Origin: a virus
DNA: 64,000 nt
Virus record (IMG/VR): IMGVR_UViG_3300035701_000003
Reading direction: 5' to 3' (one strand)
Position 1 is the first letter of the stretch. The number at the start of each line of letters is the position of its first letter. The notes under the pieces are model-generated. The model did no database searches. It was given only the letters and a program-made list of their open reading frames with translations, and was not told the DNA's origin. A program made the translations under genes and the position numbers. This document shows positions 1 through 64,000 of this stretch, one piece after another.

Positions 1-687
1 GTAACAGGTCCTACTGGATATACTGGTTATACAGGTTATACTGGAGCTAATTCAACAGTAACTGGTCCTACTGGTTATACAGGTTATACTGGTCCTAATA
101 TTACAGGTTATACTGGTTACACTGGTTATACTGGAGCTAATTCAACAGTAACAGGTCCTACTGGTTACACTGGTTACACAGGTCCTAATATAACTGGTTA
201 TACAGGTTACACTGGTCCTACTGGTTATACAGGTTATACTGGTCCTAATATAACTGGTTATACAGGTTATACTGGTTATACTGGAGCTAATTCAACAGTA
301 ACTGGTCCTACTGGTTATACAGGTTATACTGGTCCTAATATAACTGGTTATACAGGTTACACTGGTCCTACTGGTTATACAGGTTATACTGGTCCTAATA
401 TAACTGGTTATACAGGTTATACTGGTTATACTGGAGCAAATTCAACAGTAACAGGTCCTACTGGTTATACAGGTTATACTGGTTATACTGGTTATACTGG
501 AGCTAATTCAACAGTAACAGGTCCTACTGGATATACTGGTTATACTGGTCCTAATATAACTGGTTATACAGGTTATACAGGTCCTACTGGTTACACTGGT
601 TACACAGGTCCTAATATAACTGGTTATACAGGTTATACAGGAGTTACAGGTTATACAGGTTATACAGGTTATACAGGTTATACTGGA
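1..687 (+). repeat. Collagen-coding 9-bp repeat tract 1 (ggt tat act/aca) with GPNIT and GANSTVT interruptions
   Basis: Directly visible tandem GGTTATACT-type units. Confidence 0.95.
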
Positions 688-1704
688 ACTCAATATCCCT
701 GGGAAGGAGCTTGGGCCACCTCAACTTTATATCATGTGAATGATTGTGTAAGTAACGGAGGAAGTGGGTATGTTTGTAAGACACAGCATACCTCTGGTGT
801 CTTTGCTGATGATTTAACAGCTGCTAAATGGGAATTATTAGTATCTATAGGAGCTACTGGATATACTGGATATACGGGCGCTGCAAGTACTGTTACAGGT
901 CCTACTGGTTACACAGGTTATACTGGTCCTAATATAACAGGTTATACTGGTTATACTGGTTATACTGGTTATACTGGTTATACTGGACCAAATATAACAG
1001 GTTATACTGGTTATACTGGTCCTACTGGATATACTGGATATACAGGTCCTAATATAACAGGTTATACTGGTTATACTGGTTCTACTGGTTATACTGGTTA
1101 TACTGGTTATACTGGTCCTAATATAACAGGTTATACTGGTTATACTGGTTATACTGGTTATACTGGTTATACTGGACCAAATATAACAGGTTATACTGGT
1201 TATACTGGTCCTACTGGATATACTGGATATACAGGTCCTAATATAACAGGTTATACTGGTTATACTGGTTCTACTGGTTATACTGGTTATACAGGTTATA
1301 CTGGTCCTAATATAACAGGTTATACTGGTTATACTGGTTATACTGGTTATACTGGTTATACTGGTTATACTGGTTATACCGGGCCTTCACCAGCAAGAAC
1401 AGGAACTACTACTAATTCAGGTACTCCTACTCCTAATTGTGATACTACCGATATTTACACGGTAACTGCTCTGGTAACAGCCGCTACATTTGGTGCTCCT
1501 GCTGGAACCCCCGTTAATGGGCAGAAACTCATGATAAGAATATATGCCGCGGCCGCAAGAGTGTTGGATTGGAATGCTGTTTATGCAGCTAGAGGCGTGG
1601 CTAAACCAACAACTACAGTAGCAGGTAAGTATCAGTATATAGGATTTATTTATAATACAACTACATCTACCTGGGACTGTATAGCATCCATAACAGAGGC
1701 ATAG
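1..1704 (+). CDS. Collagen-like (Gly-Tyr-Thr) fibre protein, 5'-truncated, with an internal CBM5/12-like module and a C-terminal fibre-tip domain
   Basis: Frame 1 is open from base 1 ([11 protein letters not shown]...) to TAG at 1702-1704, so the track ORF at 736 is only its 3' part. Two G-X-T tracts flank [29 protein letters not shown], which resembles chitin-binding type-3 modules. Confidence 0.85.
850..1386 (+). repeat. Collagen-coding repeat tract 2, containing a 189-bp tandem duplication (925-1113 / 1114-1302)
   Basis: GPNIT units start at 925, 985, 1045, 1114, 1174, 1234 and 1303; the two 189-bp copies differ at one synonymous base by eye. Confidence 0.9.
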
Positions 1705-1705
1705 G

Positions 1706-2449
1706 ATGCCTTTTACATCCGTAACAGCTAGAGGTTCAATAAAGGTAAGCGGGATAGATAGTACATCCGTTCTAATAGCCGTTACTGCAAATATTGTGGT
1801 AGGTAAAATACTCATTGCTTGTATAGTAATTGATAACACAGCTACTGCAGATGGAGCTTCTTCTACTGTTACTATTGCAGATGACGCAGTTAATACATGG
1901 GTTAAAATAGGAGAATACACTGATTCAGACGGTGCAGCTTCTGATGGTGCTACTATTGCGATGTTTGCATCAAAAATAACAACACAAATTAATAGTGCTG
2001 CGAACATAACATTTACATTTAGTAATGCTTTAGATAAATATGGTTACTGTTTTGAAGTAACAGTAGGAAACGGTCATACTTTTGGTATTGGGCAGGTAGG
2101 TACTAATTCATCCGCAAGCGGTACTGCCGCCTCAATAGATGTTTCTGTAGCTGGTTTACCTTCTCAAGAATATCTTTTAGTAGGACTTGCTGGTGCGGAA
2201 GGAGAGGATAATGCAAAAGATAAGGATGCAGATTATACAGAATTATTAGATGACATTACATCAACTGTCGGTGCTTTAGCTGTAAATTTATCTATACACG
2301 TTCAAACTAGAGTAGCAACATTAACTGCTGATACCTGCACATCATCCGCCTGGACTTATACGAATTTAATAGCTATGCTTGCAGCTTTATATGAGACGGA
2401 TGTGGTACCGTATCAGATGTTAGAAATGTTTGAATCAACGAGAACATAA
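1706..2449 (+). CDS. Putative virion structural protein (beta-rich)
   Basis: 247 aa, rich in Ala/Thr/Val/Gly, starts 1 nt after the fibre gene stop; no family recognised. Confidence 0.5.
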   Translation: MPFTSVTARGSIKVSGIDSTSVLIAVTANIVVGKILIACIVIDNTATADGASSTVTIADDAVNTWVKIGEYTDSDGAASDGATIAMFASKITTQINSAANITFTFSNALDKYGYCFEVTVGNGHTFGIGQVGTNSSASGTAASIDVSVAGLPSQEYLLVGLAGAEGEDNAKDKDADYTELLDDITSTVGALAVNLSIHVQTRVATLTADTCTSSAWTYTNLIAMLAALYETDVVPYQMLEMFESTRT

Positions 2450-3124
2450 ATGTCAGCTATTATATCACCTTTTCCTTCTTTTCAGATTGTAACGCCACCC
2501 GAATCGGGAGGAGTTTTTGTGACTGGTGCCGAAAATGGTAATACTGCTGATTTTAGTGGTATATACCAAACTAATGGCACCTTTACTGCGTCTCAAACTC
2601 AAAAATATTTAGGAAGTTGGTCTTATAAAGCAGTAACTACTAATAATGCTACTCAACAAGCTTTTGCAAGAAAAAATTTACCCGCTGCTAATACTTATTA
2701 TGCACGATGTTATGTATATATTGACTCTACTACTGCGGGACCTAATAGCGGGTATGAAACTCTTCTAAATTTAAGAAGTGGTACCCAGGTTGGTTCTGCA
2801 TTATATCTTAATTATAACGGCTCTGGTGTTCCGTATAGATGGTGTTTTACGGTTCTTATTCCAGATTATTATTCAACTACTAATTTCAGTATGAATGCTT
2901 GGCATTGTATAGAAATATTAGTAACTATCGGCGGCGGCGCAAACTCTATTCATAAATGTTGGATAGATGCAACTTTAGTATTTGATTATAGTAATGGAAC
3001 TCAAACTGAACAATTAGAAAGAGTGTTAGTAGGGCCTCAAGGGGACGCAGGTGATAATTCCACAGTTTTAATTTATTTCGATAATGCAAAAATAGATACT
3101 AGTTACATTGGACTATATCCTTAA
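2450..3124 (+). CDS. Concanavalin/lectin-like beta-sandwich virion protein
   Basis: Aromatic-rich strands (TYYARCYVYID, WHCIEILV, KCWIDATLVFD, IYFDNAKID) typical of LamG or polysaccharide-lyase-like folds. Confidence 0.5.
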   Translation: MSAIISPFPSFQIVTPPESGGVFVTGAENGNTADFSGIYQTNGTFTASQTQKYLGSWSYKAVTTNNATQQAFARKNLPAANTYYARCYVYIDSTTAGPNSGYETLLNLRSGTQVGSALYLNYNGSGVPYRWCFTVLIPDYYSTTNFSMNAWHCIEILVTIGGGANSIHKCWIDATLVFDYSNGTQTEQLERVLVGPQGDAGDNSTVLIYFDNAKIDTSYIGLYP

Positions 3125-3140
3125 TGAATATAGGAGATAT

Positions 3141-3182
3141 ATGGAAACAACTATAGTGACGTGTTCCTTATATATCTACTAA
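3141..3182 (+). other. 13-codon micro-ORF (METTIVTCSLYIY) with a strong Shine-Dalgarno
   Basis: TAGGAG at 3131-3136, ATG at 3141, TAA at 3180-3182; 22 nt upstream of the giant glycosyltransferase. Confidence 0.3.
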
Positions 3183-3204
3183 ACTAAAAAAAAAGGAAAG
3201 AATA

Positions 3205-6200
3205 ATGTTGTTTTCTGTATGTACTATAATGAAGAACGAGGCCGGAACCCTTCCTAAACTGGCTTTATCCTTAAAGGATTTTTTAGTTAATGGCGGAGTA
3301 TGGGTTTGTACAGATACAGGTTCTACGGACGATTCCGCGAATGTAGCACGTTCTTTAGGGGCGATTGTTTACGAAGAGGGGGAAAAGTTTATAAAAGTTA
3401 TTACTAAAGTAAAAGCCGATAAAATAAATAAAAGATTTCTTGTCCCCGGGGAACCTATTATAGTAAGGGAAGGAGATAGATTATTTGATTTTGCTTCCGC
3501 AAGGAACTACTGCGCTGATAAAGCTCCTACTAACATGGTTATAGCGGTTGATGGAGACGAATTCTTTACAAAATTGGATTTTAATAAAATAAATGAATTT
3601 ATAGATTCTGGTATAGAGATGTTTGAAACTGAATTTATCTTCGCGCGTACTGAATACGGAGAACCTGCCATTCAGTTTGTACAAAATAGATTTTATGATA
3701 AGAGAGTTATGCAGTACTCTGGTATAGTACATGAAATACCCGTTGGAAATACAAATAGAATAAAAAGATTACCTACTCATATTTATATGCTCGAGCATGG
3801 TCAAGAACTTGGTAAAATACACAGATCAAGTTATCTAACAGGGTTAGCCTTAGATTGCTACGAACATAGGGATAAGGATAGACAGAGCCATTATTTCGCA
3901 AGAGAATTATTATATAGCGGAAGATATAAGTCGGCTATTGCTGAATTCAAACGTCATCTTACTCTAGGGGGTTGGGTACTAGAAGCAGCCCAGTCTATGA
4001 TATTTATAGGTGATTGTTATGGAAGACTTAATATGCCCGAAGAACAAATTGAGTGGTATAATAGGTCTATATATTTTAATTCCGACAGAAGAGAAGCTTT
4101 TATTAGAATGGCGGAATTCTATAGACATAATCAAAACATTAAAGCTTGTGCTGCTTATGCGGCCGCAGCTCTTGTAATTCCCTATACGGATTACTATGCT
4201 AATAACATGGATCATTATAGACAATATCCTCACGAGTTGCTTTATTGGGCCTGTGGGTGGATAGGTAATATTAAAGAAGCGCAGGATCATATAATAGAAT
4301 GTTTAAAATATCAACCTGATAATCTCGTATATCTAAGAGATACTCAATATTATTTTGAATATCCTGCTCAGAGTATAGAAGGATGGATATCCTTCCTTGA
4401 ATGTCAATGGCTTTATAATACAGCTAAAAAAATGAATTCCATATTAGAAATAGGATCTTGGGAAGGTAAGAGTTCCCATGCTTTACTTTCTGGTTGTAAA
4501 GGTAAAGTAACCTGTGTTGATCACTTTCAAGGCTCGTCCGATCCCTCGGATTTATCCTATATTATAGCTAAGAAAAAAGATATTTATACGAGTTTTATAA
4601 AAAATGTAGGGCACTTTAAGAATCTCGAAGTTATAAGAGCATCTAGCGAAGAAGCTTCCGAAATTTTGAAGGGTAGAAAATTTGATATGATATTTATTGA
4701 TGGAACCCATACTTATGACGAGGTAAAAAAAGATATTAATTTATGGCAAAATAGAACTAATATTTTATTAACGGGGCATGATTATGGATTTAAAAATCTT
4801 GGTGTGAAACCTGCTGTTGATGAACTATTAGGTATTCCAGATGAAATAGTTGGTAGTATATGGGCTGTAAATGTAAGTAAAAGAACCTCTAACACATCTC
4901 CTTCTCCAGTTACTCAAAATATACCTAAAAAAATATTTACTATATGGTTAAATAAGGAAAAAGAGTTACCTCCCCTTATTCAAAAATGCATAAATTCTCA
5001 AAAACTAGAAGGTTACGAACACAAATTAATTACTCTTGATAACTGTTTTAAAGATTCTAATTATATACAAAGTTTTCTTAGTTTATCCGATGATCAAAAG
5101 ATATGGACAAAGGCAACCGATTATTTACGCATATACTATTTATATACAGAAGGGGGTATTTATTTAGACGCTGATGTTGAAGTATTACAAGCAAAGACTT
5201 TCGACCATTTACTAAACGCCCGCATGTTTGTAGCAAGAGAAACTAACGGGTACTTAGGGTCTGCCGTAATAGGCGCTGAGAAAGGATATCCTTTCCTTAA
5301 ACAGTGGTTGGATGCTATGACTACTGAATTTAAAGGAGATGATAATAAATATTTTGAACCTTCTATGGAATTACTTACAGTTGGTTATCATGAAAGGAAT
5401 TGGTATAAAGAAGGTTTTGTTATTCTTTCATACGATTACTTTTTTCCTTACGATCATTTAAATAATACTGTTAATATAACTGATAATACTATCGCCTATC
5501 ATTATTTTGCGAAAGGTTGGAAAGAAGATGATTCTCCCACCGTTTCTATTATAATTCCTACTTTGGGTAGAGAACAAGGGTTGCAAAATTGTTTAAATTC
5601 TATTAAATATTTAAATTATCCTCAAGACAAAATAGAAACTATAGTTATTGAAGATAAACCGCGGTTAGGTGTTCCTTTACGAATAAAAGAGGGTTATGAA
5701 AAATCTATGGGAGAGTATATTTGTTATGCTGCCAATGATATGGAGTTCACTCCTAATAGTTTAAGATTAGCTATAAAAGATTCTATAAAATATAATAAAC
5801 GATTAGTAGCTTTTGATACTGGTGTAAGGAACGAGCAGGATTATATTTGCGAGCATTTTGTAATAAAGAGAAGTTTAGTTGAACAGTTGGGTGGTATATT
5901 CGATACCCGATTTAAGCACTATTGTTGTGATACTTTACTTTGGGAAAAAGCCTTTAAACTTAACGAAACAATGATTTCAAAAGGGTTTGTAAATCATTAT
6001 CATTATTCGAGAATAGGCTCTGGAATGCCCATTGATAATATCAATGAACTTGCTATAGTGTCTGTAGACGAAGATAGAACATTGTTAACGGAATTACGCA
6101 GTGAAAAAACTGATATAATAAAATTTAAAAGAGAGCGAAAGATTAATAGATTAGCGTTACCTATAACGAGAGGCTGTAATAGAAGATGTCCCGAATGTAC

Positions 6201-6816
6201 TGCTGTTGAAAGAGAAGGATTTCTAGCTAACCCTATATCTATTGTAGAATTAAAAGAAGTAGGTAATTTAATAGGATCTATTGAAAAGATCGAAGTTACA
6301 GGAGGAGAACCTAGTTTTCATCCAAAGTTTAAAGAAATATCGGAGAATTTACACAAATGGTTTCAATGTAAAGATATTATGCTTTTAACAAATGGTTGGG
6401 CTTTTAGTAAAGATGACAATCTTCCAATTTTATTAAATTATGATAGAGTTTATATAACCCATTATAATGATAACTTTGCGAAGTTATATGAAGAGAAATC
6501 TAATACTCATCTTGTAAAAAAATTAGAAAGTTACTTAAAAAATTATCCTAAGATACAATTCTGGCCCCAAGATATGGATAGTCATAATCCCATTAAGGAA
6601 CCTGTTCCTTGGGCAAGCGGTTGCTTATATGATTATGATAAGAGCGACATGATTAGTTATCACGAGGGACAATTGTATGGGTGTTGTACCGCGTGGCAGT
6701 TAGACTATAGAGGTAAAGGGATTCCTCTTACTAAGGAGTGGCGAGACCATCTTAGCGAAATAGAACTTCCCTGTAATAAATGTTTTCTTGGAATAGAAGT
6801 AAAGAAACTTATTTAA
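3205..6816 (+). CDS. Multi-domain enzyme: GT2-TPR + class I SAM methyltransferase + GT32 (DXD) + GT2 + radical SAM
   Basis: N-terminal SVCTIMKNE...DTGSTD...VDGDE (GT2); TPR-like helices; ILEIGSWEGKSS...IFIDGTHTY (Methyltransf_24-like); IPKKIFTIW...EGGIYLDADV (GT32); VSIIIPTLGR (GT2); GCNRRCPEC, TGGEP, LTNG (radical SAM). Confidence 0.85.
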   Translation: MLFSVCTIMKNEAGTLPKLALSLKDFLVNGGVWVCTDTGSTDDSANVARSLGAIVYEEGEKFIKVITKVKADKINKRFLVPGEPIIVREGDRLFDFASARNYCADKAPTNMVIAVDGDEFFTKLDFNKINEFIDSGIEMFETEFIFARTEYGEPAIQFVQNRFYDKRVMQYSGIVHEIPVGNTNRIKRLPTHIYMLEHGQELGKIHRSSYLTGLALDCYEHRDKDRQSHYFARELLYSGRYKSAIAEFKRHLTLGGWVLEAAQSMIFIGDCYGRLNMPEEQIEWYNRSIYFNSDRREAFIRMAEFYRHNQNIKACAAYAAAALVIPYTDYYANNMDHYRQYPHELLYWACGWIGNIKEAQDHIIECLKYQPDNLVYLRDTQYYFEYPAQSIEGWISFLECQWLYNTAKKMNSILEIGSWEGKSSHALLSGCKGKVTCVDHFQGSSDPSDLSYIIAKKKDIYTSFIKNVGHFKNLEVIRASSEEASEILKGRKFDMIFIDGTHTYDEVKKDINLWQNRTNILLTGHDYGFKNLGVKPAVDELLGIPDEIVGSIWAVNVSKRTSNTSPSPVTQNIPKKIFTIWLNKEKELPPLIQKCINSQKLEGYEHKLITLDNCFKDSNYIQSFLSLSDDQKIWTKATDYLRIYYLYTEGGIYLDADVEVLQAKTFDHLLNARMFVARETNGYLGSAVIGAEKGYPFLKQWLDAMTTEFKGDDNKYFEPSMELLTVGYHERNWYKEGFVILSYDYFFPYDHLNNTVNITDNTIAYHYFAKGWKEDDSPTVSIIIPTLGREQGLQNCLNSIKYLNYPQDKIETIVIEDKPRLGVPLRIKEGYEKSMGEYICYAANDMEFTPNSLRLAIKDSIKYNKRLVAFDTGVRNEQDYICEHFVIKRSLVEQLGGIFDTRFKHYCCDTLLWEKAFKLNETMISKGFVNHYHYSRIGSGMPIDNINELAIVSVDEDRTLLTELRSEKTDIIKFKRERKINRLALPITRGCNRRCPECTAVEREGFLANPISIVELKEVGNLIGSIEKIEVTGGEPSFHPKFKEISENLHKWFQCKDIMLLTNGWAFSKDDNLPILLNYDRVYITHYNDNFAKLYEEKSNTHLVKKLESYLKNYPKIQFWPQDMDSHNPIKEPVPWASGCLYDYDKSDMISYHEGQLYGCCTAWQLDYRGKGIPLTKEWRDHLSEIELPCNKCFLGIEVKKLI

Positions 6817-6822
6817 TATATT

Positions 6823-7503
6823 ATGCCTTCTGGAAGATCAACAGCCGCTCGCGAAATAGCGGAACAAATGGATACCAAATATGGTATTACCCAACCTAGC
6901 TTTCTTACTCCATTGATAGTTCAGATATTTATGGTTTTGACCAAACCTATAAGGGAGGCTTTATATGCTTATTTACAGGTTCAAAAAGCAGCTTTAAATA
7001 CAGCGAAAGCAAAACTTGTAAGAAATGCTTTAAAAGCCGATGGTTTAGCAGAACAATTATCCGTTCTTCAAACTACTACGGCCGCTGCTTTCCAACCAAT
7101 TACTCAATTTTTACAATATTTACCTCTGGATACTATTATTCATGAAATACCTTTTGCTGAAGAATTTGTGCATAAGGATGCTCCTAAGGTTGATATTTTT
7201 AACACACTGGCAGATATATCGCCAGACTTCGCTGAATTTTTGAAATCTTTAGCTGATGCTCTCCCTGTAAAAATTCCTTTAAGCGCTATATCTTCTATGT
7301 TCGGAGAAAATTTTGAATTTTTTGAAGGTATAGAAAATTTTCAAGATTTAAGAGAAAAAGTAGAAGAATTAGAGTTTCGCTTAGCGAGAACTGTTGCTGT
7401 ATCTTCTTACGCGCAAGCTGGTTCTTCTTATATAGATATTCAACTTAGAAATATTGATGTGTATATGGATGTTTTAGTTACTTTAAATACTGGAGCTTTA
7501 TAA
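6823..7503 (+). CDS. Hypothetical helical protein in the baseplate module
   Basis: 226-aa ORF abutting the gp25-like gene; no motif recognised. Confidence 0.45.
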   Translation: MPSGRSTAAREIAEQMDTKYGITQPSFLTPLIVQIFMVLTKPIREALYAYLQVQKAALNTAKAKLVRNALKADGLAEQLSVLQTTTAAAFQPITQFLQYLPLDTIIHEIPFAEEFVHKDAPKVDIFNTLADISPDFAEFLKSLADALPVKIPLSAISSMFGENFEFFEGIENFQDLREKVEELEFRLARTVAVSSYAQAGSSYIDIQLRNIDVYMDVLVTLNTGAL

Positions 7504-7989
7504 GTGGATATAGCAGGTCGTACAACTTGCGATCATATAGTAGGTAACTCTCCAGTAGGTTATACTTTATTAAACTGCCCTCGATGCGAGGGTAAAGGTA
7601 CCTATGGAGGATTCACTCTTACTAAAGAAGGTGACGTACCTACTGTATCTGGAGTAGACTATTTAAGACAAACTCTTGAAAAAGTATTTATTGAAAAGAA
7701 AAGACCTTCTGGTTATGGTTTTGATTATGATGTATTAATTGGTTTAGGAAGTAATGCTTCTTTAATGAATGTTCAACGCGAAGTACAGAGAACTGTTTTA
7801 TATTTAAAAAACCAGCAGCAAGCTAATAAAAAAACAGGAGTAATATACTCTCCTAATGAAGAAATATATGATGTAAAAGATATTAGGGTTGCTTTTAATA
7901 CTGCAGAACCCAGAAGAATAGATATTACCTTGACAGTAATAGCGTTATCTGGTAGAAGTATTGATTTAAGTTCTTCTTTGGAGAGGTAG
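7504..7989 (+). CDS. Baseplate wedge gp25-like protein with N-terminal CxxC
   Basis: GTG start; CPRCEGKG, YLRQTLEKVF, and RRIDITLTV; directly precedes baseplate J. Confidence 0.6.
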   Translation: MDIAGRTTCDHIVGNSPVGYTLLNCPRCEGKGTYGGFTLTKEGDVPTVSGVDYLRQTLEKVFIEKKRPSGYGFDYDVLIGLGSNASLMNVQREVQRTVLYLKNQQQANKKTGVIYSPNEEIYDVKDIRVAFNTAEPRRIDITLTVIALSGRSIDLSSSLER

Positions 7990-7994
7990 AAAAA

Positions 7995-9410
7995 ATGAGT
8001 AAAAGTTATAGTACTATCGTTCAGAGTATGCGGGATTATATAAAAGCCATTTATCCCTCAGCACAAACCCATGAGGGTAGCGTTTTAGATGATATAGTAA
8101 TTGCTGTACCTTCTCGTGAATTATCCCAATTATATGAAAAAGTAGATCTTGTATCGGAAGCTCAGTCTATAGAAACAGCCACTCAAGATGGTTTAGAGAA
8201 ATTAGGAAGTAATGTAAACAAATTCCAGAAATCAGCAATTCCTGCTACTGGTATAGTTACCTTTTTTAGTAGTACTGCTCCTACTTTTGATATTACTATT
8301 CCCGCTAATACTGTAGTATCTACAAGAGGAAGCGCTGGAGTTATTCCTAAGAAGTTTAGAACTCTTAGAAAAGTAGTTATGTATAAAGTTCTAGCCGGTT
8401 CTTATTTAAATTCCTCTAATGGTAAATATGAAATTTCAGCTGCTATTGAAGCTCTTACGCCAGGGCAAAATGGAGTAGTTGGAGCTAGAGCTGTAGATGC
8501 TATACAAGGTAGTATTACTGGAATAGAAGGAGTTTATAACGCTTCCGCTACTTCCGGAGGGGAAGATTTTGAAAGCGAGCAAGATTTTGCTCAAAGAATT
8601 GCAGCTGCTTTTACTGGTAATATTTTAGGTACCGAAGATGGTTATCTTTCCGAAGCTTTAGCAATTGATGAAATAACTTCTGCTACCGTAGTAGGTCATG
8701 GTAATACAGGTAGAGATATCATGAATGCTGTTGATATTTACTATAAAGGTTCTAGAATGAGTACTTATACTGATATATTTACTGTACCTCAAGGGGTGCT
8801 TATTAGTGAAGTAGTCTTAACTAAACAACCTGTAGTAGTTGATACCGTAACTACTTTAATTTATGGTAATACTGGTTCTATAATAGGAGTATCTCCCGCT
8901 TGGAGTTTGGTAAAAGATACGGGAGTTTATAAAGGTTCTATTTATGGATTAGATAAAATCGAATTTTCTGGGGAATTAGTTGCTAGTTTAGGTACCGTAT
9001 ATGTTACTTATTCTTATAATTCTTTATCCGAGGTTTTGCAAAATATGTTTACTAAAACTAATAAGGACCTTTTAGACATATCTATTTTAGTAAAAGAAGC
9101 GAGTGCTATATCTATAGATATTGATTTGGATGTAACCGTTTTAGCTGGTTTCGATACTTTGTTAGTAGCCTCTGCTATTCAAGATGTAGTCGCTTCTTTT
9201 TTGGATGGTTTATCTATTGGACAAGAATTACAAACAGCCGATGTGGCAAGAGAAGTTTTAAATACACCCGGTGTAGATGATGTGTTACTACCTTTTACTT
9301 TATTCAGGGCCTCCGATGGTTCTATATTACCTAACGCTAGTAATAATTTAGTTATACCTTCTGATAGTTATGCTACGGCTGGTACTATTACTATTACTAC
9401 TTCTATATAA
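7995..9410 (+). CDS. Baseplate J-like wedge protein
   Basis: ATGIVTFF...ITIPANTVV, IEALTPGQNGVVGA, YNASATSGGEDFESEQDFAQRI, LSIGQEL...TPGVDDV. Confidence 0.85.
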   Translation: MSKSYSTIVQSMRDYIKAIYPSAQTHEGSVLDDIVIAVPSRELSQLYEKVDLVSEAQSIETATQDGLEKLGSNVNKFQKSAIPATGIVTFFSSTAPTFDITIPANTVVSTRGSAGVIPKKFRTLRKVVMYKVLAGSYLNSSNGKYEISAAIEALTPGQNGVVGARAVDAIQGSITGIEGVYNASATSGGEDFESEQDFAQRIAAAFTGNILGTEDGYLSEALAIDEITSATVVGHGNTGRDIMNAVDIYYKGSRMSTYTDIFTVPQGVLISEVVLTKQPVVVDTVTTLIYGNTGSIIGVSPAWSLVKDTGVYKGSIYGLDKIEFSGELVASLGTVYVTYSYNSLSEVLQNMFTKTNKDLLDISILVKEASAISIDIDLDVTVLAGFDTLLVASAIQDVVASFLDGLSIGQELQTADVAREVLNTPGVDDVLLPFTLFRASDGSILPNASNNLVIPSDSYATAGTITITTSI

Positions 9411-9421
9411 GGATTGTAACT

Positions 9422-11428
9422 TTGGCTATATTTTTAAGATGGAGAGATACACAGGACGGGACTTTCGATAGATTCCTAGTATCGATGTTCTCGTCTTTAT
9501 CTTCCCGGTATTATCCTACTAATATAATAGGTTCTGGGCTATACGATACTCTCTCTATGTATGCTAATGAATTCGAAGACTCTTATACTGAGATTCAGCA
9601 AACTTTTAATGATTTATCTATAGATACTGTACGAACTACTCCCGTTACTGATAGAAGTTCTGCCAAAATATATGATAACTTTGGAGCGTTATTTGATTCC
9701 TCTAAAAGGTATGATCAATATTATGATAGATTTTCTACTGGTTCTGTTGTTCAAAGTTACCGACAACAGTTAAGATTTCTAGCCCAAGCTTTTCTATCTG
9801 GTATTAGTGTAGAAGGATTTAAGAGGTTGGGGCAATCTTTTACGGGTACGTCTCCTTTAATAGAAGAACATATTAAAGCTAACCCGAGATGGATTTTAAC
9901 AGTTTATACAGGTTCTGTTTTAGAAGTAGGTCAAGGTTTCCTTATTTCTGATATTTATATTCCACGTATAGGAAATGTTATTCCTATAGTACCCCAAACT
10001 ACTGTATCCGGACCGTTTGAAACAACCCCGCCTTGGTCAGTAGGTGATAACTTTTCTTTATCTTTTTCACATTTAGGAAGTAACACTAAACTTTCCGGAG
10101 AACATTTATTCTACTCTACCGTACTTATTACTTACTTTAATCAGATCAATAGTGTTAGTTCCCAATCTATTCTGGGATTACATAATCAAATAGAATATCA
10201 ATCACTGAGAATTACCAGAGCAGACCAACAAATTAGAACCTCCTACAGCGATGTTTTTACTTATTATAGGCCATATGAAGCTTACACATATCCTTCTCAT
10301 GGGCTACCTCCTGTTTTACCATCTGGTTTTTCCCTTAATGCTTCTGGGTTTATATATAACAATACTAGATTACATCCCACAGGATCTGTAGTTTATACTC
10401 CAGTGTTAGATTTAGGTTCTAATTATGCTAATTACTCTTGGTATTACGATTGGTTAATTAATACTAGGGAATATGGAGATTATGATATAGAAGTACGACA
10501 ATACTCTACCAGTAGTATACCAGATGTTGCTTATTATGTTCCTATTGTTGATTCTGATCAAGCGCTTCCTCTTTTACTTCCAGACGATTTAACTAAAGAT
10601 GCTGTACATTGGATGAACGTAAGATCTGGTTCTATTTATGATATAAGAGGTAGATGCTATTTACCCGCAGTATCTATACCAGCGCATGAAGTTCGTTTAA
10701 CTAGAGATCCTCGCAGATACTGCTATCTTTACGATGGTTTAGCAACTTTTAGAAAAAATGAAGATAGTAGTCTTGATGTTAGTACTTCTATGTATGCTGA
10801 GATATGGCTTTTGGGATTAAGTAAAACTATAAGTTCCGTTACTAATACTTTTACGATTCGAAGAGATAAACCCCCTAACAATCTTTTCCAAATATTTTTA
10901 GATTCTTCTCGTAAAACTATAGGGTTACAATTAGTGAAAGATGGTTTTTCCGAGACAGTATCAGCGTCTATAGCTTCTCATTTGGATTTAGAAACTAAAA
11001 TGCCCCATTTATTCGCCTTATCCTTTGCTAGTGGTTCTGTATACTTTTATACCGATGGCCAATTAATTGGTTCTGGAAACTTTTCGAATTTTTTAGGTTT
11101 CCCCGATTTATCCCCCGCTACTCAAAGTATTATTATGAATGCTAACGGTATGGGTATTGACGAGATTTTAATATCACAAGGCTTTTTATCAGAAGAACAA
11201 GCTTATATAGATTTTATAAATACTAGACCCCGATATACTTATACAGGTATTCCTTCTGGAAGTGTTCAAAGATATCAACAAGCAAAATTTACTTTTTACG
11301 GTTATAATATAAGGGATGTGGAACTACATCAGTTCTCTGTGGTAGGAACTCAAGAGGAGCGAATATTCAAATATTTAAATCCTTATTTTAATTATCCTTA
11401 TATTTTACCAGTTTTTAAAAAATTATAA
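9422..11428 (+). CDS. Baseplate wedge subunit with a probable C-terminal LamG-like domain
   Basis: TTG start directly after baseplate J; YRQQLRFLAQAFLSG helix; C-terminal HLFALSF...YFYTDGQLIG...GIDEILIS. Confidence 0.55.
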   Translation: MAIFLRWRDTQDGTFDRFLVSMFSSLSSRYYPTNIIGSGLYDTLSMYANEFEDSYTEIQQTFNDLSIDTVRTTPVTDRSSAKIYDNFGALFDSSKRYDQYYDRFSTGSVVQSYRQQLRFLAQAFLSGISVEGFKRLGQSFTGTSPLIEEHIKANPRWILTVYTGSVLEVGQGFLISDIYIPRIGNVIPIVPQTTVSGPFETTPPWSVGDNFSLSFSHLGSNTKLSGEHLFYSTVLITYFNQINSVSSQSILGLHNQIEYQSLRITRADQQIRTSYSDVFTYYRPYEAYTYPSHGLPPVLPSGFSLNASGFIYNNTRLHPTGSVVYTPVLDLGSNYANYSWYYDWLINTREYGDYDIEVRQYSTSSIPDVAYYVPIVDSDQALPLLLPDDLTKDAVHWMNVRSGSIYDIRGRCYLPAVSIPAHEVRLTRDPRRYCYLYDGLATFRKNEDSSLDVSTSMYAEIWLLGLSKTISSVTNTFTIRRDKPPNNLFQIFLDSSRKTIGLQLVKDGFSETVSASIASHLDLETKMPHLFALSFASGSVYFYTDGQLIGSGNFSNFLGFPDLSPATQSIIMNANGMGIDEILISQGFLSEEQAYIDFINTRPRYTYTGIPSGSVQRYQQAKFTFYGYNIRDVELHQFSVVGTQEERIFKYLNPYFNYPYILPVFKKL

Positions 11429-11441
11429 TTAGAGGGTACCC

Positions 11442-13466
11442 ATGGAACGAAGTAATTTCTTTACCGACCAAGATGTTCTACAAGAAGATCTTAATAACCT
11501 AGAAACTACTAAGATACAACAATTAAAGTATCGTTCCCAATATATTTTAGGTAGATCTGGGAATATATATCACCAAAGCGACTCCACTGCTTCCGCCTCT
11601 GTAATAAGAGGTGGTATTTATTGGAACGTTGCTTCTTTTGGGGGGGAGTTGTCAATTGATAGTAGTTTCTTAGTGCAATATATATCTCCTACTTCTCTTC
11701 GAGTACTTACTGGGGCTGCTTTATCCCCTGGTGGGGAGTTTATGTTAAATCCTTCCAATATTACTATGAATAAAGGAAGTAGCGGTTCTAACTATAATTG
11801 GATGACCACAGTTGCAGTACCAGCTCCCTGGTATGTGAAATTATATTATAATGAGGCGTCTGGTTCTATAAAAGCTGACGATTTAGGAGTATCTTATCCT
11901 ACTAGATACACAGACGATTTTATAGTAGCTGTAAATCTTACACCACCTTCCGCCGATGAGATATTATTAGCTTCTTTTGTGGGCAGTTCTATTGGAGATA
12001 TTACCACGGGAAGTCTTAAAGATGAAAGATCTTATGTAAGAATAATAACATCAGCTAATGCTGTTTTATTAGATCCCTCTACCGTACCTGTAGCTGCTTT
12101 TAACACTGTTCAAGATCACGTGGAGGCAGTTGGTTCAGGTACTCCAACTCAAACTAATCCTCATGGACTCACAGGTAACGATATTGGGTTAACTGATACT
12201 ACCGGCCCTCATAGAAAAGAGGCGCATATTCCAGGAATTATAGATATTACGGGAGAATACCCCGATACGGCACCTTTTAAGAATTCCTATTTAGGGGTTC
12301 CGTACGATATGGGAGCTGTAGCTGGAATTGCCTGGACCGCTCCTCATGCTAGCGCTTCTATAATGGTAAAAGGTGCTATTTATCATCCTACCCTTGATAC
12401 AGTTGTTTTTACAACACATCCTGATATAGTGGCAGGTGGTTACCCCAACACCTATTATTTCTACTACGAAGGTAGCGGGAGTGCCGTACGTGCTACTATA
12501 GATGCTATACCTCCTTATGAGAATAATTATAGAACAGGTGATAAATTTATTTTATGTAGGGCTTATGTTTTTGAAGGTGGTTCTTCTTACAGTAACTTTT
12601 TAGATCTTCGTAAATTTTATAGTATAAGTCAAGTTAATATAAGAGCGGAGGGGGGCCCCGAGACGGCTGCTTGGTTATCTTTAGATGAGTTGTCTACTCT
12701 TTGGGATAATTTGTGTAGAATAAGATATCAACTTGGAAAAGCTCTTAATGGTTCTGATTGGGCGGGGGATAACCCCTTAACCAGTGGCGTTGGCAGTAAC
12801 GCTACTGCTTATCACGAGCATAGGAGTATACAAGCAGGCCAATTTATTATTAATGAGGGGTTGGGTCTTGCTAATCCACATCTTGGTATAAGACGTAATA
12901 CTGGTCAACTTGATGGTTTAATGTATCATGTTTCTGCCGGTAGAGCTTATATACTTAAAGGATATACAGGAGGGTCTGTTCCTACTAATTCGCAGGTTGC
13001 TGATTTAGTAGTGGGTAGTCTTTACGTTCAAAGTAATCAACTTACTACCGGCCATGTAGCTGCTATGCCTACTCTTACCGGCGGTCCTACTTCCAACGCG
13101 GATGCCTATCATACTCATAGTACAGCTAGATATCCTAGTACTGGTTCAGTTGTTGCATATACAAATAATAGAGCTAGAAGAAATGAGGCTAATAGTCCTA
13201 TGTATCTATCTACTTGGGTATTTGATGGGGCTGCTGGTGGGGATGACTTTATTCTATATATCTCTCCCACTTCGGGTTCTTTAGCTAGTAATGCGACGCA
13301 GCGCGTATATGTAGAGGCTACCGGACTTTATAATTCTATGTTTGGAGTGGTACCGCCTTACTGGTTTTATAAGATATTCTATGCTGGTACTGTAGGCACG
13401 CTAAAAGTTTATGAGTATCCTGCTAATGGCATCGATGCGGAAGGAAGTACAGCAATACCCGATTGA
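11442..13466 (+). CDS. Baseplate-attached tail fibre or spike-like protein
   Basis: MERSNFFTDQDV...EDLNNL start typical of post-wedge proteins; DHVEA...TNPHGLT and HxH motifs (YHEH, YHTH). Confidence 0.5.
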   Translation: MERSNFFTDQDVLQEDLNNLETTKIQQLKYRSQYILGRSGNIYHQSDSTASASVIRGGIYWNVASFGGELSIDSSFLVQYISPTSLRVLTGAALSPGGEFMLNPSNITMNKGSSGSNYNWMTTVAVPAPWYVKLYYNEASGSIKADDLGVSYPTRYTDDFIVAVNLTPPSADEILLASFVGSSIGDITTGSLKDERSYVRIITSANAVLLDPSTVPVAAFNTVQDHVEAVGSGTPTQTNPHGLTGNDIGLTDTTGPHRKEAHIPGIIDITGEYPDTAPFKNSYLGVPYDMGAVAGIAWTAPHASASIMVKGAIYHPTLDTVVFTTHPDIVAGGYPNTYYFYYEGSGSAVRATIDAIPPYENNYRTGDKFILCRAYVFEGGSSYSNFLDLRKFYSISQVNIRAEGGPETAAWLSLDELSTLWDNLCRIRYQLGKALNGSDWAGDNPLTSGVGSNATAYHEHRSIQAGQFIINEGLGLANPHLGIRRNTGQLDGLMYHVSAGRAYILKGYTGGSVPTNSQVADLVVGSLYVQSNQLTTGHVAAMPTLTGGPTSNADAYHTHSTARYPSTGSVVAYTNNRARRNEANSPMYLSTWVFDGAAGGDDFILYISPTSGSLASNATQRVYVEATGLYNSMFGVVPPYWFYKIFYAGTVGTLKVYEYPANGIDAEGSTAIPD

Positions 13467-13501
13467 TAGATTATATATTTATACGTGTATAATAAGAGTA
13501 T

Positions 13502-13705
13502 ATGGAATTACTCGATCAAATAGCTTTTATTATTGAAAATAGAGGGTGGAAAAACTGTCATCTCATAGACTTTGTAGTTCAATCTGCTCGAAAGAGAAAA
13601 CTACAAGGAACTTATGTTGATGAGGGCATGCTTAAGAAGTTAGAAATACAAATGAAAAAGGCACAAGCGCTTAATAATCCTCCAAAGGGCGTTTTGAAAT
13701 ATTGA
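13502..13705 (+). CDS. Hypothetical protein
   Basis: 67-aa ORF; TATAAT at 13488-13493 upstream. Confidence 0.5.
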   Translation: MELLDQIAFIIENRGWKNCHLIDFVVQSARKRKLQGTYVDEGMLKKLEIQMKKAQALNNPPKGVLKY

Positions 13706-13730
13706 CTTTTATAGAAATTGTGTATATTAT
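13702..13730 (+). promoter_or_regulatory. Sigma70-type promoter upstream of the glycosylation island
   Basis: TTGACT (13702-13707), 17-nt spacer, TATTAT (13725-13730). Confidence 0.6.
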
Positions 13731-13799
13731 ACTTACTTGAGATATATCATCTGCTTACCGAAATTTCTTACATAATTATTTAAATGATTCGAGGTTCGA

Positions 13800-15065
13800 A
13801 TGGGTAAAATTAAAGTTTTAATGATTTCCGACGATATTCGAGATTATACTGGTGTTGGAATTCAATCTAACAAATTACTTACAGGACTTGCTAAGAATAA
13901 AGATTTTGAAGTAATACAAATGGGAGTATCTCCTATTATTTTTGCTTCTAATCCAAATCCTGTAAACGTAGATGGTGTAAAAGTATTTCCTACTAGAAGT
14001 TATGCAGATATGAATTTATTCCGTTATCTGCTAAGTAATGAACGCCCTGACGTAGTTATTCCTTTCTCCGACCCTAGATTTTTTATACCTCTTTTTTCTA
14101 TGGATGACGATATAAGGAAGAAAGCGTGGTTAGTTTTTTATCATCTTTGGGATAATTATCCTTTTCCACGTTTTAATACTCCTTGGTATAAGGCCTGCGA
14201 TGAATTGGTTTTAATATCTAAGTTTGCTTATGATATGTATGCCGAAAATGGATGGAATTGCCATTTTATTCCTCACGGTTATGATGATAAAGAATTCTAT
14301 CGTACTCCCGAAGCTAATTATATAACAACCAAAAATGATATCTTAAAACAGTTAAATAGAGACGATATTGATTTTATAATATTTTGGAATAATAAAAATT
14401 TACATAGAAAGAGGGGAGCTGATATTATAACAACCTTCCATTCTTTTTATAAAGAACATCCAAAATCTGTTTTAATAATGCATACCGAACCTACCTTCCC
14501 TGACGGTTTCGATTTGATTAGTATTAATGATGATTTGACTACTATTAAAGAGATACCAGTAATTTTTAGTATCCATAAGGATAAATCTCTTATGTTAAAT
14601 AACTTATATAATATGTCGGATGTTTCTATTAACTTTTCTTATAATGAGGGTTTCGGGTTAAGCGTTGGGGAATCCTTACTAGCAGAAACTCCTGTTATAG
14701 CGACAGCTACTGGTGGTATGATTGAACAGTTAACTACCAAACAAGGTGTTGCCGGTAAGTTATTAGATCCGCTTATAAAAACCCTCTTTGGAGTACCTGG
14801 AAATTCCTATGTTTACCAAGATTTCGCTTCTAACAATGCCTTATTATTAGCACTGAACGAATCCTACGAAAATCGCCAGTTATGGAGGGATAAAGGAAGA
14901 ATAGGAAGGGAACATATCCAAGAAAATTACCATATTAACGGAACTATTGATAAATGGGCTTCTTTTCTAAAAAATCTAGTTGGGAAAGAACGTACTTACA
15001 AACCTTGGCAATTATTTTCAATACCATCTAGTTTAAAGGAGGTAGACTTCCATGTTAAAGCATAA
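13800..15065 (+). CDS. Glycosyltransferase, GT4 family
   Basis: KIKVLMISDD...TGVG; NNKNLHRKR; YNMSDVSINFSYNEGFGLSVGESLLAETPVIATATGG. Confidence 0.85.
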   Translation: MGKIKVLMISDDIRDYTGVGIQSNKLLTGLAKNKDFEVIQMGVSPIIFASNPNPVNVDGVKVFPTRSYADMNLFRYLLSNERPDVVIPFSDPRFFIPLFSMDDDIRKKAWLVFYHLWDNYPFPRFNTPWYKACDELVLISKFAYDMYAENGWNCHFIPHGYDDKEFYRTPEANYITTKNDILKQLNRDDIDFIIFWNNKNLHRKRGADIITTFHSFYKEHPKSVLIMHTEPTFPDGFDLISINDDLTTIKEIPVIFSIHKDKSLMLNNLYNMSDVSINFSYNEGFGLSVGESLLAETPVIATATGGMIEQLTTKQGVAGKLLDPLIKTLFGVPGNSYVYQDFASNNALLLALNESYENRQLWRDKGRIGREHIQENYHINGTIDKWASFLKNLVGKERTYKPWQLFSIPSSLKEVDFHVKA

Positions 15066-16257
15066 TCTTGTAATTAGAGCACCTTTATATTCCAGAAGTG
15101 GTTACGGGGGACACGCGCGCGATTTACTCAAGGCTCTTTGGGACTCTAATCAATTTAATCTATTTGCTATTCCTACTCAATGGGGGGCTACTTCACTTAC
15201 TAGTAACTTATCCCCAGAGATGCTTGATATATTATCTTTTTGTATACGTAACTCTATAGAGGTAAAAGACTCTATTTTTATGCATATAGGGATTCCCAAT
15301 GAATTTGAAAAATTAGGGAAGTACAATATAGGAGTTACCGCTGGTTTAGAAACTGAAACTATTTCTGAGGAATGGGTAAAAGGATGCAATCTTATGGATT
15401 TAGTAGTCGTACCTTCTACTTTTATGGAAAGAGTCTTTAGAAGTTCTGGAGTAAGAGGAGATATATTAGTTTGTCCTGAAGGAGTAAATACCGATATCTT
15501 TAATAAAGCAGCGCCTCCTTTAGAACTTCCTCAAGTGGCTACTCCTTTTAACTTCCTTAGTGTCGGTCAGTGGATACATTACGATATACATCAGGATAGA
15601 AAGCAAATAGGGTATCTTATAAAACAGTTTGTTGAAATTTTTAGATATACTACTGATGTTGGTTTAATAATAAAAACTTTTACTTTTAATACAGCTACCC
15701 CCGATTCTTATTTTACCTTAAGAAGATTTAAGGATACTATCGGGGACGATTTAGAAGGAGTTCCTCCAATATATTTCTTACATGGTGATATGACTGATAA
15801 TGAATTAGCTGGGTTATATACTAATCCTTTAGTTAAAGGTTTTGTGACCCTTACCAGTGGAGAAGGGTGGGGAAGATCTTTAGCAGAAGCGGCCGCTTGT
15901 GGAGTACCCATAATAGCCCCTGATTGGTCTAGTTACTTAGATTTCTTAAATCCCGAAGTAGCTACTTTATTACCCGTCAAGTTAGTTGAAATTCCTTATA
16001 CAGTAGTAGCTGGTTATAGAGGTATGTTTCCGAGAGGGGCACGTTGGGCACAAGTACATCCGGATACTGTAAGTAAAGCCCTTAAGAAATTTTATCATGA
16101 CCACTCTGATTGTAAACAAAAAGCTCTTGATTATGTACCTTTATTTACAGAAAGATTTTCATTTAAGAATTCTTATATGTCTTTAGTACAAAAGTTAATA
16201 TTAATTAGTCCTGGAGCTATTAATAAACCAAGTAACTTAAGAATAATAAAAACATGA
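15052..16257 (+). CDS. Glycosyltransferase, GT4 family
   Basis: SGYGGHAR; FNFLSVGQW...DRK; TSGEGWGRSLAEAAACGVPIIAPDWSS. Confidence 0.85.
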   Translation: MLKHNLVIRAPLYSRSGYGGHARDLLKALWDSNQFNLFAIPTQWGATSLTSNLSPEMLDILSFCIRNSIEVKDSIFMHIGIPNEFEKLGKYNIGVTAGLETETISEEWVKGCNLMDLVVVPSTFMERVFRSSGVRGDILVCPEGVNTDIFNKAAPPLELPQVATPFNFLSVGQWIHYDIHQDRKQIGYLIKQFVEIFRYTTDVGLIIKTFTFNTATPDSYFTLRRFKDTIGDDLEGVPPIYFLHGDMTDNELAGLYTNPLVKGFVTLTSGEGWGRSLAEAAACGVPIIAPDWSSYLDFLNPEVATLLPVKLVEIPYTVVAGYRGMFPRGARWAQVHPDTVSKALKKFYHDHSDCKQKALDYVPLFTERFSFKNSYMSLVQKLILISPGAINKPSNLRIIKT

Positions 16258-16523
16258 TACCCAATTATAAAACCTTACGCTGCAGCGGGACTATTTTAAA
16301 AGATAATTCTAAGGAAATAGTCAAAAAATGGACCTTTGTTCCTACTGATGATATTACCGTTAAAGAATTATCTTTATTGTTACCTTTTCTTCTTACTTCT
16401 GGAAGACCCGGTTTAATACTTTCTGATTTGGAATATTTTGAAAACACTAACTTACTAAGACACTTTATTATTGAAGACGTTTCTAATATATTACAGGTCA
16501 CTCCTAACATTACTATAAACTAA
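16254..16523 (+). CDS. Hypothetical protein
   Basis: 89-aa ORF with ATGA overlap to the upstream gene. Confidence 0.5.
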   Translation: MIPNYKTLRCSGTILKDNSKEIVKKWTFVPTDDITVKELSLLLPFLLTSGRPGLILSDLEYFENTNLLRHFIIEDVSNILQVTPNITIN

Positions 16524-16536
16524 TTAAATAAATTAT

Positions 16537-18447
16537 ATGCCTCTACATACACTGTCTATTATTGTTCCTTTACATAATCAAAGTATCTTTACCAAAAAAT
16601 TTATAGTCTCTGTTTTAGCGCAAGAAACTTCCTTCTATGAATACGTAGTGGTAGTTTTTATAGATAATAACTCTACCGATGATACTCCTACTTTTCTAAA
16701 GAACGTACCCGATACGAATAATATTGAATTTAATTGCATAACTAATGACGAAAATTTAGGTTTTGCAAAGGCTGTGAATCAAGGGATTAAATTTTCTTTA
16801 GAAAACTATCCCGAATGTGATATATTAGTTACTAATAATGATATAGAGTTTTTATCCGGATGCTGGGATGCTTTAGCTACTACTGCTTACAAAGATCCTA
16901 CTCGCGGTATTGTGGGAGGTAAATTATTATTTTCCGATGGTAGGATACAGCACGGCGGAGCGTGGTTGAATGTTTTAGGCTGGGGTCAGCATAAAGGAGG
17001 AGGAACTCCTTCTGATACTAAAGGGATATGTGATAAAGAAGAAGAACAGGAATATGTTACAGGAGCTTTATTTTTTATTAAAAATGAATTAATACTTAAG
17101 TTAAAAGGTTTTGACGAACAATTTTCGCCAGCTTTCTTCGAGGAAACTGATTTTGTGTACTCAGCCCGTCAATTAGGTTACAAAACCATTTATACCCCCG
17201 ATGCTAGAGCTATTCACTATGAAAACACTACTGGTAAAGCTCTTCATAAAGATCCTATGACATTAAAGATTACTTTAAGTGATGCTAATCAAGTTAAATT
17301 TTACCAGAAATGGCCTGGTCCTCTTACTTTTCCAGAAGATAAAGATAGGGAACATAAAATACTTTTACAGGGTAAAATTTATGGCGACTGGTCTTTCACT
17401 AATACCTTAAAGAAACTTGCCTTGGGTTTGGACAAAGCCGGAGTAGACGTATCTATAGCGCCTGATGAATATCATAACGTTTTGGATATGCCTGATTGGA
17501 AAATAAAAAAGATGATTCTAAAACCTAATGATTATTGGAATAGGGTAGTTTTAAGGCACAGTGAAGGGGATCATATGTATGTTGCAGGACCTGGTAAAAA
17601 AAGAATAGGTTATGTAGCTTTAGAGAATAGTATATTAAATTCCTTGTGGAAAGATCAACTTAACCATTTAGATTTAGTATTATGCGTATCTTCTTTCGTT
17701 CAAAATATATTAAAAGAAGGGGGGGTTACTACCCCTACAGAAATTCTTACTAATTGTGTCGATATTTCTTCTTTTCATCCAGATATAGAACCTTATCCTT
17801 TAGGTTATGATTTAGCCGGTTTTTGTTTTTATTCTATATTTAGTTTTGGGGAAAGAAAAGGACCCGATATTCTTCTAAAGGCTTTCTGCCAGGAATTTTC
17901 AAGAAAGGATGATGTGTGTCTGTTTATACATAGTTTATCTATGTTGCAAAATTTAAGTCAGAAAAAAGTATCCCTAAACGATTGGTTGGATTCTTTTGCA
18001 CCTTCTCAAAATAGAGCTCCTATTTTTGTTACAGGTAACTATATATATGATGCTTTTTTACCCGCTATAATAAATAATTTCGATATATTTGTATTACCTA
18101 CTAGAGCCGAGGGGTTTGGTTTACCTATATTGGAAGCAGGCGCTTGTAAGATTCCTTCTATAGTTACTGGTTATAGTGGAGTATTAGAATTTGCAGACCC
18201 TAGTAACTCCTGGTTGATTGATTATGAATTGAAAGATATTCCTTTACAATACTTGACTTATTTTAAAAACTATATTGGAGGAAAGTGGGCTGAACCTAAT
18301 GTGGAACATTTAAGATCTTTAATGAGGTACTCTTATGAACATAGAGATAAGGTGAAACAAAAAGGTGAGAATGCTTATAAAAAAGCCCAGTTATTTTCTG
18401 TAGAAAATAACGGTAAACGCGCAAAAGAAATAATTTTTGAAAGGTGA
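16537..18447 (+). CDS. GT2 + GT4 bifunctional glycosyltransferase
   Basis: LSIIVPLHN...IDNNSTD...NLGFAKAVNQG...NNDI (GT2); RKGPDILLKAF...PTRAEGFGLPILEAGAC (GT4). Confidence 0.9.
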   Translation: MPLHTLSIIVPLHNQSIFTKKFIVSVLAQETSFYEYVVVVFIDNNSTDDTPTFLKNVPDTNNIEFNCITNDENLGFAKAVNQGIKFSLENYPECDILVTNNDIEFLSGCWDALATTAYKDPTRGIVGGKLLFSDGRIQHGGAWLNVLGWGQHKGGGTPSDTKGICDKEEEQEYVTGALFFIKNELILKLKGFDEQFSPAFFEETDFVYSARQLGYKTIYTPDARAIHYENTTGKALHKDPMTLKITLSDANQVKFYQKWPGPLTFPEDKDREHKILLQGKIYGDWSFTNTLKKLALGLDKAGVDVSIAPDEYHNVLDMPDWKIKKMILKPNDYWNRVVLRHSEGDHMYVAGPGKKRIGYVALENSILNSLWKDQLNHLDLVLCVSSFVQNILKEGGVTTPTEILTNCVDISSFHPDIEPYPLGYDLAGFCFYSIFSFGERKGPDILLKAFCQEFSRKDDVCLFIHSLSMLQNLSQKKVSLNDWLDSFAPSQNRAPIFVTGNYIYDAFLPAIINNFDIFVLPTRAEGFGLPILEAGACKIPSIVTGYSGVLEFADPSNSWLIDYELKDIPLQYLTYFKNYIGGKWAEPNVEHLRSLMRYSYEHRDKVKQKGENAYKKAQLFSVENNGKRAKEIIFER

Positions 18448-19028
18448 CTATTATGAAAGTAACTAAATTATTTGAAATAACCTTTGATGAACCAGATCCT
18501 GATTGGCTTTGTGCCGATAATTTAAATATTGTTTTGAAAGATGCATTAGAACCTCTTACCTTTGAAATAAGAGAACTTACTAATAGAGAACAATATTTGG
18601 AAAAGTTTAATATAGGTTCTGTTTTTGATCTTCGGTCTGAAGAAATTACAGTAGAAGAAATAGGTTTAGATACCGGGATAGAAGAAAAGGAGGAAAAACT
18701 AACAGAAACTCCTATTATTCATAAACCTTTAATAAACGTGGCTGAGAAAAACGCGGTTTTACGCGCTGCTAAAGGTTCTGGGGAATCTATTTCTTCTAAA
18801 ATAAAATCAGTTATAAAAGGGGCTACCGATGTTAAGGATGTTCAAGATCTTTCTTCTGGGGAAGATATTATAGATCCTAAAAAATTAGTCGCTCATATAG
18901 CACCAGGTCCCTCCGGAAAAATTTGTGAAAAGCCTAAACGGCATAAAGAAAAGATACCCGGAGGTGGCGCTATTGAATTTTGTACTACTTGTGGTTTTCA
19001 ATACGTGGATACAGATTTACTGGAGTAA
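18444..19028 (+). CDS. Hypothetical protein with a C-terminal Cys/His cluster
   Basis: Acidic ORF ending C..K..H...FCTTCG; the true start may be ATG 18453. Confidence 0.5.
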   Translation: MTIMKVTKLFEITFDEPDPDWLCADNLNIVLKDALEPLTFEIRELTNREQYLEKFNIGSVFDLRSEEITVEEIGLDTGIEEKEEKLTETPIIHKPLINVAEKNAVLRAAKGSGESISSKIKSVIKGATDVKDVQDLSSGEDIIDPKKLVAHIAPGPSGKICEKPKRHKEKIPGGGAIEFCTTCGFQYVDTDLLE

Positions 19029-19033
19029 GGGAA

Positions 19034-19975
19034 ATGCCTAATTCTATAATAGTACATGCGGTACCCGTTAATAAAGATGTATGTGGAGGCATTAAGGTTC
19101 ATTATCAAATGTCCATGATAGAAAAAGAATTGGGATATTCTTCTTTTATTGTTTATAAGGAAGATGAGGTTCCTTCTATTAAATGGTTTGAACACAGCTG
19201 TAATGAATACTCCTTACAACATTTTAAGAGTTATTTAGAGAAAGAAGAGAAAGAAGTTTTTCTTTTAATAGGATGGGAAGACCCATCTTCTCTATATATT
19301 TTACCCGCCAAGAATAAGGTAGCTTACATTCAAGGACACGTTTTCTTCAGAGAAAATGCCGCCTATAGTAATGCTAAGTTGTGGTATAACAGTGAATTTG
19401 TGATGAGAACTTGTAAATATAAAGGGGAAGTCGTCCGCCCTTATTTAGCTTCTTATTTTTTTAATACCGATAGAGACGCTTGGAGTTATAATAAAGATAA
19501 ATATATTTTACTAGTACAAGAACGAAAAGACGGAAGAAAGGAATGGGAAAAAGTAGCTCGACAACTATCTAAAGAGGTTTTAGAGAAATTAGATGTTATA
19601 ATATGGCCGAATTCTAACGAGAAAGAATTTAGGGATGCCTTGGCGAGAGCCGACATATTTTTTACTCATTCTTTTCCCGAAGGGTTTGGGCTACCACCAT
19701 TAGAGGCCATGGCCTTAGGCGCTCTTGTAGTGGGATATACTGGTGGTGGCGGAGAAGATTTTATGAGAGACCGTGAGAATTGTTTTATAGCAAAAGATGG
19801 CGTTAACTGCGAAGTAGCAGAACATATAACAAATATAGTATTGCATAACTATCTTTTTTTACCAAGTGTAATAGCTAATGCCCATGAAACTTCTTCTTTC
19901 TATAGTAAAGAGGCGACCCTAAATATATTACGAAAAATACTTAAGGAATATGAAAATGGAAGTGAAACAGTTTAA
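19034..19975 (+). CDS. Glycosyltransferase, GT4-like
   Basis: CGGIKVHY; ARADIFFTHSFPEGFGLPPLEAMALGALVVGYTGGGG; start moved to ATG 19034 after AAGGG. Confidence 0.85.
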   Translation: MPNSIIVHAVPVNKDVCGGIKVHYQMSMIEKELGYSSFIVYKEDEVPSIKWFEHSCNEYSLQHFKSYLEKEEKEVFLLIGWEDPSSLYILPAKNKVAYIQGHVFFRENAAYSNAKLWYNSEFVMRTCKYKGEVVRPYLASYFFNTDRDAWSYNKDKYILLVQERKDGRKEWEKVARQLSKEVLEKLDVIIWPNSNEKEFRDALARADIFFTHSFPEGFGLPPLEAMALGALVVGYTGGGGEDFMRDRENCFIAKDGVNCEVAEHITNIVLHNYLFLPSVIANAHETSSFYSKEATLNILRKILKEYENGSETV

Positions 19976-20477
19976 AGACAGCGAAGAAGGTCCTAAAGGT
20001 ATAACAGAACAAACTACAGAAGGCGTAACTGGTTCTACAAGTATACAAGGACATCTGCTAATTATAGATAGTGTTAAAGAAAAGTTTTGTCCAAAATGTG
20101 GTAATTATTACCGTGATGATTTTATGATTATGTGCCCTCATTGTAATATGTCTTTGAACTTTACCGAGAGTTATAAAGTAGAAAGACAATGTTCAAAGTG
20201 TGACTATGTTGTACAAGCCCCCCCTTCCTATTTTATAAAAGATCCTACCCTTTCTATTTGTCCTTATTGTAAAGAAGGTCGCTTGGAAGTAAAAGAAATA
20301 TACAGAGAAGCTCCTAGTTTTTCTATAGATGGGAAATTTAATGGAGCTAAACGCGGAAAAATGATAAGGGAAAAGAACGAGCAATTAAAAAAGAAACACG
20401 CGGGGTACTCTTACGAAACTCCTAAATCAATAAGTGAGAGAACCCTTGAAAAATATAAAAAAAGAAAAGAACAATGA
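19950..20477 (+). CDS. Double zinc-ribbon protein (FmdB-like C-terminal half)
   Basis: CPKC, CPHC, CSKC and CPYC pairs; YKVERQCSKC...CPYCKEGRLE. Confidence 0.6.
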   Translation: MKMEVKQFKDSEEGPKGITEQTTEGVTGSTSIQGHLLIIDSVKEKFCPKCGNYYRDDFMIMCPHCNMSLNFTESYKVERQCSKCDYVVQAPPSYFIKDPTLSICPYCKEGRLEVKEIYREAPSFSIDGKFNGAKRGKMIREKNEQLKKKHAGYSYETPKSISERTLEKYKKRKEQ

Positions 20478-20935
20478 CTTGGGTATTTGGTGATATTTGG
20501 ATTTATTGGAAGTTAGGTAGCGCTATAGTTATCCCGACTAACGCTGGTTGGAAATCTGATGGTACTAATGTTATGGGGGCTGGATTGGCTAAACAGGCAG
20601 CTGCTCAATTTTCAGATTTAACTTTACGTTATGGTAGAAACTGTAAAGAAAAAAGTCCTTATCAATACTATAAGGACTTAAGATTAATTTTAGTTCCTTC
20701 TAAACTTCTTAACGAGGAAAAACCTTATTTAAGTTGGCAGGGGGATTCTGATATTAATGTTGTTAAGGAATCTTTGATTTGGTTAAATACTAACGCTGAT
20801 TCTTTCGAAAGCGATAAGGTATATGTACCTTTATTAGGAGCCGGTAACGGTCATTTGGATGATGATGTAATTAAAAAAATTATGAAAGAACATTTAAAAC
20901 ATCCTAAATTTTTTGGAGTACTGTGGAATGAATAA
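20474..20935 (+). CDS. Macro domain protein (TARG1/DarG-like ADP-ribose hydrolase)
   Basis: GDIW...IVIPTN...VMGAGLAKQ...PSK...W...VYVPLLGAGNGHL. Confidence 0.75.
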   Translation: MTWVFGDIWIYWKLGSAIVIPTNAGWKSDGTNVMGAGLAKQAAAQFSDLTLRYGRNCKEKSPYQYYKDLRLILVPSKLLNEEKPYLSWQGDSDINVVKESLIWLNTNADSFESDKVYVPLLGAGNGHLDDDVIKKIMKEHLKHPKFFGVLWNE

Positions 20936-22553
20936 TTTGCTTGGTATATATTGCTTTATAAGAAACGGACTGAAATTTGATTATCCATTTATTGAGTCTA
21001 TAGAATCAGCCGTTCCTATAGCTAATCAAATTGTTATAAATGAATGCGATTCCGAAGACGATACTTTAAATAAACTTTTAGAACTAAAAGAGAAATATCC
21101 TGAAAAAATTAAAATAATAAGGGATAATTGGGTAACGCATCATTCTCAATTATGCGCGCGGGGTAATCTTTGCATTCCTTATCTTACTACTCAGTGGCAT
21201 TGGCAATTACAGGCCGACGAGGTTTTACATGAAAAAGATTATGATTTAATTCTTAAGACTTTAACTGATACTCCTGATAGTATAGATGCTTATAAACCTT
21301 ATTACTATCATTTTATGGCTAATTATGAAACAGAATTCAATTTTATGTACGTTAAAGCCGCGCGTATAGCCCGCAAGAATACCGGTTGGTGGCTTGTTGG
21401 GGACGCTGCGGAAATAGCAGGAGGAGATCCTAATAGACTTGCTGATTTTCCTGAGGCTATAAAAGTATTTCATTACGGTAAAGTAAAAGATGGTAAAACA
21501 GGTTGGCAGAAAGAATGGGATTTTACTAATTTGTATAAGGATATAGGATTTCCTGATCCTAAAATGAAAGAAATGGAAGTAAAATTTGGTGAGCAATATT
21601 GTGATTATATTTATGTATTTGAAGGAGCCATCGAAAGAGGAGAAGTAAGGCATTATACTGGCACTCATCCTAAAGTGATGGAAGAGAGAATAAAGAACTT
21701 TAAAATGGGAGGCTATGAACAATTTATATCTCGTTTCAAGGAGTCTTTGGATTTGAAAAACTTAAAGGATACCAAATTACAAGATTCTAAAAAAGAACTG
21801 AAAAGAGAGGAAGAACTTACCGAAAACGACAAAAATAGAATTTACGAATGCAGAATAGGGGGAAAAAATATAGATTCTATGGAAAATGTTACTTTACGTA
21901 TGAAACATGATTGGAATAAAAGAGCTCTTAAAGATGCACCCTTCTATATTACAGGTTCCCCTAACATTTCCCCAGAATGGCTTCGACACTCCGGTAAGAT
22001 AGATTTTGATTTACATTTTCTACCGCGTTTTCTTCAACTTTATTCCAAAGAGAAATTTAGACTACCAACTATATTAGAGATAGGTTGTGGCATAGGCAGG
22101 ATGTCTGAATATATAGCAAGTTATTGTGACACGCTAATAGCTGCGGATATTAGTGCAGAGTTTTTAGAAGTGGCAAAACTTCGTCTAGCAGAATCTCTTA
22201 TAAACAATGTTACCTGCTTGGAATTAAATGGGTATTCTCTTGAGGGAATTTCTGATAATTCAATAGATCTCGCATTTGAATATATAGTGTTCCAACATAT
22301 AGGAAGTTTTGAAATTATAGTTTCTTATTTGAAAGAGATTGGTAGAGTACTGAAGAGCGGCGGGTACTTTATAATGCACGCTCGAGCCAATGATTTTGCT
22401 GCGGATAACTCTCTTAATATGGATAACACTTTTCATGGGTGTAACGTTACTTATACTATGATGATAGATACTATTAAGGAAACAGGAAATCTTGAGATAA
22501 TAGAACATAACATCTCTAATAATGATTATTGGGGAATAATAAAAAAGAAATAG
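20928..22553 (+). CDS. GT2 glycosyltransferase fused to a class I SAM methyltransferase
   Basis: IESIESAVPIANQIVINECDSED...LQADE...VFHYG; C-terminal ILEIGCGIGRMSE...AADISAEFL...VLKSGG. Confidence 0.85.
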   Translation: MNNLLGIYCFIRNGLKFDYPFIESIESAVPIANQIVINECDSEDDTLNKLLELKEKYPEKIKIIRDNWVTHHSQLCARGNLCIPYLTTQWHWQLQADEVLHEKDYDLILKTLTDTPDSIDAYKPYYYHFMANYETEFNFMYVKAARIARKNTGWWLVGDAAEIAGGDPNRLADFPEAIKVFHYGKVKDGKTGWQKEWDFTNLYKDIGFPDPKMKEMEVKFGEQYCDYIYVFEGAIERGEVRHYTGTHPKVMEERIKNFKMGGYEQFISRFKESLDLKNLKDTKLQDSKKELKREEELTENDKNRIYECRIGGKNIDSMENVTLRMKHDWNKRALKDAPFYITGSPNISPEWLRHSGKIDFDLHFLPRFLQLYSKEKFRLPTILEIGCGIGRMSEYIASYCDTLIAADISAEFLEVAKLRLAESLINNVTCLELNGYSLEGISDNSIDLAFEYIVFQHIGSFEIIVSYLKEIGRVLKSGGYFIMHARANDFAADNSLNMDNTFHGCNVTYTMMIDTIKETGNLEIIEHNISNNDYWGIIKKK

Positions 22554-22564
22554 GAGAAAAAGAT

Positions 22565-22948
22565 ATGCATCTTAGAAACATAATATTATATGTAGCGGGT
22601 CCTTATAGTAGTGATAGTGTGGATGGTGTTACAGTTAATATAAAAAAAGCTGCTGAGATATCACAACATCTTTGGGATGAAGGCTTTACTGTTATTTGCC
22701 CCCACACTAACACAGCCCACTTTACACACGATAAAACTTCTTATGAGGATTACATAGAAGGGTGTTTGTGTATGGTAGCTAGATGTGATGGGGTGGTTTT
22801 AACGAATACTTGGAGCGAATCCGAGGGAGCTCGTAGAGAGAAAGAAAGAGCAGATCTTCTTAACATTCCTACCTTTAATTTAAATACTATTACTTTTGAT
22901 ACTATCAAAGGATATTTTGATAATAAGTTGAAAATACAAAAGGAATAG
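22565..22948 (+). CDS. DUF4406 / nucleoside 2-deoxyribosyltransferase-like protein
   Basis: LYVAGPYS...ICPHTN...CDGVVL...WSESEGARRE. Confidence 0.7.
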   Translation: MHLRNIILYVAGPYSSDSVDGVTVNIKKAAEISQHLWDEGFTVICPHTNTAHFTHDKTSYEDYIEGCLCMVARCDGVVLTNTWSESEGARREKERADLLNIPTFNLNTITFDTIKGYFDNKLKIQKE

Positions 22949-22950
22949 TA

Positions 22951-23457
22951 ATGGGACCTTTAGATAATAGCAAAGAATCAAATATTGTTACTAGAGTGAT
23001 TCTAGAGATAAATTATTTAGAAAAATTTATGCTCGAGTCTAATTCTATAGAAGGAGAAGATTATTTGAATCCTAGTGATATAATAGTAGCAAAAGAAGTA
23101 ATTGAAAAAGGAATTAAAAATCTAAAACATCTCCAAAAATTACATAGTATTATTACAAAACATTTACAGGTTTCCTGGGGAGGTAAATGGAGGACGGTTA
23201 ACGTTAAAGTTGGTTCTTATAAACCTCCCTTATGGCAGGAAGTCCCTGAGTTGATGTTAATGTATTGGAGTAATTTTGATCATATGGACTCTTGGCAGGC
23301 TCACAATGAATTTGAACATATACACCCTTTCCAAGATTTTAATGGTAGAATGGGTAGACTTATTTGGTTATCCAAAGCAATTAAGGAAGGTTATAACTTT
23401 AGATATCCTTTTTTACAGAAATACTATTATCAAACCCTTAACAATTTTAGGAGATAG
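22951..23457 (+). CDS. Fic-domain protein
   Basis: HNEFEHIHPFQDFNGRMGR, against the canonical HPFxDGNGRxxR. Confidence 0.8.
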   Translation: MGPLDNSKESNIVTRVILEINYLEKFMLESNSIEGEDYLNPSDIIVAKEVIEKGIKNLKHLQKLHSIITKHLQVSWGGKWRTVNVKVGSYKPPLWQEVPELMLMYWSNFDHMDSWQAHNEFEHIHPFQDFNGRMGRLIWLSKAIKEGYNFRYPFLQKYYYQTLNNFRR

Positions 23458-23461
23458 ATTT

Positions 23462-24196
23462 ATGACACTTTCTGTTTGTACTATTTGCCAGGACGAAGAA
23501 GAGCCGATCCGATGGTATCTCGAATCTTGCAAACACACATATTCTATTTTAAAGGAAAATTTGCCCGAAATAGTTTTAGTAGATGGCGGTAGCAAGGATA
23601 ACACTGTAGATATTATTAAGGAATACCAAAAAGAGATTCCTATTAAATTACTAGAAAGACCTTTTGATTGCCCCCGAGATCAAATGAATTTTGGATTGGA
23701 AAACTGTACTGGTGATTTTATATTTACACCTGATGCTGATATGACATGGACTATTAATTTCCCCGATGTATTTTTAACTAATTATTTTAATTCTAGTAGT
23801 TACTGGGATTTTCTTATTCTCTATACTGGTAAAGATGCCTATCATTATTTTTATAAATGGCCTCTTGGACCTAATATAAGAATGTTTCGGAAAGGTATTC
23901 GATGGGCTCAACATCGTGCATATCATGTTCTTTTAGAAGGACAAAAACAAGGTCTTCCCGTTTGTAGAGACGTTATAATTTTTGAAAACAGCTGTAGAAT
24001 AAAAAATGACGCCGCCTTGATGAATAGAGGTGAAAGACGTCAACTACATAACCCAGGAATGGTGGAGGAGGGGGGAGGGCCAGGCCCCTCTAACAGATTT
24101 TATAGCGCGGCGCACGCCCCCGATAGTGAATTACGTCTTATAAGTGAATATAGTAAAGCTATATCTGATAAAATATTACCAAGTACTAACGGATAA
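23462..24196 (+). CDS. Glycosyltransferase, GT2
   Basis: LSVCTICQDEE...LVDGGSKDNT...IFTPDADM; start set at ATG 23462. Confidence 0.85.
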   Translation: MTLSVCTICQDEEEPIRWYLESCKHTYSILKENLPEIVLVDGGSKDNTVDIIKEYQKEIPIKLLERPFDCPRDQMNFGLENCTGDFIFTPDADMTWTINFPDVFLTNYFNSSSYWDFLILYTGKDAYHYFYKWPLGPNIRMFRKGIRWAQHRAYHVLLEGQKQGLPVCRDVIIFENSCRIKNDAALMNRGERRQLHNPGMVEEGGGPGPSNRFYSAAHAPDSELRLISEYSKAISDKILPSTNG

Positions 24197-24200
24197 AGCT

Positions 24201-25487
24201 TTGAAGTACAGATCTGTTCTTTTAACTTCTATGAGAAGCCCTTATTTAGATGATGATCGTGCTTATCCTCCTCTGGGACTTCTTTATTTGAAATCATATT
24301 TGAATCAGTATAATATACAAGTAACTCTTGATGATGATTTTGATTTTTCTGATATTACAAAATATGAAAAGTATGATTTATTTGGGGTATCTGTTATGAC
24401 TCCTCAAAGGGAAAAGTCTCTTGAGTTTTTAGATTTTTGTAAGGCTACTTATGAAGGGGATGTTGTAATAGGAGGACCTCACGCTCTTCATTATAAAGAA
24501 GATGTTGTAAGAGAGAATTGGGATTATATAGTGTGTGGTGATGGTTTTAGGTCCTTACTACAAATAATAGAAGGAGTTAGTGATAAAAGAGTGTATTACG
24601 ATATTTTAACTAAAGAGCAGTGGCGGAATCTCCCTAGACCCGACCGCTCTAGCGACCAAGCTATTGAGGTGCTTTCTAATTATACTTATATGTTGGGGGG
24701 TGTAAAATCTACTACTATGCTTACTGCTATTGGTTGCCCCGAAAGATGTACCTTCTGTGAGGACGCCCAAACTGCGGTACGTTGGAGTAGTTTAGAGAAT
24801 ATTAAAGGAGAATTAGACGATATTGTAAATTTAGGTTACGGCGGTGTTTATATTTTTGACGACCTCTTTGCCATAGCTCTTAAAATGGTTAGACCTATTT
24901 GTTATGAAATACAGAGAAGAGGTTTAATTTATAGATGTAATGGACAAGCACGTTATTTTAATGAAGAATTTGCGAAACTGCTATCTAGTACAGGCTGTCA
25001 CGAAATAGCGTTTGGAGTCGAGTCTGGTTCGCAAGTAATATTAAATAATATTAATAAGAGGACTACCGTAGAGCAGAATTATAAATTTGTAGAACTTTGT
25101 AAAAAATATCATATTAAATGTAAAGCATTTTTAATGATTGGGTTGCCAGGAGAAACTTACGAAACTATTGCATTAACAGAGAAGTTTATTAAAGAGGCTG
25201 AACTCGATGACTTTCAATTATCAATTTACTATCCTTATAAGGGAACTTTTATAAGAGATACTATTGATGCCCGAGGTAAAGGAGCCGGTATATTTTTTGA
25301 AGGAGAAGGACTTGGGGCGTATGGTACCGGGGGAGGAAATACAGAATCTGTAGTTAGCACCGATGAACTTACTTCCGAACAATTATTACAAGAGAGAGAT
25401 AGACTTGTAAATACATACCGGCCAACTAGTCATAAACAGAAATGGTCGTTTTTCGACGAACATATCTATAGAAGAGGAAGTATATGA
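24201..25487 (+). CDS. Cobalamin-binding (class B) radical SAM enzyme, probable C-methyltransferase
   Basis: YPPLGLLYL, VIGGPHA, GDG (B12 domain); GCPERCTFC, FDDLF, FGVESGSQ, FLMIGLPGET. The start is uncertain (TTG 24201 after GGA, or GTG 24144). Confidence 0.85.
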   Translation: MKYRSVLLTSMRSPYLDDDRAYPPLGLLYLKSYLNQYNIQVTLDDDFDFSDITKYEKYDLFGVSVMTPQREKSLEFLDFCKATYEGDVVIGGPHALHYKEDVVRENWDYIVCGDGFRSLLQIIEGVSDKRVYYDILTKEQWRNLPRPDRSSDQAIEVLSNYTYMLGGVKSTTMLTAIGCPERCTFCEDAQTAVRWSSLENIKGELDDIVNLGYGGVYIFDDLFAIALKMVRPICYEIQRRGLIYRCNGQARYFNEEFAKLLSSTGCHEIAFGVESGSQVILNNINKRTTVEQNYKFVELCKKYHIKCKAFLMIGLPGETYETIALTEKFIKEAELDDFQLSIYYPYKGTFIRDTIDARGKGAGIFFEGEGLGAYGTGGGNTESVVSTDELTSEQLLQERDRLVNTYRPTSHKQKWSFFDEHIYRRGSI

Positions 25488-26170
25488 TACGAATATCTAT
25501 ACTACACCCTTCTTTTAATAGAGTTCAAATGTCCTATGATTGTTTTTGTGATTGGGTTAATGATGCTAAAAATCCTTCTGAAATAGAATATTTAATAGGG
25601 TTAGATAATAACGAACCTGAAAAACTTTTATATGAAAATAAATTTCAAGAAGCTAATAAAAAAGTAGGAAACTTTTTAATAGATATGGGAAATTCTACTA
25701 GCGCCATTCAAGCCGTGAATAGACTAGCTACTAAAATTTCCGATACAAGTGAGCTACTTATCGAAGTATGTGATGATATTGGTAGTTTCTCCGGATGGGA
25801 TACCGCTTTATTCGAAACGCTAAAAGGTATAGATAATTTTAAGGATCCTAAGATGATTGGCACGCATGATGGTTTGCGAGATTACGGGGTAGTGTTTACA
25901 CAACCTATAATGAACAGAGCTTGTTATAACAAACTCGGGTATATAATTTATATAGAATATACTTCTATGTTTGCTGATAACGACTTTACGGAAATTGCTA
26001 GAAGAACCGGTTGGTTAATAAACGCTCCTCATATTTTATTCCGACATAAACATTATTCTATCGGGTTTAATAAAATGGATGCTACTTATTCTAAAAGAAA
26101 CAATACTGAAGAGTGGGATTATAATCGTCAAGTTTATTTAAAAAGAGAAAAAGAAAATTTCGGGTTATGA
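25484..26170 (+). CDS. Glycosyltransferase, GT2-like
   Basis: ISILHPS...EYLIGLDN...VCDD...YTSMFADNDF...FRHKH. Confidence 0.75.
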   Translation: MIRISILHPSFNRVQMSYDCFCDWVNDAKNPSEIEYLIGLDNNEPEKLLYENKFQEANKKVGNFLIDMGNSTSAIQAVNRLATKISDTSELLIEVCDDIGSFSGWDTALFETLKGIDNFKDPKMIGTHDGLRDYGVVFTQPIMNRACYNKLGYIIYIEYTSMFADNDFTEIARRTGWLINAPHILFRHKHYSIGFNKMDATYSKRNNTEEWDYNRQVYLKREKENFGL

Positions 26171-27210
26171 ATATACTAATTACAGGAATTACTGGATTTG
26201 TAGGTTCCCACATGGCGGATTATCTCCTACTTAACACTGACGCTGATATATACGCGATGAGACGCTGGCGAAGCGACGACCGCAATATAAAACATTTATA
26301 TGGAAATTCTCGAGTTACCTTTATAGAATCCGATTTAATGGATAGAGGCAGTATAGCTTCCATTATTTCAGAAGCCGAACCTGATTATGTATTTCATTTC
26401 GCTGCCCAAAGTTACCCCATGAGTAGTTTTATTACTCCTATCTATACCCTAAACATTAACGTGGTAGGCACAACTAACTTATTAGAAGAGTTAAGAATAG
26501 CTAGGGATAGAGGTATATGCGATCCTATCATAATATCTGTAAGTAGTTCCGAAGTATACGGTAATCCGAGACTAGATGAAATTCCTATAAAGGAGACTAA
26601 TCCTATAAGAGCCGCTAACCCTTATTCTATAAGTAAGGTAGCTCATGATCTTCTTTCTCAGATGTATCATCAAGCTTATGGTTTAAAAATTATTATAACT
26701 AGAATGTTTTCGCATGAGGGAGCTAGGCGCGGTAGAATGTTTGCTATTTCTAATTTTGCTTATCAAATAGTACAGCATGAAAAGGAATTCCGCAGTAAAT
26801 ATACTACTATGAATAATAAAAAAGTAACTTTAGTTCACTGGCCCCCCCCTGTCCATAGTTTAAAAATAAAAGTAGGTAATCTTAATTCCGTTAGAACATA
26901 TTCTCATATTGACGATGCTGTAAGGGCCTATTGGATTTGTGCTATCGATGGAGAAGTAGGTAACGTGTATAATATAGGAGGGGATTACACATGTACTGTA
27001 GGCGATGTATTGGATAACTTGTTACATAAGAGTGTACTTCCTTTTGAATCTTTCTTTACCGAAATAGACCCTGGAAGAATAAGACTAACTGATATTACTT
27101 TACAGATACCAGATTGCGCTAAATTTAAACATTTAACGGGTTGGAAACCTAAAAAATCATTAGATGATATTACTACTGATTTGTTAAATTACTGGAGGGA
27201 AATGTTATGA
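26167..27210 (+). CDS. gmd: GDP-mannose 4,6-dehydratase-like SDR
   Basis: LITGITGFVGSH, FHFAAQS, SSSEVYG, NPYSISK, FSHEGARRG, GNLNSVR. Confidence 0.75.
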   Translation: MNILITGITGFVGSHMADYLLLNTDADIYAMRRWRSDDRNIKHLYGNSRVTFIESDLMDRGSIASIISEAEPDYVFHFAAQSYPMSSFITPIYTLNINVVGTTNLLEELRIARDRGICDPIIISVSSSEVYGNPRLDEIPIKETNPIRAANPYSISKVAHDLLSQMYHQAYGLKIIITRMFSHEGARRGRMFAISNFAYQIVQHEKEFRSKYTTMNNKKVTLVHWPPPVHSLKIKVGNLNSVRTYSHIDDAVRAYWICAIDGEVGNVYNIGGDYTCTVGDVLDNLLHKSVLPFESFFTEIDPGRIRLTDITLQIPDCAKFKHLTGWKPKKSLDDITTDLLNYWREML

Positions 27211-28229
27211 GTTTTTACAAAAATAAAAAAGTTTTAGTTACCGGGGGTACAGGATTAATTGGTATACCTCTCGTTATAAAACTTGTGCGGGCCGGGGCTA
27301 ATGTATACGTAACTAGCGCTGATTCTTTTGAAAGATTTCATGTGATGAAAGAATTTATTACTGAGTTTGAATACGTTCAAAATTTCGTATCAGCTAACTT
27401 AGAAAACTACGATTCTTGCTACTCCACCGCTGCTGGTATAGATTATGTATTTCAGTTAGCTGGTTCTAAAGGAGCGGCTAGTATTGGAAAAACAAAAGCT
27501 GCTACTTTTCTTACTTCTCATCTTTTTATCAATCTTAATATGTTAAAAGCCGCGAGAGAGTGTGGCGTGAAAAAATATTTATTAACTAGTACTACTGGCA
27601 TTTACCCTCCAGGGAGCCCCTATATAGAATATACTTCATGGGAAGCTCCAGCAGGAGAAAGCGATAAGTATTCTTCTTGGGCAAAGAGGATATCCGAATT
27701 AGCAGCAGAAGCCTTCATGATAGAGCATGATTGGCCGGGTATAGTTATAGTTCGTCCCGGTAGCATTTATGGTCCTTGGGATAACTTCGATAAAGATACT
27801 TCCATGGTAGTTGGTTCTTTAATAGGTAAATTTGTTAGGAACGAAGAATCCCCTGTAAAAGTTTATGGGGATGGTAGTTCTATAAGAGATTTTACTTATA
27901 CCAACGATATTGCAGATGGAATGCTTCTAGCTTTGGAGAAGTCAGGGAATTGTGAAGTATTTAATTTAAGTAGTGGTAAAGAATATCATGTAAAGGAGCT
28001 GGTTGAATTAATTTATAAATATACTTCCGAAGATAGTAAATCCAGAGAATATATATGGACTGGACCTACTTCATTTAAGATGGATAAGAGAGTTTTAGAT
28101 ATTACAAAAGCACAGACCTTGTTAGGGTATAAACCCTCCGTAGGGTTGGAGGAAGGTATAAAAAAGACCGTTCGGTGGTACAGGCAAAATAAAGATATAG
28201 CAAATATTCGTTATAATGCATTTAAATAA
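27207..28229 (+). CDS. NAD-dependent sugar epimerase/reductase (Fcl/GME-like)
   Basis: VLVTGGTGLIG, YSSWAK, RPGSIYGPWDNF, GDGSSIRDF. Confidence 0.8.
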   Translation: MSFYKNKKVLVTGGTGLIGIPLVIKLVRAGANVYVTSADSFERFHVMKEFITEFEYVQNFVSANLENYDSCYSTAAGIDYVFQLAGSKGAASIGKTKAATFLTSHLFINLNMLKAARECGVKKYLLTSTTGIYPPGSPYIEYTSWEAPAGESDKYSSWAKRISELAAEAFMIEHDWPGIVIVRPGSIYGPWDNFDKDTSMVVGSLIGKFVRNEESPVKVYGDGSSIRDFTYTNDIADGMLLALEKSGNCEVFNLSSGKEYHVKELVELIYKYTSEDSKSREYIWTGPTSFKMDKRVLDITKAQTLLGYKPSVGLEEGIKKTVRWYRQNKDIANIRYNAFK

Positions 28230-28241
28230 GGAGAAATAGAA

Positions 28242-29198
28242 ATGAACTTTTTTGAGGGAAAGCGCGTAGTAGTTACAGGAGCCGCTGGTCTTATAGGACA
28301 TGAAACTATTAGACAACTGCTCGATTTAGGAGCTATTGTTTTAGCTGTTATTTTTCAAAAAAGGGTACTGAAAGTTCCGCCTCACAAGAATTTAAATACT
28401 TTTTTTGGGGATCTTCGAGACTACCCTACTTGTCTGGGGGCACTGTATGGAGCGGATATAGTTATTGATGCTGCTGCTGTCACGGGAGGAGCGAAAAAGC
28501 AAAAACTTAATCAACTTACCTTTGCTCGAGATAATACAGTAATACATGTAAATGTTATTACAGCCGCTGTTGAACAAGGCGTTTCTCGCTTTGGTTTTAT
28601 AGGAAGTTCTACTATGTATCCTGTGAGAGAAGTGGTTGTGGAGAGTGAGGGATTTGACGAAGATCCTTGGGAAGGTTATATGGGGGTTGGTTGGACTAAA
28701 CGTTATCTTGAAAAATTATGTATGTTATTTAATAATACTACTGATACTAAATTTGCTATTGCACGTACTACAGCTGTTTATGGCCCTCATGATGATTTTA
28801 ATTTAGAAACATGCCATGTAATTCCAGCTTTGGTTAATAAAATAGCCCATAGACAAGACCCTTTGGAGATATGGGGCGCTGGTGATGAAATACGTAACTT
28901 TATTTATGTAGAAGATTTCGTCAATGGTCTTTTAGAAATGATTAAGTATAAAACAGACGCGGATCCTGTTAACATAGCTAGTGTAGAAAAGTCTACTGTT
29001 AAAGATATAATAAAATATGGTATAGAATATATGGAGTATAAACCTGAACTTAATTTTGACTTATCTAAACCTACAATGCTTCCTAAAAGAATAGTAGATG
29101 TATATAAAGTGTATAAACTTTTGCAGTGGGAAGCAAAAACACCTTTGAAAGAAGGTATAGAAAAAACAATAAAATGGTATCAGGAGAATTATTTATGA
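28242..29198 (+). CDS. GDP-fucose synthase / ColC-like epimerase-reductase
   Basis: VVTGAAGLIG, YGPHDDFNLETCHVIPAL, IWGAGDEIRNFIYVED. The catalytic YxxxK appears as VGWTK, which is atypical. Confidence 0.75.
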   Translation: MNFFEGKRVVVTGAAGLIGHETIRQLLDLGAIVLAVIFQKRVLKVPPHKNLNTFFGDLRDYPTCLGALYGADIVIDAAAVTGGAKKQKLNQLTFARDNTVIHVNVITAAVEQGVSRFGFIGSSTMYPVREVVVESEGFDEDPWEGYMGVGWTKRYLEKLCMLFNNTTDTKFAIARTTAVYGPHDDFNLETCHVIPALVNKIAHRQDPLEIWGAGDEIRNFIYVEDFVNGLLEMIKYKTDADPVNIASVEKSTVKDIIKYGIEYMEYKPELNFDLSKPTMLPKRIVDVYKVYKLLQWEAKTPLKEGIEKTIKWYQENYL

Positions 29199-30145
29199 AG
29201 AAGAAAACCCTAAATGATTTTCAAACTTGGAAATTAAAAAGAGAACAACCTGTTGCTTGGATTACTGCTTATGATTTACCCCTTGCCCAAACCGCAGAGA
29301 AAGCCGAAATAGATATGATATTAGTGGGCGATAGCGGGGGTATGGTTCAATTAGGTTACGATAGTACCCATCCAGTTACTATGGATGAAATGATTATGAT
29401 GTCAAGAGCTGTGAGAAGGGGAGCTCCCAATACTTTTGTTATTGGGGATATGCCACAAGGATCTTACGAAGTGAGTGAAGAAGAAGCTGTAAGAAATGCT
29501 TTAAGATTTATAAAGGAGGCTGGTTGTGACGCTGTTAAATGCGAAGGTGGGGAAAGAGTATCTGATAAAGTACAGGCAATGGTTAACGCAGGTATTGTAG
29601 TTTTTGGTCATTTAGGGTTGACTCCTCAAAGTTCTGAAACTTTTGGAGGGTATAGAGTCCAAGGAAAAACAATTAAAAGTTTCGAAAGTATATTACAGGA
29701 TGCAGAAGCACTAGCCCAAGTAGGTATTTCAGCTTTACTGTTAGAAGCTATGCCCGCTACTCCTTCTCAGCAAATTGCTACGCTATTAAAAATACCAGTG
29801 TATGGAATAGGGGCGGGTCCTTTAGTAGACGGCCAATTAGTAATAGTTCACGACCTTTTAGGCTTTTATCAATCCTTCAGACCTTGGTTTGCTAAATGCT
29901 ATATACCAGATGTTATTCAAGACTTTATATATCATCTATCAGCATTAACTAATATAAAAGAAGCGGGGCGTAAAGAGAGAACCGATGGTTTCCTAGTATT
30001 AGCTCAAATGGCTATTGAACAATATATTTTAGAAGTTAAAACTAGAAAATTTCCTAGTGAAGAATATTGTTACCCTATTAAAGAAGAAGAATTAAATGAA
30101 TTAAAACAATCACAATATTGGAAAGAGACTTATGAAAGTAGCTGA
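29195..30145 (+). CDS. panB: Ketopantoate hydroxymethyltransferase homologue
   Basis: ITAYD, ILVGDS, IGDMP, VKCEG, GHLGLTPQS, LLEA, GIGAG...DGQ; the start at 29195 overlaps the upstream stop (ATGA). Confidence 0.9.
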   Translation: MKKKTLNDFQTWKLKREQPVAWITAYDLPLAQTAEKAEIDMILVGDSGGMVQLGYDSTHPVTMDEMIMMSRAVRRGAPNTFVIGDMPQGSYEVSEEEAVRNALRFIKEAGCDAVKCEGGERVSDKVQAMVNAGIVVFGHLGLTPQSSETFGGYRVQGKTIKSFESILQDAEALAQVGISALLLEAMPATPSQQIATLLKIPVYGIGAGPLVDGQLVIVHDLLGFYQSFRPWFAKCYIPDVIQDFIYHLSALTNIKEAGRKERTDGFLVLAQMAIEQYILEVKTRKFPSEEYCYPIKEEELNELKQSQYWKETYESS

Positions 30146-31976
30146 TTTTGTAATAAAATATCTTGAAGATTTAGGTATAAAAGAAGTATTTTTAGTATAT
30201 GGTTCTGCGAACGGGGATTTGGTGGATGCTTTTACTAGGATGAAAAAAATTAAATATGTATCTGTTATGCACGAACAGGCTGGTGGTTTCATGGCGGAAG
30301 GTTATGCTAGGGTCTCAAGAAATTTTGGGGTAGCTATAGCTACCAGCGGGCCAGGTGGTATGAATTTAATTACTCCCGCTGGAAATTGTTACTACGATTC
30401 TATACCTTGTCTTTTTATTACAGGACAAATAAGCACTCAATATTTAAGACCTTCCGATGAAGTGAGGCAAGTTGGATTTCAAGAATCAGATATGGTTGGA
30501 ATGATGAAGCCAGTAACTAAGTATTCTGTTATGGTTACCGAACCGAGATATATTAAATATGAACTTCAAAAAGCTTTACATTTAATGAGAGACGGAAGAC
30601 CTGGTCCAGTTCATTTAGACTTACCTCTTGATGTTCAAAAAGCGGAAATTGGCGAGTATAAATTAGTACCTTACCATATTCCTGAATTACATTCCGAAGG
30701 GCCTAAAGAATATATTGATAAGTTATATGAGTTGGCTAGTGATTTGGAACATGCTAAGAGACCAGTTTTATTAATAGGAGGAGGTTTTAGAAAAGACTCA
30801 AAACCTTTATTAGATTTGGGAAGATTATTAAAAATACCCTTAATCCCCACTTGGAATGCTTTGGACGTAGTAACTAATGATTATGAATATTACGGAGGAA
30901 ATGTTGGTACTTATGGAGGTAAGGGTAGAAATTTTGCTATACAAAATTGTGATTTACTAGTAGCGTTTGGTAGTAGAATTTCTGGAAGGATTACTGGAGG
31001 TAACCCTGCTTCCTTTGTAAGAGGGGCTAAGAAATGGACTATTGATATTGATTCTAATTTAACACAACCCCGGTTACAGCAGTTACCCTTTGATTACTAT
31101 ATAAATAACGACGCTTTTAGCAGCGCTTCTGATTTATTATCTATATTTAAGTCTGGTGGTAAACTTGTTGTTATTCCCGATTACTCCGAGTGGTGGAATA
31201 AGGTTAAAGAATGGAGAGATAAATATGATCCTGTAAAAGAAGAATACTATAAAAAAGATTATCCTATTAATCCTTACGTATTTGCAAGACTATTATCCAA
31301 AATACTTCCAAGTAACTCTATTATAGTTACTGATTGTGGAGGAAATGTGGTAGTGATGAATCAGGCTTTTGAAGTAAAACAAGGACAGAGATTTTTTAGT
31401 AATAATGGTAATTCTCCTATGGGTTTCTCTTTTTCGGGGGCTATAGGAGCCTGGTTTGCCTCTGATAAGAAACAACCCGTTATTTGTGTTATAGGAGATG
31501 GGGGTATGAATATGAATATTCAAGAATTACAGACTATAAAAACATATGGTGTAAATATAAAAGTCTTTATAATGAACAACCATATATATGGGATTACTAA
31601 AGCCTTTCAAGAAACAAATTTTCAAGGAAGAGCTGAAGCCTGCGGTCCTAAAGGTTACAACCCACCCGACTTTATTAAAATAGCCGAAGCTTATGGTATA
31701 AACTCTGTACGTATAAATAGTTCTAAGGAAATGGTTTCAAGAATACAGTTAGAAGTATTGGAAAAACCTCATACTGTTATTTGTGATATTGATTGCCATG
31801 AGTGGCATACTTACGAGCCCCGCGTAATCGGTTGGAACACGCCCATCGAAGACATGTATCCTTATTTAAAAAGAGAAGAATTTCTATCTAATATGATTAT
31901 TCCTCCCTTTGAAGGGTATGACTATAAAAATCCAAAGATGCCTGATATTATTCAGACTAATCAGGAGCAACCATGA
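30132..31976 (+). CDS. Thiamine-diphosphate enzyme, acetolactate synthase/YerE-like
   Basis: HEQAGGFMAEGY, TSGPGGMN, GQIST...RQVGFQE, GRPGPVHLDLP, GDGGMNMNIQELQT...NN. Confidence 0.85.
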   Translation: MKVADFVIKYLEDLGIKEVFLVYGSANGDLVDAFTRMKKIKYVSVMHEQAGGFMAEGYARVSRNFGVAIATSGPGGMNLITPAGNCYYDSIPCLFITGQISTQYLRPSDEVRQVGFQESDMVGMMKPVTKYSVMVTEPRYIKYELQKALHLMRDGRPGPVHLDLPLDVQKAEIGEYKLVPYHIPELHSEGPKEYIDKLYELASDLEHAKRPVLLIGGGFRKDSKPLLDLGRLLKIPLIPTWNALDVVTNDYEYYGGNVGTYGGKGRNFAIQNCDLLVAFGSRISGRITGGNPASFVRGAKKWTIDIDSNLTQPRLQQLPFDYYINNDAFSSASDLLSIFKSGGKLVVIPDYSEWWNKVKEWRDKYDPVKEEYYKKDYPINPYVFARLLSKILPSNSIIVTDCGGNVVVMNQAFEVKQGQRFFSNNGNSPMGFSFSGAIGAWFASDKKQPVICVIGDGGMNMNIQELQTIKTYGVNIKVFIMNNHIYGITKAFQETNFQGRAEACGPKGYNPPDFIKIAEAYGINSVRINSSKEMVSRIQLEVLEKPHTVICDIDCHEWHTYEPRVIGWNTPIEDMYPYLKREEFLSNMIIPPFEGYDYKNPKMPDIIQTNQEQP

Positions 31977-33145
31977 AATATAAACTAGCTCAAAATACTA
32001 TTCCTAAAGAGGATATAGATAAACTTATAGAGTGGTTAAAAACTTATCCTCCTCTTACTATGGCTGCGGGTACCTTAACTAAACAATTTGAAGAAGAATG
32101 GAGTAAAACTATAGGTGTTAGATACTCTGTTTTTTGTAATTCGGGTTCCTCTGCTAATCTACTTGCTTATAGTGCTATTATTAATACTTCGTCGCCATCT
32201 TTTTATAAAAAGCATGTTGTTTTGTGCTCTGCCGGCTGGTCTACTACTTTATCCCCTCTTTTGGAAAGGCAAATTCCATGCGTGTTATGTGATGCTGATA
32301 GAGATACTTTTGGGATTGATATGAAATCTCTAAAGTATCTTTTGGATACTATGGATATTTCTTTAGTAGTATTAGTTCATACTCTGGGAGTCCCGAATAG
32401 GATGAATGAGATTTTAGGACTTAAGGAACTATATGGATTTCTTTTAATGGAGGATAGCTGCCCAGCAGTGGGTTCTAAGTATAATGACCAATATACGGGA
32501 ACTTTTGGGGATATTAGTACTTTTTCTTTTTACTACGGGCATCAACTTTCTACTATAGAAGGGGGTATGGTTTGTACTAACGACGAATCTTTATATCACG
32601 CTCTTTTAACCTTAAGAAGTCATGGTTGGGGAAAGAATTTACCTTTAAATATAAGGCACGAAGCTGAATTACAAAATAGAATAGATGAACACCATTCTGA
32701 TTTTACTTTTTATTCTGATGGTTACAATCTCCGCCCTACAGAAATAAACGCTTTTTTAGGTTTAGAACAGATAAAGAGGTTGCCATATATTACGAATGTT
32801 CGTAACTTTAATTTTCAGCATTATAGAAATCTATTAAAGAATAAATTTATAGTTCAAAATCCTCCTATGCACTCTACTGTTTCTTGTATAACTTTTCCTT
32901 TTATAACTAATGGCGCCGCGGAGGCTAGAAAAGTTTTTGAAGTATTAAAGAAAGAGGAAATAGAGACACGTCCTATTTCTGGTGGGAGTTTAGGATTACA
33001 ACCTTTTTGGTTTGCTTATAATGGTGATTATAGTAGTTTTTCTTTTGCGGACAAATTACATAAATTTGGCTTTGTATTACCGTGTCACCCCGAAATGAGA
33101 CTAGAGGATATAGATTATATTTGCGATTTGTTGTTGAATATATAA
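31973..33145 (+). CDS. PMP-dependent NDP-4-keto-6-deoxysugar 3-dehydratase (ColD-like, DegT fold)
   Basis: NSGSSANLL; SFYYGHQLSTIEGG has His where aminotransferases have Lys; LRSHGW; no Cys-rich Fe-S motif as in E1/DdhC. Confidence 0.75.
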   Translation: MKYKLAQNTIPKEDIDKLIEWLKTYPPLTMAAGTLTKQFEEEWSKTIGVRYSVFCNSGSSANLLAYSAIINTSSPSFYKKHVVLCSAGWSTTLSPLLERQIPCVLCDADRDTFGIDMKSLKYLLDTMDISLVVLVHTLGVPNRMNEILGLKELYGFLLMEDSCPAVGSKYNDQYTGTFGDISTFSFYYGHQLSTIEGGMVCTNDESLYHALLTLRSHGWGKNLPLNIRHEAELQNRIDEHHSDFTFYSDGYNLRPTEINAFLGLEQIKRLPYITNVRNFNFQHYRNLLKNKFIVQNPPMHSTVSCITFPFITNGAAEARKVFEVLKKEEIETRPISGGSLGLQPFWFAYNGDYSSFSFADKLHKFGFVLPCHPEMRLEDIDYICDLLLNI

Positions 33146-33157
33146 AAGGTATTAAGT

Positions 33158-33655
33158 ATGTTACAAGAAGCTATGGTGTCTAGTAAGACTGTGGAACACA
33201 TAACCCCCCAATTTTTCTTTAATCGTTTAGACAAAGAATTTCATTTTACCTTAGACCCCAGCGCTACTCATATTAATCATAAATGTGAAAAGTATTTTAC
33301 TATAAAAGAAAATGGTTTATTACAGGATTGGAGTAAAGATATTGTATTTATGAACCCCCCCTACGGAGGACATACTGGAGATTGGATTAAAAAAGCTTAT
33401 GAAGAAAGCCTTAAAGGAGCCGTAGTAGTGTGTTTAATAGCTGTAGGGACTAATAGGAGTTATTGGCACGATTATATTTTTCCATATGCTTCTCAAATAA
33501 GATGGTTAAGAGGTACTTTGAAATTTAGTGATATGAAGTCTACCGCTCCTTTTGCTTGTGTCGTAGTAGTTTTTAATAAGAGACTTTCTATCAATTATCA
33601 TTTTCAACATGTTTGGAATGTTTCTTCTAAGGATAAAAAAAGAAAGAGGAAATAG
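33158..33655 (+). CDS. dam: Phage-type DNA N6-adenine methyltransferase
   Basis: FTLDP...YFT..ENGLLQDW...FMNPPY...WIKKAY...SYWHDYI. Confidence 0.85.
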   Translation: MLQEAMVSSKTVEHITPQFFFNRLDKEFHFTLDPSATHINHKCEKYFTIKENGLLQDWSKDIVFMNPPYGGHTGDWIKKAYEESLKGAVVVCLIAVGTNRSYWHDYIFPYASQIRWLRGTLKFSDMKSTAPFACVVVVFNKRLSINYHFQHVWNVSSKDKKRKRK

Positions 33656-33762
33656 AGACACGTCCTATTTCTGGTGGGAGTTTAGGATTACAACCTTTTT
33701 GGTCTGCTTATAATGGTGATTATAGTAGTTTTTCTGAGGCTAAAAAAGTTTTTGAAGTATTA
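33639..33762 (+). repeat. Circularly permuted copy of 32921-33043 (internal part of the ColD-like gene)
   Basis: 33639-33735 matches 32947-33043 (97 nt, 1 mismatch); 33736-33762 matches 32921-32947 (27 nt, 1 mismatch). Confidence 0.9.
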
Positions 33763-33765
33763 GAT

Positions 33766-34194
33766 ATGAGACAATATAATTATACATTTGCAGAATTATT
33801 AGATAGAATAGGAATAGTCCAAATGAAAGCTATCTTTATTCAAGAATATAAAGATAGTTATGATGAAGAAATAAAAGCTATTAAACATGATTTAGATCTT
33901 TTAATAAAAGAAAAGAATATAACTATAACCAGTACTTTATTACATGCTATAGAAGTACTTATGTTAAGTAATAGATATATTTGGGAAAATGAAACTAAGG
34001 TTAGGAGTTTAGGAAATAATTTTCAACAAGAGAATTTGTTAAGATTAACCCATTCTATTAACGGTGTTAGAAATAACGCTAAAAATATTATAAGTAAAGA
34101 AATAGGGGAGAGAGTTGATTTAAAGATAGACTGTCTCGCCTCGGATCTTATTAAAGAGTTTGGTAACTGGAATATTAACTATGAAATACAGTAG
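33766..34194 (+). CDS. Helical hypothetical protein resembling DUF6165-type proteins of glycosylation loci
   Basis: TFAELLDRIGIV...NRYIWENE...NGVRNNAKNIIS pattern; the family call is from memory only. Confidence 0.4.
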   Translation: MRQYNYTFAELLDRIGIVQMKAIFIQEYKDSYDEEIKAIKHDLDLLIKEKNITITSTLLHAIEVLMLSNRYIWENETKVRSLGNNFQQENLLRLTHSINGVRNNAKNIISKEIGERVDLKIDCLASDLIKEFGNWNINYEIQ

Positions 34195-34864
34195 TGCTTT
34201 TGTGTATTACGCTAAGAGATTGGCAGAAGAACGTTATCAGCCTTTAACTTTAGAGAAGGAGAGAGAATTACTGCATCAATATTCTGCAGGGCACGAAGAA
34301 GCTTTTAATAAGATAGTAAACGCTTATTTAAGATTCGTTATTTTTCTTTTAAGAGAATTCAAAATACCAGATGATGTTGATATTATGGATATAATACAAG
34401 AAGGTAATTTAGGTCTTATGCACGGTTTAACCAAATTTAATCCAGAATTATACGATTGTAGGGTTTCTACTTATTGCGCCCACTGGATACGTTTTTTTCT
34501 GAATAAATCTTTATTTAGTTATTCAAAAGCACGTAACTTTTTTACTCCAATTCTTGAAGAGGAATACTTACAAGGATACGTAATAGAGAAAGATTCCTAT
34601 AAAGATAAAGCGAATACCGATATTGTGGAATATGCTCTTTCCAAGTTGAATAAAAGAGAACGCTTAGTTGTTAGTTTGTATTTCGGGCTTCGTCCCCCTT
34701 ATATGTCTAAAACCCTTCTAGAAATAGCCTCTATGTTACATATTAACTTCGAACGAGTAAGACAACTTAAGGACTTAGCTTTAGAAAAAATGAAACCCTA
34801 TGTAGATAACCCTCCTATTATAAATCAAATAAGAAAGGAATGTTACAATTACTATGAAGAATAA
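34181..34864 (+). CDS. Sigma-70-family RNA polymerase sigma factor
   Basis: Region 1.2 LTLEKERELL; region 2 DIIQEGNLGL...KFNP...STYCAHWIR; region 4 TLLEIA...ERVRQL. Confidence 0.9.
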   Translation: MKYSSAFVYYAKRLAEERYQPLTLEKERELLHQYSAGHEEAFNKIVNAYLRFVIFLLREFKIPDDVDIMDIIQEGNLGLMHGLTKFNPELYDCRVSTYCAHWIRFFLNKSLFSYSKARNFFTPILEEEYLQGYVIEKDSYKDKANTDIVEYALSKLNKRERLVVSLYFGLRPPYMSKTLLEIASMLHINFERVRQLKDLALEKMKPYVDNPPIINQIRKECYNYYEE

Positions 34865-37283
34865 AACTATTGGGTATCTCAGCGATACCGCCGTTCGAAT
34901 AGCAACCGACCGTTATTTTACAGAAGAAGAAAAACGATTATTACCCGATATAGCGTTCGTGCATGCTTGTGATAGAATAGCTAAGGCTGTTTCCCTTGCT
35001 GAAAAGGAAGAATTGCAAAATCAATGGCGACAAGAATTTTATAAAGTAATAGTTAATAAAAAACTTGTACCAGCTGGTAGATTTTGGGCAAATGCTGGGC
35101 AAACTAACCAACAATTTCCAAACTGTTTTGTGTTTCCGATTAAAGATACTAAAGTAAATCATAAGGATGGCATATTCGATACACTCGCTACAGCCGTAGT
35201 TACAGCAAGTGGTGGCGGGGGCACCGGTTTCGATTTTTCTAGACTGCGTAGTAGAGGTATAAAAACTACTAAGAGTAGGGGGGTGGCTTCCGGACCTATT
35301 TCTTTTATTAAATCATATGACGCTGTAATGGAGAACATACAGCAGGGGGGCAGCAGACGCGCTGCTAATATGGGGGTTTTGAGGGTTGATCACCCTGACA
35401 TACTTGAATTTATATTTTTGAAGGATCGTAGTCAGAAGTATAGACGTTTTAATGTATCAGTTGCTATGACCGATAAATTTATGAAACAGTTAGGAGAAAG
35501 TCCTGATGATCCATGGGTAGTAATAGATCCTCATACAAAACAGCAATATTATATTTTTATGCCTCTCGACGCCGAACTTATTGATAATAGCCGCCTCGAA
35601 GAAGCTTATCCAGTTCATGATTATTTAAAGACTAATTATTTAAGGAGAGAATTACACGATTCTATAAAATCACCTATAGAAGGCGTTTATATAACTCCGC
35701 GAGATATCTGGTATGCTATTATATTAAATGCGTGGGAATGCGGCGATCCAGGTTTATTTTTTATTGATACTGCCAACAGAGCAAATCCTTTAATAGATCA
35801 TTATCAAGATTATAATTCTGAATATTACATACATGCTACAAATCCTTGTGGTGAAATTCCAATGGAAGATAATTCTATTTGTATGTTATCTGCTATTAAT
35901 CTTGCAACCTTTGTAATAGATAAGGGAGAAGAATCTATTATCGACTTTAAAGAACTTAAAAGAGTTACTTCTATAGGAGTTAGATTTCTTGATGATGCTT
36001 TAGATGTATCTGATTATCCTACGGATGATAATAAAAAGAAAGCGCTGTATACTCGAAGAATAGGATTAGGTTTAATGGGCTGGGCCGATTTGCTTATAAA
36101 AATGAAAATAATATATGGCAGCCTAGAAAGTATAGAATTAGCTAGAACTATTATGAAAACTATTAATACTACCGCTCTAGAAACAAGTATCTCTTTAGGA
36201 GCTGAGAAGGGAAACTTTCCACTTTTTACTGTTAGTAAGTATAACGTAGATCGTACGCAACTTACTAAAGATAATACTTTCCCTTTAGTAAAAACTTTAA
36301 GAAATTCTTACCGAACTACAATCGCCCCAACTGGAACTTCCTCTTTACTAGTTGGGGTTAACGAGAGTTTAGAACCTGTGTGGCAATTTGTGCATCTACG
36401 CAAGGATGAGACGGGTGAACATACAATCGAGCATTATTTATATACGGAATATGTTGATAACGCCATAGGGGTTATAGGAAGAATGGAAAAACCCCTACCT
36501 CCTTATTTTATAACTACTATGGAAATACCTTATAATCAGCATATAAAAATGCAAGCCGCCTTTCAGGATTATATTGATAATGCTATAAGTAAAACTATAA
36601 ATCTTCCCAAAGAAGCTACTAGAGAAGATGTGGAAGGTGCTTATAAGTTAGCTTATTCTATGGGATGCAAAGGTATTACTTGTTATAGAGATGGTAGTAA
36701 AGAGATACAAGTATTGAACGTAATTACTTCTTCCTTAGCAGAACCAACTTTACTACATTCCGTTACCCGAGAAGAGGGAATACTTTCTGGGTTGACTTGG
36801 AAAGTTAAAACGGGGGAAGGTACTTGTTATATAACGATTAACAAGAATGGTTCTCAACACCCCGTAGAAGTATTTATAAGAGTGGGTAAAGCTGGGTCTA
36901 ATATAAATGCTTATTCTGAAGCGTTGGGGCGTATAGTATCTCTTGCTTTACAGCACAAAGTAGACCCTAATATAATTACTAAACAATTAATTGGTATTTC
37001 TGGGGATAAAGTAATATTTCATAGTATAGGAAGCCATCATAAAGTGTTAAGCGTTCCAGACGCTGTTGGTAAAGTATTAGAAGATTTTCAATCTAAGGTA
37101 AACCTATTGAGTTATACTTTTAATGAAGGAGAAGCTCTTAAAGAAGAAGATAGAACACCAGAAGAAGATTCCGCTATCGATCTCAAGGGTACAGATATTG
37201 TGTTATGTAACGAGTGCCTTCAGCCGATAAAAGAAGTGAGGGGTTGTCGAACTTGCGGTTGTGGTAGTACTTGCGACGAATAA
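34854..37283 (+). CDS. nrdJ: Class II (adenosylcobalamin) ribonucleotide reductase with a TSCPD domain
   Basis: PNCFV, GGGTGFDFSRLR, QGGSRRAANM, TNPCGEIP...CMLSAINL, TIAPTGT, SKTINLP, KGITCYRDGS. Confidence 0.95.
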   Translation: MKNKTIGYLSDTAVRIATDRYFTEEEKRLLPDIAFVHACDRIAKAVSLAEKEELQNQWRQEFYKVIVNKKLVPAGRFWANAGQTNQQFPNCFVFPIKDTKVNHKDGIFDTLATAVVTASGGGGTGFDFSRLRSRGIKTTKSRGVASGPISFIKSYDAVMENIQQGGSRRAANMGVLRVDHPDILEFIFLKDRSQKYRRFNVSVAMTDKFMKQLGESPDDPWVVIDPHTKQQYYIFMPLDAELIDNSRLEEAYPVHDYLKTNYLRRELHDSIKSPIEGVYITPRDIWYAIILNAWECGDPGLFFIDTANRANPLIDHYQDYNSEYYIHATNPCGEIPMEDNSICMLSAINLATFVIDKGEESIIDFKELKRVTSIGVRFLDDALDVSDYPTDDNKKKALYTRRIGLGLMGWADLLIKMKIIYGSLESIELARTIMKTINTTALETSISLGAEKGNFPLFTVSKYNVDRTQLTKDNTFPLVKTLRNSYRTTIAPTGTSSLLVGVNESLEPVWQFVHLRKDETGEHTIEHYLYTEYVDNAIGVIGRMEKPLPPYFITTMEIPYNQHIKMQAAFQDYIDNAISKTINLPKEATREDVEGAYKLAYSMGCKGITCYRDGSKEIQVLNVITSSLAEPTLLHSVTREEGILSGLTWKVKTGEGTCYITINKNGSQHPVEVFIRVGKAGSNINAYSEALGRIVSLALQHKVDPNIITKQLIGISGDKVIFHSIGSHHKVLSVPDAVGKVLEDFQSKVNLLSYTFNEGEALKEEDRTPEEDSAIDLKGTDIVLCNECLQPIKEVRGCRTCGCGSTCDE

Positions 37284-37315
37284 TTTTTTTTTATACTTAA
37301 AGAAGAGATATTAAT

Positions 37316-38011
37316 ATGGTGCAATCAGTTATTTCTAACTTGCGTATCCCTATTGTAGTTCCTAAACGTAATAAGGGGAGCTATGAAGTTTTAAGCGATT
37401 GTAATATAAAAGCTACTTTGAATAGTGGTTTTAAAGACCCCGTAGACTTTATTCAGTATATAGTACCTTATATAAAGAACTCTTGTTTTGTGGATACCCC
37501 TTTGAAATTAGGTACTACTATTTACACAAGTGAAAATTTAGAGACCTTACAATTTTCTATGAATTTTTTATATCACTTAGACAGGTCTACTTCTTCCTTT
37601 AAGATATCCTTTTATGAAATGTTATGTTTTTATTCTGTAGAAATCTCCAAAGACCAAACTATATTAGAAATGGGTATAAAACTTCCCATTAGAGTAAAAG
37701 ATATAATCTCTTTACCAGGTTACTTGTATTTTTCTGTGTTGCAACCTAGTTACCATATTTATTTCGAAGATATTTTAGATTTTGTACAAAAACATGCTAG
37801 TATAAGATTTTATCCTCCTATTATTGCGGAAGACAAAGAAAGTTTAAAAGATTTAATTGATTTTGGAAAAAAGATTCCGGATTACTTAAATGCCTTTTCT
37901 AACGCTAAAAACTTTGATAGATTAGGAAAATCCTTAAAACTTCGCATAGACTACTCCGACGTGTATGATACGTATAATGCATCTTATGAAACTGTAGTAA
38001 AGGAAAATTGA
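37316..38011 (+). CDS. Degenerate FolE2 (GTP cyclohydrolase IB, T-fold) paralogue
   Basis: Colinear by eye with the FolE2 at 44929 (ISNLRIPIVV vs VTNVYFPIKV; YHLDR vs YYLDR; YFEDILDFVQKHAS vs WLEDLIGVIEKQAS) but lacks SLCPC, HNQR and ESIH. Confidence 0.6.
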   Translation: MVQSVISNLRIPIVVPKRNKGSYEVLSDCNIKATLNSGFKDPVDFIQYIVPYIKNSCFVDTPLKLGTTIYTSENLETLQFSMNFLYHLDRSTSSFKISFYEMLCFYSVEISKDQTILEMGIKLPIRVKDIISLPGYLYFSVLQPSYHIYFEDILDFVQKHASIRFYPPIIAEDKESLKDLIDFGKKIPDYLNAFSNAKNFDRLGKSLKLRIDYSDVYDTYNASYETVVKEN

Positions 38012-38772
38012 ATATGGAAGACACCTCTAAAATAATAATGGTTAATGAAAGTTACGTGTGTATTCAAGCTGAAGGTAAATATATGGGGGTTCCTCATATT
38101 CTTATAAGGATGAGCGGCTGTGCCTTGAGATGTATGTTTAAAGATTCTATCTGCGATACTTTTTATAGTTCTTTTGTTCCTGAAAAGGGTAAGTATACTT
38201 TACAGAACATTAAAAAAATTTATGAAGATAATCCTGATATACATTATACTATGATTACGGGGGGAGGGCCTACCTTTAACCCTCCGCTTTTATGTACTTT
38301 AGTTGATTTAGCTAAAAGCTATTCTCATTTTGTTACTATAGAGACTGAAGGTTCTACTTTTGTTGCTACTAAAGCTGACTTTATTTCTCTTTCTCCTAAA
38401 TTAAGTAACTCTAGACCTCGAGTAGGTTCTTATAAAACTTTTGATAAGGACGTTATAATTAGTCCCGTTCAAGTACGGCGACACGAAACCTTACGTAAAA
38501 ATTATAGTGCTATGCTTAGAATGATTACTATGCATCCGGATTATCAACTTAAACCTGTAATAAGTAATATTACAAAGGATATGAAGGAGGTAAAAGAATT
38601 GCAAGAGAAATTAGATGTTCCTAATAGTAAAGTTTGGTTAATGCCCGAGGGAATAACTAATGATCAATTACAAATATTGAGACCAGATCTTATAAATTAT
38701 TGTGTTAAGCGTGGTTATAATTATTCAGACCGTTTACAGATAGTAGCCTTTGGGAATAGGAGAGGAGTGTAA
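38008..38772 (+). CDS. queE: 7-carboxy-7-deazaguanine synthase (radical SAM)
   Basis: CIQAEG...LIRMSGCALRC...CDT, ITGGGP, IETEG, SLSPKL, WLMPEG...RLQIV; an alternative ATG start lies at 38014. Confidence 0.9.
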   Translation: MNMEDTSKIIMVNESYVCIQAEGKYMGVPHILIRMSGCALRCMFKDSICDTFYSSFVPEKGKYTLQNIKKIYEDNPDIHYTMITGGGPTFNPPLLCTLVDLAKSYSHFVTIETEGSTFVATKADFISLSPKLSNSRPRVGSYKTFDKDVIISPVQVRRHETLRKNYSAMLRMITMHPDYQLKPVISNITKDMKEVKELQEKLDVPNSKVWLMPEGITNDQLQILRPDLINYCVKRGYNYSDRLQIVAFGNRRGV

Positions 38773-39597
38773 GTGAGTCAACGACTTCTCTTTGGAGATT
38801 TTTTAAAGATTAGTGATACACTTCCTAATGATTCTGTTCATTTATTTATAATAGATCCTCCTTATCTTATAGATTATAAGGATTGGGATAAACAGAACGA
38901 GACCTTTTTAATAGACTGGGTAAATATTTGTATTAATAAAATCTCTCCTAATGGCACTATGTGGATTTTCATGGCGAAGGATAATCTTTTTACCCACGAC
39001 ACCTGTAAACCGGGTTTAGTGAATCTTCTGCAACTTTATGGCACCGTTCATTTAGAAAATTGGGTTACTTGGAGCCGGCAAAAAGGAAGAGGTTCTTCTA
39101 AACATCTCAAATCTCAAAGGGAAGAACTTATACATTTTACAAAACATCCTACAGATTATACTTGGAATAATTTAAAAGTAATAAGGGAAGTAATAGTACC
39201 TTATGTGAAAGATGGTAGGGCTAGAGGTTGGTTTCTTAATGAAAAAGGTCAGAGAGTAAGATGGACGGGACTTGGTAACTCTTGGGTATTTTCTCAACCT
39301 CAATGGAATGGAAGATTAGATAAACAAAGACATACTGCCCAAAAACCTTTTTTACTATACGAAAGATTATTGTTACTTAGTTCCAATCCGGGCAACTCAG
39401 TAGTAGACCCTTTCGCTGGGTCTTTTACCTTAGCTCATGTGTGTAAATATCATCATAGAGATTACGTAGGGTTTGAAAATAACGGAAAAATATTTTATGA
39501 AAATAGTGCGTACTTTTATGACCATTATAAGGATGTTATAAAAGCTTACGAAGAAGAAAAGAGAAGTTTTATAAATAGCACGCCCCAGGAGGTTTAA
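38773..39597 (+). CDS. DNA methyltransferase, N6-A/N4-C beta class
   Basis: IIDPPY near the N-terminus, HTAQKP, VVDPFAGS near the C-terminus. Confidence 0.9.
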   Translation: MSQRLLFGDFLKISDTLPNDSVHLFIIDPPYLIDYKDWDKQNETFLIDWVNICINKISPNGTMWIFMAKDNLFTHDTCKPGLVNLLQLYGTVHLENWVTWSRQKGRGSSKHLKSQREELIHFTKHPTDYTWNNLKVIREVIVPYVKDGRARGWFLNEKGQRVRWTGLGNSWVFSQPQWNGRLDKQRHTAQKPFLLYERLLLLSSNPGNSVVDPFAGSFTLAHVCKYHHRDYVGFENNGKIFYENSAYFYDHYKDVIKAYEEEKRSFINSTPQEV

Positions 39598-39912
39598 ATG
39601 ATTGATAATCCTATGAGAGATAAAGAAGGATTTTATAATGAAATCAAGGAAACCACAAATTCTTATTTAGATGATCGCGAGTTAAGCCACCCTCCAGATT
39701 TTTTATATAATTGGATATTGGGAAATGTGTTAGAGAACTACGCTGTATTTCCTAAACATATATCTGTTGATAATTCTCAAGCTTATCGGTTTTTTGATAT
39801 AATATTACAATGGGCCCGCGTAGACCCCAGTACTAAGGAAATGGATATACCCGTAGAATCTATTTTACAGCATTTAGCTTCTGAAGGGTGGATAATAATT
39901 CCCCCTAAATGA
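39598..39912 (+). CDS. Hypothetical protein
   Basis: 104-aa ORF, tightly packed with its neighbours. Confidence 0.55.
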   Translation: MIDNPMRDKEGFYNEIKETTNSYLDDRELSHPPDFLYNWILGNVLENYAVFPKHISVDNSQAYRFFDIILQWARVDPSTKEMDIPVESILQHLASEGWIIIPPK

Positions 39913-39913
39913 T

Positions 39914-41359
39914 ATGAATACAATTGAAATACAATTTTCTCCTATTAAATGTAAAATTTTAACACCACTTTCTATAGATATGAGTAACTTATTGCATGCT
40001 GAGTTATCTTACCAAATGGAAGGATTCTTTTTTTCTCCTAAATATCAAAGTCATGTGTGGGATGGTTATACTAGACTATATAATAAAAAAAGTCAATCTT
40101 TTAAGACTGGTTTACTATACCGGGTAACTGACCTTTTGACTAAGGAAGGTTATGATGTACATGTTAAAGATTTACACGAAACTACTTCTTTTAACCAACG
40201 GAATTTTAGTTATGAATTAAGGCGATATCAATTAGAAGCTGTAAATGATTTATTAAAGTTTAGATTTGGCGTATTACAGTCCCCTCCAAGAAGTGGCAAA
40301 ACCATGATAATACTAGCTACTATAGATAGCGATAGACAATTACCAGCTATTATATTAAGCCGTAGTTTAGATTTAGCTTACCAAACTCGAGATAAGGCTT
40401 CTGAAGCTTTACAAGATCTTAAAATAGGTATAGTAGGCGACGGCAAGTGTGAAATAGGAGACGTTACTATTGTTACGGTACAGAGTGCTTATTCCGCATA
40501 TGGTCAAAAGTATAAATTAGAGAAAGGGGAGAAAAAAGAGAAACCTTTAGACGAGGATAAAGAAAGTGTAAAGGAATTGTTGTATAATACTAAGACAGTA
40601 TTTTATGACGAAGCTCATGAAAGTGATGGAAGAACTAGTAGAGTAATATTGGATAAGTGTTCTAATGTTACTATGAGGATTGGAGTATCAGCTACTCCTT
40701 TCGAAGGAGAAGAGCAAGACTTGAGAGTAGAAGAAGCTGTAGGACCTGTAATACATAAGATATCTTATTCAGAACTGATAAAAGAAGGTTACTTATTAGC
40801 TCCTCTTATTTACATGTATAAACTACCTAAAATAGTAGTTGAAGGTAACTATCAATCTATTTACAAACAAGCCGTTACTAATAATGAATTCTTAACTAGC
40901 CTCATTAAGAAGATAGTAGATAAATTAGTTTCTCAAAACTACTCTGTAGTAGTACAAACAGAATTTCGAGAGCATTCTAAGCGGCTGGCTCAAATTTTAG
41001 AATGTCCTTGTTTAATAGGTAATGAACCAGCTGAAAAAAGAAAAGATGTTTTAGACAAAATTCGAAATAGAGAGTACTTATGCGTAGTATCTACTTTAAT
41101 AGAACAGGGTATTGATTTACCTTCTCTTAATTTTACTATTAACCTTGCTGGTGGTAAAAAGAAAATACCTACTATTCAAAGGATGCGTTCTCTGACTCCT
41201 TATGAAGGTAAAAAAGTTTGTGGGGTAGTAGACTTTATTCATCAATGTAAATATCTCAAGAAACATAGTAACTTGAGAAAGACTTTTTATCAATCTGAAT
41301 CTGAGTTTACTTTACTTGAAAAAGATGTTAGTAAGAAATCCTTGGAGGAAATAACGTGA
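39914..41359 (+). CDS. Superfamily 2 helicase (UvsW/XPB-like)
   Basis: LRRYQ, SPPRSGKT, DEAH, SATP, GIDLP, QRMR. Confidence 0.9.
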   Translation: MNTIEIQFSPIKCKILTPLSIDMSNLLHAELSYQMEGFFFSPKYQSHVWDGYTRLYNKKSQSFKTGLLYRVTDLLTKEGYDVHVKDLHETTSFNQRNFSYELRRYQLEAVNDLLKFRFGVLQSPPRSGKTMIILATIDSDRQLPAIILSRSLDLAYQTRDKASEALQDLKIGIVGDGKCEIGDVTIVTVQSAYSAYGQKYKLEKGEKKEKPLDEDKESVKELLYNTKTVFYDEAHESDGRTSRVILDKCSNVTMRIGVSATPFEGEEQDLRVEEAVGPVIHKISYSELIKEGYLLAPLIYMYKLPKIVVEGNYQSIYKQAVTNNEFLTSLIKKIVDKLVSQNYSVVVQTEFREHSKRLAQILECPCLIGNEPAEKRKDVLDKIRNREYLCVVSTLIEQGIDLPSLNFTINLAGGKKKIPTIQRMRSLTPYEGKKVCGVVDFIHQCKYLKKHSNLRKTFYQSESEFTLLEKDVSKKSLEEIT

Positions 41360-41679
41360 CAAGAACCGAAAGAAAAAGAAAAAGAAAAATCCAAGTAAAT
41401 CAACTTTCTAGTAATTATTTAGGAGAATTTGCTGATTATTTAGAAAAGAATGTTATGGGTAATGACGCTGATGGTACTACTATGTTTATAAGATGTTTAG
41501 CAGATATAATGGATAGGATTAAATTACATATTAAACAACACCCTACGGAAGCCGAAGTATACAGAGAAGCAGGGCATTATTTTATAGAATCAGCTATAGA
41601 TACTTTGAATGAATCTGTTCCTGATTTTCTTATAGATGCAGAGAACTTAAAAATAAAACTGGGCTACTATATTCAATAA
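41356..41679 (+). CDS. Hypothetical protein
   Basis: 107-aa ORF with GTGA overlap and a basic N-terminus. Confidence 0.55.
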   Translation: MTRTERKRKRKIQVNQLSSNYLGEFADYLEKNVMGNDADGTTMFIRCLADIMDRIKLHIKQHPTEAEVYREAGHYFIESAIDTLNESVPDFLIDAENLKIKLGYYIQ

Positions 41680-41686
41680 AGATATT

Positions 41687-42094
41687 ATGCCTACTATTAG
41701 AGTTTCGCCTTTAGTTGATATACATAAGGACATACCCTTATGGAATAGTCGTGATTTACTTATCTATTATTCTAATAAGCTAAAGGAATTTTCTGGAGAG
41801 CACTTAGAAATACCTCCAGTTGCTTGGCGCGGTTTTATGGGTAGAATTAAAGGTTTTAAAGATAAACTACATTTATCCAGCCAAGATTATAAGAATTTTA
41901 TGGATGATGTATTCCGCAAATTATATATAGATAAACATTACGTACCGGCCTTCGGCGCTATTGTCAGCGAACGTGTTTATAATTTATTGAAAAAGGATTC
42001 TTTAAAACAGTATAGTAATGAGGATTTTATTGCTTTAAGAGATAAGTTATTTCAAGATAAATTATTATTCAAACAAGTTGGAGGTACCTTATAA
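41687..42094 (+). CDS. Hypothetical protein, possibly replisome-associated
   Basis: 135 aa, two genes upstream of the DnaC-like loader; the function is inferred from position only. Confidence 0.4.
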   Translation: MPTIRVSPLVDIHKDIPLWNSRDLLIYYSNKLKEFSGEHLEIPPVAWRGFMGRIKGFKDKLHLSSQDYKNFMDDVFRKLYIDKHYVPAFGAIVSERVYNLLKKDSLKQYSNEDFIALRDKLFQDKLLFKQVGGTL

Positions 42095-42321
42095 TGTATT
42101 TTTTAATTTATAGACTAGGCACTGTTTTACATAAAAGAATTTTCCCCGATTATACTTCTTGGAATACTATTCTCGATTCTTTCAAAGGTATTGTAGTTGA
42201 GTTATTTAAGAACGATAGATTAAGTGAAAGAGACTTTAACAATTTATTTAGCGTGACGAGAAGAGATTTTATGGTTTGTGTTAAAAATGGCACTACTTTT
42301 AATGTAATGGATGGCTATTGA
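42094..42321 (+). CDS. Hypothetical protein
   Basis: 75 aa, TAATG overlap. Confidence 0.5.
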   Translation: MYFLIYRLGTVLHKRIFPDYTSWNTILDSFKGIVVELFKNDRLSERDFNNLFSVTRRDFMVCVKNGTTFNVMDGY

Positions 42322-43079
42322 TGGGTAATTTGTTTTATATAACTTCAGATCAAGTAGCTGAGATAAAACAAAATACTATAGGAGTGACCTGCGAAGGCAC
42401 TTGTCAAGGTACTGGATTTCTATTAAAAGGTTTTAATCTCGAAGATTGTACCTGTTCTAAAGATTTTCTAAGAGTAGTATCTTACGTGGGGTCTGGTATT
42501 CCTAAAAAGTATTGGGATTTCGACCTAAGACATTTAATTCCCGAATTTCTTACTAATAATAAAATATCACTTTCCATTATAGATAAGTTTAGAACAGATA
42601 TACAAAAAGCTACAGACCAAGGTATAGGATTATACATACAAGGCGCATCCGGCGTAGCAAAAACCTCTTTAGCTTTTTATATTATGAAAACAGCGCTTGA
42701 TAAAGACATACCTTGTTACGCAATTAGAATGTCTCAATTAACTAAGTTACTATTTGAAAGTTTAACTAACGAGGATAAGAAACAACAATTGGATTTTATA
42801 AAGAATACTACGAAACTATTGTTAATAGACGAGATTGAAAAAGATTATAATGTTGGGGATACGGGTAAGTTTGCTGGAACCCAGGTGAACGAATTTTTTA
42901 GTTATATATATGATAGTCAAAAGTCTCTTATAATTACTTCTAACCTTCCCAAGGCCGAACTACGGCACGTACACGCTTTTAATATTATAGATAGATTGCA
43001 GGAATTGATTGATGTAATTTTAGTAGGAGAAAGCTTTAGAAATTATGATACTAATTTGCAAAAACTTATGAATAGTTGA
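42318..43079 (+). CDS. DnaC/IstB-like helicase loader ATPase
   Basis: Cys cluster CEGTC...CTC, Walker A GASGVAKT, LLLIDEI, IITSN...IDRL. Confidence 0.85.
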   Translation: MMGNLFYITSDQVAEIKQNTIGVTCEGTCQGTGFLLKGFNLEDCTCSKDFLRVVSYVGSGIPKKYWDFDLRHLIPEFLTNNKISLSIIDKFRTDIQKATDQGIGLYIQGASGVAKTSLAFYIMKTALDKDIPCYAIRMSQLTKLLFESLTNEDKKQQLDFIKNTTKLLLIDEIEKDYNVGDTGKFAGTQVNEFFSYIYDSQKSLIITSNLPKAELRHVHAFNIIDRLQELIDVILVGESFRNYDTNLQKLMNS

Positions 43080-44401
43080 TTATGCCTTCTTTAAGATTTA
43101 ATGATTTTGATACTGAACGTTACTTTTTAGCTTGTTGCTTAAAAGGGCCCGAGCATTGGAAGAATATACCAGAAGCTTGGTTACACGAAGATATTAGTAA
43201 AAGAACTTATAAGTCTTATAAGAGTTTCTTATCTCCTCCTTACGCTACTTATCCTACAGTGGAGTTAATTATAGAAAAAAGTAGTGATGTTGATGTAAAA
43301 CTTTTTACGCAAGAAATTAGTCAAATAAAAATAGATGAGAAACTAATTAATTCTAAAGTATATGACCTCTATGAAATGTACGCCGCGCGTAAAGTATTTG
43401 ATATAGTAGAAAGAGTACCTAATGAAATGGAGAAAGGAAAAATTGAAGAGGTAATAAGAAGTAAAGTTTTTGAATTTTCTCAATTAGTTAATCCTTTCGA
43501 AGCCGGTTCTAGAGAAAGAGGTTTTATATATGAAAGCGCTGCAGCTCGATGGGAACGTTACCGTATGATAGAAAAGAATCCCCAATTACTGGGAGGTATT
43601 CCTTATCATATTAGTGACTTGGATAAGTATACATCAGGAGGACTTAGAAAATCCCATGTAGTATCCTTCTTTGCAGAGACTGGCGGCTTTAAGACTAAGG
43701 TTATGCTGAATTTAGCCTATAATTTTTCCTTTTTAGACGAAAAAGAAGTTATGGTTATAACTTTAGAAGTACCTAAAGACGACTACGAATCACTAATAGA
43801 TAGTAGGCATTCTTTACTTTCTTTTAACGAAATACGTTCTGGTGCTTTAGGAGGTAATAAAGAACACTATAGACAACAACTTATAAATATTAAACAAACT
43901 AATCCACGTCTTTATATAGTTGATATTCCTGGGGAAGCTACTACCGCTGATATTATTGCAGAATTAGAATTATATTATACTATAAGAGGTAACTACCCCA
44001 GCGTTATTATTTTAGATTATCTTAATGAAATAGAACCTGTTTCCTCTTGGAATAATACTAGTGAGAAGTTTAAGAACGCCGGGGTTGAAATAAGAAGAAT
44101 AGCTAGAACCTATAAGGTAGGTTTTGTTACTAGTATGATGGAAAATAGAGAAGGTAAAAAAATAAAAGATAAAACTAAGATAGGATTAGAACATGTTTCT
44201 GAAAGTCATTATTTTGCTAACGTGTGCCATTTATTTATTCATTTATATCAAGATGCGGAAGGAGTAGATGCTGCTACTAATCAGTTACACTGGCATATAA
44301 AGAAAAACAGATACGGACCTAAACATGTTAGTTTTACTACTTTTGTTAATCCAGATTTAAATTATGTAGGCGACAGACATATAATTGTTCCTCCAAACTA
44401 A
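43076..44401 (+). CDS. DnaB-like replicative helicase
   Basis: LDKYTSGG, AETGGFKT, ITLEV, ILDYL, KKNRYG. Confidence 0.9.
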   Translation: MIMPSLRFNDFDTERYFLACCLKGPEHWKNIPEAWLHEDISKRTYKSYKSFLSPPYATYPTVELIIEKSSDVDVKLFTQEISQIKIDEKLINSKVYDLYEMYAARKVFDIVERVPNEMEKGKIEEVIRSKVFEFSQLVNPFEAGSRERGFIYESAAARWERYRMIEKNPQLLGGIPYHISDLDKYTSGGLRKSHVVSFFAETGGFKTKVMLNLAYNFSFLDEKEVMVITLEVPKDDYESLIDSRHSLLSFNEIRSGALGGNKEHYRQQLINIKQTNPRLYIVDIPGEATTADIIAELELYYTIRGNYPSVIILDYLNEIEPVSSWNNTSEKFKNAGVEIRRIARTYKVGFVTSMMENREGKKIKDKTKIGLEHVSESHYFANVCHLFIHLYQDAEGVDAATNQLHWHIKKNRYGPKHVSFTTFVNPDLNYVGDRHIIVPPN

Positions 44402-44932
44402 ATGATAGATGATTTTACCGAAATATTAGATCATTACGATATTCCTTATAAGGAAAAATTATTATCTCCCGAGATTGATGTTTTATGTCCTTTTCATGAT
44501 GATGTTCATTTTGGTAACGCTAAATACAATAAGAATCGCGATACCTTCCATTGTTTTAGTTGTAATGCTAGCGGTAATAAATATCAATTTGTAAGTAAAC
44601 TAGAAGGTTGTACTTTAAAGGAAGCAGAAGCTTTACTTGAAAGTAATTTTAAGAAAGAAAGAGAAACTTATAATATTTCTACCTTAAAAGATAACTTAAA
44701 AAGGAAAACTAATAAATGGTTAACTAGGCCCTTTGCTTCAGCTGCTTTACTTTCGTGCAACGATAAGATGTTGCAAGTTATGTGTGAAAAAAGACCTCCG
44801 TATTCTTTTCTAAAGAAGTGGTTTCCCATTATGTGTTATTTAAGAGGGCCTTCTTCCGAAGAATTACTTGAAAAAGAAATAGTAAATATTTACGGAGAAT
44901 TTTATAAACAGTTAAATCAGGAGACGACATGA
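44402..44932 (+). CDS. Stand-alone CHC2 zinc-finger (DnaG zinc-binding domain) protein
   Basis: LCPFHDD...FHCFSCNASGN..QFV...EG, followed by an unrelated tail; no Toprim domain. Confidence 0.85.
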   Translation: MIDDFTEILDHYDIPYKEKLLSPEIDVLCPFHDDVHFGNAKYNKNRDTFHCFSCNASGNKYQFVSKLEGCTLKEAEALLESNFKKERETYNISTLKDNLKRKTNKWLTRPFASAALLSCNDKMLQVMCEKRPPYSFLKKWFPIMCYLRGPSSEELLEKEIVNIYGEFYKQLNQETT

Positions 44933-45822
44933 GTGAATTACCGGATATGCAAAATCAGCAAGATGGGCGAAATATTTCTATTGATAGAGTAGGGGTTACT
45001 AATGTATATTTTCCTATTAAAGTAAGATTAAAAGGGGAAGACGAAGATAAGCAACCTTCCTACCTTCCTGTTTCCGCACATACTAAACTCTTTGTAGGGT
45101 TGCCTAAAGAATATAAAGGGGCTAACTTATCTCGTTTTTACGAGAGCTTGATGGAATTTAATCAACATGTTATATCTGCAAGAACTATGCCTAAACTATT
45201 AGACTTATTAAGGACTAAGTTAAAAAGTAATGATGCCTATGCTAGATTTGAATTTGATTACTACTTGGATAGAAAAGCCCCCGTGTCTAAGAAAGAAGCC
45301 CCTCAGCGATATAGATGCGCGTTTACTGGTATTAAAAGAAATGGTGATTATAGTTTTATAATAGAAGTAAACGTAGTAGCTGCAAGTCTTTGTCCTTGTA
45401 GTAGGGAAATGAGTTTATTAACTAATTTAACGCACGGGAAAGAAATAACCTATAGTAAAGACTATCAGTGTCCTGATGTGGCTAAAAAGGTTGGCATGGG
45501 GGCTCATAATCAACGTTCTCACATTAGAGTCGAGTTAATTTCCGAAGAGGGTGATATTATATGGTTAGAAGATCTTATTGGGGTTATAGAAAAACAAGCT
45601 TCTGCTCCCGTGTATCCTATATTAAAAAGAGCCGATGAAAAATTTGTTACTGAACAAGCTTACAATAATGCTAAATTTTCTGAAGACATTACGAGAGATG
45701 TACAGATTGCCATCGAATCTTTACCTCATGTAAAAGCATGGGCTTTGAGGGTTTACAACGAGGAGTCAATTCATCCCTATGATGTGGCTTGTTATCAATG
45801 TTCTCCCAGTTGGAAATATTAA
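44929..45822 (+). CDS. folE2: GTP cyclohydrolase IB
   Basis: LPDMQ, IDRVGV, SLCPCS, AHNQRS, ILKRADEK, ESIH. Confidence 0.92.
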   Translation: MSELPDMQNQQDGRNISIDRVGVTNVYFPIKVRLKGEDEDKQPSYLPVSAHTKLFVGLPKEYKGANLSRFYESLMEFNQHVISARTMPKLLDLLRTKLKSNDAYARFEFDYYLDRKAPVSKKEAPQRYRCAFTGIKRNGDYSFIIEVNVVAASLCPCSREMSLLTNLTHGKEITYSKDYQCPDVAKKVGMGAHNQRSHIRVELISEEGDIIWLEDLIGVIEKQASAPVYPILKRADEKFVTEQAYNNAKFSEDITRDVQIAIESLPHVKAWALRVYNEESIHPYDVACYQCSPSWKY

Positions 45823-46373
45823 TGAATAAAACTTTCTATACAAGCGATCATCATTTTTTTCATGAAAACATAATTAATTTATGTAATCGTCCTTTTAAAG
45901 ACCTATCAGAAATGAATCAGTTTATGATAGACAGTTGGAATTCCGTGGTCGCTCCTATTGATAATGTAATTTATGGAGGAGATTTAGTCTTGGGTAGTTC
46001 TCGGCATTATAAAGAGAAAGTAAAAGATCTATTATTACAATTAAACGGAGTTAAATTCTTAGTTAGAGGTAATCATGATCGTTCTCGAAAAGTTATGCTT
46101 AAATTAGGTTTTATCGATGTATACCCCTTTACTTACCTTACAGATTCTAGTGTTAATATATTTATAGTACATAACTTAATGCGTAATTTCGACCAATATC
46201 AGTCTTATATAGAAGTAGCTGACGTTGTATTATACGGGCATGCTCATAACAAAGTTTATGACGACTCTAGAATTAAAGACAATAAAAAATTTATAAATAT
46301 CAGTGTTGAAAATTTAGATTACTTACCTTATACCATATTACAATTAATAGGAAAATCCAATGCCAAAATTTGA
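45822..46373 (+). CDS. Calcineurin-like metallophosphoesterase
   Basis: TSDHHFFH, GGD, RGNHD, VH, YGHAH, INISVE. Confidence 0.9.
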   Translation: MNKTFYTSDHHFFHENIINLCNRPFKDLSEMNQFMIDSWNSVVAPIDNVIYGGDLVLGSSRHYKEKVKDLLLQLNGVKFLVRGNHDRSRKVMLKLGFIDVYPFTYLTDSSVNIFIVHNLMRNFDQYQSYIEVADVVLYGHAHNKVYDDSRIKDNKKFINISVENLDYLPYTILQLIGKSNAKI

Positions 46374-46755
46374 ATCTAAAGTTGTATTACAGTATGATTG
46401 CAATGGAGTTTTTAAAAGAAAATTCTATAGTATCTATAGAGCCTCTCAAAAATTAAATATCGATGGTGGTCATATTTGTAGAGCTATAAAAACTAACAGT
46501 ACTGCTGGTGGTTTTTATTGGAAATACGCTACCGGGGAAATTCATGATATAGTTATTAAGATAAAGCCAAGAAGAGGAAAAAAAGTAGATGTATTTTTAA
46601 AAGGTAACCATATTTGTACTAGTTGTAATCTTATAGAAGCTTCTGAGTTAACAGAAATTTCCGTTAGTACTATTAGACTGCATTTAGATGGTCTTCCTAT
46701 AAAAGGATACGATTTTACTTTTAAACTCACGTGTAATAAAGAAAAAAAGGAGTAA
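46360..46755 (+). CDS. Tandem NUMOD1-like helix-turn-helix protein without a nuclease domain
   Basis: VLQYDCNGVFKRKFYSIYRASQKL...ICRAIK...TAGGFYWKY, plus a second degenerate copy. Confidence 0.75.
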   Translation: MPKFESKVVLQYDCNGVFKRKFYSIYRASQKLNIDGGHICRAIKTNSTAGGFYWKYATGEIHDIVIKIKPRRGKKVDVFLKGNHICTSCNLIEASELTEISVSTIRLHLDGLPIKGYDFTFKLTCNKEKKE

Positions 46756-46759
46756 CTTT

Positions 46760-47605
46760 ATGGAAGATATTAAATTAAAATTTGCAGCTATTTCCTTTTC
46801 CGGAGGAATGGATTCCTCTACTCTATTGCTACGTTTATTATACGAAGGTTATGTTGTAATAGCTTTAAGTTTTGATTATGGTCAAAAACATTCTTTGGAA
46901 CTTACTAAAGCTAAGGAACTTATTGAGTACCTTTACTATGGTGGTTATCATGTAGTTCACCGTGTAATTACATTAACTGGTCTTAGTGCTTTATTAGATT
47001 CTACTTTAGTACGTGGAGGAGCTGATATTCCCGAGGGTTACTATAAAGAAGAGAATATGAGAGTAACCGTAGTGCCTAATAGAAATAAAATCTTTTCTTC
47101 TATCGTACAAGCTGTTGCCTTAAGCACCGCTAACAGATATAAAACCGTTAGTGTAGTAGCTTTAGGTATACATCAAGGAGACCATGATATTTATCCCGAT
47201 TGCCGACAAGAGTTTAGGGATGCTGATTTACAAGCCTTTAGATTAGGTAACTGGGATAGCGATAAAGTAACTATGTATACACCTTATTTAGATTTAACTA
47301 AATTTGAAATCTTGCAAAATGGGGTATTACTTTGTGAGAAACTGCAGTTGAATTTTGACGAAGTTTATAAAAGAACCAATACTTCGTATAAACCTATTTT
47401 TATAGGTAATGATATTTACCCCGGTCATCCTGAGTTTGGGGGTAATTGGTATCCCGATTATAAGTCTGCTTCAAGTATAGAGAGGGTTGAAGCTTTTATA
47501 AAATTAGGACGCCCCGACCCTTTGCAATATGCCGATGAGAGCGGGCTAGTATCATGGCGTGCTGTGACAAATTACTTTACGAATCTTATAAATAAGGTTA
47601 AATAA
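46760..47605 (+). CDS. queC: 7-cyano-7-deazaguanine (preQ0) synthase
   Basis: SFSGGMDSST, FDYGQKH, VPNRN, YPDCR. The C-terminal Zn Cys motif is replaced by DYKSASSIER. Confidence 0.92.
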   Translation: MEDIKLKFAAISFSGGMDSSTLLLRLLYEGYVVIALSFDYGQKHSLELTKAKELIEYLYYGGYHVVHRVITLTGLSALLDSTLVRGGADIPEGYYKEENMRVTVVPNRNKIFSSIVQAVALSTANRYKTVSVVALGIHQGDHDIYPDCRQEFRDADLQAFRLGNWDSDKVTMYTPYLDLTKFEILQNGVLLCEKLQLNFDEVYKRTNTSYKPIFIGNDIYPGHPEFGGNWYPDYKSASSIERVEAFIKLGRPDPLQYADESGLVSWRAVTNYFTNLINKVK

Positions 47606-47724
47606 CGTAATAATAATGTACTTTCTTAAAAAGTATTGAAAATGACTAAATTTCTTATGATTTTTGGTTTGGATCTTTCGAAGCACCTCTATATATTTAA
47701 GTAGGAAATAGAAGGAGTTTTTAA

Positions 47725-48120
47725 ATGTATGCTTTAATAATAATTTTTATAATAATAGTAATAATCGAATCTTCTCATACTCGAAAGACCATGCAAGATT
47801 CTATTAATCGTTTACAAGATAACGATACTACTTCTAAAAAGGTTCCTGCCGGTTTTCAAATTACTTCCCGAGAAACCAGTTCCTTTGGTTATAAACAACT
47901 CCTAACTAGTCTTCACGTGCCTCCGGATGTTTATGTTTTATCGCCATTGGTTCCCACCTTAAGTTCTTTAGGTATTATGTTTATTATTTGTGGAAACTGC
48001 AAGAAATCCTTTTATAGTAAAGATGGTAAGGAATGCCCTCATTGTATGCAAGATAATCCAAAGAATATTTATAAATACACTAATTCACTAACCACCAATC
48101 AACAAAGGAGTAATAAATAA
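47725..48120 (+). CDS. Membrane-anchored zinc-ribbon protein
   Basis: N-terminal hydrophobic run ALIIIFIIIVII; CGNC...CPHC. Confidence 0.55.
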   Translation: MYALIIIFIIIVIIESSHTRKTMQDSINRLQDNDTTSKKVPAGFQITSRETSSFGYKQLLTSLHVPPDVYVLSPLVPTLSSLGIMFIICGNCKKSFYSKDGKECPHCMQDNPKNIYKYTNSLTTNQQRSNK

Positions 48121-48851
48121 TGAATGCTGGAACCAAACAACAACTCCGTTTAACTATAAGAACTTTGGCAGAGACCGCCTGCCGGAAGATGACTATATCT
48201 GAACAGGAGGAATTTTTTAAGTATCAAGAGCAACGAATAGCTTCTGGGGAAGCTATTCCCAAACGCTATAAAGTACCCGTTAGGAAATATTATAAGGGTG
48301 TCAAGAAAGGGAAGGCTAAGGAAGTTTATGAAATTGATGGAAAAACTTTCGAGCAACTTTGGAATAAACTTTTGAATTACGCTTTGATATCTAGTGTAAA
48401 TAGTCACTCTAATGGTTTTACTGATATTAATGTTCAGGAAGATGTATTAGATATAAGATATCATTGTTTTAGAATTTTGAGATTTTTCGGGCCAAAGCCA
48501 ATGGGAGTAACTTTCGATAAATTCTTTCCATTACTAGTTCACAGTTTATTAATTAATAGTGCTAATAGAAGATATAAGACGCTAAGAACGCAGATTAACT
48601 TTAAAGCAGTCAGTTTATTCGAATCGATACCAGGTAACGGCTTTGATGATGATGAATCTTATCTAATAGATACTTTAGCTGATGAATCCTTACCAAAGCA
48701 ACGCGATTTAGAATTACTGTTAGATACCCCGGAACCGTTAAAAGAAGGAGTAGAAAACCTTTTGGGAGGTACTTCTCTTACAGAGGTATGTAAAAAACTA
48801 AAAGTAAAAACTTCGCGTTTTCGCGAACAAATGGAACCCGTTTTAAGATAA
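48120..48851 (+). CDS. Divergent sigma-factor-like protein
   Basis: Region-2-like QEDV...FRILRFFG...GVTFDKFF..LVHSLLIN; SL...DD..YLIDTLAD; C-terminal HTH SLTEVCKKLKV. Confidence 0.5.
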   Translation: MNAGTKQQLRLTIRTLAETACRKMTISEQEEFFKYQEQRIASGEAIPKRYKVPVRKYYKGVKKGKAKEVYEIDGKTFEQLWNKLLNYALISSVNSHSNGFTDINVQEDVLDIRYHCFRILRFFGPKPMGVTFDKFFPLLVHSLLINSANRRYKTLRTQINFKAVSLFESIPGNGFDDDESYLIDTLADESLPKQRDLELLLDTPEPLKEGVENLLGGTSLTEVCKKLKVKTSRFREQMEPVLR

Positions 48852-48895
48852 TTCGTGTTTTATAAATAAAGATAAATAAAGAAGGAATAATAAAA

Positions 48896-49429
48896 ATGCT
48901 TACTAAACAAGAAAAAGAAGAAAGATTACGAAAGTCAGAGGGTAAACCTCATATACAGGCGCAGAACGCCGAAGTAGGTAAAACTTATTTAACAGTCGGT
49001 ATGTTGTACAAAGTTAAAGTTTTGCAGATTGGTGAAATGGGGGTCTATGTGGATAGTGAAACCTCCGATACAAAAATTACTATATCGTCTAGCACTGAAT
49101 TAATTGAATATGACGACTCTTTATACATTTCCCCAAAAGGTTTAAACACAAATACAAATAATAATAAAGAAAGGAAGAATAAAAATATGGGCGAAAAATC
49201 AGAAGTAACTCTAGCAAGTATTATCGATCCTGGGTTGATGGCGGGTAAAACTCCAGAACAAATAGCAGATGAGATTATTGAAAAAATCCCAAGTAGGTTA
49301 GCCGATAGGAAGGGCTTGATACAAAGGATACGTGGTCCGAGGAAACATTATTTGATTAAGAAGTTGCAAAAAGAAGGTAAAGAAGTTCCAGTCCATCTTC
49401 TTTCCTGTAAAAAAAGCGAGAAAGAATAA
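48896..49429 (+). CDS. Hypothetical protein
   Basis: 177-aa ORF after GAAGGA and followed by a terminator. Confidence 0.6.
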   Translation: MLTKQEKEERLRKSEGKPHIQAQNAEVGKTYLTVGMLYKVKVLQIGEMGVYVDSETSDTKITISSSTELIEYDDSLYISPKGLNTNTNNNKERKNKNMGEKSEVTLASIIDPGLMAGKTPEQIADEIIEKIPSRLADRKGLIQRIRGPRKHYLIKKLQKEGKEVPVHLLSCKKSEKE

Positions 49430-49458
49430 ATAAACACTCCTGTATCTGTGTTCCGGTC

Positions 49459-49495
49459 AAAAACCCAAGTTATCTACAGCTTGGGTTTTTTATTT
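49459..49495 (+). terminator. Rho-independent terminator
   Basis: AAAAACCCAAG / CTTGGGTTTTT form an 11-bp stem with a 10-nt loop and a T-run. Confidence 0.8.
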
Positions 49496-49530
49496 CTTAC
49501 GTGTTTATTATTATAAAAAGGAATTAAATA

Positions 49531-50301
49531 ATGACGAATAAGATTGCGTTATCGGTGGAACTACCCATAGACCTTTTACGACTATCAGATTTACTCGATC
49601 AAGATTTTGTAATAGCGAGTTATTGTTTAGAGTATCCTTATTATCATGCTTTTTATAAAGAGCGTAGGCAAGAAAAAGAAGTGTTTACTTATCTTGACAA
49701 TGGTGCTTTTGAATTAGGTAAAAGTATTGATAGTAAAGAATATGGGAAGTTAATAGATGATATTCGCCCGCATGTTGTAGTATTACCAGATGTTGTGAAT
49801 AACGCTAGGGATACTGTACATGAATCTCGTAAATTCTTGAAATCTTTTACAAAAGACGTTCCTTGTTATATGGGGGTATTACAAGGTACCAGTCTTTCAG
49901 ATTATCTATATTGTTTATACTTCTACTTAAAGATGGCCGAACATTATCCTATAAGAGTGATAGGAATACCTTATCATTTATTCTATCGACCGACTCTTTT
50001 ACGTAAATATGGAATAAATGACATATGTAAAGAACATGAAATACAAATACATATACTAGGCTTACCTAATCCTTTTGAAATAGTACCTCTTCATAATTTT
50101 TCACAAGTTACATCTGTCGATACTTCTCTTCCTATTTCAGCAGCTTGGCAAGGGATGGATCTAGCCGCCTATAGCTGGGTCGAGGGATTTAGAGTAGCAG
50201 TAGACGCTGTGGTAGATGGACCTTCTCAAGATTTATCCGAACATAACATAGGATTTCTTAAACATCTCTGCCATAATATCTTACAGGAGCATTTGATATG
50301 A
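49531..50301 (+). CDS. TGT/DpdA-like base-exchange transglycosylase
   Basis: YLDNGAFE (cf. DSGGF), LPDV, GVLQG, IHILG, SVDTS; co-occurs with folE2, queE and queC. Confidence 0.7.
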   Translation: MTNKIALSVELPIDLLRLSDLLDQDFVIASYCLEYPYYHAFYKERRQEKEVFTYLDNGAFELGKSIDSKEYGKLIDDIRPHVVVLPDVVNNARDTVHESRKFLKSFTKDVPCYMGVLQGTSLSDYLYCLYFYLKMAEHYPIRVIGIPYHLFYRPTLLRKYGINDICKEHEIQIHILGLPNPFEIVPLHNFSQVTSVDTSLPISAAWQGMDLAAYSWVEGFRVAVDAVVDGPSQDLSEHNIGFLKHLCHNILQEHLI

Positions 50302-53300
50302 TTTTTGAAATGAAATACTATCCTTCATGTCATCCTGAAAATTGTAAAGAATGCCCTTTAGGGAAACAGGAGGGTATAAAAGTAGTACGCTCTATTTTAC
50401 CTTCTCACGCTAAAGTACTCTTTATAGGGGAAGGTCCTGGGGAAGTAGAGAATGAAAAAGGTATTCCTTTTGTAGGAAAAGCTGGCGAACTACTATCTCA
50501 AATTATGATAGAAGTGGGTATTAACAGGGATGACGTGGCTATTGCTAATACGGTGACTTGTAGACCTCCCGATAACAGAACTCCTACTACTAAAGAGATT
50601 AAAATCTGTTCTCAATTTTTACATTTAGAAATAGCCTCCTTAAAACCTTCTTTAATTGTTCCCTTGGGAGCAGTTGCTTTAAAAGTGATATATCCTTCCT
50701 TAGGTACTATAACTAAAGTAAGAGGAAAATTTGTAGACCATCCTGAATTGGGTTGTAAAATATTACCAGCTTTTCATCCATTTTATATTCTTAGGAATCC
50801 AACCGAAAGACATTTTCTAGTGGATGACTTAAAGAAAGTATCTGATTTTATGCATGGAAAAATTAGTATACCTGAGAAACAACCTACTTATTATCATACT
50901 ATAACTACTAGAAAACAATTAGATTGGGCTGTCGAACAATTACATAAAAATACTATATGGGCTTGTGATACTGAGACTACTTCTGTAAATCAATTAGAAG
51001 CGGAAGTGTTTATAATTACTTTCTCCTGGAAATCTCATAGCGCTATACTGATGGATTCTAGATTATTTAAAAACGATTTGGAATACTTTTGGGCTAAAGT
51101 AAAAGAAGTTATGGAGAATAATAGCTGCAAGATATTTCATAATGGGGGATATGATATTCAATGTTTTATAAACCATGGAATACAAGTTCAAAAATATCAC
51201 GCTGATACTATACTTATGTATTATATGCTCACTCAAACTATATTACCAGGTTTGGATAAGCTAACTTGGGATTTCTCCGATTTGGGGGGTTATGATTTAT
51301 TACTAGAAAGATATAAAAAAGAAAATACTATAAACTCTTATAAAGATATTCCGGTTGAAATAATACATCCTTACGCGTGTTCTGACGCTGATGTTACTCT
51401 CCGTTCTTATCTCGCTATGTTACCTCAGATTGAGAAACAACACCTTTCTTTTGTATTATTTGATATTATGATTCCGACTCAAAAAATATTACTTAGAGCC
51501 GAATATAACGGAGTATCTATCGATAAGAATTACTTGGATAAAACTATAGAAAAGTATACTAAGAAGATGCAAGACCAATTAACCGTAGTTAAGAATGTTC
51601 CTCAAGTAAGACAATTTGTAGAGGATAAACGAACTCAAGAAAAAGCTATATTAAAATCTAAATGGGAGAAATCTAAAACTTTAACTAAGAAGTATCCTGG
51701 TTTCGAAGATTATTTACAGGCACGCTTACTTAAGTCTCCGGATTCTTTAACTACCGAATTTAATATGAATTCCCCTAAACAGTTAAAAGAATTGCTTATA
51801 GATAAAATGGGATTAAAAATTATTAAGACTACAGCTACGGGACAGCCTTCAGTAGATGGGGAGGTATTAGAAGAGTATGCTAAACATAATTCGTTTTGTA
51901 ATGCTTTGCAGGAGTATCGAACTTTAAGTCATCTAAAGAGTACTTTTTTAGTTGGTATTCTAAATAGATTAACTTCTCAAAATAAGGTTCATACAGACTA
52001 CTTTTTATGCACCACCGACACTGGTAGAATCAGTTCTAGAGATCCCAACTTGGCTAATATTCCACGTACTGGTACTGCAGATGATATAAAAGATATTTTC
52101 TGTTCCGATCCTGGTGATTGGTTAATGGAAGCTGACTTAGCACAGGCGGAGTTCCGTTGTATAGAAGGTTCTCAAAAAGTATTAATGGAAGATTTTACTA
52201 CTAAGCCTATTAAAGAAATAAAAAAAGGAGATAGGGTATTAGCTATAGATGAATCTCCATTAAAAGGTTCCCCAAGGAGAAAATTTAAGGTAGCAGAAGT
52301 TTTAAAAACTCATTATCAAGGTAAAAAAGAATGCGTTAGAATTTCTTCTGAGGAGAATAGAATTATATGTACAAAGGATCATAAATTTTTGAAAAACTCT
52401 TCTAGAAACGAAAACTATGGGATAAACAGATGGGAAAGTCTTGAGACGAATGATTTATGTTATAATTTACCTATTTCTTATATAAAAAATAAAAAAGAGT
52501 ATCTTGAAGGCATGTTGTTTGGATTGTATCTAACAGATGGCCACTTAAAAAATGATACTGACTATCCTGTTTTAAGTATTTGTCAATCTGATAAGGAGAT
52601 AATTGATTGGGTTTTTACTTTTTTGAAGGATTACGGCTTTTCATGCAAGAGATTTTTTGATAAGCATGCTTATTATATTAGTTTAAGCAACAAGAAAGAA
52701 GTTACTAGGTTTCTAAAAATTTTCAGTAAAGAAAGATCTTTAGACTCCCAAAGAGGAATAGTGGCCGGAATGATATTAGGAGATGGTTGGATTGGAGGAG
52801 ATGGTTGGATTAGAGGCAATGATAAAACCTTTAAACAAACTGGTATTGGTATAGGTTTAAGTATTGTTCATCCCGAGGTTATGGAAATTTTATATAATTG
52901 TCTTAATTCTTTAAAAAATTGTTATTCTTTTACTTATAGAGTATATAATTTTCCTTATAAATCTGATAAAGAAAATAAACCCTTTTATCATTTTTATTTT
53001 TCTGCGATTTGTATGTTTTTATTTCCTCAGTTGATTCCGGGGAGAAAACAAAAAAGATTCTATGAAGTTTTACTTCGTTTTACCAGTTTACAGAATATTA
53101 ATAAAGTTAAAGTAAGGATAGAAAAATTACCTAAAGTTTATCCTACTTATGATTTAACTACTACTACCGGGACTTTTATTTGTGAAAACTTTTTAGTACA
53201 TAATTGTTGGATGGAATATTCTAGAGATCAGCAAGCCTTGGAGGATTTAAATAACGGATTAGACATTCATAAACTTATAGCTGCAGTAGCTTATCATGAT

Positions 53301-54002
53301 ATAAAGTTACCGAGAGATGCAATAAACAAGGAAACTTTTTTGGAATTAACTAAGGATGTAACTAAAGCCGAAAGACAAGATACTAAAACTATAGTGTTTG
53401 GAGTTATGTATGGAAGAGGTGCCCCCAGCGTAGCCGCCCAATTAGGAATAAGTACTTCTAAAGCCCGAAAGATTATAGATGTTTTCTTTAGTAGATACCC
53501 ACAAGCTTCTTTTTGGATTAAAACAACTATAGCTACTACCCGAAGAGACGGATATACTGTAAATTTATTTGGAAGAAGAAGAAGATTACCTGATATATTA
53601 TCCCCAATTCAGGGGGTGAGAGCTGCCGCTGAAAGACAAGCTATAAATGCACCCATCCAATCAGGGGCTTCGGATTTAACTTTCTTAGCTGGAGGCAGGA
53701 TATTCCGACACATATGGCAAAATAGAATGAAAACTCGGTTAGTATTAACCGTTTACGATTCTTTAGTATTTAATATTCCCGATAATGAATTAAAAACAAT
53801 AGTAGATTTAGTTAGTGTAGAGATGATTAAAAAACCTTTAGATTCGATAATGGTTCCCATTGGATGTGAAATAAAGGTAGGAACTCACTGGGGTACTCTT
53901 ATGGAGATAAATCCTAAGGAAGACTGGAATATCGTGTATAATAAACTTATAGAACATAAAAAATTAAAAGATGTTAAATTTACACAAAATAAAAGAGGTT
54001 AA
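50298..54002 (+). CDS. polA: Family A DNA polymerase with an N-terminal family-4 uracil-DNA glycosylase, a 3'-5' exonuclease and an intein
   Basis: CKECPL, GEGPG, CRPPDNR, HPFYILR (UDG4); CDTET, FHNGGYD, DADVT (exonuclease); TGRISSRDPN, DLAQAEFR, TKTIVFGVMYG, NAPIQS, TVYDS (PolA). Confidence 0.95.
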   Translation: MIFEMKYYPSCHPENCKECPLGKQEGIKVVRSILPSHAKVLFIGEGPGEVENEKGIPFVGKAGELLSQIMIEVGINRDDVAIANTVTCRPPDNRTPTTKEIKICSQFLHLEIASLKPSLIVPLGAVALKVIYPSLGTITKVRGKFVDHPELGCKILPAFHPFYILRNPTERHFLVDDLKKVSDFMHGKISIPEKQPTYYHTITTRKQLDWAVEQLHKNTIWACDTETTSVNQLEAEVFIITFSWKSHSAILMDSRLFKNDLEYFWAKVKEVMENNSCKIFHNGGYDIQCFINHGIQVQKYHADTILMYYMLTQTILPGLDKLTWDFSDLGGYDLLLERYKKENTINSYKDIPVEIIHPYACSDADVTLRSYLAMLPQIEKQHLSFVLFDIMIPTQKILLRAEYNGVSIDKNYLDKTIEKYTKKMQDQLTVVKNVPQVRQFVEDKRTQEKAILKSKWEKSKTLTKKYPGFEDYLQARLLKSPDSLTTEFNMNSPKQLKELLIDKMGLKIIKTTATGQPSVDGEVLEEYAKHNSFCNALQEYRTLSHLKSTFLVGILNRLTSQNKVHTDYFLCTTDTGRISSRDPNLANIPRTGTADDIKDIFCSDPGDWLMEADLAQAEFRCIEGSQKVLMEDFTTKPIKEIKKGDRVLAIDESPLKGSPRRKFKVAEVLKTHYQGKKECVRISSEENRIICTKDHKFLKNSSRNENYGINRWESLETNDLCYNLPISYIKNKKEYLEGMLFGLYLTDGHLKNDTDYPVLSICQSDKEIIDWVFTFLKDYGFSCKRFFDKHAYYISLSNKKEVTRFLKIFSKERSLDSQRGIVAGMILGDGWIGGDGWIRGNDKTFKQTGIGIGLSIVHPEVMEILYNCLNSLKNCYSFTYRVYNFPYKSDKENKPFYHFYFSAICMFLFPQLIPGRKQKRFYEVLLRFTSLQNINKVKVRIEKLPKVYPTYDLTTTTGTFICENFLVHNCWMEYSRDQQALEDLNNGLDIHKLIAAVAYHDIKLPRDAINKETFLELTKDVTKAERQDTKTIVFGVMYGRGAPSVAAQLGISTSKARKIIDVFFSRYPQASFWIKTTIATTRRDGYTVNLFGRRRRLPDILSPIQGVRAAAERQAINAPIQSGASDLTFLAGGRIFRHIWQNRMKTRLVLTVYDSLVFNIPDNELKTIVDLVSVEMIKKPLDSIMVPIGCEIKVGTHWGTLMEINPKEDWNIVYNKLIEHKKLKDVKFTQNKRG
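52158..53204 (+). mobile_element. Intein (349 aa) with a LAGLIDADG homing endonuclease in polA
   Basis: EFR|CIEGSQKV...CTKDHKF...YDLTTTTGTFICENFLVHN|C; LAGLIDADG-like motifs FGLYLTDGH and AGMILGDGWI. Confidence 0.92.
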
Positions 54003-54003
54003 G

Positions 54004-54288
54004 ATGCCTGCAACCTATGTGATTACAGCCGACGAAAAAGATCCCTCTAACTTTACTTACTGTAATAGGATTGTCAGCTTAACTTTATCGGAAGAGGAAT
54101 ACAAAAAATTAAAAGAAATTGTAGTGCCCATACTTACCAAGCCTACCCTATCTTCTACTCCTGTATTTCCTGGGGTATCAGATAAAGAAATTATAGACAC
54201 TGTCCGCAGTTTAGAGGGTGAATACGCTTGTAAATTTACAAAAGAACTCATAGCAGGAACTATACGAGATTATTTTATAGAATACTGA
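54004..54288 (+). CDS. Hypothetical protein
   Basis: ATG at 54004 follows GAGG, immediately after polA. Confidence 0.55.
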   Translation: MPATYVITADEKDPSNFTYCNRIVSLTLSEEEYKKLKEIVVPILTKPTLSSTPVFPGVSDKEIIDTVRSLEGEYACKFTKELIAGTIRDYFIEY

Positions 54289-54295
54289 GAAAATA

Positions 54296-54742
54296 ATGGG
54301 TATGAATTATTATATAGGAGGAACTAATACTCATATTGGTAAACGTTCCGCCGCCGGTTTTTATTGTTGGGAATGTAATATGACATTGCATAAAGGTGGA
54401 TTTCATGGAGTACATCTGGGATGTGTGGCACAAGGACATTCTCCAATGTGCGATTGTAACTGGTATAAAAAATGCCCTAAGTGCGGTAGACGTCCTTCAA
54501 AGGAAGATTTTCCAAACAATTCCGTAGGTAGAGAATTAGGTTTTAATACTTTACCTTTTAAACGTAAGAAAGGCGTTAGATCTTGCGCTTCTTTTACATG
54601 GGCTATTGTGAAAGAAAGACTTCCTATAAAAAGAAAGATAGTGGACGAAGTAGGGCGTAAGTATAGCAAGGAAGAATTTTTACAAATACTAGAAGAATGT
54701 CCTATACAATTTTATCATTTAATAGGAGAGGAATTTAGTTAA
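54296..54742 (+). CDS. Cys-rich hypothetical protein
   Basis: CWEC, CDC, CPKC. Confidence 0.55.
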   Translation: MGMNYYIGGTNTHIGKRSAAGFYCWECNMTLHKGGFHGVHLGCVAQGHSPMCDCNWYKKCPKCGRRPSKEDFPNNSVGRELGFNTLPFKRKKGVRSCASFTWAIVKERLPIKRKIVDEVGRKYSKEEFLQILEECPIQFYHLIGEEFS

Positions 54743-54979
54743 ATGTTAAAAAATGTTTGCGATGAATGCGGTAATAAATTAGCTACCCTTATTTATTTTG
54801 GAAATAACCCTATACCTAGTTTTAATAAACTTTCGGGGTTAGCTGGTAATCAAGGATTTTGTCTTTGCGATGATTGTAGATTAAAAGACGTAGCCGAATG
54901 GAAAAATATTATTATTTATAAGCATTATTGGAATAATGTAAGAATAATAATAAAGGAGTATAGTAATGGCATACAATGA
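54743..54979 (+). CDS. Small zinc-finger protein
   Basis: CDEC...CDDC. Confidence 0.5.
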   Translation: MLKNVCDECGNKLATLIYFGNNPIPSFNKLSGLAGNQGFCLCDDCRLKDVAEWKNIIIYKHYWNNVRIIIKEYSNGIQ

Positions 54980-55988
54980 GGGTGTTAAACGATTTTGGTC
55001 TTCTTTTTCTAAAGAAGAAAGAAGCCAAATAATGAAAGATAGGATGGCCCATTTAAAAGGTAAAAAAAGAGATTCTACTATAGGCGTAAAAGTATCTAAA
55101 TCAAAGACTGGTAAGCCTTTAACAAAAGCCCAAAAAGAAGGAGCTGAGAGAGCTGGTGAGAAATTAAGAGGAAGGAAAAGATTAGAAGAAATAAAAAGTA
55201 AAATTTCTAGTAGCATGATCCAAAAATGGGAACAAGGAATTCTTAAGTTATCAAAAAGAAAGGGTATTGGTGAATATTACGATTCTCTTTTACAAGGTAA
55301 AATATGGCTGAGAAGTTCCTCTGAAGTTAGGTTTGCTAGTTTTTTGGACTTATTGTCTATGGGGGGTAACTACTTTATATGGTTATATGAAGCAAAAAGA
55401 TATACTATAAGGGATGATAAAGGAGTTGTTACTTGCACGTACTGTCCAGATTTTTGGGTTATACCCTTATCCACAAAAGATATTAAACGTCAATTTGGAA
55501 CTGTTTCGTTAAATGAAAAACAAGTAGAAGAACTTTTAGAAGTTAGCAAGACTAAATATATAGTTGATGTGAAAGGATGGTTTAATAAATCTCATAGAAC
55601 TTACGAAAAAATACAAAAATTTAAACAACAATATCCTAATGAGATTTTCGATATAGTTCTAGATAGAAGGAAAGAATTAATAGAGGATAAATATGTAAAT
55701 GAAATTTTAAAACAATCTTTAGAAAGAATCGGCGTTAGCAGTAAAAAATATGGAGATTCTTATATTTTAGCGGATATGCCTAAGGAAATACAGGAGGAAA
55801 TTTACGACGTATTCGGGTGGTTTTTAATGAGTACTTCTAGATTATTAAGAGCGTTTAAAGATAAAGTTATTAGTATAGATAATATATTTTGGGAACAATT
55901 TTTAAATTATCAAAGTTCTAAGCATTTAACTTTCTTGAAAGATAGAGTAGAAGAAGAGTTAAAAAAGAGGGCTTCTACTGACTTATAA
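54966..55988 (+). CDS. Free-standing NUMOD3-type + PD-(D/E)XK putative homing endonuclease
   Basis: Basic repeats (SKSKTGKPLT, EEIKSKISSSM); RSSSEVRFA...YE...YCPDFW...VDVKGW. Confidence 0.65.
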   Translation: MAYNEGVKRFWSSFSKEERSQIMKDRMAHLKGKKRDSTIGVKVSKSKTGKPLTKAQKEGAERAGEKLRGRKRLEEIKSKISSSMIQKWEQGILKLSKRKGIGEYYDSLLQGKIWLRSSSEVRFASFLDLLSMGGNYFIWLYEAKRYTIRDDKGVVTCTYCPDFWVIPLSTKDIKRQFGTVSLNEKQVEELLEVSKTKYIVDVKGWFNKSHRTYEKIQKFKQQYPNEIFDIVLDRRKELIEDKYVNEILKQSLERIGVSSKKYGDSYILADMPKEIQEEIYDVFGWFLMSTSRLLRAFKDKVISIDNIFWEQFLNYQSSKHLTFLKDRVEEELKKRASTDL

Positions 55989-56109
55989 AAACAACTTTAA
56001 TAGTTGCTGAAAATACGTCTTATTTCAAGCATAAATGGTCTATAAACAACTTTTATAGCAAACATGATATAAAGTATAGTTTTAACGAAAAACAATGAGA
56101 TTTTAATAA

Positions 56110-57039
56110 ATGCCCACTTTAACTGTTACAGTCCCAAAAAGTACCCTTTTGATAGTAGATTCTGAGAGTTTAGTTCACAGGGCCTACCATGCCTTTACGG
56201 ATTCCCAAGACCCCCTTAGAACTACATCTGGTTTATTGAGCGGCGCTTTCTATGGTTTTTTTAATATGCTTCAAACTCAAATAGAACTATATGCCCCCGA
56301 AACTATTCTTTTTAGTTGGGGCGATAAAAGGTCTAATTTATTGAGAAGGAAGATTTACCCTGAATACAAAGGTAATAGACCAGAGGAATCTAAAATAGGA
56401 CTACAAGAGCAAATTTTTGATATAAAGCTATCTTTAGGTTCTATGGGTTTCTTACAATATTGGAGCCCTGGGTATGAAGCCGACGATGTGATTGCGGAAT
56501 TAGCCAAAAAGTACTCTTCTCAATTTCAATCATTTGGTAGTAAGTCAAAGATAGTTATTCTTTCCGCCGATAAAGATATGTTACAATTAGTAGACGCAAG
56601 AATAACAGTAGCTACTTTTTCTAATAATAATTTTACAGAATACGATACTGATAAAGTATTAAATAAATTTGGAGTGACTCCTGATTATTTATCGGATTAT
56701 TTTTCTTTAATAGGTGATAATAGTGATAATGTACCTGGGGTAGAAGGTATAGGCCCCAAAATAGCTTATAAACTTTTGAACGATAATGGGAAGATACAAG
56801 TTTGGTTTAATAATATACCTAACATAAACGCTACCGATAGCGTTAAACAAAAACTTATTAATAACAGAGAGACTTTAGTGTTAAGTAAGAAGTTAATTTC
56901 CTTGAAGTTACATAGTACTCCTTTGCAAAAATTAGATTTTAATACTATCGCCTCTCCCGATTTTATATTTGATAAGTATGAAATGAAGAAACTTAGACCT
57001 CATAATTTTTTATTTACTGAAAAGGGAGAATTAATATGA
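56110..57039 (+). CDS. 5'-3' exonuclease / flap endonuclease (PolI N-terminal-like)
   Basis: LIVDSESLVHRAYHA, YKGNR, YEADDVI, SADKDMLQL, GDNSDNVPGVEGIGPK. Confidence 0.92.
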   Translation: MPTLTVTVPKSTLLIVDSESLVHRAYHAFTDSQDPLRTTSGLLSGAFYGFFNMLQTQIELYAPETILFSWGDKRSNLLRRKIYPEYKGNRPEESKIGLQEQIFDIKLSLGSMGFLQYWSPGYEADDVIAELAKKYSSQFQSFGSKSKIVILSADKDMLQLVDARITVATFSNNNFTEYDTDKVLNKFGVTPDYLSDYFSLIGDNSDNVPGVEGIGPKIAYKLLNDNGKIQVWFNNIPNINATDSVKQKLINNRETLVLSKKLISLKLHSTPLQKLDFNTIASPDFIFDKYEMKKLRPHNFLFTEKGELI

Positions 57040-57332
57040 AAAAGATAACTTGGCAAGGACAAATCTTTGATTCAATTATAGCCTTTGATTGTAGAGTTGT
57101 AAAACTTAATAATTATTTTATTGTTATACCTATTAGTGTTAAAGAATATAGGGATAAGAATCCAACACAGGCCAAAGTTATTATTAAAGAAAAAGCAAAA
57201 GTAACCGAATTTATTATCTATGATGACTATGGTAAACCTTATTATATGGTTATTCCTAATACAATGAAAGAAGAGATTGAATTCGCCAAACAATCTGCAA
57301 TAAAAGAAAATTTAATTAAGGGAGAAATTTGA
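57036..57332 (+). CDS. Hypothetical protein
   Basis: 98 aa, ATGA overlap. Confidence 0.5.
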   Translation: MKKITWQGQIFDSIIAFDCRVVKLNNYFIVIPISVKEYRDKNPTQAKVIIKEKAKVTEFIIYDDYGKPYYMVIPNTMKEEIEFAKQSAIKENLIKGEI

Positions 57333-57590
57333 ATGTTAATAACTAAAAAAGATATGGAAAGGATAAAAGCCGAATCTGATAAATCTAAAAAACAATTTAA
57401 GAACCGAGCTTTAATGGTTATCGAAACTTTAGTTGGCGGCGATATTAATTATGGCAACATAGAAACTATGAAAATAGATATTTATGAAACAGCTCACGTT
57501 GCTTTAGGGGATTGTAAGAACGAACATTTAGACTGGCGAGACAAAGTAGAAAAACATTTTAAGGCTTTTGAAAAAGCAGGTTTAATTTAA
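57333..57590 (+). CDS. Hypothetical protein
   Basis: 85 aa, abuts the upstream stop. Confidence 0.5.
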   Translation: MLITKKDMERIKAESDKSKKQFKNRALMVIETLVGGDINYGNIETMKIDIYETAHVALGDCKNEHLDWRDKVEKHFKAFEKAGLI

Positions 57591-57622
57591 TAATTAGGAG
57601 TTTAAATTAAAATTTTATCAAT

Positions 57623-57829
57623 ATGGCACGTACTACAAAAAAGAATAGATATATGGGGTTTAGTTTAGGTAAACCTTACTATAGATATGCATCTTCTTTA
57701 AAGGAGGCTAAGAACCTCTTAAGGAAAGCTGCCTTAGAGGAAGTAGGTAAATATAACTTTAACGAGGTAGCTATCGAAGATCCCCCTGGTTCTAATAAGT
57801 ATAAAAAAATAGCTACTACTATTTTATAG
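57623..57829 (+). CDS. Hypothetical protein
   Basis: 68-aa basic ORF. Confidence 0.5.
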   Translation: MARTTKKNRYMGFSLGKPYYRYASSLKEAKNLLRKAALEEVGKYNFNEVAIEDPPGSNKYKKIATTIL

Positions 57830-57831
57830 TT

Positions 57832-58638
57832 ATGCCTTTAGATACTACTCAGATATTAACTAATTATCAATCTTATACTTCCTTTTTATTGAAGATACAA
57901 AAACTCTTCACTCATTATCTTTATAAAAATAGCGAAGCTTTACAATATGTTTATTCGCGACAGATAAACGACGACTACATTCAATACTATAAGATTGGCT
58001 TCGATCCTGGTATTGAAAAGATAAAAGAATTCGTTATTATGAATAAATTACCTTTTGAACTTTTATATGATACTAGGGTACTAATTACTAAAGAAGATAA
58101 AGAATACGATGTACTTTCCGAAAGGATAGTATTTCCTTTAGAAGATGTTTTAGGTAACATAACCGGTTTTAGTGGTAGAATATGGACTAAAGAACAAGAA
58201 ACTCTTTATGCTTCTAAATATACTCCTAAGTATATAAATACTTCCTCTAGTGATATTTTTTCTAAATCGTTAATATTGTATAACTTAAGAAACGCTATTC
58301 CTTTTATACAGAAACAAAATTGTTGTATATTAGTTGAAGGTATGATGGATGTGATATCTCTTTTTATGAGAGACGTTAGAAACGTAGTGGCGCCTTGCGG
58401 GACTTCTCTTACTCAAGAACATGCTTATTTACTAAAGTATTTTACAGATGAAGTAATAATACTTTATGACGGTGATGAACCTGGTAAGAAGTCTGCTTCT
58501 AAGGTTTTTGAATTATTAACTAAAACTAAAATTTCCGCTTATATAGTTTCCCTACCCTCTGGCGATCCCGATTCCTTTATAAAACAATTCGATAAGGACT
58601 ATCTCTTAAGATACATTTCCGATAACCGTACCGCTTGA
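57832..58638 (+). CDS. dnaG: DnaG primase catalytic core lacking the zinc-binding domain
   Basis: RIVFP, GFSGR, KYINTS...IFSKS..LYN, LVEGMMDV, APCGTSLT, YDGDEPG, DPD. Confidence 0.9.
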   Translation: MPLDTTQILTNYQSYTSFLLKIQKLFTHYLYKNSEALQYVYSRQINDDYIQYYKIGFDPGIEKIKEFVIMNKLPFELLYDTRVLITKEDKEYDVLSERIVFPLEDVLGNITGFSGRIWTKEQETLYASKYTPKYINTSSSDIFSKSLILYNLRNAIPFIQKQNCCILVEGMMDVISLFMRDVRNVVAPCGTSLTQEHAYLLKYFTDEVIILYDGDEPGKKSASKVFELLTKTKISAYIVSLPSGDPDSFIKQFDKDYLLRYISDNRTA

Positions 58639-58662
58639 AACTTTAGACTTAATCTCTATAAT
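58635..58662 (+). promoter_or_regulatory. Sigma70-type promoter upstream of the tail sheath gene
   Basis: TTGAAA (58635-58640), 16-nt spacer, TATAAT (58657-58662). Confidence 0.55.
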
Positions 58663-58739
58663 TATTGTTGTAAAGTAAAAAATTTGACGCGAAGAAGTTG
58701 TTTTTTGTGATTAGAAAAATTTAATTTTGGAGGAATATT

Positions 58740-60197
58740 ATGTCCGCTATTTATACCCCGCCAGGAGTGGATGTTGAAGTACTAGATAACCCCAGACTTA
58801 TCAATTTAGGCGAAGCCGCGAGAATTACAGCTATAGTAGGAATGGGACCTACCACAAGAATTGTAGCCGATGAGGCCCTTGTTAGAGGTACTGGTTCTAT
58901 TGATTACTTAAGTAACTATCCCGGTACTAATTTTAGCGTATCTCAGATAGCTGAGTATCCTGGTTTATATTCAGGACTTGTTAATTATATACTTCGTTCC
59001 TCTGGAGGAGGTTTATATAGTTTAGCTACCGCATCTATTAACGCTACTGGTTATATTACGTGGCCTGGAGGTACTGTTACTGATATACCTTCCGCAGGTA
59101 CTACTTATTACGTATCTTATACTTTTAATGTTCCTGATTCCCAATATACACCTTCCTTGTTTAACGATAAGCAGATGATTAAAGCTAAATTTGGTGCCGA
59201 AAGCGTATCAACAGGTATCCTTTCTATAGCTGGTTCTATTAACTTGGAGAACGGACCACCCGCAGTAATGTTATGTCAATCTCAGGGTTCTTCTTATAAT
59301 GAACAATCCTATAAGGATGCTATCGATAAGTTAAAAAAATATGATTTCGTCGAGCAGGTTGTAGTAGTATTTCCATCAGGTTCTGTAACTAGAGCACAGC
59401 AAGAAACTATTTTAACTTATGCTTTTAATCATGTATTAAGTATGGGGCAGAGCCGAAAAGAAAGAGGCCTTGTATCAGGTTCTCCTTCTTCACTTTACGC
59501 GTCTGGAGGTTTTGATATTATTGGCACTCCTGCAACTTCAGGTACCTATACATATAGGTCCACTGCAATCAAACAGAAGAATAGTATTTACGCGGTCCCT
59601 TCTGTTTGCTACAGAGTAGATGAAAGCGGAAATACCATGTTGTTAGATGGTAATTTTGCAGCTGCTGCTATTGCTGGAAAACAATGCTCTCAGCGTTTAA
59701 GAAGTACTCCTATTACTGGAATGGCTATTACAGGTGTTACGATGGATGATGAGAAATGGAACGATTCTGAAATGAATTTCCTCGCATCCAGTGGTTGTTT
59801 AGTATTACAAAGTAAATCTGGAATAATTAAAATAAGAGATGCTATTACAACAGATCCAGCAAATGCGGATACTCAAGAAATGAGTGTTATATCTCAGGAA
59901 AGATTAGTTAAAAGATCTTTAAGAAATGGTTTAGAGAATACCTACAAAGGTAAGGGTAAAGTTATATTACCGACAACTCCTAATGATGTTATAGCAACTA
60001 CTGAAGCTATATTAAGAACTTTAGTTAAAGAAGGAGAGATATACGGTTACGGAACTATTGATGATCCTGTTACAGGCGAGACTAAAATATCTGCTAAACA
60101 AAACTCAACGGAACCGAGAGCAATCGATGTGACATGCAGTGTGAAATACTTATACCCTTTAAAATGGATTCGCGTGACTGTCAGTACGTACGTCTAG
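58740..60197 (+). CDS. Contractile tail sheath protein
   Basis: YTPPGVDVE start; YKDAIDKL; TPITGM; IRDAITT; EPRAIDVTCSVKYLYPLKWI. Confidence 0.9.
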   Translation: MSAIYTPPGVDVEVLDNPRLINLGEAARITAIVGMGPTTRIVADEALVRGTGSIDYLSNYPGTNFSVSQIAEYPGLYSGLVNYILRSSGGGLYSLATASINATGYITWPGGTVTDIPSAGTTYYVSYTFNVPDSQYTPSLFNDKQMIKAKFGAESVSTGILSIAGSINLENGPPAVMLCQSQGSSYNEQSYKDAIDKLKKYDFVEQVVVVFPSGSVTRAQQETILTYAFNHVLSMGQSRKERGLVSGSPSSLYASGGFDIIGTPATSGTYTYRSTAIKQKNSIYAVPSVCYRVDESGNTMLLDGNFAAAAIAGKQCSQRLRSTPITGMAITGVTMDDEKWNDSEMNFLASSGCLVLQSKSGIIKIRDAITTDPANADTQEMSVISQERLVKRSLRNGLENTYKGKGKVILPTTPNDVIATTEAILRTLVKEGEIYGYGTIDDPVTGETKISAKQNSTEPRAIDVTCSVKYLYPLKWIRVTVSTYV

Positions 60198-60266
60198 GCG
60201 TAAAAATTATGGAATCTTTGATATTGAAAATAAATCAATTTATATCTTCCGTTACCGTTAGCATCT

Positions 60267-60446
60267 ATGTATAATTGCTCAGCAATGGTAATATTTGCTT
60301 TATTGTTGATGTTTCTTTTAATAGTACACACAGCTATACTTTTTGTATTGACATCATTTTATAAAGCTTATATTAATAAAAAAGAAGAAAAGACATTACG
60401 TTTAACTAAGACGATAATTGTTCAAAAACTAAAAAAAGGAAAATAA
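60267..60446 (+). CDS. Small single-pass membrane protein (59 aa, below the track cutoff)
   Basis: MYNCSAMVIFALLLMFLLIVHTAILFVLTSF followed by a Lys-rich tail; the stop is 1 nt before the next ATG. Confidence 0.45.
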   Translation: MYNCSAMVIFALLLMFLLIVHTAILFVLTSFYKAYINKKEEKTLRLTKTIIVQKLKKGK

Positions 60447-60447
60447 C

Positions 60448-60765
60448 ATGTTCGAATTACAAGCAGATCAGTTTGGCCTTATAAATTATGCATTTACAGA
60501 TGATGACGGCGTAACTCCAGCGGATGTTACTTCTATCGATGTTACTTCTTCTAACCCGGAATTTTTAGAAGTAGTAGCAGAACCCAAGACCGAAGTAGGT
60601 ATATATCCCTACAGACTGAATCATAAAGGAATTGGGGTTGGTACCTTGGATATGTTCGCAGAAGCTTGGGTTGATAAACCACCGTTTACCGATCAAGAAG
60701 CTTTTTCGACTATTCCAAATATAGCTGAAGGTTTCTCTAAGAGCATTGTGATAAACGAATTATAA
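60448..60765 (+). CDS. Ig-like beta-sandwich protein
   Basis: VTSSNPEFLEV...GIGVGTL resembles bacterial Ig-like (Big) repeats. Confidence 0.45.
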   Translation: MFELQADQFGLINYAFTDDDGVTPADVTSIDVTSSNPEFLEVVAEPKTEVGIYPYRLNHKGIGVGTLDMFAEAWVDKPPFTDQEAFSTIPNIAEGFSKSIVINEL

Positions 60766-60812
60766 ACTTAAGTAACAGAAGTACTTAAATATTTTTAGAA
60801 GGAGTATTTTAA

Positions 60813-61265
60813 ATGACTAGAATCCCGAATACCACTACGGTTGCTTCCTACGCATATACTGTTAAAGCAAACGGTGATGTTATTGGTACTCTTCAAGGTT
60901 TCAATCCTACCGCAAATAGGACTCTTGAAAGAATAAGAGAAATCATGAACACTTTAGAAGATATTGTAGAAATAATACCTGGTAGAACTGAGTTTAGTAT
61001 TACTTTAGATAGGTTAGAAACTTATAATAAAAGTATGATGGAAGCTCTTGGTTTTTCTACTTTCGAGGATATCTCTAAAGTAACTGATCCTATTCAGATA
61101 GTAGAGGAAGTAAGAGGACCTGTATCTTCAGGACCTTCTACTAGAATTATTACTTATGAACGTTGCTGGATACAATCATGGGGCAAAACTATTAGGGAAG
61201 GTACTATTACCGTAACCGAAAACGTAACTCTTTGGCCCGAAAGAATCATAACTTCTAGACAATAA
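60813..61265 (+). CDS. Tail tube protein
   Basis: 150 aa after the sheath; IGTLQGF...IREI...EIIPG...ITLDR...ITYERCWIQSW. Confidence 0.8.
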   Translation: MTRIPNTTTVASYAYTVKANGDVIGTLQGFNPTANRTLERIREIMNTLEDIVEIIPGRTEFSITLDRLETYNKSMMEALGFSTFEDISKVTDPIQIVEEVRGPVSSGPSTRIITYERCWIQSWGKTIREGTITVTENVTLWPERIITSRQ

Positions 61266-61293
61266 TTACTTATAAACAAAAACAAGGTGTAAA

Positions 61294-61494
61294 ATGGACG
61301 ATCTCAAAAATAAAATTACCAATATTATAGCAATTTTAGTTGCTCTTGGTACCGTAATAGCAACCGCTCTTGACCGTGTGCCGGAAGGAGCGAAGTGGTA
61401 TATATGGGTAGGTGCCGTTGTAATAGCTGTTATAGCTTGGTTTGTTGGTAAAAATCCAGATGGTACTGCAAAAAAGAAACCCGTTATACAGTAA
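61294..61494 (+). CDS. Holin-like two-TM protein
   Basis: Two hydrophobic segments and a basic C-terminus (AKKKP). Confidence 0.5.
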   Translation: MDDLKNKITNIIAILVALGTVIATALDRVPEGAKWYIWVGAVVIAVIAWFVGKNPDGTAKKKPVIQ

Positions 61495-61534
61495 TGGGTT
61501 TAACCGCTAATTAAGTATTTTTTTTTAATACCAT

Positions 61535-61583
61535 GGAGAAGTCACTCTGAGTATTTTAATACTCATTTGACTTCTCCTTTTTT
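61535..61583 (+). terminator. Long two-stem hairpin with a T-tract
   Basis: GGAGAAGTCA / TGACTTCTCC outer stem plus TGAGTAT / ATACTCA inner stem, followed by TTTTTT. Confidence 0.75.
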
Positions 61584-61604
61584 ATTCAAACATACGAGGG
61601 CCTT

Positions 61605-62309
61605 ATGAGACTACAAGAAGTAATTCCTATTAACCCCGTCGCGAGTTCCTTAGAGGAATTAGGAGCTTTAGGGGGTACTGGTCTTTATAAAATAAAACCT
61701 TTTAAGGACTGGAAAGGAGCGCCCGTTTGGAAAGAGAAAATCTTTACTTTTCGGCTTTGTAACGCTGGAGAAATTTTGGATATAGCATCTACAGTTAAAA
61801 GTACTTCTGAGAATGAAAGAATCATAGATACTAAAATTGAAGTTCTATCTCGCGCTTTACATTTGGTAAATGAGAGTCCTTTAATATCCCAAGAGGAACT
61901 TACTAAGTATAACGAAAACAATAAAACCGAATTTTCCTCCCAAAGGGAATGGATTGCGGTATACTTAAAGAACTTAGAAAATGTAGTACTTAATAGATTA
62001 TATGCAATCTATGAGGCGTTGGAGTATAAACAAATTCGACAATTACAGGGAGTAGTTCAAAGCGGTATTAACGGGGTTAATTATCCTAAAGCCTTAATCC
62101 CTGAAGGTTCCCTATATTTACAATATTCGTTACCCGAAATACTTACTTCCGATGAAATAGCAAACAATCCCGATTACTTAGAATCATTTGATATAGAGGA
62201 AAAAAAAGAGAAAGAAGTAGCCTCTGTTCCTGAAGTCGAAGTAGAAAAACCTAATACTGGAGATTCTTTTGAGGAACGCAAACAACGAAGGGAAGAAGAA
62301 GGCTCTTAA
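61605..62309 (+). CDS. Putative tail assembly chaperone
   Basis: Lies between the tube and tape measure genes; FTFRLCNAGE...IEVLSRAL...VLNRLYAIY; acidic tail. Confidence 0.55.
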   Translation: MRLQEVIPINPVASSLEELGALGGTGLYKIKPFKDWKGAPVWKEKIFTFRLCNAGEILDIASTVKSTSENERIIDTKIEVLSRALHLVNESPLISQEELTKYNENNKTEFSSQREWIAVYLKNLENVVLNRLYAIYEALEYKQIRQLQGVVQSGINGVNYPKALIPEGSLYLQYSLPEILTSDEIANNPDYLESFDIEEKKEKEVASVPEVEVEKPNTGDSFEERKQRREEEGS

Positions 62310-62982
62310 AGTACAGTTTAGTTATGATGATATAACTAATCTTCTTTTTAACAACCAGTTTCCTAAATATGAAACTTATCCTTTCAAGAAATGGAAACAT
62401 TCCCTTTTAAGAAATATTCCCGTTGCTTTTGAAATAAGACATTCTGATAGGAGTAATATTGCTCCTAAGAACTTGCTTTCCGCTAAAATATACTTAAACC
62501 ATAACCTTTTAAAAACACCTTCTTTACTTTCGTTACCCCCTGTAGTTTTTTACTATTTAGTGGATGCTTACGCAGAAGTTCATACAATTTGGCAGGAATA
62601 TTTTTATGAGAATATTTCTGAATATTGTAAAAATCCTTTTTCTATTGTTAAATGGAATGAAGTAAAATATAATGGAATTCCTGGAAAAAGAACCGTTGAG
62701 AAGGCTATATGGGTTACTACTTGTGCTACTAAGGATAGAGAATTTTGGATGGATTTTGCTATCTCTATGAGAGAAAGTTTGTTAGGCTGGCTAAACCCTA
62801 AAATGTATGAAGTTTACCAGCAAAAGAAAGAAAAAACCAGGTATAATGTAAAGTATGATGAATTTCGATTGGCTATGGCAGAAGGAAGAATAAAAGATTT
62901 AGATGGCAAGTTACCAGATGATATATTAGAACCGGTAGATGAAAACAGCTTTTCAAATGAAGATTACGATATAGTGAAATAA
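62269..62982 (+). CDS. Putative second tail chaperone ORF (+1 frame overlap)
   Basis: Overlaps the upstream ORF by 41 nt; TTG start with GGAGA upstream; precedes the tape measure gene. Confidence 0.45.
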   Translation: MRNANNEGKKKALKVQFSYDDITNLLFNNQFPKYETYPFKKWKHSLLRNIPVAFEIRHSDRSNIAPKNLLSAKIYLNHNLLKTPSLLSLPPVVFYYLVDAYAEVHTIWQEYFYENISEYCKNPFSIVKWNEVKYNGIPGKRTVEKAIWVTTCATKDREFWMDFAISMRESLLGWLNPKMYEVYQQKKEKTRYNVKYDEFRLAMAEGRIKDLDGKLPDDILEPVDENSFSNEDYDIVK

Positions 62983-62983
62983 G

Positions 62984-64000
62984 ATGGCTAAAGAAACCCC
63001 AGAACAAAATGTGAATTTTCAAGTTACAGGAGCTGAAAAGTTAGTAGGGGTTACTGCTGCTCTACAAGATTTCTCCAGCGTGCTTCAACAATTATTATCC
63101 AATCCTTTAGGGGGCGGCTATGTAGCTAGAAGAGCTCATGATATGCTGATGGATAATTTTGTAAAACCTATGAAGGAGTTTAAAAACCTAACTAAAGAAC
63201 AACAATTTGAATTAGATAAATTAGTAGCAAGATCTAGAAATTTAACTACTATAGCTGGTGTTATTACCAGTTTAGCCTTAGGAATGACCGAATTAGTAAG
63301 ATCTACTAGAGTAGCTTCCGCTGAGTTGGGACGATTTTTTAGTTTAGATAATTTACCAGGTGGCGCAAAGACTTTATACAGAGGACAATTAAATTTACAA
63401 AAAGAGACTTTATTAAAATCTTTAGAATATAATGAAGCTTTTGCTAAAGACTATGAAGATATATATAAGGAATTAGCTCGTAAAATAAAGGCGGATATGC
63501 CTAATGCTGATGATCTTAAAATAAAAGATCTTATTGAACAATTAGCTATCCTGCAAAAAGGCACCGGTGTTTCTATACAACCGTTTGTACAGTTAAGAGA
63601 TTCTTTAGAATCTTTTGGTATTGAAATAGAGGATGTTACGTATTTATATAAGTTACTGATATCTGAAACGGTTGCAAAGGGGGGTAAATTTCAAGAATTT
63701 AGTCCTCAAGAAATTATTGAGTTGTTTATAGGAGCTGTACTAAATAGAAGAGGAGGAACATTACCGCAAGAAACTATACGCCAAACTCTTACTTTAGCTG
63801 AAACTTATGGTCCTATTGCAGGACCTCGTCAAATAGAACAACTTCAAACTATAATCCCCGGCTTTCAAAACGAATTAGAAAACAATATGAAAGCTCAGAC
63901 GCTTTTTGGTATTACCCCCTCTATGATGAGGGGTACTGAAGGAGCTGTTAATATAGTGAATTCTCTGATTAAGTTTATGCATAAGCAAACAGGAGGGAAA
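62984..64000 (+). CDS. Probable tape measure protein, 3'-truncated (absent from the ORF track)
   Basis: ATG at 62984 (MAKETPEQNVNFQVTG...) is open to the window end; helical composition; follows the tube and chaperone genes. Confidence 0.7.
   Translation, partial: MAKETPEQNVNFQVTGAEKLVGVTAALQDFSSVLQQLLSNPLGGGYVARRAHDMLMDNFVKPMKEFKNLTKEQQFELDKLVARSRNLTTIAGVITSLALGMTELVRSTRVASAELGRFFSLDNLPGGAKTLYRGQLNLQKETLLKSLEYNEAFAKDYEDIYKELARKIKADMPNADDLKIKDLIEQLAILQKGTGVSIQPFVQLRDSLESFGIEIEDVTYLYKLLISETVAKGGKFQEFSPQEIIELFIGAVLNRRGGTLPQETIRQTLTLAETYGPIAGPRQIEQLQTIIPGFQNELENNMKAQTLFGITPSMMRGTEGAVNIVNSLIKFMHKQTGGK

Follow-up and report, generated by a model that had tools for sequence, protein, structure and literature searches.

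A long-form PanB paralogue, encoded next to a putative YerE-like carboligase in a phage, is part of a sugar operon and probably not a pantothenate gene

The panB-like gene described here represents a separate lineage and, as is well supported, is part of a sugar operon and not a pantothenate auxiliary gene. It lies on a 64,000-nt stretch of viral DNA (IMG/VR record IMGVR_UViG_3300035701_000003), the whole of which is called the window below. Its product, a long-form PanB paralogue named PanBL, is not regarded as a pantothenate enzyme because it falls into a separate clade, because its gene is paired with that of a ThDP-dependent enzyme and because canonical panB and panC occur elsewhere in the genomes that carry it. 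The sequence-only reading had proposed a PanB embedded in a sugar operon that was probably not a vitamin B5 auxiliary gene, and the same three observations bear this out. With moderate confidence we propose from sequence comparisons that PanBL supplies the ThDP carboligase with a gamma-hydroxy-2-oxoacid donor and would thereby take part in glycan, not vitamin B5, synthesis. The genes concerned are the following:

23276..24196, + strand: GT2-like glycosyltransferase, 306 aa (weak NCBIfam glycosyltransferase matches)
24144..25487, + strand: B12-binding radical SAM enzyme, 447 aa (PF04055 and PF02310)
25484..26170, + strand: possible glycosyltransferase, 228 aa (phrog_14945 'glycosyltransferase', 5.4e-16; kept in the related loci L020 and L037)
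26167..27210, + strand: NDP-hexose 4,6-dehydratase-like SDR, 347 aa (PF16363 at 5e-65)
27207..28229, + strand: Fcl-like SDR 1 (epimerase/reductase), 340 aa (PF01370 at 1.4e-36; NF047922 at 100 bits, below cut-off)
28242..29198, + strand: Fcl-like SDR 2, 318 aa, candidate ring or side-chain reductase (PF01370 at 3.3e-39)
29195..30145, + strand: PanBL, long-form PanB paralogue, 316 aa (Pfam and NCBIfam matches, PDB sequence matches 1OY0 and 1M3U, AlphaFold2 model, clade separation)
30132..31976, + strand: candidate YerE/AHAS-like ThDP-dependent carboligase, 614 aa (three TPP_enzyme domains; translationally coupled to PanBL)
31973..33145, + strand: ColD-type PMP-dependent NDP-4-keto-6-deoxyhexose 3-dehydratase, 390 aa (ColD/WbdK PDB matches)

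The open reading frame of PanBL is intact. Its ATG start has the sequence AGGAGA 8 nt upstream, and a longer frame beginning with GTG at 29126 is unnecessary for the gene. The start overlaps the stop codon of the upstream Fcl-like SDR gene by 4 nt (ATGA) and the stop is reached 14 nt into the gene of the ThDP enzyme, which starts at 30132; an intact PanB overlapping both neighbours, as first noticed on inspection of the letters, is indeed what the DNA encodes. The protein matches the Pfam family PF02548 (1.6e-90, 303.5 bits, cut-off 28.7) and the NCBIfam models TIGR00222, an equivalog (266.8 bits, cut-off 207.55), and NF001452 (299.6 bits, cut-off 272); there is also a weak match to PF13714. 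Because the scores exceed the curated NCBIfam cut-offs, annotation pipelines will call PanBL panB, which is the mislabelling that had been predicted. The PanB profiles of both databases cover the protein only to position 234-237, corresponding to about 234 of their 259-267 positions. In tblastn searches of the 64-kb window, whose sensitivity is bounded by the E. coli seeds used, PanC, PanD, PanE, IlvC, IlvD, IlvE and IlvM gave nothing better than E = 0.36, in agreement with the earlier statement that ilvC, ilvD, panE and panC are missing. The IlvM query likewise revealed no AHAS small subunit there.

PanBL has the same fold as the PanB proteins of E. coli (1M3U) and Mycobacterium tuberculosis (1OY0), with which it shares 36-41% identity. 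The closest Foldseek matches of its AlphaFold2 model (pLDDT 90.7) were 1O68, 1M3U and 3VAV, with target-normalised TM scores of 0.92-0.93 (0.93 for 1M3U). E. coli PanB aligns to residues 1-239 and then, by way of its last helix, to residues 272-293. In the model two additional helices (237-249 and 254-260) precede this shared last helix, and a C-terminal tail of 20 aa with a short helix (297-303) follows. The approximately 30 inserted residues, apparent from the 1M3U alignment as well as the model, correspond to the helical insert near the C-terminus that had been pointed out before. When the C-terminal module (81 residues) was compared with 1.84 billion cluster representatives, 40 matches were obtained, all of them long-form PanBs or fragments except for one repetitive protein of 6458 aa. 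Among these representatives the module is confined to the long-form lineage, and the matches gave no hint of its function, for instance in docking.

The residues of E. coli PanB that bind Mg2+ and the 2-oxoacid or act in catalysis have been listed (PMC13488298). PanBL retains all of them together with four pocket motifs: the window protein has the equivalents of D45, S46, D84, K112, E114, H136 and E181, and these residues, like the motifs HLGLTPQS and DGQ..HD, are the same in 80/80 long-form sequences. Next to the catalytic residues the clade carries changes of its own, namely L47G, F/Y87Q and V/I212L in all 80 sequences (G48, Q88 and L215 in the numbering of the window protein) and additionally V51Q and I200Y, whose relevance was judged by sequence proximity and by the published variants I202A and I212A. 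Position 212 of KPHMT is one of two at which substitution by alanine alters the scope for 2-oxoacids (PMC7611260). The pocket changes suggest a 2-oxoacid other than ketoisovalerate. The region 226-237, which is basic in canonical PanB (K/R228), reads R..W...C.I in the whole long-form clade, and this could affect folate binding.

Phylogenetic analysis separated 80 dereplicated long-form sequences from 9 canonical PanBs with an SH-aLRT of 100. The window protein is accordingly not an ortholog within the housekeeping clade, and clustering with housekeeping PanB, which had been named as evidence that would speak against a role in the sugar operon, was not seen. Median identity within the long-form clade was 66%, compared with 34-52% between long-form and canonical proteins, the canonical comparison set being small (38 sequences, 29 from one phylum). 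Most of the carrier genomes tested (7/10) also possess a canonical PanB, which in five of them adjoins panC. The long form never lies beside panC. Two of the ten lack panC; both are incomplete MAGs, and for one of them the contig, L020, probably stems from a mis-binned phage. The Bacteroidota MAG G126 contains panC and the long form only, with no detectable canonical PanB; this MAG may be incomplete, and a housekeeping role of the long form is possible in it. Among 121 genomes of Acidobacteriota, canonical PanB was present in 99 and the long form in the seed genome only (genomes G053 and G028 count only in this tally, and the alignments do not include locus L138, which is from G053). Fusion partners of canonical PanB are PanC, PanE or PanD, whereas the long form showed no linkage to panC, panD or panE, its partner by linkage or fusion being the ThDP carboligase in sugar clusters. 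The deposited phage genomes of INPHARED contained no long-form PanB, all 12 matches having less than 46% identity and several resembling bacterial contigs, and PHROGs holds no family for PanBL.

A survey of the gene neighbourhoods of panB homologues near sugar and TPP genes, as suggested in the sequence-only reading, showed how regular the pairing is. A ThDP enzyme, YerE/AHAS-like and inside a deoxysugar cluster, was adjacent or fused to the long form in 52/80 clusters of the lineage and within 6 kb in four more, which amounts to 56 of the 68 clusters with readable flanks. It was absent from 12 clusters in which both flanks could be read; the flanks of a further 12/80 were not sufficiently readable. 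All 13 IMG/VR contigs carry the pair, which is found in phages as well as in bacterial CPS loci, for example those of Odoribacter splanchnicus and of Bacteroidota. Both gene orders occur, and at locus L009, a single co-assembled MAG contig, ThDP enzyme and PanBL form a natural fusion of 924 aa. Neither adjacency nor fusion tells which of the two enzymatic steps comes first. PanBL accompanies CDP-type modules (RfbF/RfbG/E1-like, at L002) and the ColD-type module of the window, and across the same 528 locus pairs its median pairwise identity was 66%; that of the partner ThDP enzymes was 37%. Some of the clusters without a ThDP enzyme sit among unrelated genes and some have no sugar genes; the neighbours in such loci include enzymes acting on 2-oxoacids or acyl-CoA, among them HpcH/HpaI aldolases, a MaoC hydratase and a PglD-like acyltransferase. 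We favour the view that the substrate of PanBL would be independent of the sugar module.

The best NCBIfam match of the window ThDP enzyme was the large subunit of biosynthetic AHAS (2.5e-108), with 363 bits against a cut-off of 538, and it remained below every AHAS cut-off of that database. Its best PDB matches were 5AHK and 8RPH, which we take to be the YerE-like enzymes PpYerE and JanthE; both ranked ahead of true AHAS structures. The ColD-type protein was most similar to 2GMS and 3GR9 (7.5e-59), ahead of the CDP-type E1 3BCX (4.7e-34), and has a histidine at the aminotransferase lysine position (YGHQLSTIEGG, compared with YSHHIATMEGG in ColD). The 4,6-dehydratase-like SDR scored about equally against dTDP-glucose and GDP-mannose dehydratase models and under both cut-offs. 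With these two proteins the enzymes for an NDP-4-keto-3,6-dideoxyhexose acceptor are present. Two Fcl-like SDRs and glycosyltransferase-like genes are candidates for a YerF-like ketoreductase and a glycosyltransferase; SDR 2 is only Fcl-like (NF047922, 142.6 bits, cut-off 500). The B12 radical SAM enzyme is probably a C-methyltransferase of the pathway, and its gene occupies the same place in L020 and L037, whose clusters are colinear with this one. The corresponding position in L020 holds a homologue of the GT2-like gene with 55% identity, and the 228-aa protein gave no Pfam match. According to Pfam and NCBIfam the operon encodes no pyruvate aldolase; a PanB-family enzyme stands in that place.

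The closest known systems are the YerE-family pathways for yersiniose A (YerE/YerF), erwiniose (ErwE/ErwF, the aldolase ErwI and ErwJ), caryophyllose (MMAR_2332 and the aldolase-family protein MMAR_2331) and gastriose (MyGE/MygI/MygF; Steitz et al. 2022, PMC9306805). Their logic is probably shared by the window. A 4,6-dehydratase and a PMP-dependent 3-dehydratase lead to an NDP-4-keto-3,6-dideoxyhexose, an acyl branch derived from a 2-oxoacid is attached by a ThDP enzyme, which is YerE-like in the known pathways and putatively so in the window, and SDR reductases and glycosyltransferases follow; we predict that the formation of a gamma-hydroxy-2-oxoacid donor by a clustered enzyme is shared as well. 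However, the donor-forming enzyme of the window would be of the PanB type and presumably folate-dependent instead of a pyruvate aldolase, so that the unit added to the 2-oxoacid would be C1 (hydroxymethyl). The window also differs in its 3-dehydratase, which is ColD-type (probably acting on a GDP-sugar) and not a CDP-type E1/E3, in its B12 radical SAM enzyme and in its location in a phage. The use of a PanB-family enzyme in place of an aldolase is the novel point with respect to the known long-branch pathways. The colitose pathway (Gmd, ColD, ColC) shares with the window a Gmd-like dehydratase, Fcl/ColC-like SDRs and the DegT-fold protein closest to ColD, with its histidine replacement, but lacks a ThDP enzyme, a PanB and a radical SAM enzyme, all of which the window operon has. 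Probably the 4-keto-3,6-dideoxy intermediate is intercepted for C-branching in the window pathway.

The proposed role of PanBL can be put as follows. Keeping PanB chemistry, it would enolise a free, Mg2+-bound 2-oxoacid and transfer to it a hydroxymethyl group from 5,10-methylene-tetrahydrofolate. The resulting 4-hydroxy-2-oxoacid would pass to the translationally coupled YerE-like enzyme, which would decarboxylate it and add the hydroxyacyl unit to C4 of the NDP-4-keto-3,6-dideoxyhexose that the 4,6-dehydratase and the ColD-type 3-dehydratase encoded nearby would supply. Completion of the branched sugar would then fall to the SDRs, the B12 radical SAM enzyme and the glycosyltransferases, which would also transfer it, probably to the virion or to a host surface polymer. 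PanBL would thus replace the pyruvate aldolases of erwiniose, gastriose and caryophyllose synthesis (ErwI, MygI and MMAR_2331). We infer this order of steps and the use of folate, as well as which 2-oxoacid serves as substrate (pyruvate, 2-oxobutyrate or ketoisovalerate) and what becomes of the sugar. That PanBL would act on a free 2-oxoacid before carboligation is suggested by its invariant ligands, its higher conservation, the loci without a ThDP enzyme and the precedent of YerE-family donors. YerE itself prefers pyruvate. The published enzymes ErwE and MMAR_2332 use gamma-hydroxy-2-oxoacids; ErwE does not take pyruvate but 4-hydroxy-2-oxobutanoate, -pentanoate and -hexanoate from the clustered aldolase (PMC9306805). 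Furthermore, E. coli KPHMT accepts many 2-oxoacids and converts them to 4-hydroxy-2-oxoacids (PMC7611260). Literature searches combining PanB or KPHMT with yersiniose, O-antigen cluster or branched nucleotide sugar found no description of such a system, and those on YerE and phage returned nothing relevant. More than 200 YerE-like clusters were reportedly surveyed in silico by Krug et al. in 2024.

It might be thought that PanBL hydroxymethylates the nucleotide sugar itself, at C3 or C5 alpha to the C4 ketone or on the methyl group of a 4-C-acetyl branch added by the ThDP enzyme, yielding a hydroxymethyl or 3-hydroxypropanoyl branch. We consider this unlikely, although several observations would suit it. 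Tight coupling and the ThDP fusion are as expected for consecutive steps in either order, L47G and F/Y87Q replace bulky hydrophobic residues beside the metal ligands by small or polar ones and could enlarge the pocket, for example for an NDP-sugar, the conserved additional helices could form an NDP-binding lid, and bidentate chelation of Mg2+ is conceivable for an alpha-hydroxy-ketone, for instance a 4-C-acetyl sugar. On the other hand Lys112 and Ser46, which bind the substrate carboxylate, are invariant along with the other 2-oxoacid and Mg ligands; PanBL is far better conserved than its sugar-handling partner and serves CDP-type and GDP/ColD-type modules alike; it occurs in loci that lack a ThDP enzyme or even sugar genes; and the side chain transferred by ErwE is built before carboligation, as a published test has shown (PMC9306805). 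The direct mechanism put forward in the sequence-only reading is therefore the less likely of the two options, while the role in the sugar operon which it proposed stands. Quite unlikely, in our judgement, is the version in which PanBL acts directly on the keto-sugar or the new acyl branch and the C-terminal helices serve as a lid for the NDP-sugar or a dock for the ThDP enzyme. If direct action on the sugar were true, a carbohydrate would for the first time be a substrate of folate-dependent C-hydroxymethylation. PanBL might also have drifted, within the PEP-mutase/isocitrate-lyase superfamily, to a different reaction with a 2-oxoacid, such as folate-independent aldol addition or cleavage or decarboxylation, and provide or shorten the donor with no hydroxymethyl group being taken from folate. 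The mechanistic plasticity of the superfamily, the weak PF13714 match, the altered residues 226-237 and the folate-free aldol additions which E. coli KPHMT performs with formaldehyde in vitro (PMC7611260) would allow this, but nothing points to one specific reaction, and the full invariant set of PanB residues and motifs and the PanB fold make it a very unlikely outcome.

Ordinary pantothenate metabolism accounts for the locus even less well. A phage auxiliary gene which boosts pantothenate/CoA synthesis of the host, with its position in a sugar operon incidental, would explain why PanBL passes the TIGR00222 equivalog cut-off with all catalytic residues in place, and G126, which has panC but no detectable canonical PanB, could be read in the same way. 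Nevertheless we hold it highly improbable in view of the separate clade, the regular ThDP pairing, the canonical panB-panC pairs elsewhere in carrier genomes, the lack of panC, panD, panE, ilvC and ilvD in the window, the overlaps with sugar-pathway genes on both sides and the clade-wide differences in the substrate pocket. Alternatively the ThDP enzyme could be a true acetolactate synthase, with PanB as its companion on a route from valine/ketoisovalerate to ketopantoate for which the host would provide IlvC and IlvD. AHAS and PanB do lie on the same metabolic line and the AHAS large subunit is the best NCBIfam match of the enzyme. Yet its score is far under the cut-off, 5AHK and 8RPH come before every true AHAS structure in the ranking, the window encodes no AHAS small subunit, IlvC or IlvD, and the genes on either side of the pair encode a ColD-type dehydratase and NDP-sugar SDRs, so that we give this explanation hardly any credence.

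The lineage is large and has been widely transferred, occurring in many bacterial phyla, in archaeal-labelled MAGs and in phages. If the reading given here is right, its present annotation leads to errors: it is counted as pantothenate/CoA capacity in MAG reconstructions, including CPR genomes and contigs binned as DPANN, and as vitamin auxiliary genes in viromes. If a donor-forming function is true, the lineage links one-carbon/folate metabolism to glycan branching, a new route to branched sugars, and implies a class of such sugars without described structures. For biocatalysis, the natural pair of KPHMT and ThDP carboligase, in one case fused, would offer a ready cascade of two steps by which simple 2-oxoacids are turned into tertiary alcohols. 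For phage biology, the gene described here, whose carrier is a tailed phage, would be further evidence that large phages make elaborate glycans of their own.

The window is a piece of a tailed-phage genome, about 33% G+C. Its structural genes (baseplate wedge, tail sheath) and replication genes (DNA polymerase, DnaB-like and other helicases) are all on the plus strand. Between these two sets lies a long glycan-building block with the following organisation:

13.8-18.4 kb (13800-18447): three PHROG-type glycosyltransferase genes, upstream of the operon
23.3-33.1 kb: tightly packed sugar operon, in the gene order below
Gene 1: GT2-like gene
Gene 2: B12-binding radical SAM enzyme
Gene 3, 25484-26170: 228-aa protein with a match to phrog_14945 ('glycosyltransferase') and without a Pfam match
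Gene 4: 4,6-dehydratase-like SDR
Genes 5 and 6: two Fcl-like SDRs
Gene 7, 29195-30145, plus strand: PanB homologue (PanBL)
Gene 8, 30132-31976, plus strand: AHAS/YerE-like ThDP enzyme
Gene 9: DegT-fold protein

Counting the three upstream glycosyltransferase genes and the match of the 228-aa ORF, the phage gives roughly 20 kb to glycan synthesis. The DegT-fold protein was nearest to ColD (7.5e-59 vs 4.7e-34 for the CDP-type E1) and has His in place of the aminotransferase Lys, which makes it a PMP-dependent 3-dehydratase.

PanBL is an ORF of 316 aa preceded by AGGAGA 8 nt upstream of its ATG. Its start codon and the stop of the upstream gene overlap as ATGA, and it ends 14 nt into the ThDP gene. 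A tblastn search with E. coli PanC, PanD, PanE, IlvC, IlvD, IlvE and IlvM as queries found none of the corresponding genes in the window (best E = 0.36). PanB family profiles cease to match at about residue 237, and the last helix of E. coli PanB re-aligns to residues 272-293. In the AlphaFold2 model (pLDDT 90.7, pTM 0.90) the PanB fold (TM 0.93 vs 1M3U) is extended by helices at 237-249 and 254-260 and by a tail. The sequence-only reading had described an intact PanB overlapping both neighbours, a lack of pan and ilv partners and a helical insert near the C-terminus, and all of this holds.

The long C-terminus is a trait of a clade: among 5.8 billion proteins searched there were thousands of relatives of about 310 aa that align over 98% of the length at 64-72% identity. 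The 81 C-terminal residues matched only this lineage among 1.84 billion cluster representatives. We took 120 loci from collections of genomes, viruses and metagenomes; the carriers were Bacteroidota, Acidobacteriota, Elusimicrobiota, Spirochaetota, Myxococcota, Bdellovibrionota, Fidelibacterota, CPR and archaeal-labelled MAGs. Dereplication of these loci and the window at 90% identity gave 80 lineage clusters. In a maximum-likelihood tree all 80 were split with an SH-aLRT of 100 from nine canonical PanBs (E. coli, the second copies of three carrier genomes, and Chloroflexota, Synergistota and Peptococcales sequences), so PanBL does not cluster with housekeeping PanB. Members of the lineage share a median identity of 66%; for canonical PanBs from several phyla the figure is 44%, and for comparisons across the two groups 41%. 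Two proteins of 646-648 aa (P0162 and P0163) join a PanB domain, 46-47% identical to the window protein, to an NDP-sugar epimerase/dehydratase SDR domain; they appear to form another sugar-linked PanB lineage, separate from the long-form clade.

It had been anticipated that automated tools would mislabel the gene. PanBL indeed scores above the curated panB cut-offs (TIGR00222, 266.8 vs 207.55 bits; NF001452, 299.6 vs 272), and its homologues in public databases are already named panB. PHROGs has no family for it. Judged by its sequence scores, annotation pipelines will call it panB.

A ThDP homologue was directly adjacent or fused to PanBL in 52 of the 80 clusters and within 6 kb in four more; it was absent from 12 with at least 1.5 kb on both flanks, and in the remaining 12 the flanks were too short to judge. 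The pair occurred in both gene orders and in 13/13 IMG/VR contigs, and in most loci with enough flank it was accompanied by DegT-fold and SDR genes. At a single locus (L009:2884-5658, a co-assembled MAG contig) one ORF of 924 aa joins a three-domain ThDP part (1-544) to PanBL (622-851), the only fusion seen. In bacterial CPS loci the gene order is E1-like DegT protein (447 aa), NTP-transferase (258 aa), 4,6-dehydratase, PanBL, ThDP enzyme and SDR. Apart from PanBL this is a yersiniose-like module of the CDP type; that of the phage is of the ColD type. ThDP-less contexts are scattered within the tree and require at least six changes, so that the paired state looks ancestral. We are confident that PanBL is functionally coupled to the ThDP enzyme.

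The nine-gene cluster of the window was also present in an IMG/VR contig of 181.7 kb (L037) and in a 28.7-kb contig binned as 'Candidatus Pacearchaeota' (L020). The latter is colinear with L037 and with window positions 23276-33145 at 48-65% protein identity, and is probably a mis-binned phage fragment. In these related clusters a second B12 radical SAM gene lies just upstream of PanBL. Several viral and metagenome contigs (L038, L040-L044, L057 and L058) have the adjacent ThDP gene in two pieces, ORFs of about 338 and 250 aa or of 378 and 224 aa, which may be real split genes or frameshifts. At L106:5975-10889 a single PanBL has a ThDP enzyme gene on either side, the two being different (587 and 602 aa).

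Ten carrier genomes were searched with PF02548 and PF02569. Seven had a canonical PanB (profile 1-258) alongside the long form (profile 1-234), directly adjoining panC in five of the seven; in none of the ten was PanBL beside panC. Two of the ten, a CPR genome and the source of L020, had neither panC nor any PanB but the long form; both are incomplete, and L020 is probably viral. One Bacteroidota MAG possessed panC with PanB as the long form only, the one case in which the long form may have a housekeeping role. Among 121 sampled Acidobacteriota genomes (a tally that alone includes two unpublished genomes) 99 had canonical PanB, and the long form was confined to the seed genome. Long fused canonical PanBs carry PanC, PanE or PanD. 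The separate clade, the ThDP pairing and the canonical panB, often with panC, elsewhere in carriers make us highly confident that PanBL is not a pantothenate gene, as had been suspected. A true auxiliary panB, which the annotation scores would suggest, is very improbable given the clade and the sugar-operon context.

The ThDP-less loci were of two kinds. One, in Bacteroidota CPS loci, is represented by L001:7411-11313 (also L005, L045, L047-L049 and L082), a run of HpcH/HpaI aldolase, MaoC hydratase, HpcH/HpaI aldolase, PanBL and a PglD-like hexapeptide N-acyltransferase, with DegT and WbqC genes near and no ThDP enzyme nearby. This arrangement suggests that the PanBL product is built into an amino sugar as part of an unusual N-acyl group. 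The second kind contains amino-acid enzymes. At L011:6126-12660 (also L013 and L094), in one bacterial lineage, PanBL lies among a class I/II aminotransferase, a homoserine dehydrogenase, an unannotated 316-aa protein and a Cys/Met-metabolism PLP enzyme, and the genome keeps a canonical PanB elsewhere. Homoserine has 4-hydroxy-2-oxobutanoate as its keto acid, so PanBL could conceivably be tied to homoserine metabolism. Elsewhere, in contigs from Treponema, Spirochaetota and Oligoflexia (L008:2767-4029, L015:11096-12184, L016:8648-9919 and L062-L078) PanBL is paired with a conserved protein of 360-420 aa that had no Pfam match even at E = 0.1.

All E. coli KPHMT residues listed within 5 Å of the ligand (D45/46, D84, K112, E114, H136 and E181; PMC13488298) and the four pocket motifs are kept in PanBL and invariant in 80/80 clusters. 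PanBL can thus be expected to retain Mg2+ and 2-oxoacid binding and enolate formation. Clade-invariant changes adjoin active-site residues (L47G, turning GDSLGM into GDSGGM, F/Y87Q and V/I212L), together with V51Q and I200Y. An Ala substitution at position 212, and at one other position, alters the range of 2-oxoacids that KPHMT accepts (PMC7611260), so PanBL may prefer a 2-oxoacid other than ketoisovalerate. Compared over one set of 528 locus pairs, PanBL had a median identity of 66% and its ThDP partner one of 37%, PanBL being higher in 98% of pairs. This conservation, the service of one enzyme to both CDP-type and ColD-type modules and its occurrence in ThDP-less loci all argue for a free metabolite, not a nucleotide sugar, as substrate.

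To our knowledge, the products of PanB are always 4-hydroxy-2-oxoacids. In the erwiniose, caryophyllose and gastriose pathways the YerE-family enzymes ErwE, MMAR_2332 and MyGE use gamma-hydroxy-2-oxoacid donors made by a clustered pyruvate aldolase (PMC9306805; review PMC12247030). ErwE accepts 4-hydroxy-2-oxobutanoate and rejects pyruvate, and its authors showed that the side chain is built ahead of carboligation (PMC9306805). The correspondence between these product classes leads us to propose PanBL in place of the aldolase. In this scheme PanBL would use methylene-THF to hydroxymethylate a 2-oxoacid; after decarboxylation the hydroxyacyl unit would be joined by the ThDP enzyme to C4 of a 4-keto-3,6-dideoxyhexose, and the branched product would be tailored by the SDRs and the radical SAM enzyme. 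That PanBL forms the carboligase donor rather than modifying the sugar seems to us likely; the proposal as a whole, non-pantothenate, ThDP-coupled and donor-forming, is held with slightly less assurance.

The sequence-only reading had instead envisaged that PanB hydroxymethylates the keto-sugar itself or its acetyl branch. The adjacency to the ThDP gene, the fusion at L009 and the pocket-opening substitutions are compatible with this idea, but conservation, the two module types and the ThDP-less loci favour donor formation, and we regard the direct route as unlikely. Drift of PanBL to a folate-independent reaction on a 2-oxoacid is more doubtful still. That the two genes are an AHAS-PanB fragment of valine and pantoate synthesis is barely credible: the AHAS-like character of the ThDP enzyme would invite it, yet clade and context speak against it, AHAS scores are sub-threshold, and the two solved structures nearest to the ThDP enzyme, 5AHK and 8RPH (which we take to be PpYerE and JanthE), rank ahead of every true AHAS.

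Our literature searches found no paper tying PanB/KPHMT to branched-sugar clusters. Donor formation by PanBL, as proposed, would amount to the established YerE/ErwE scheme, but with a folate-linked enzyme of another kind forming the donor, and in a phage.
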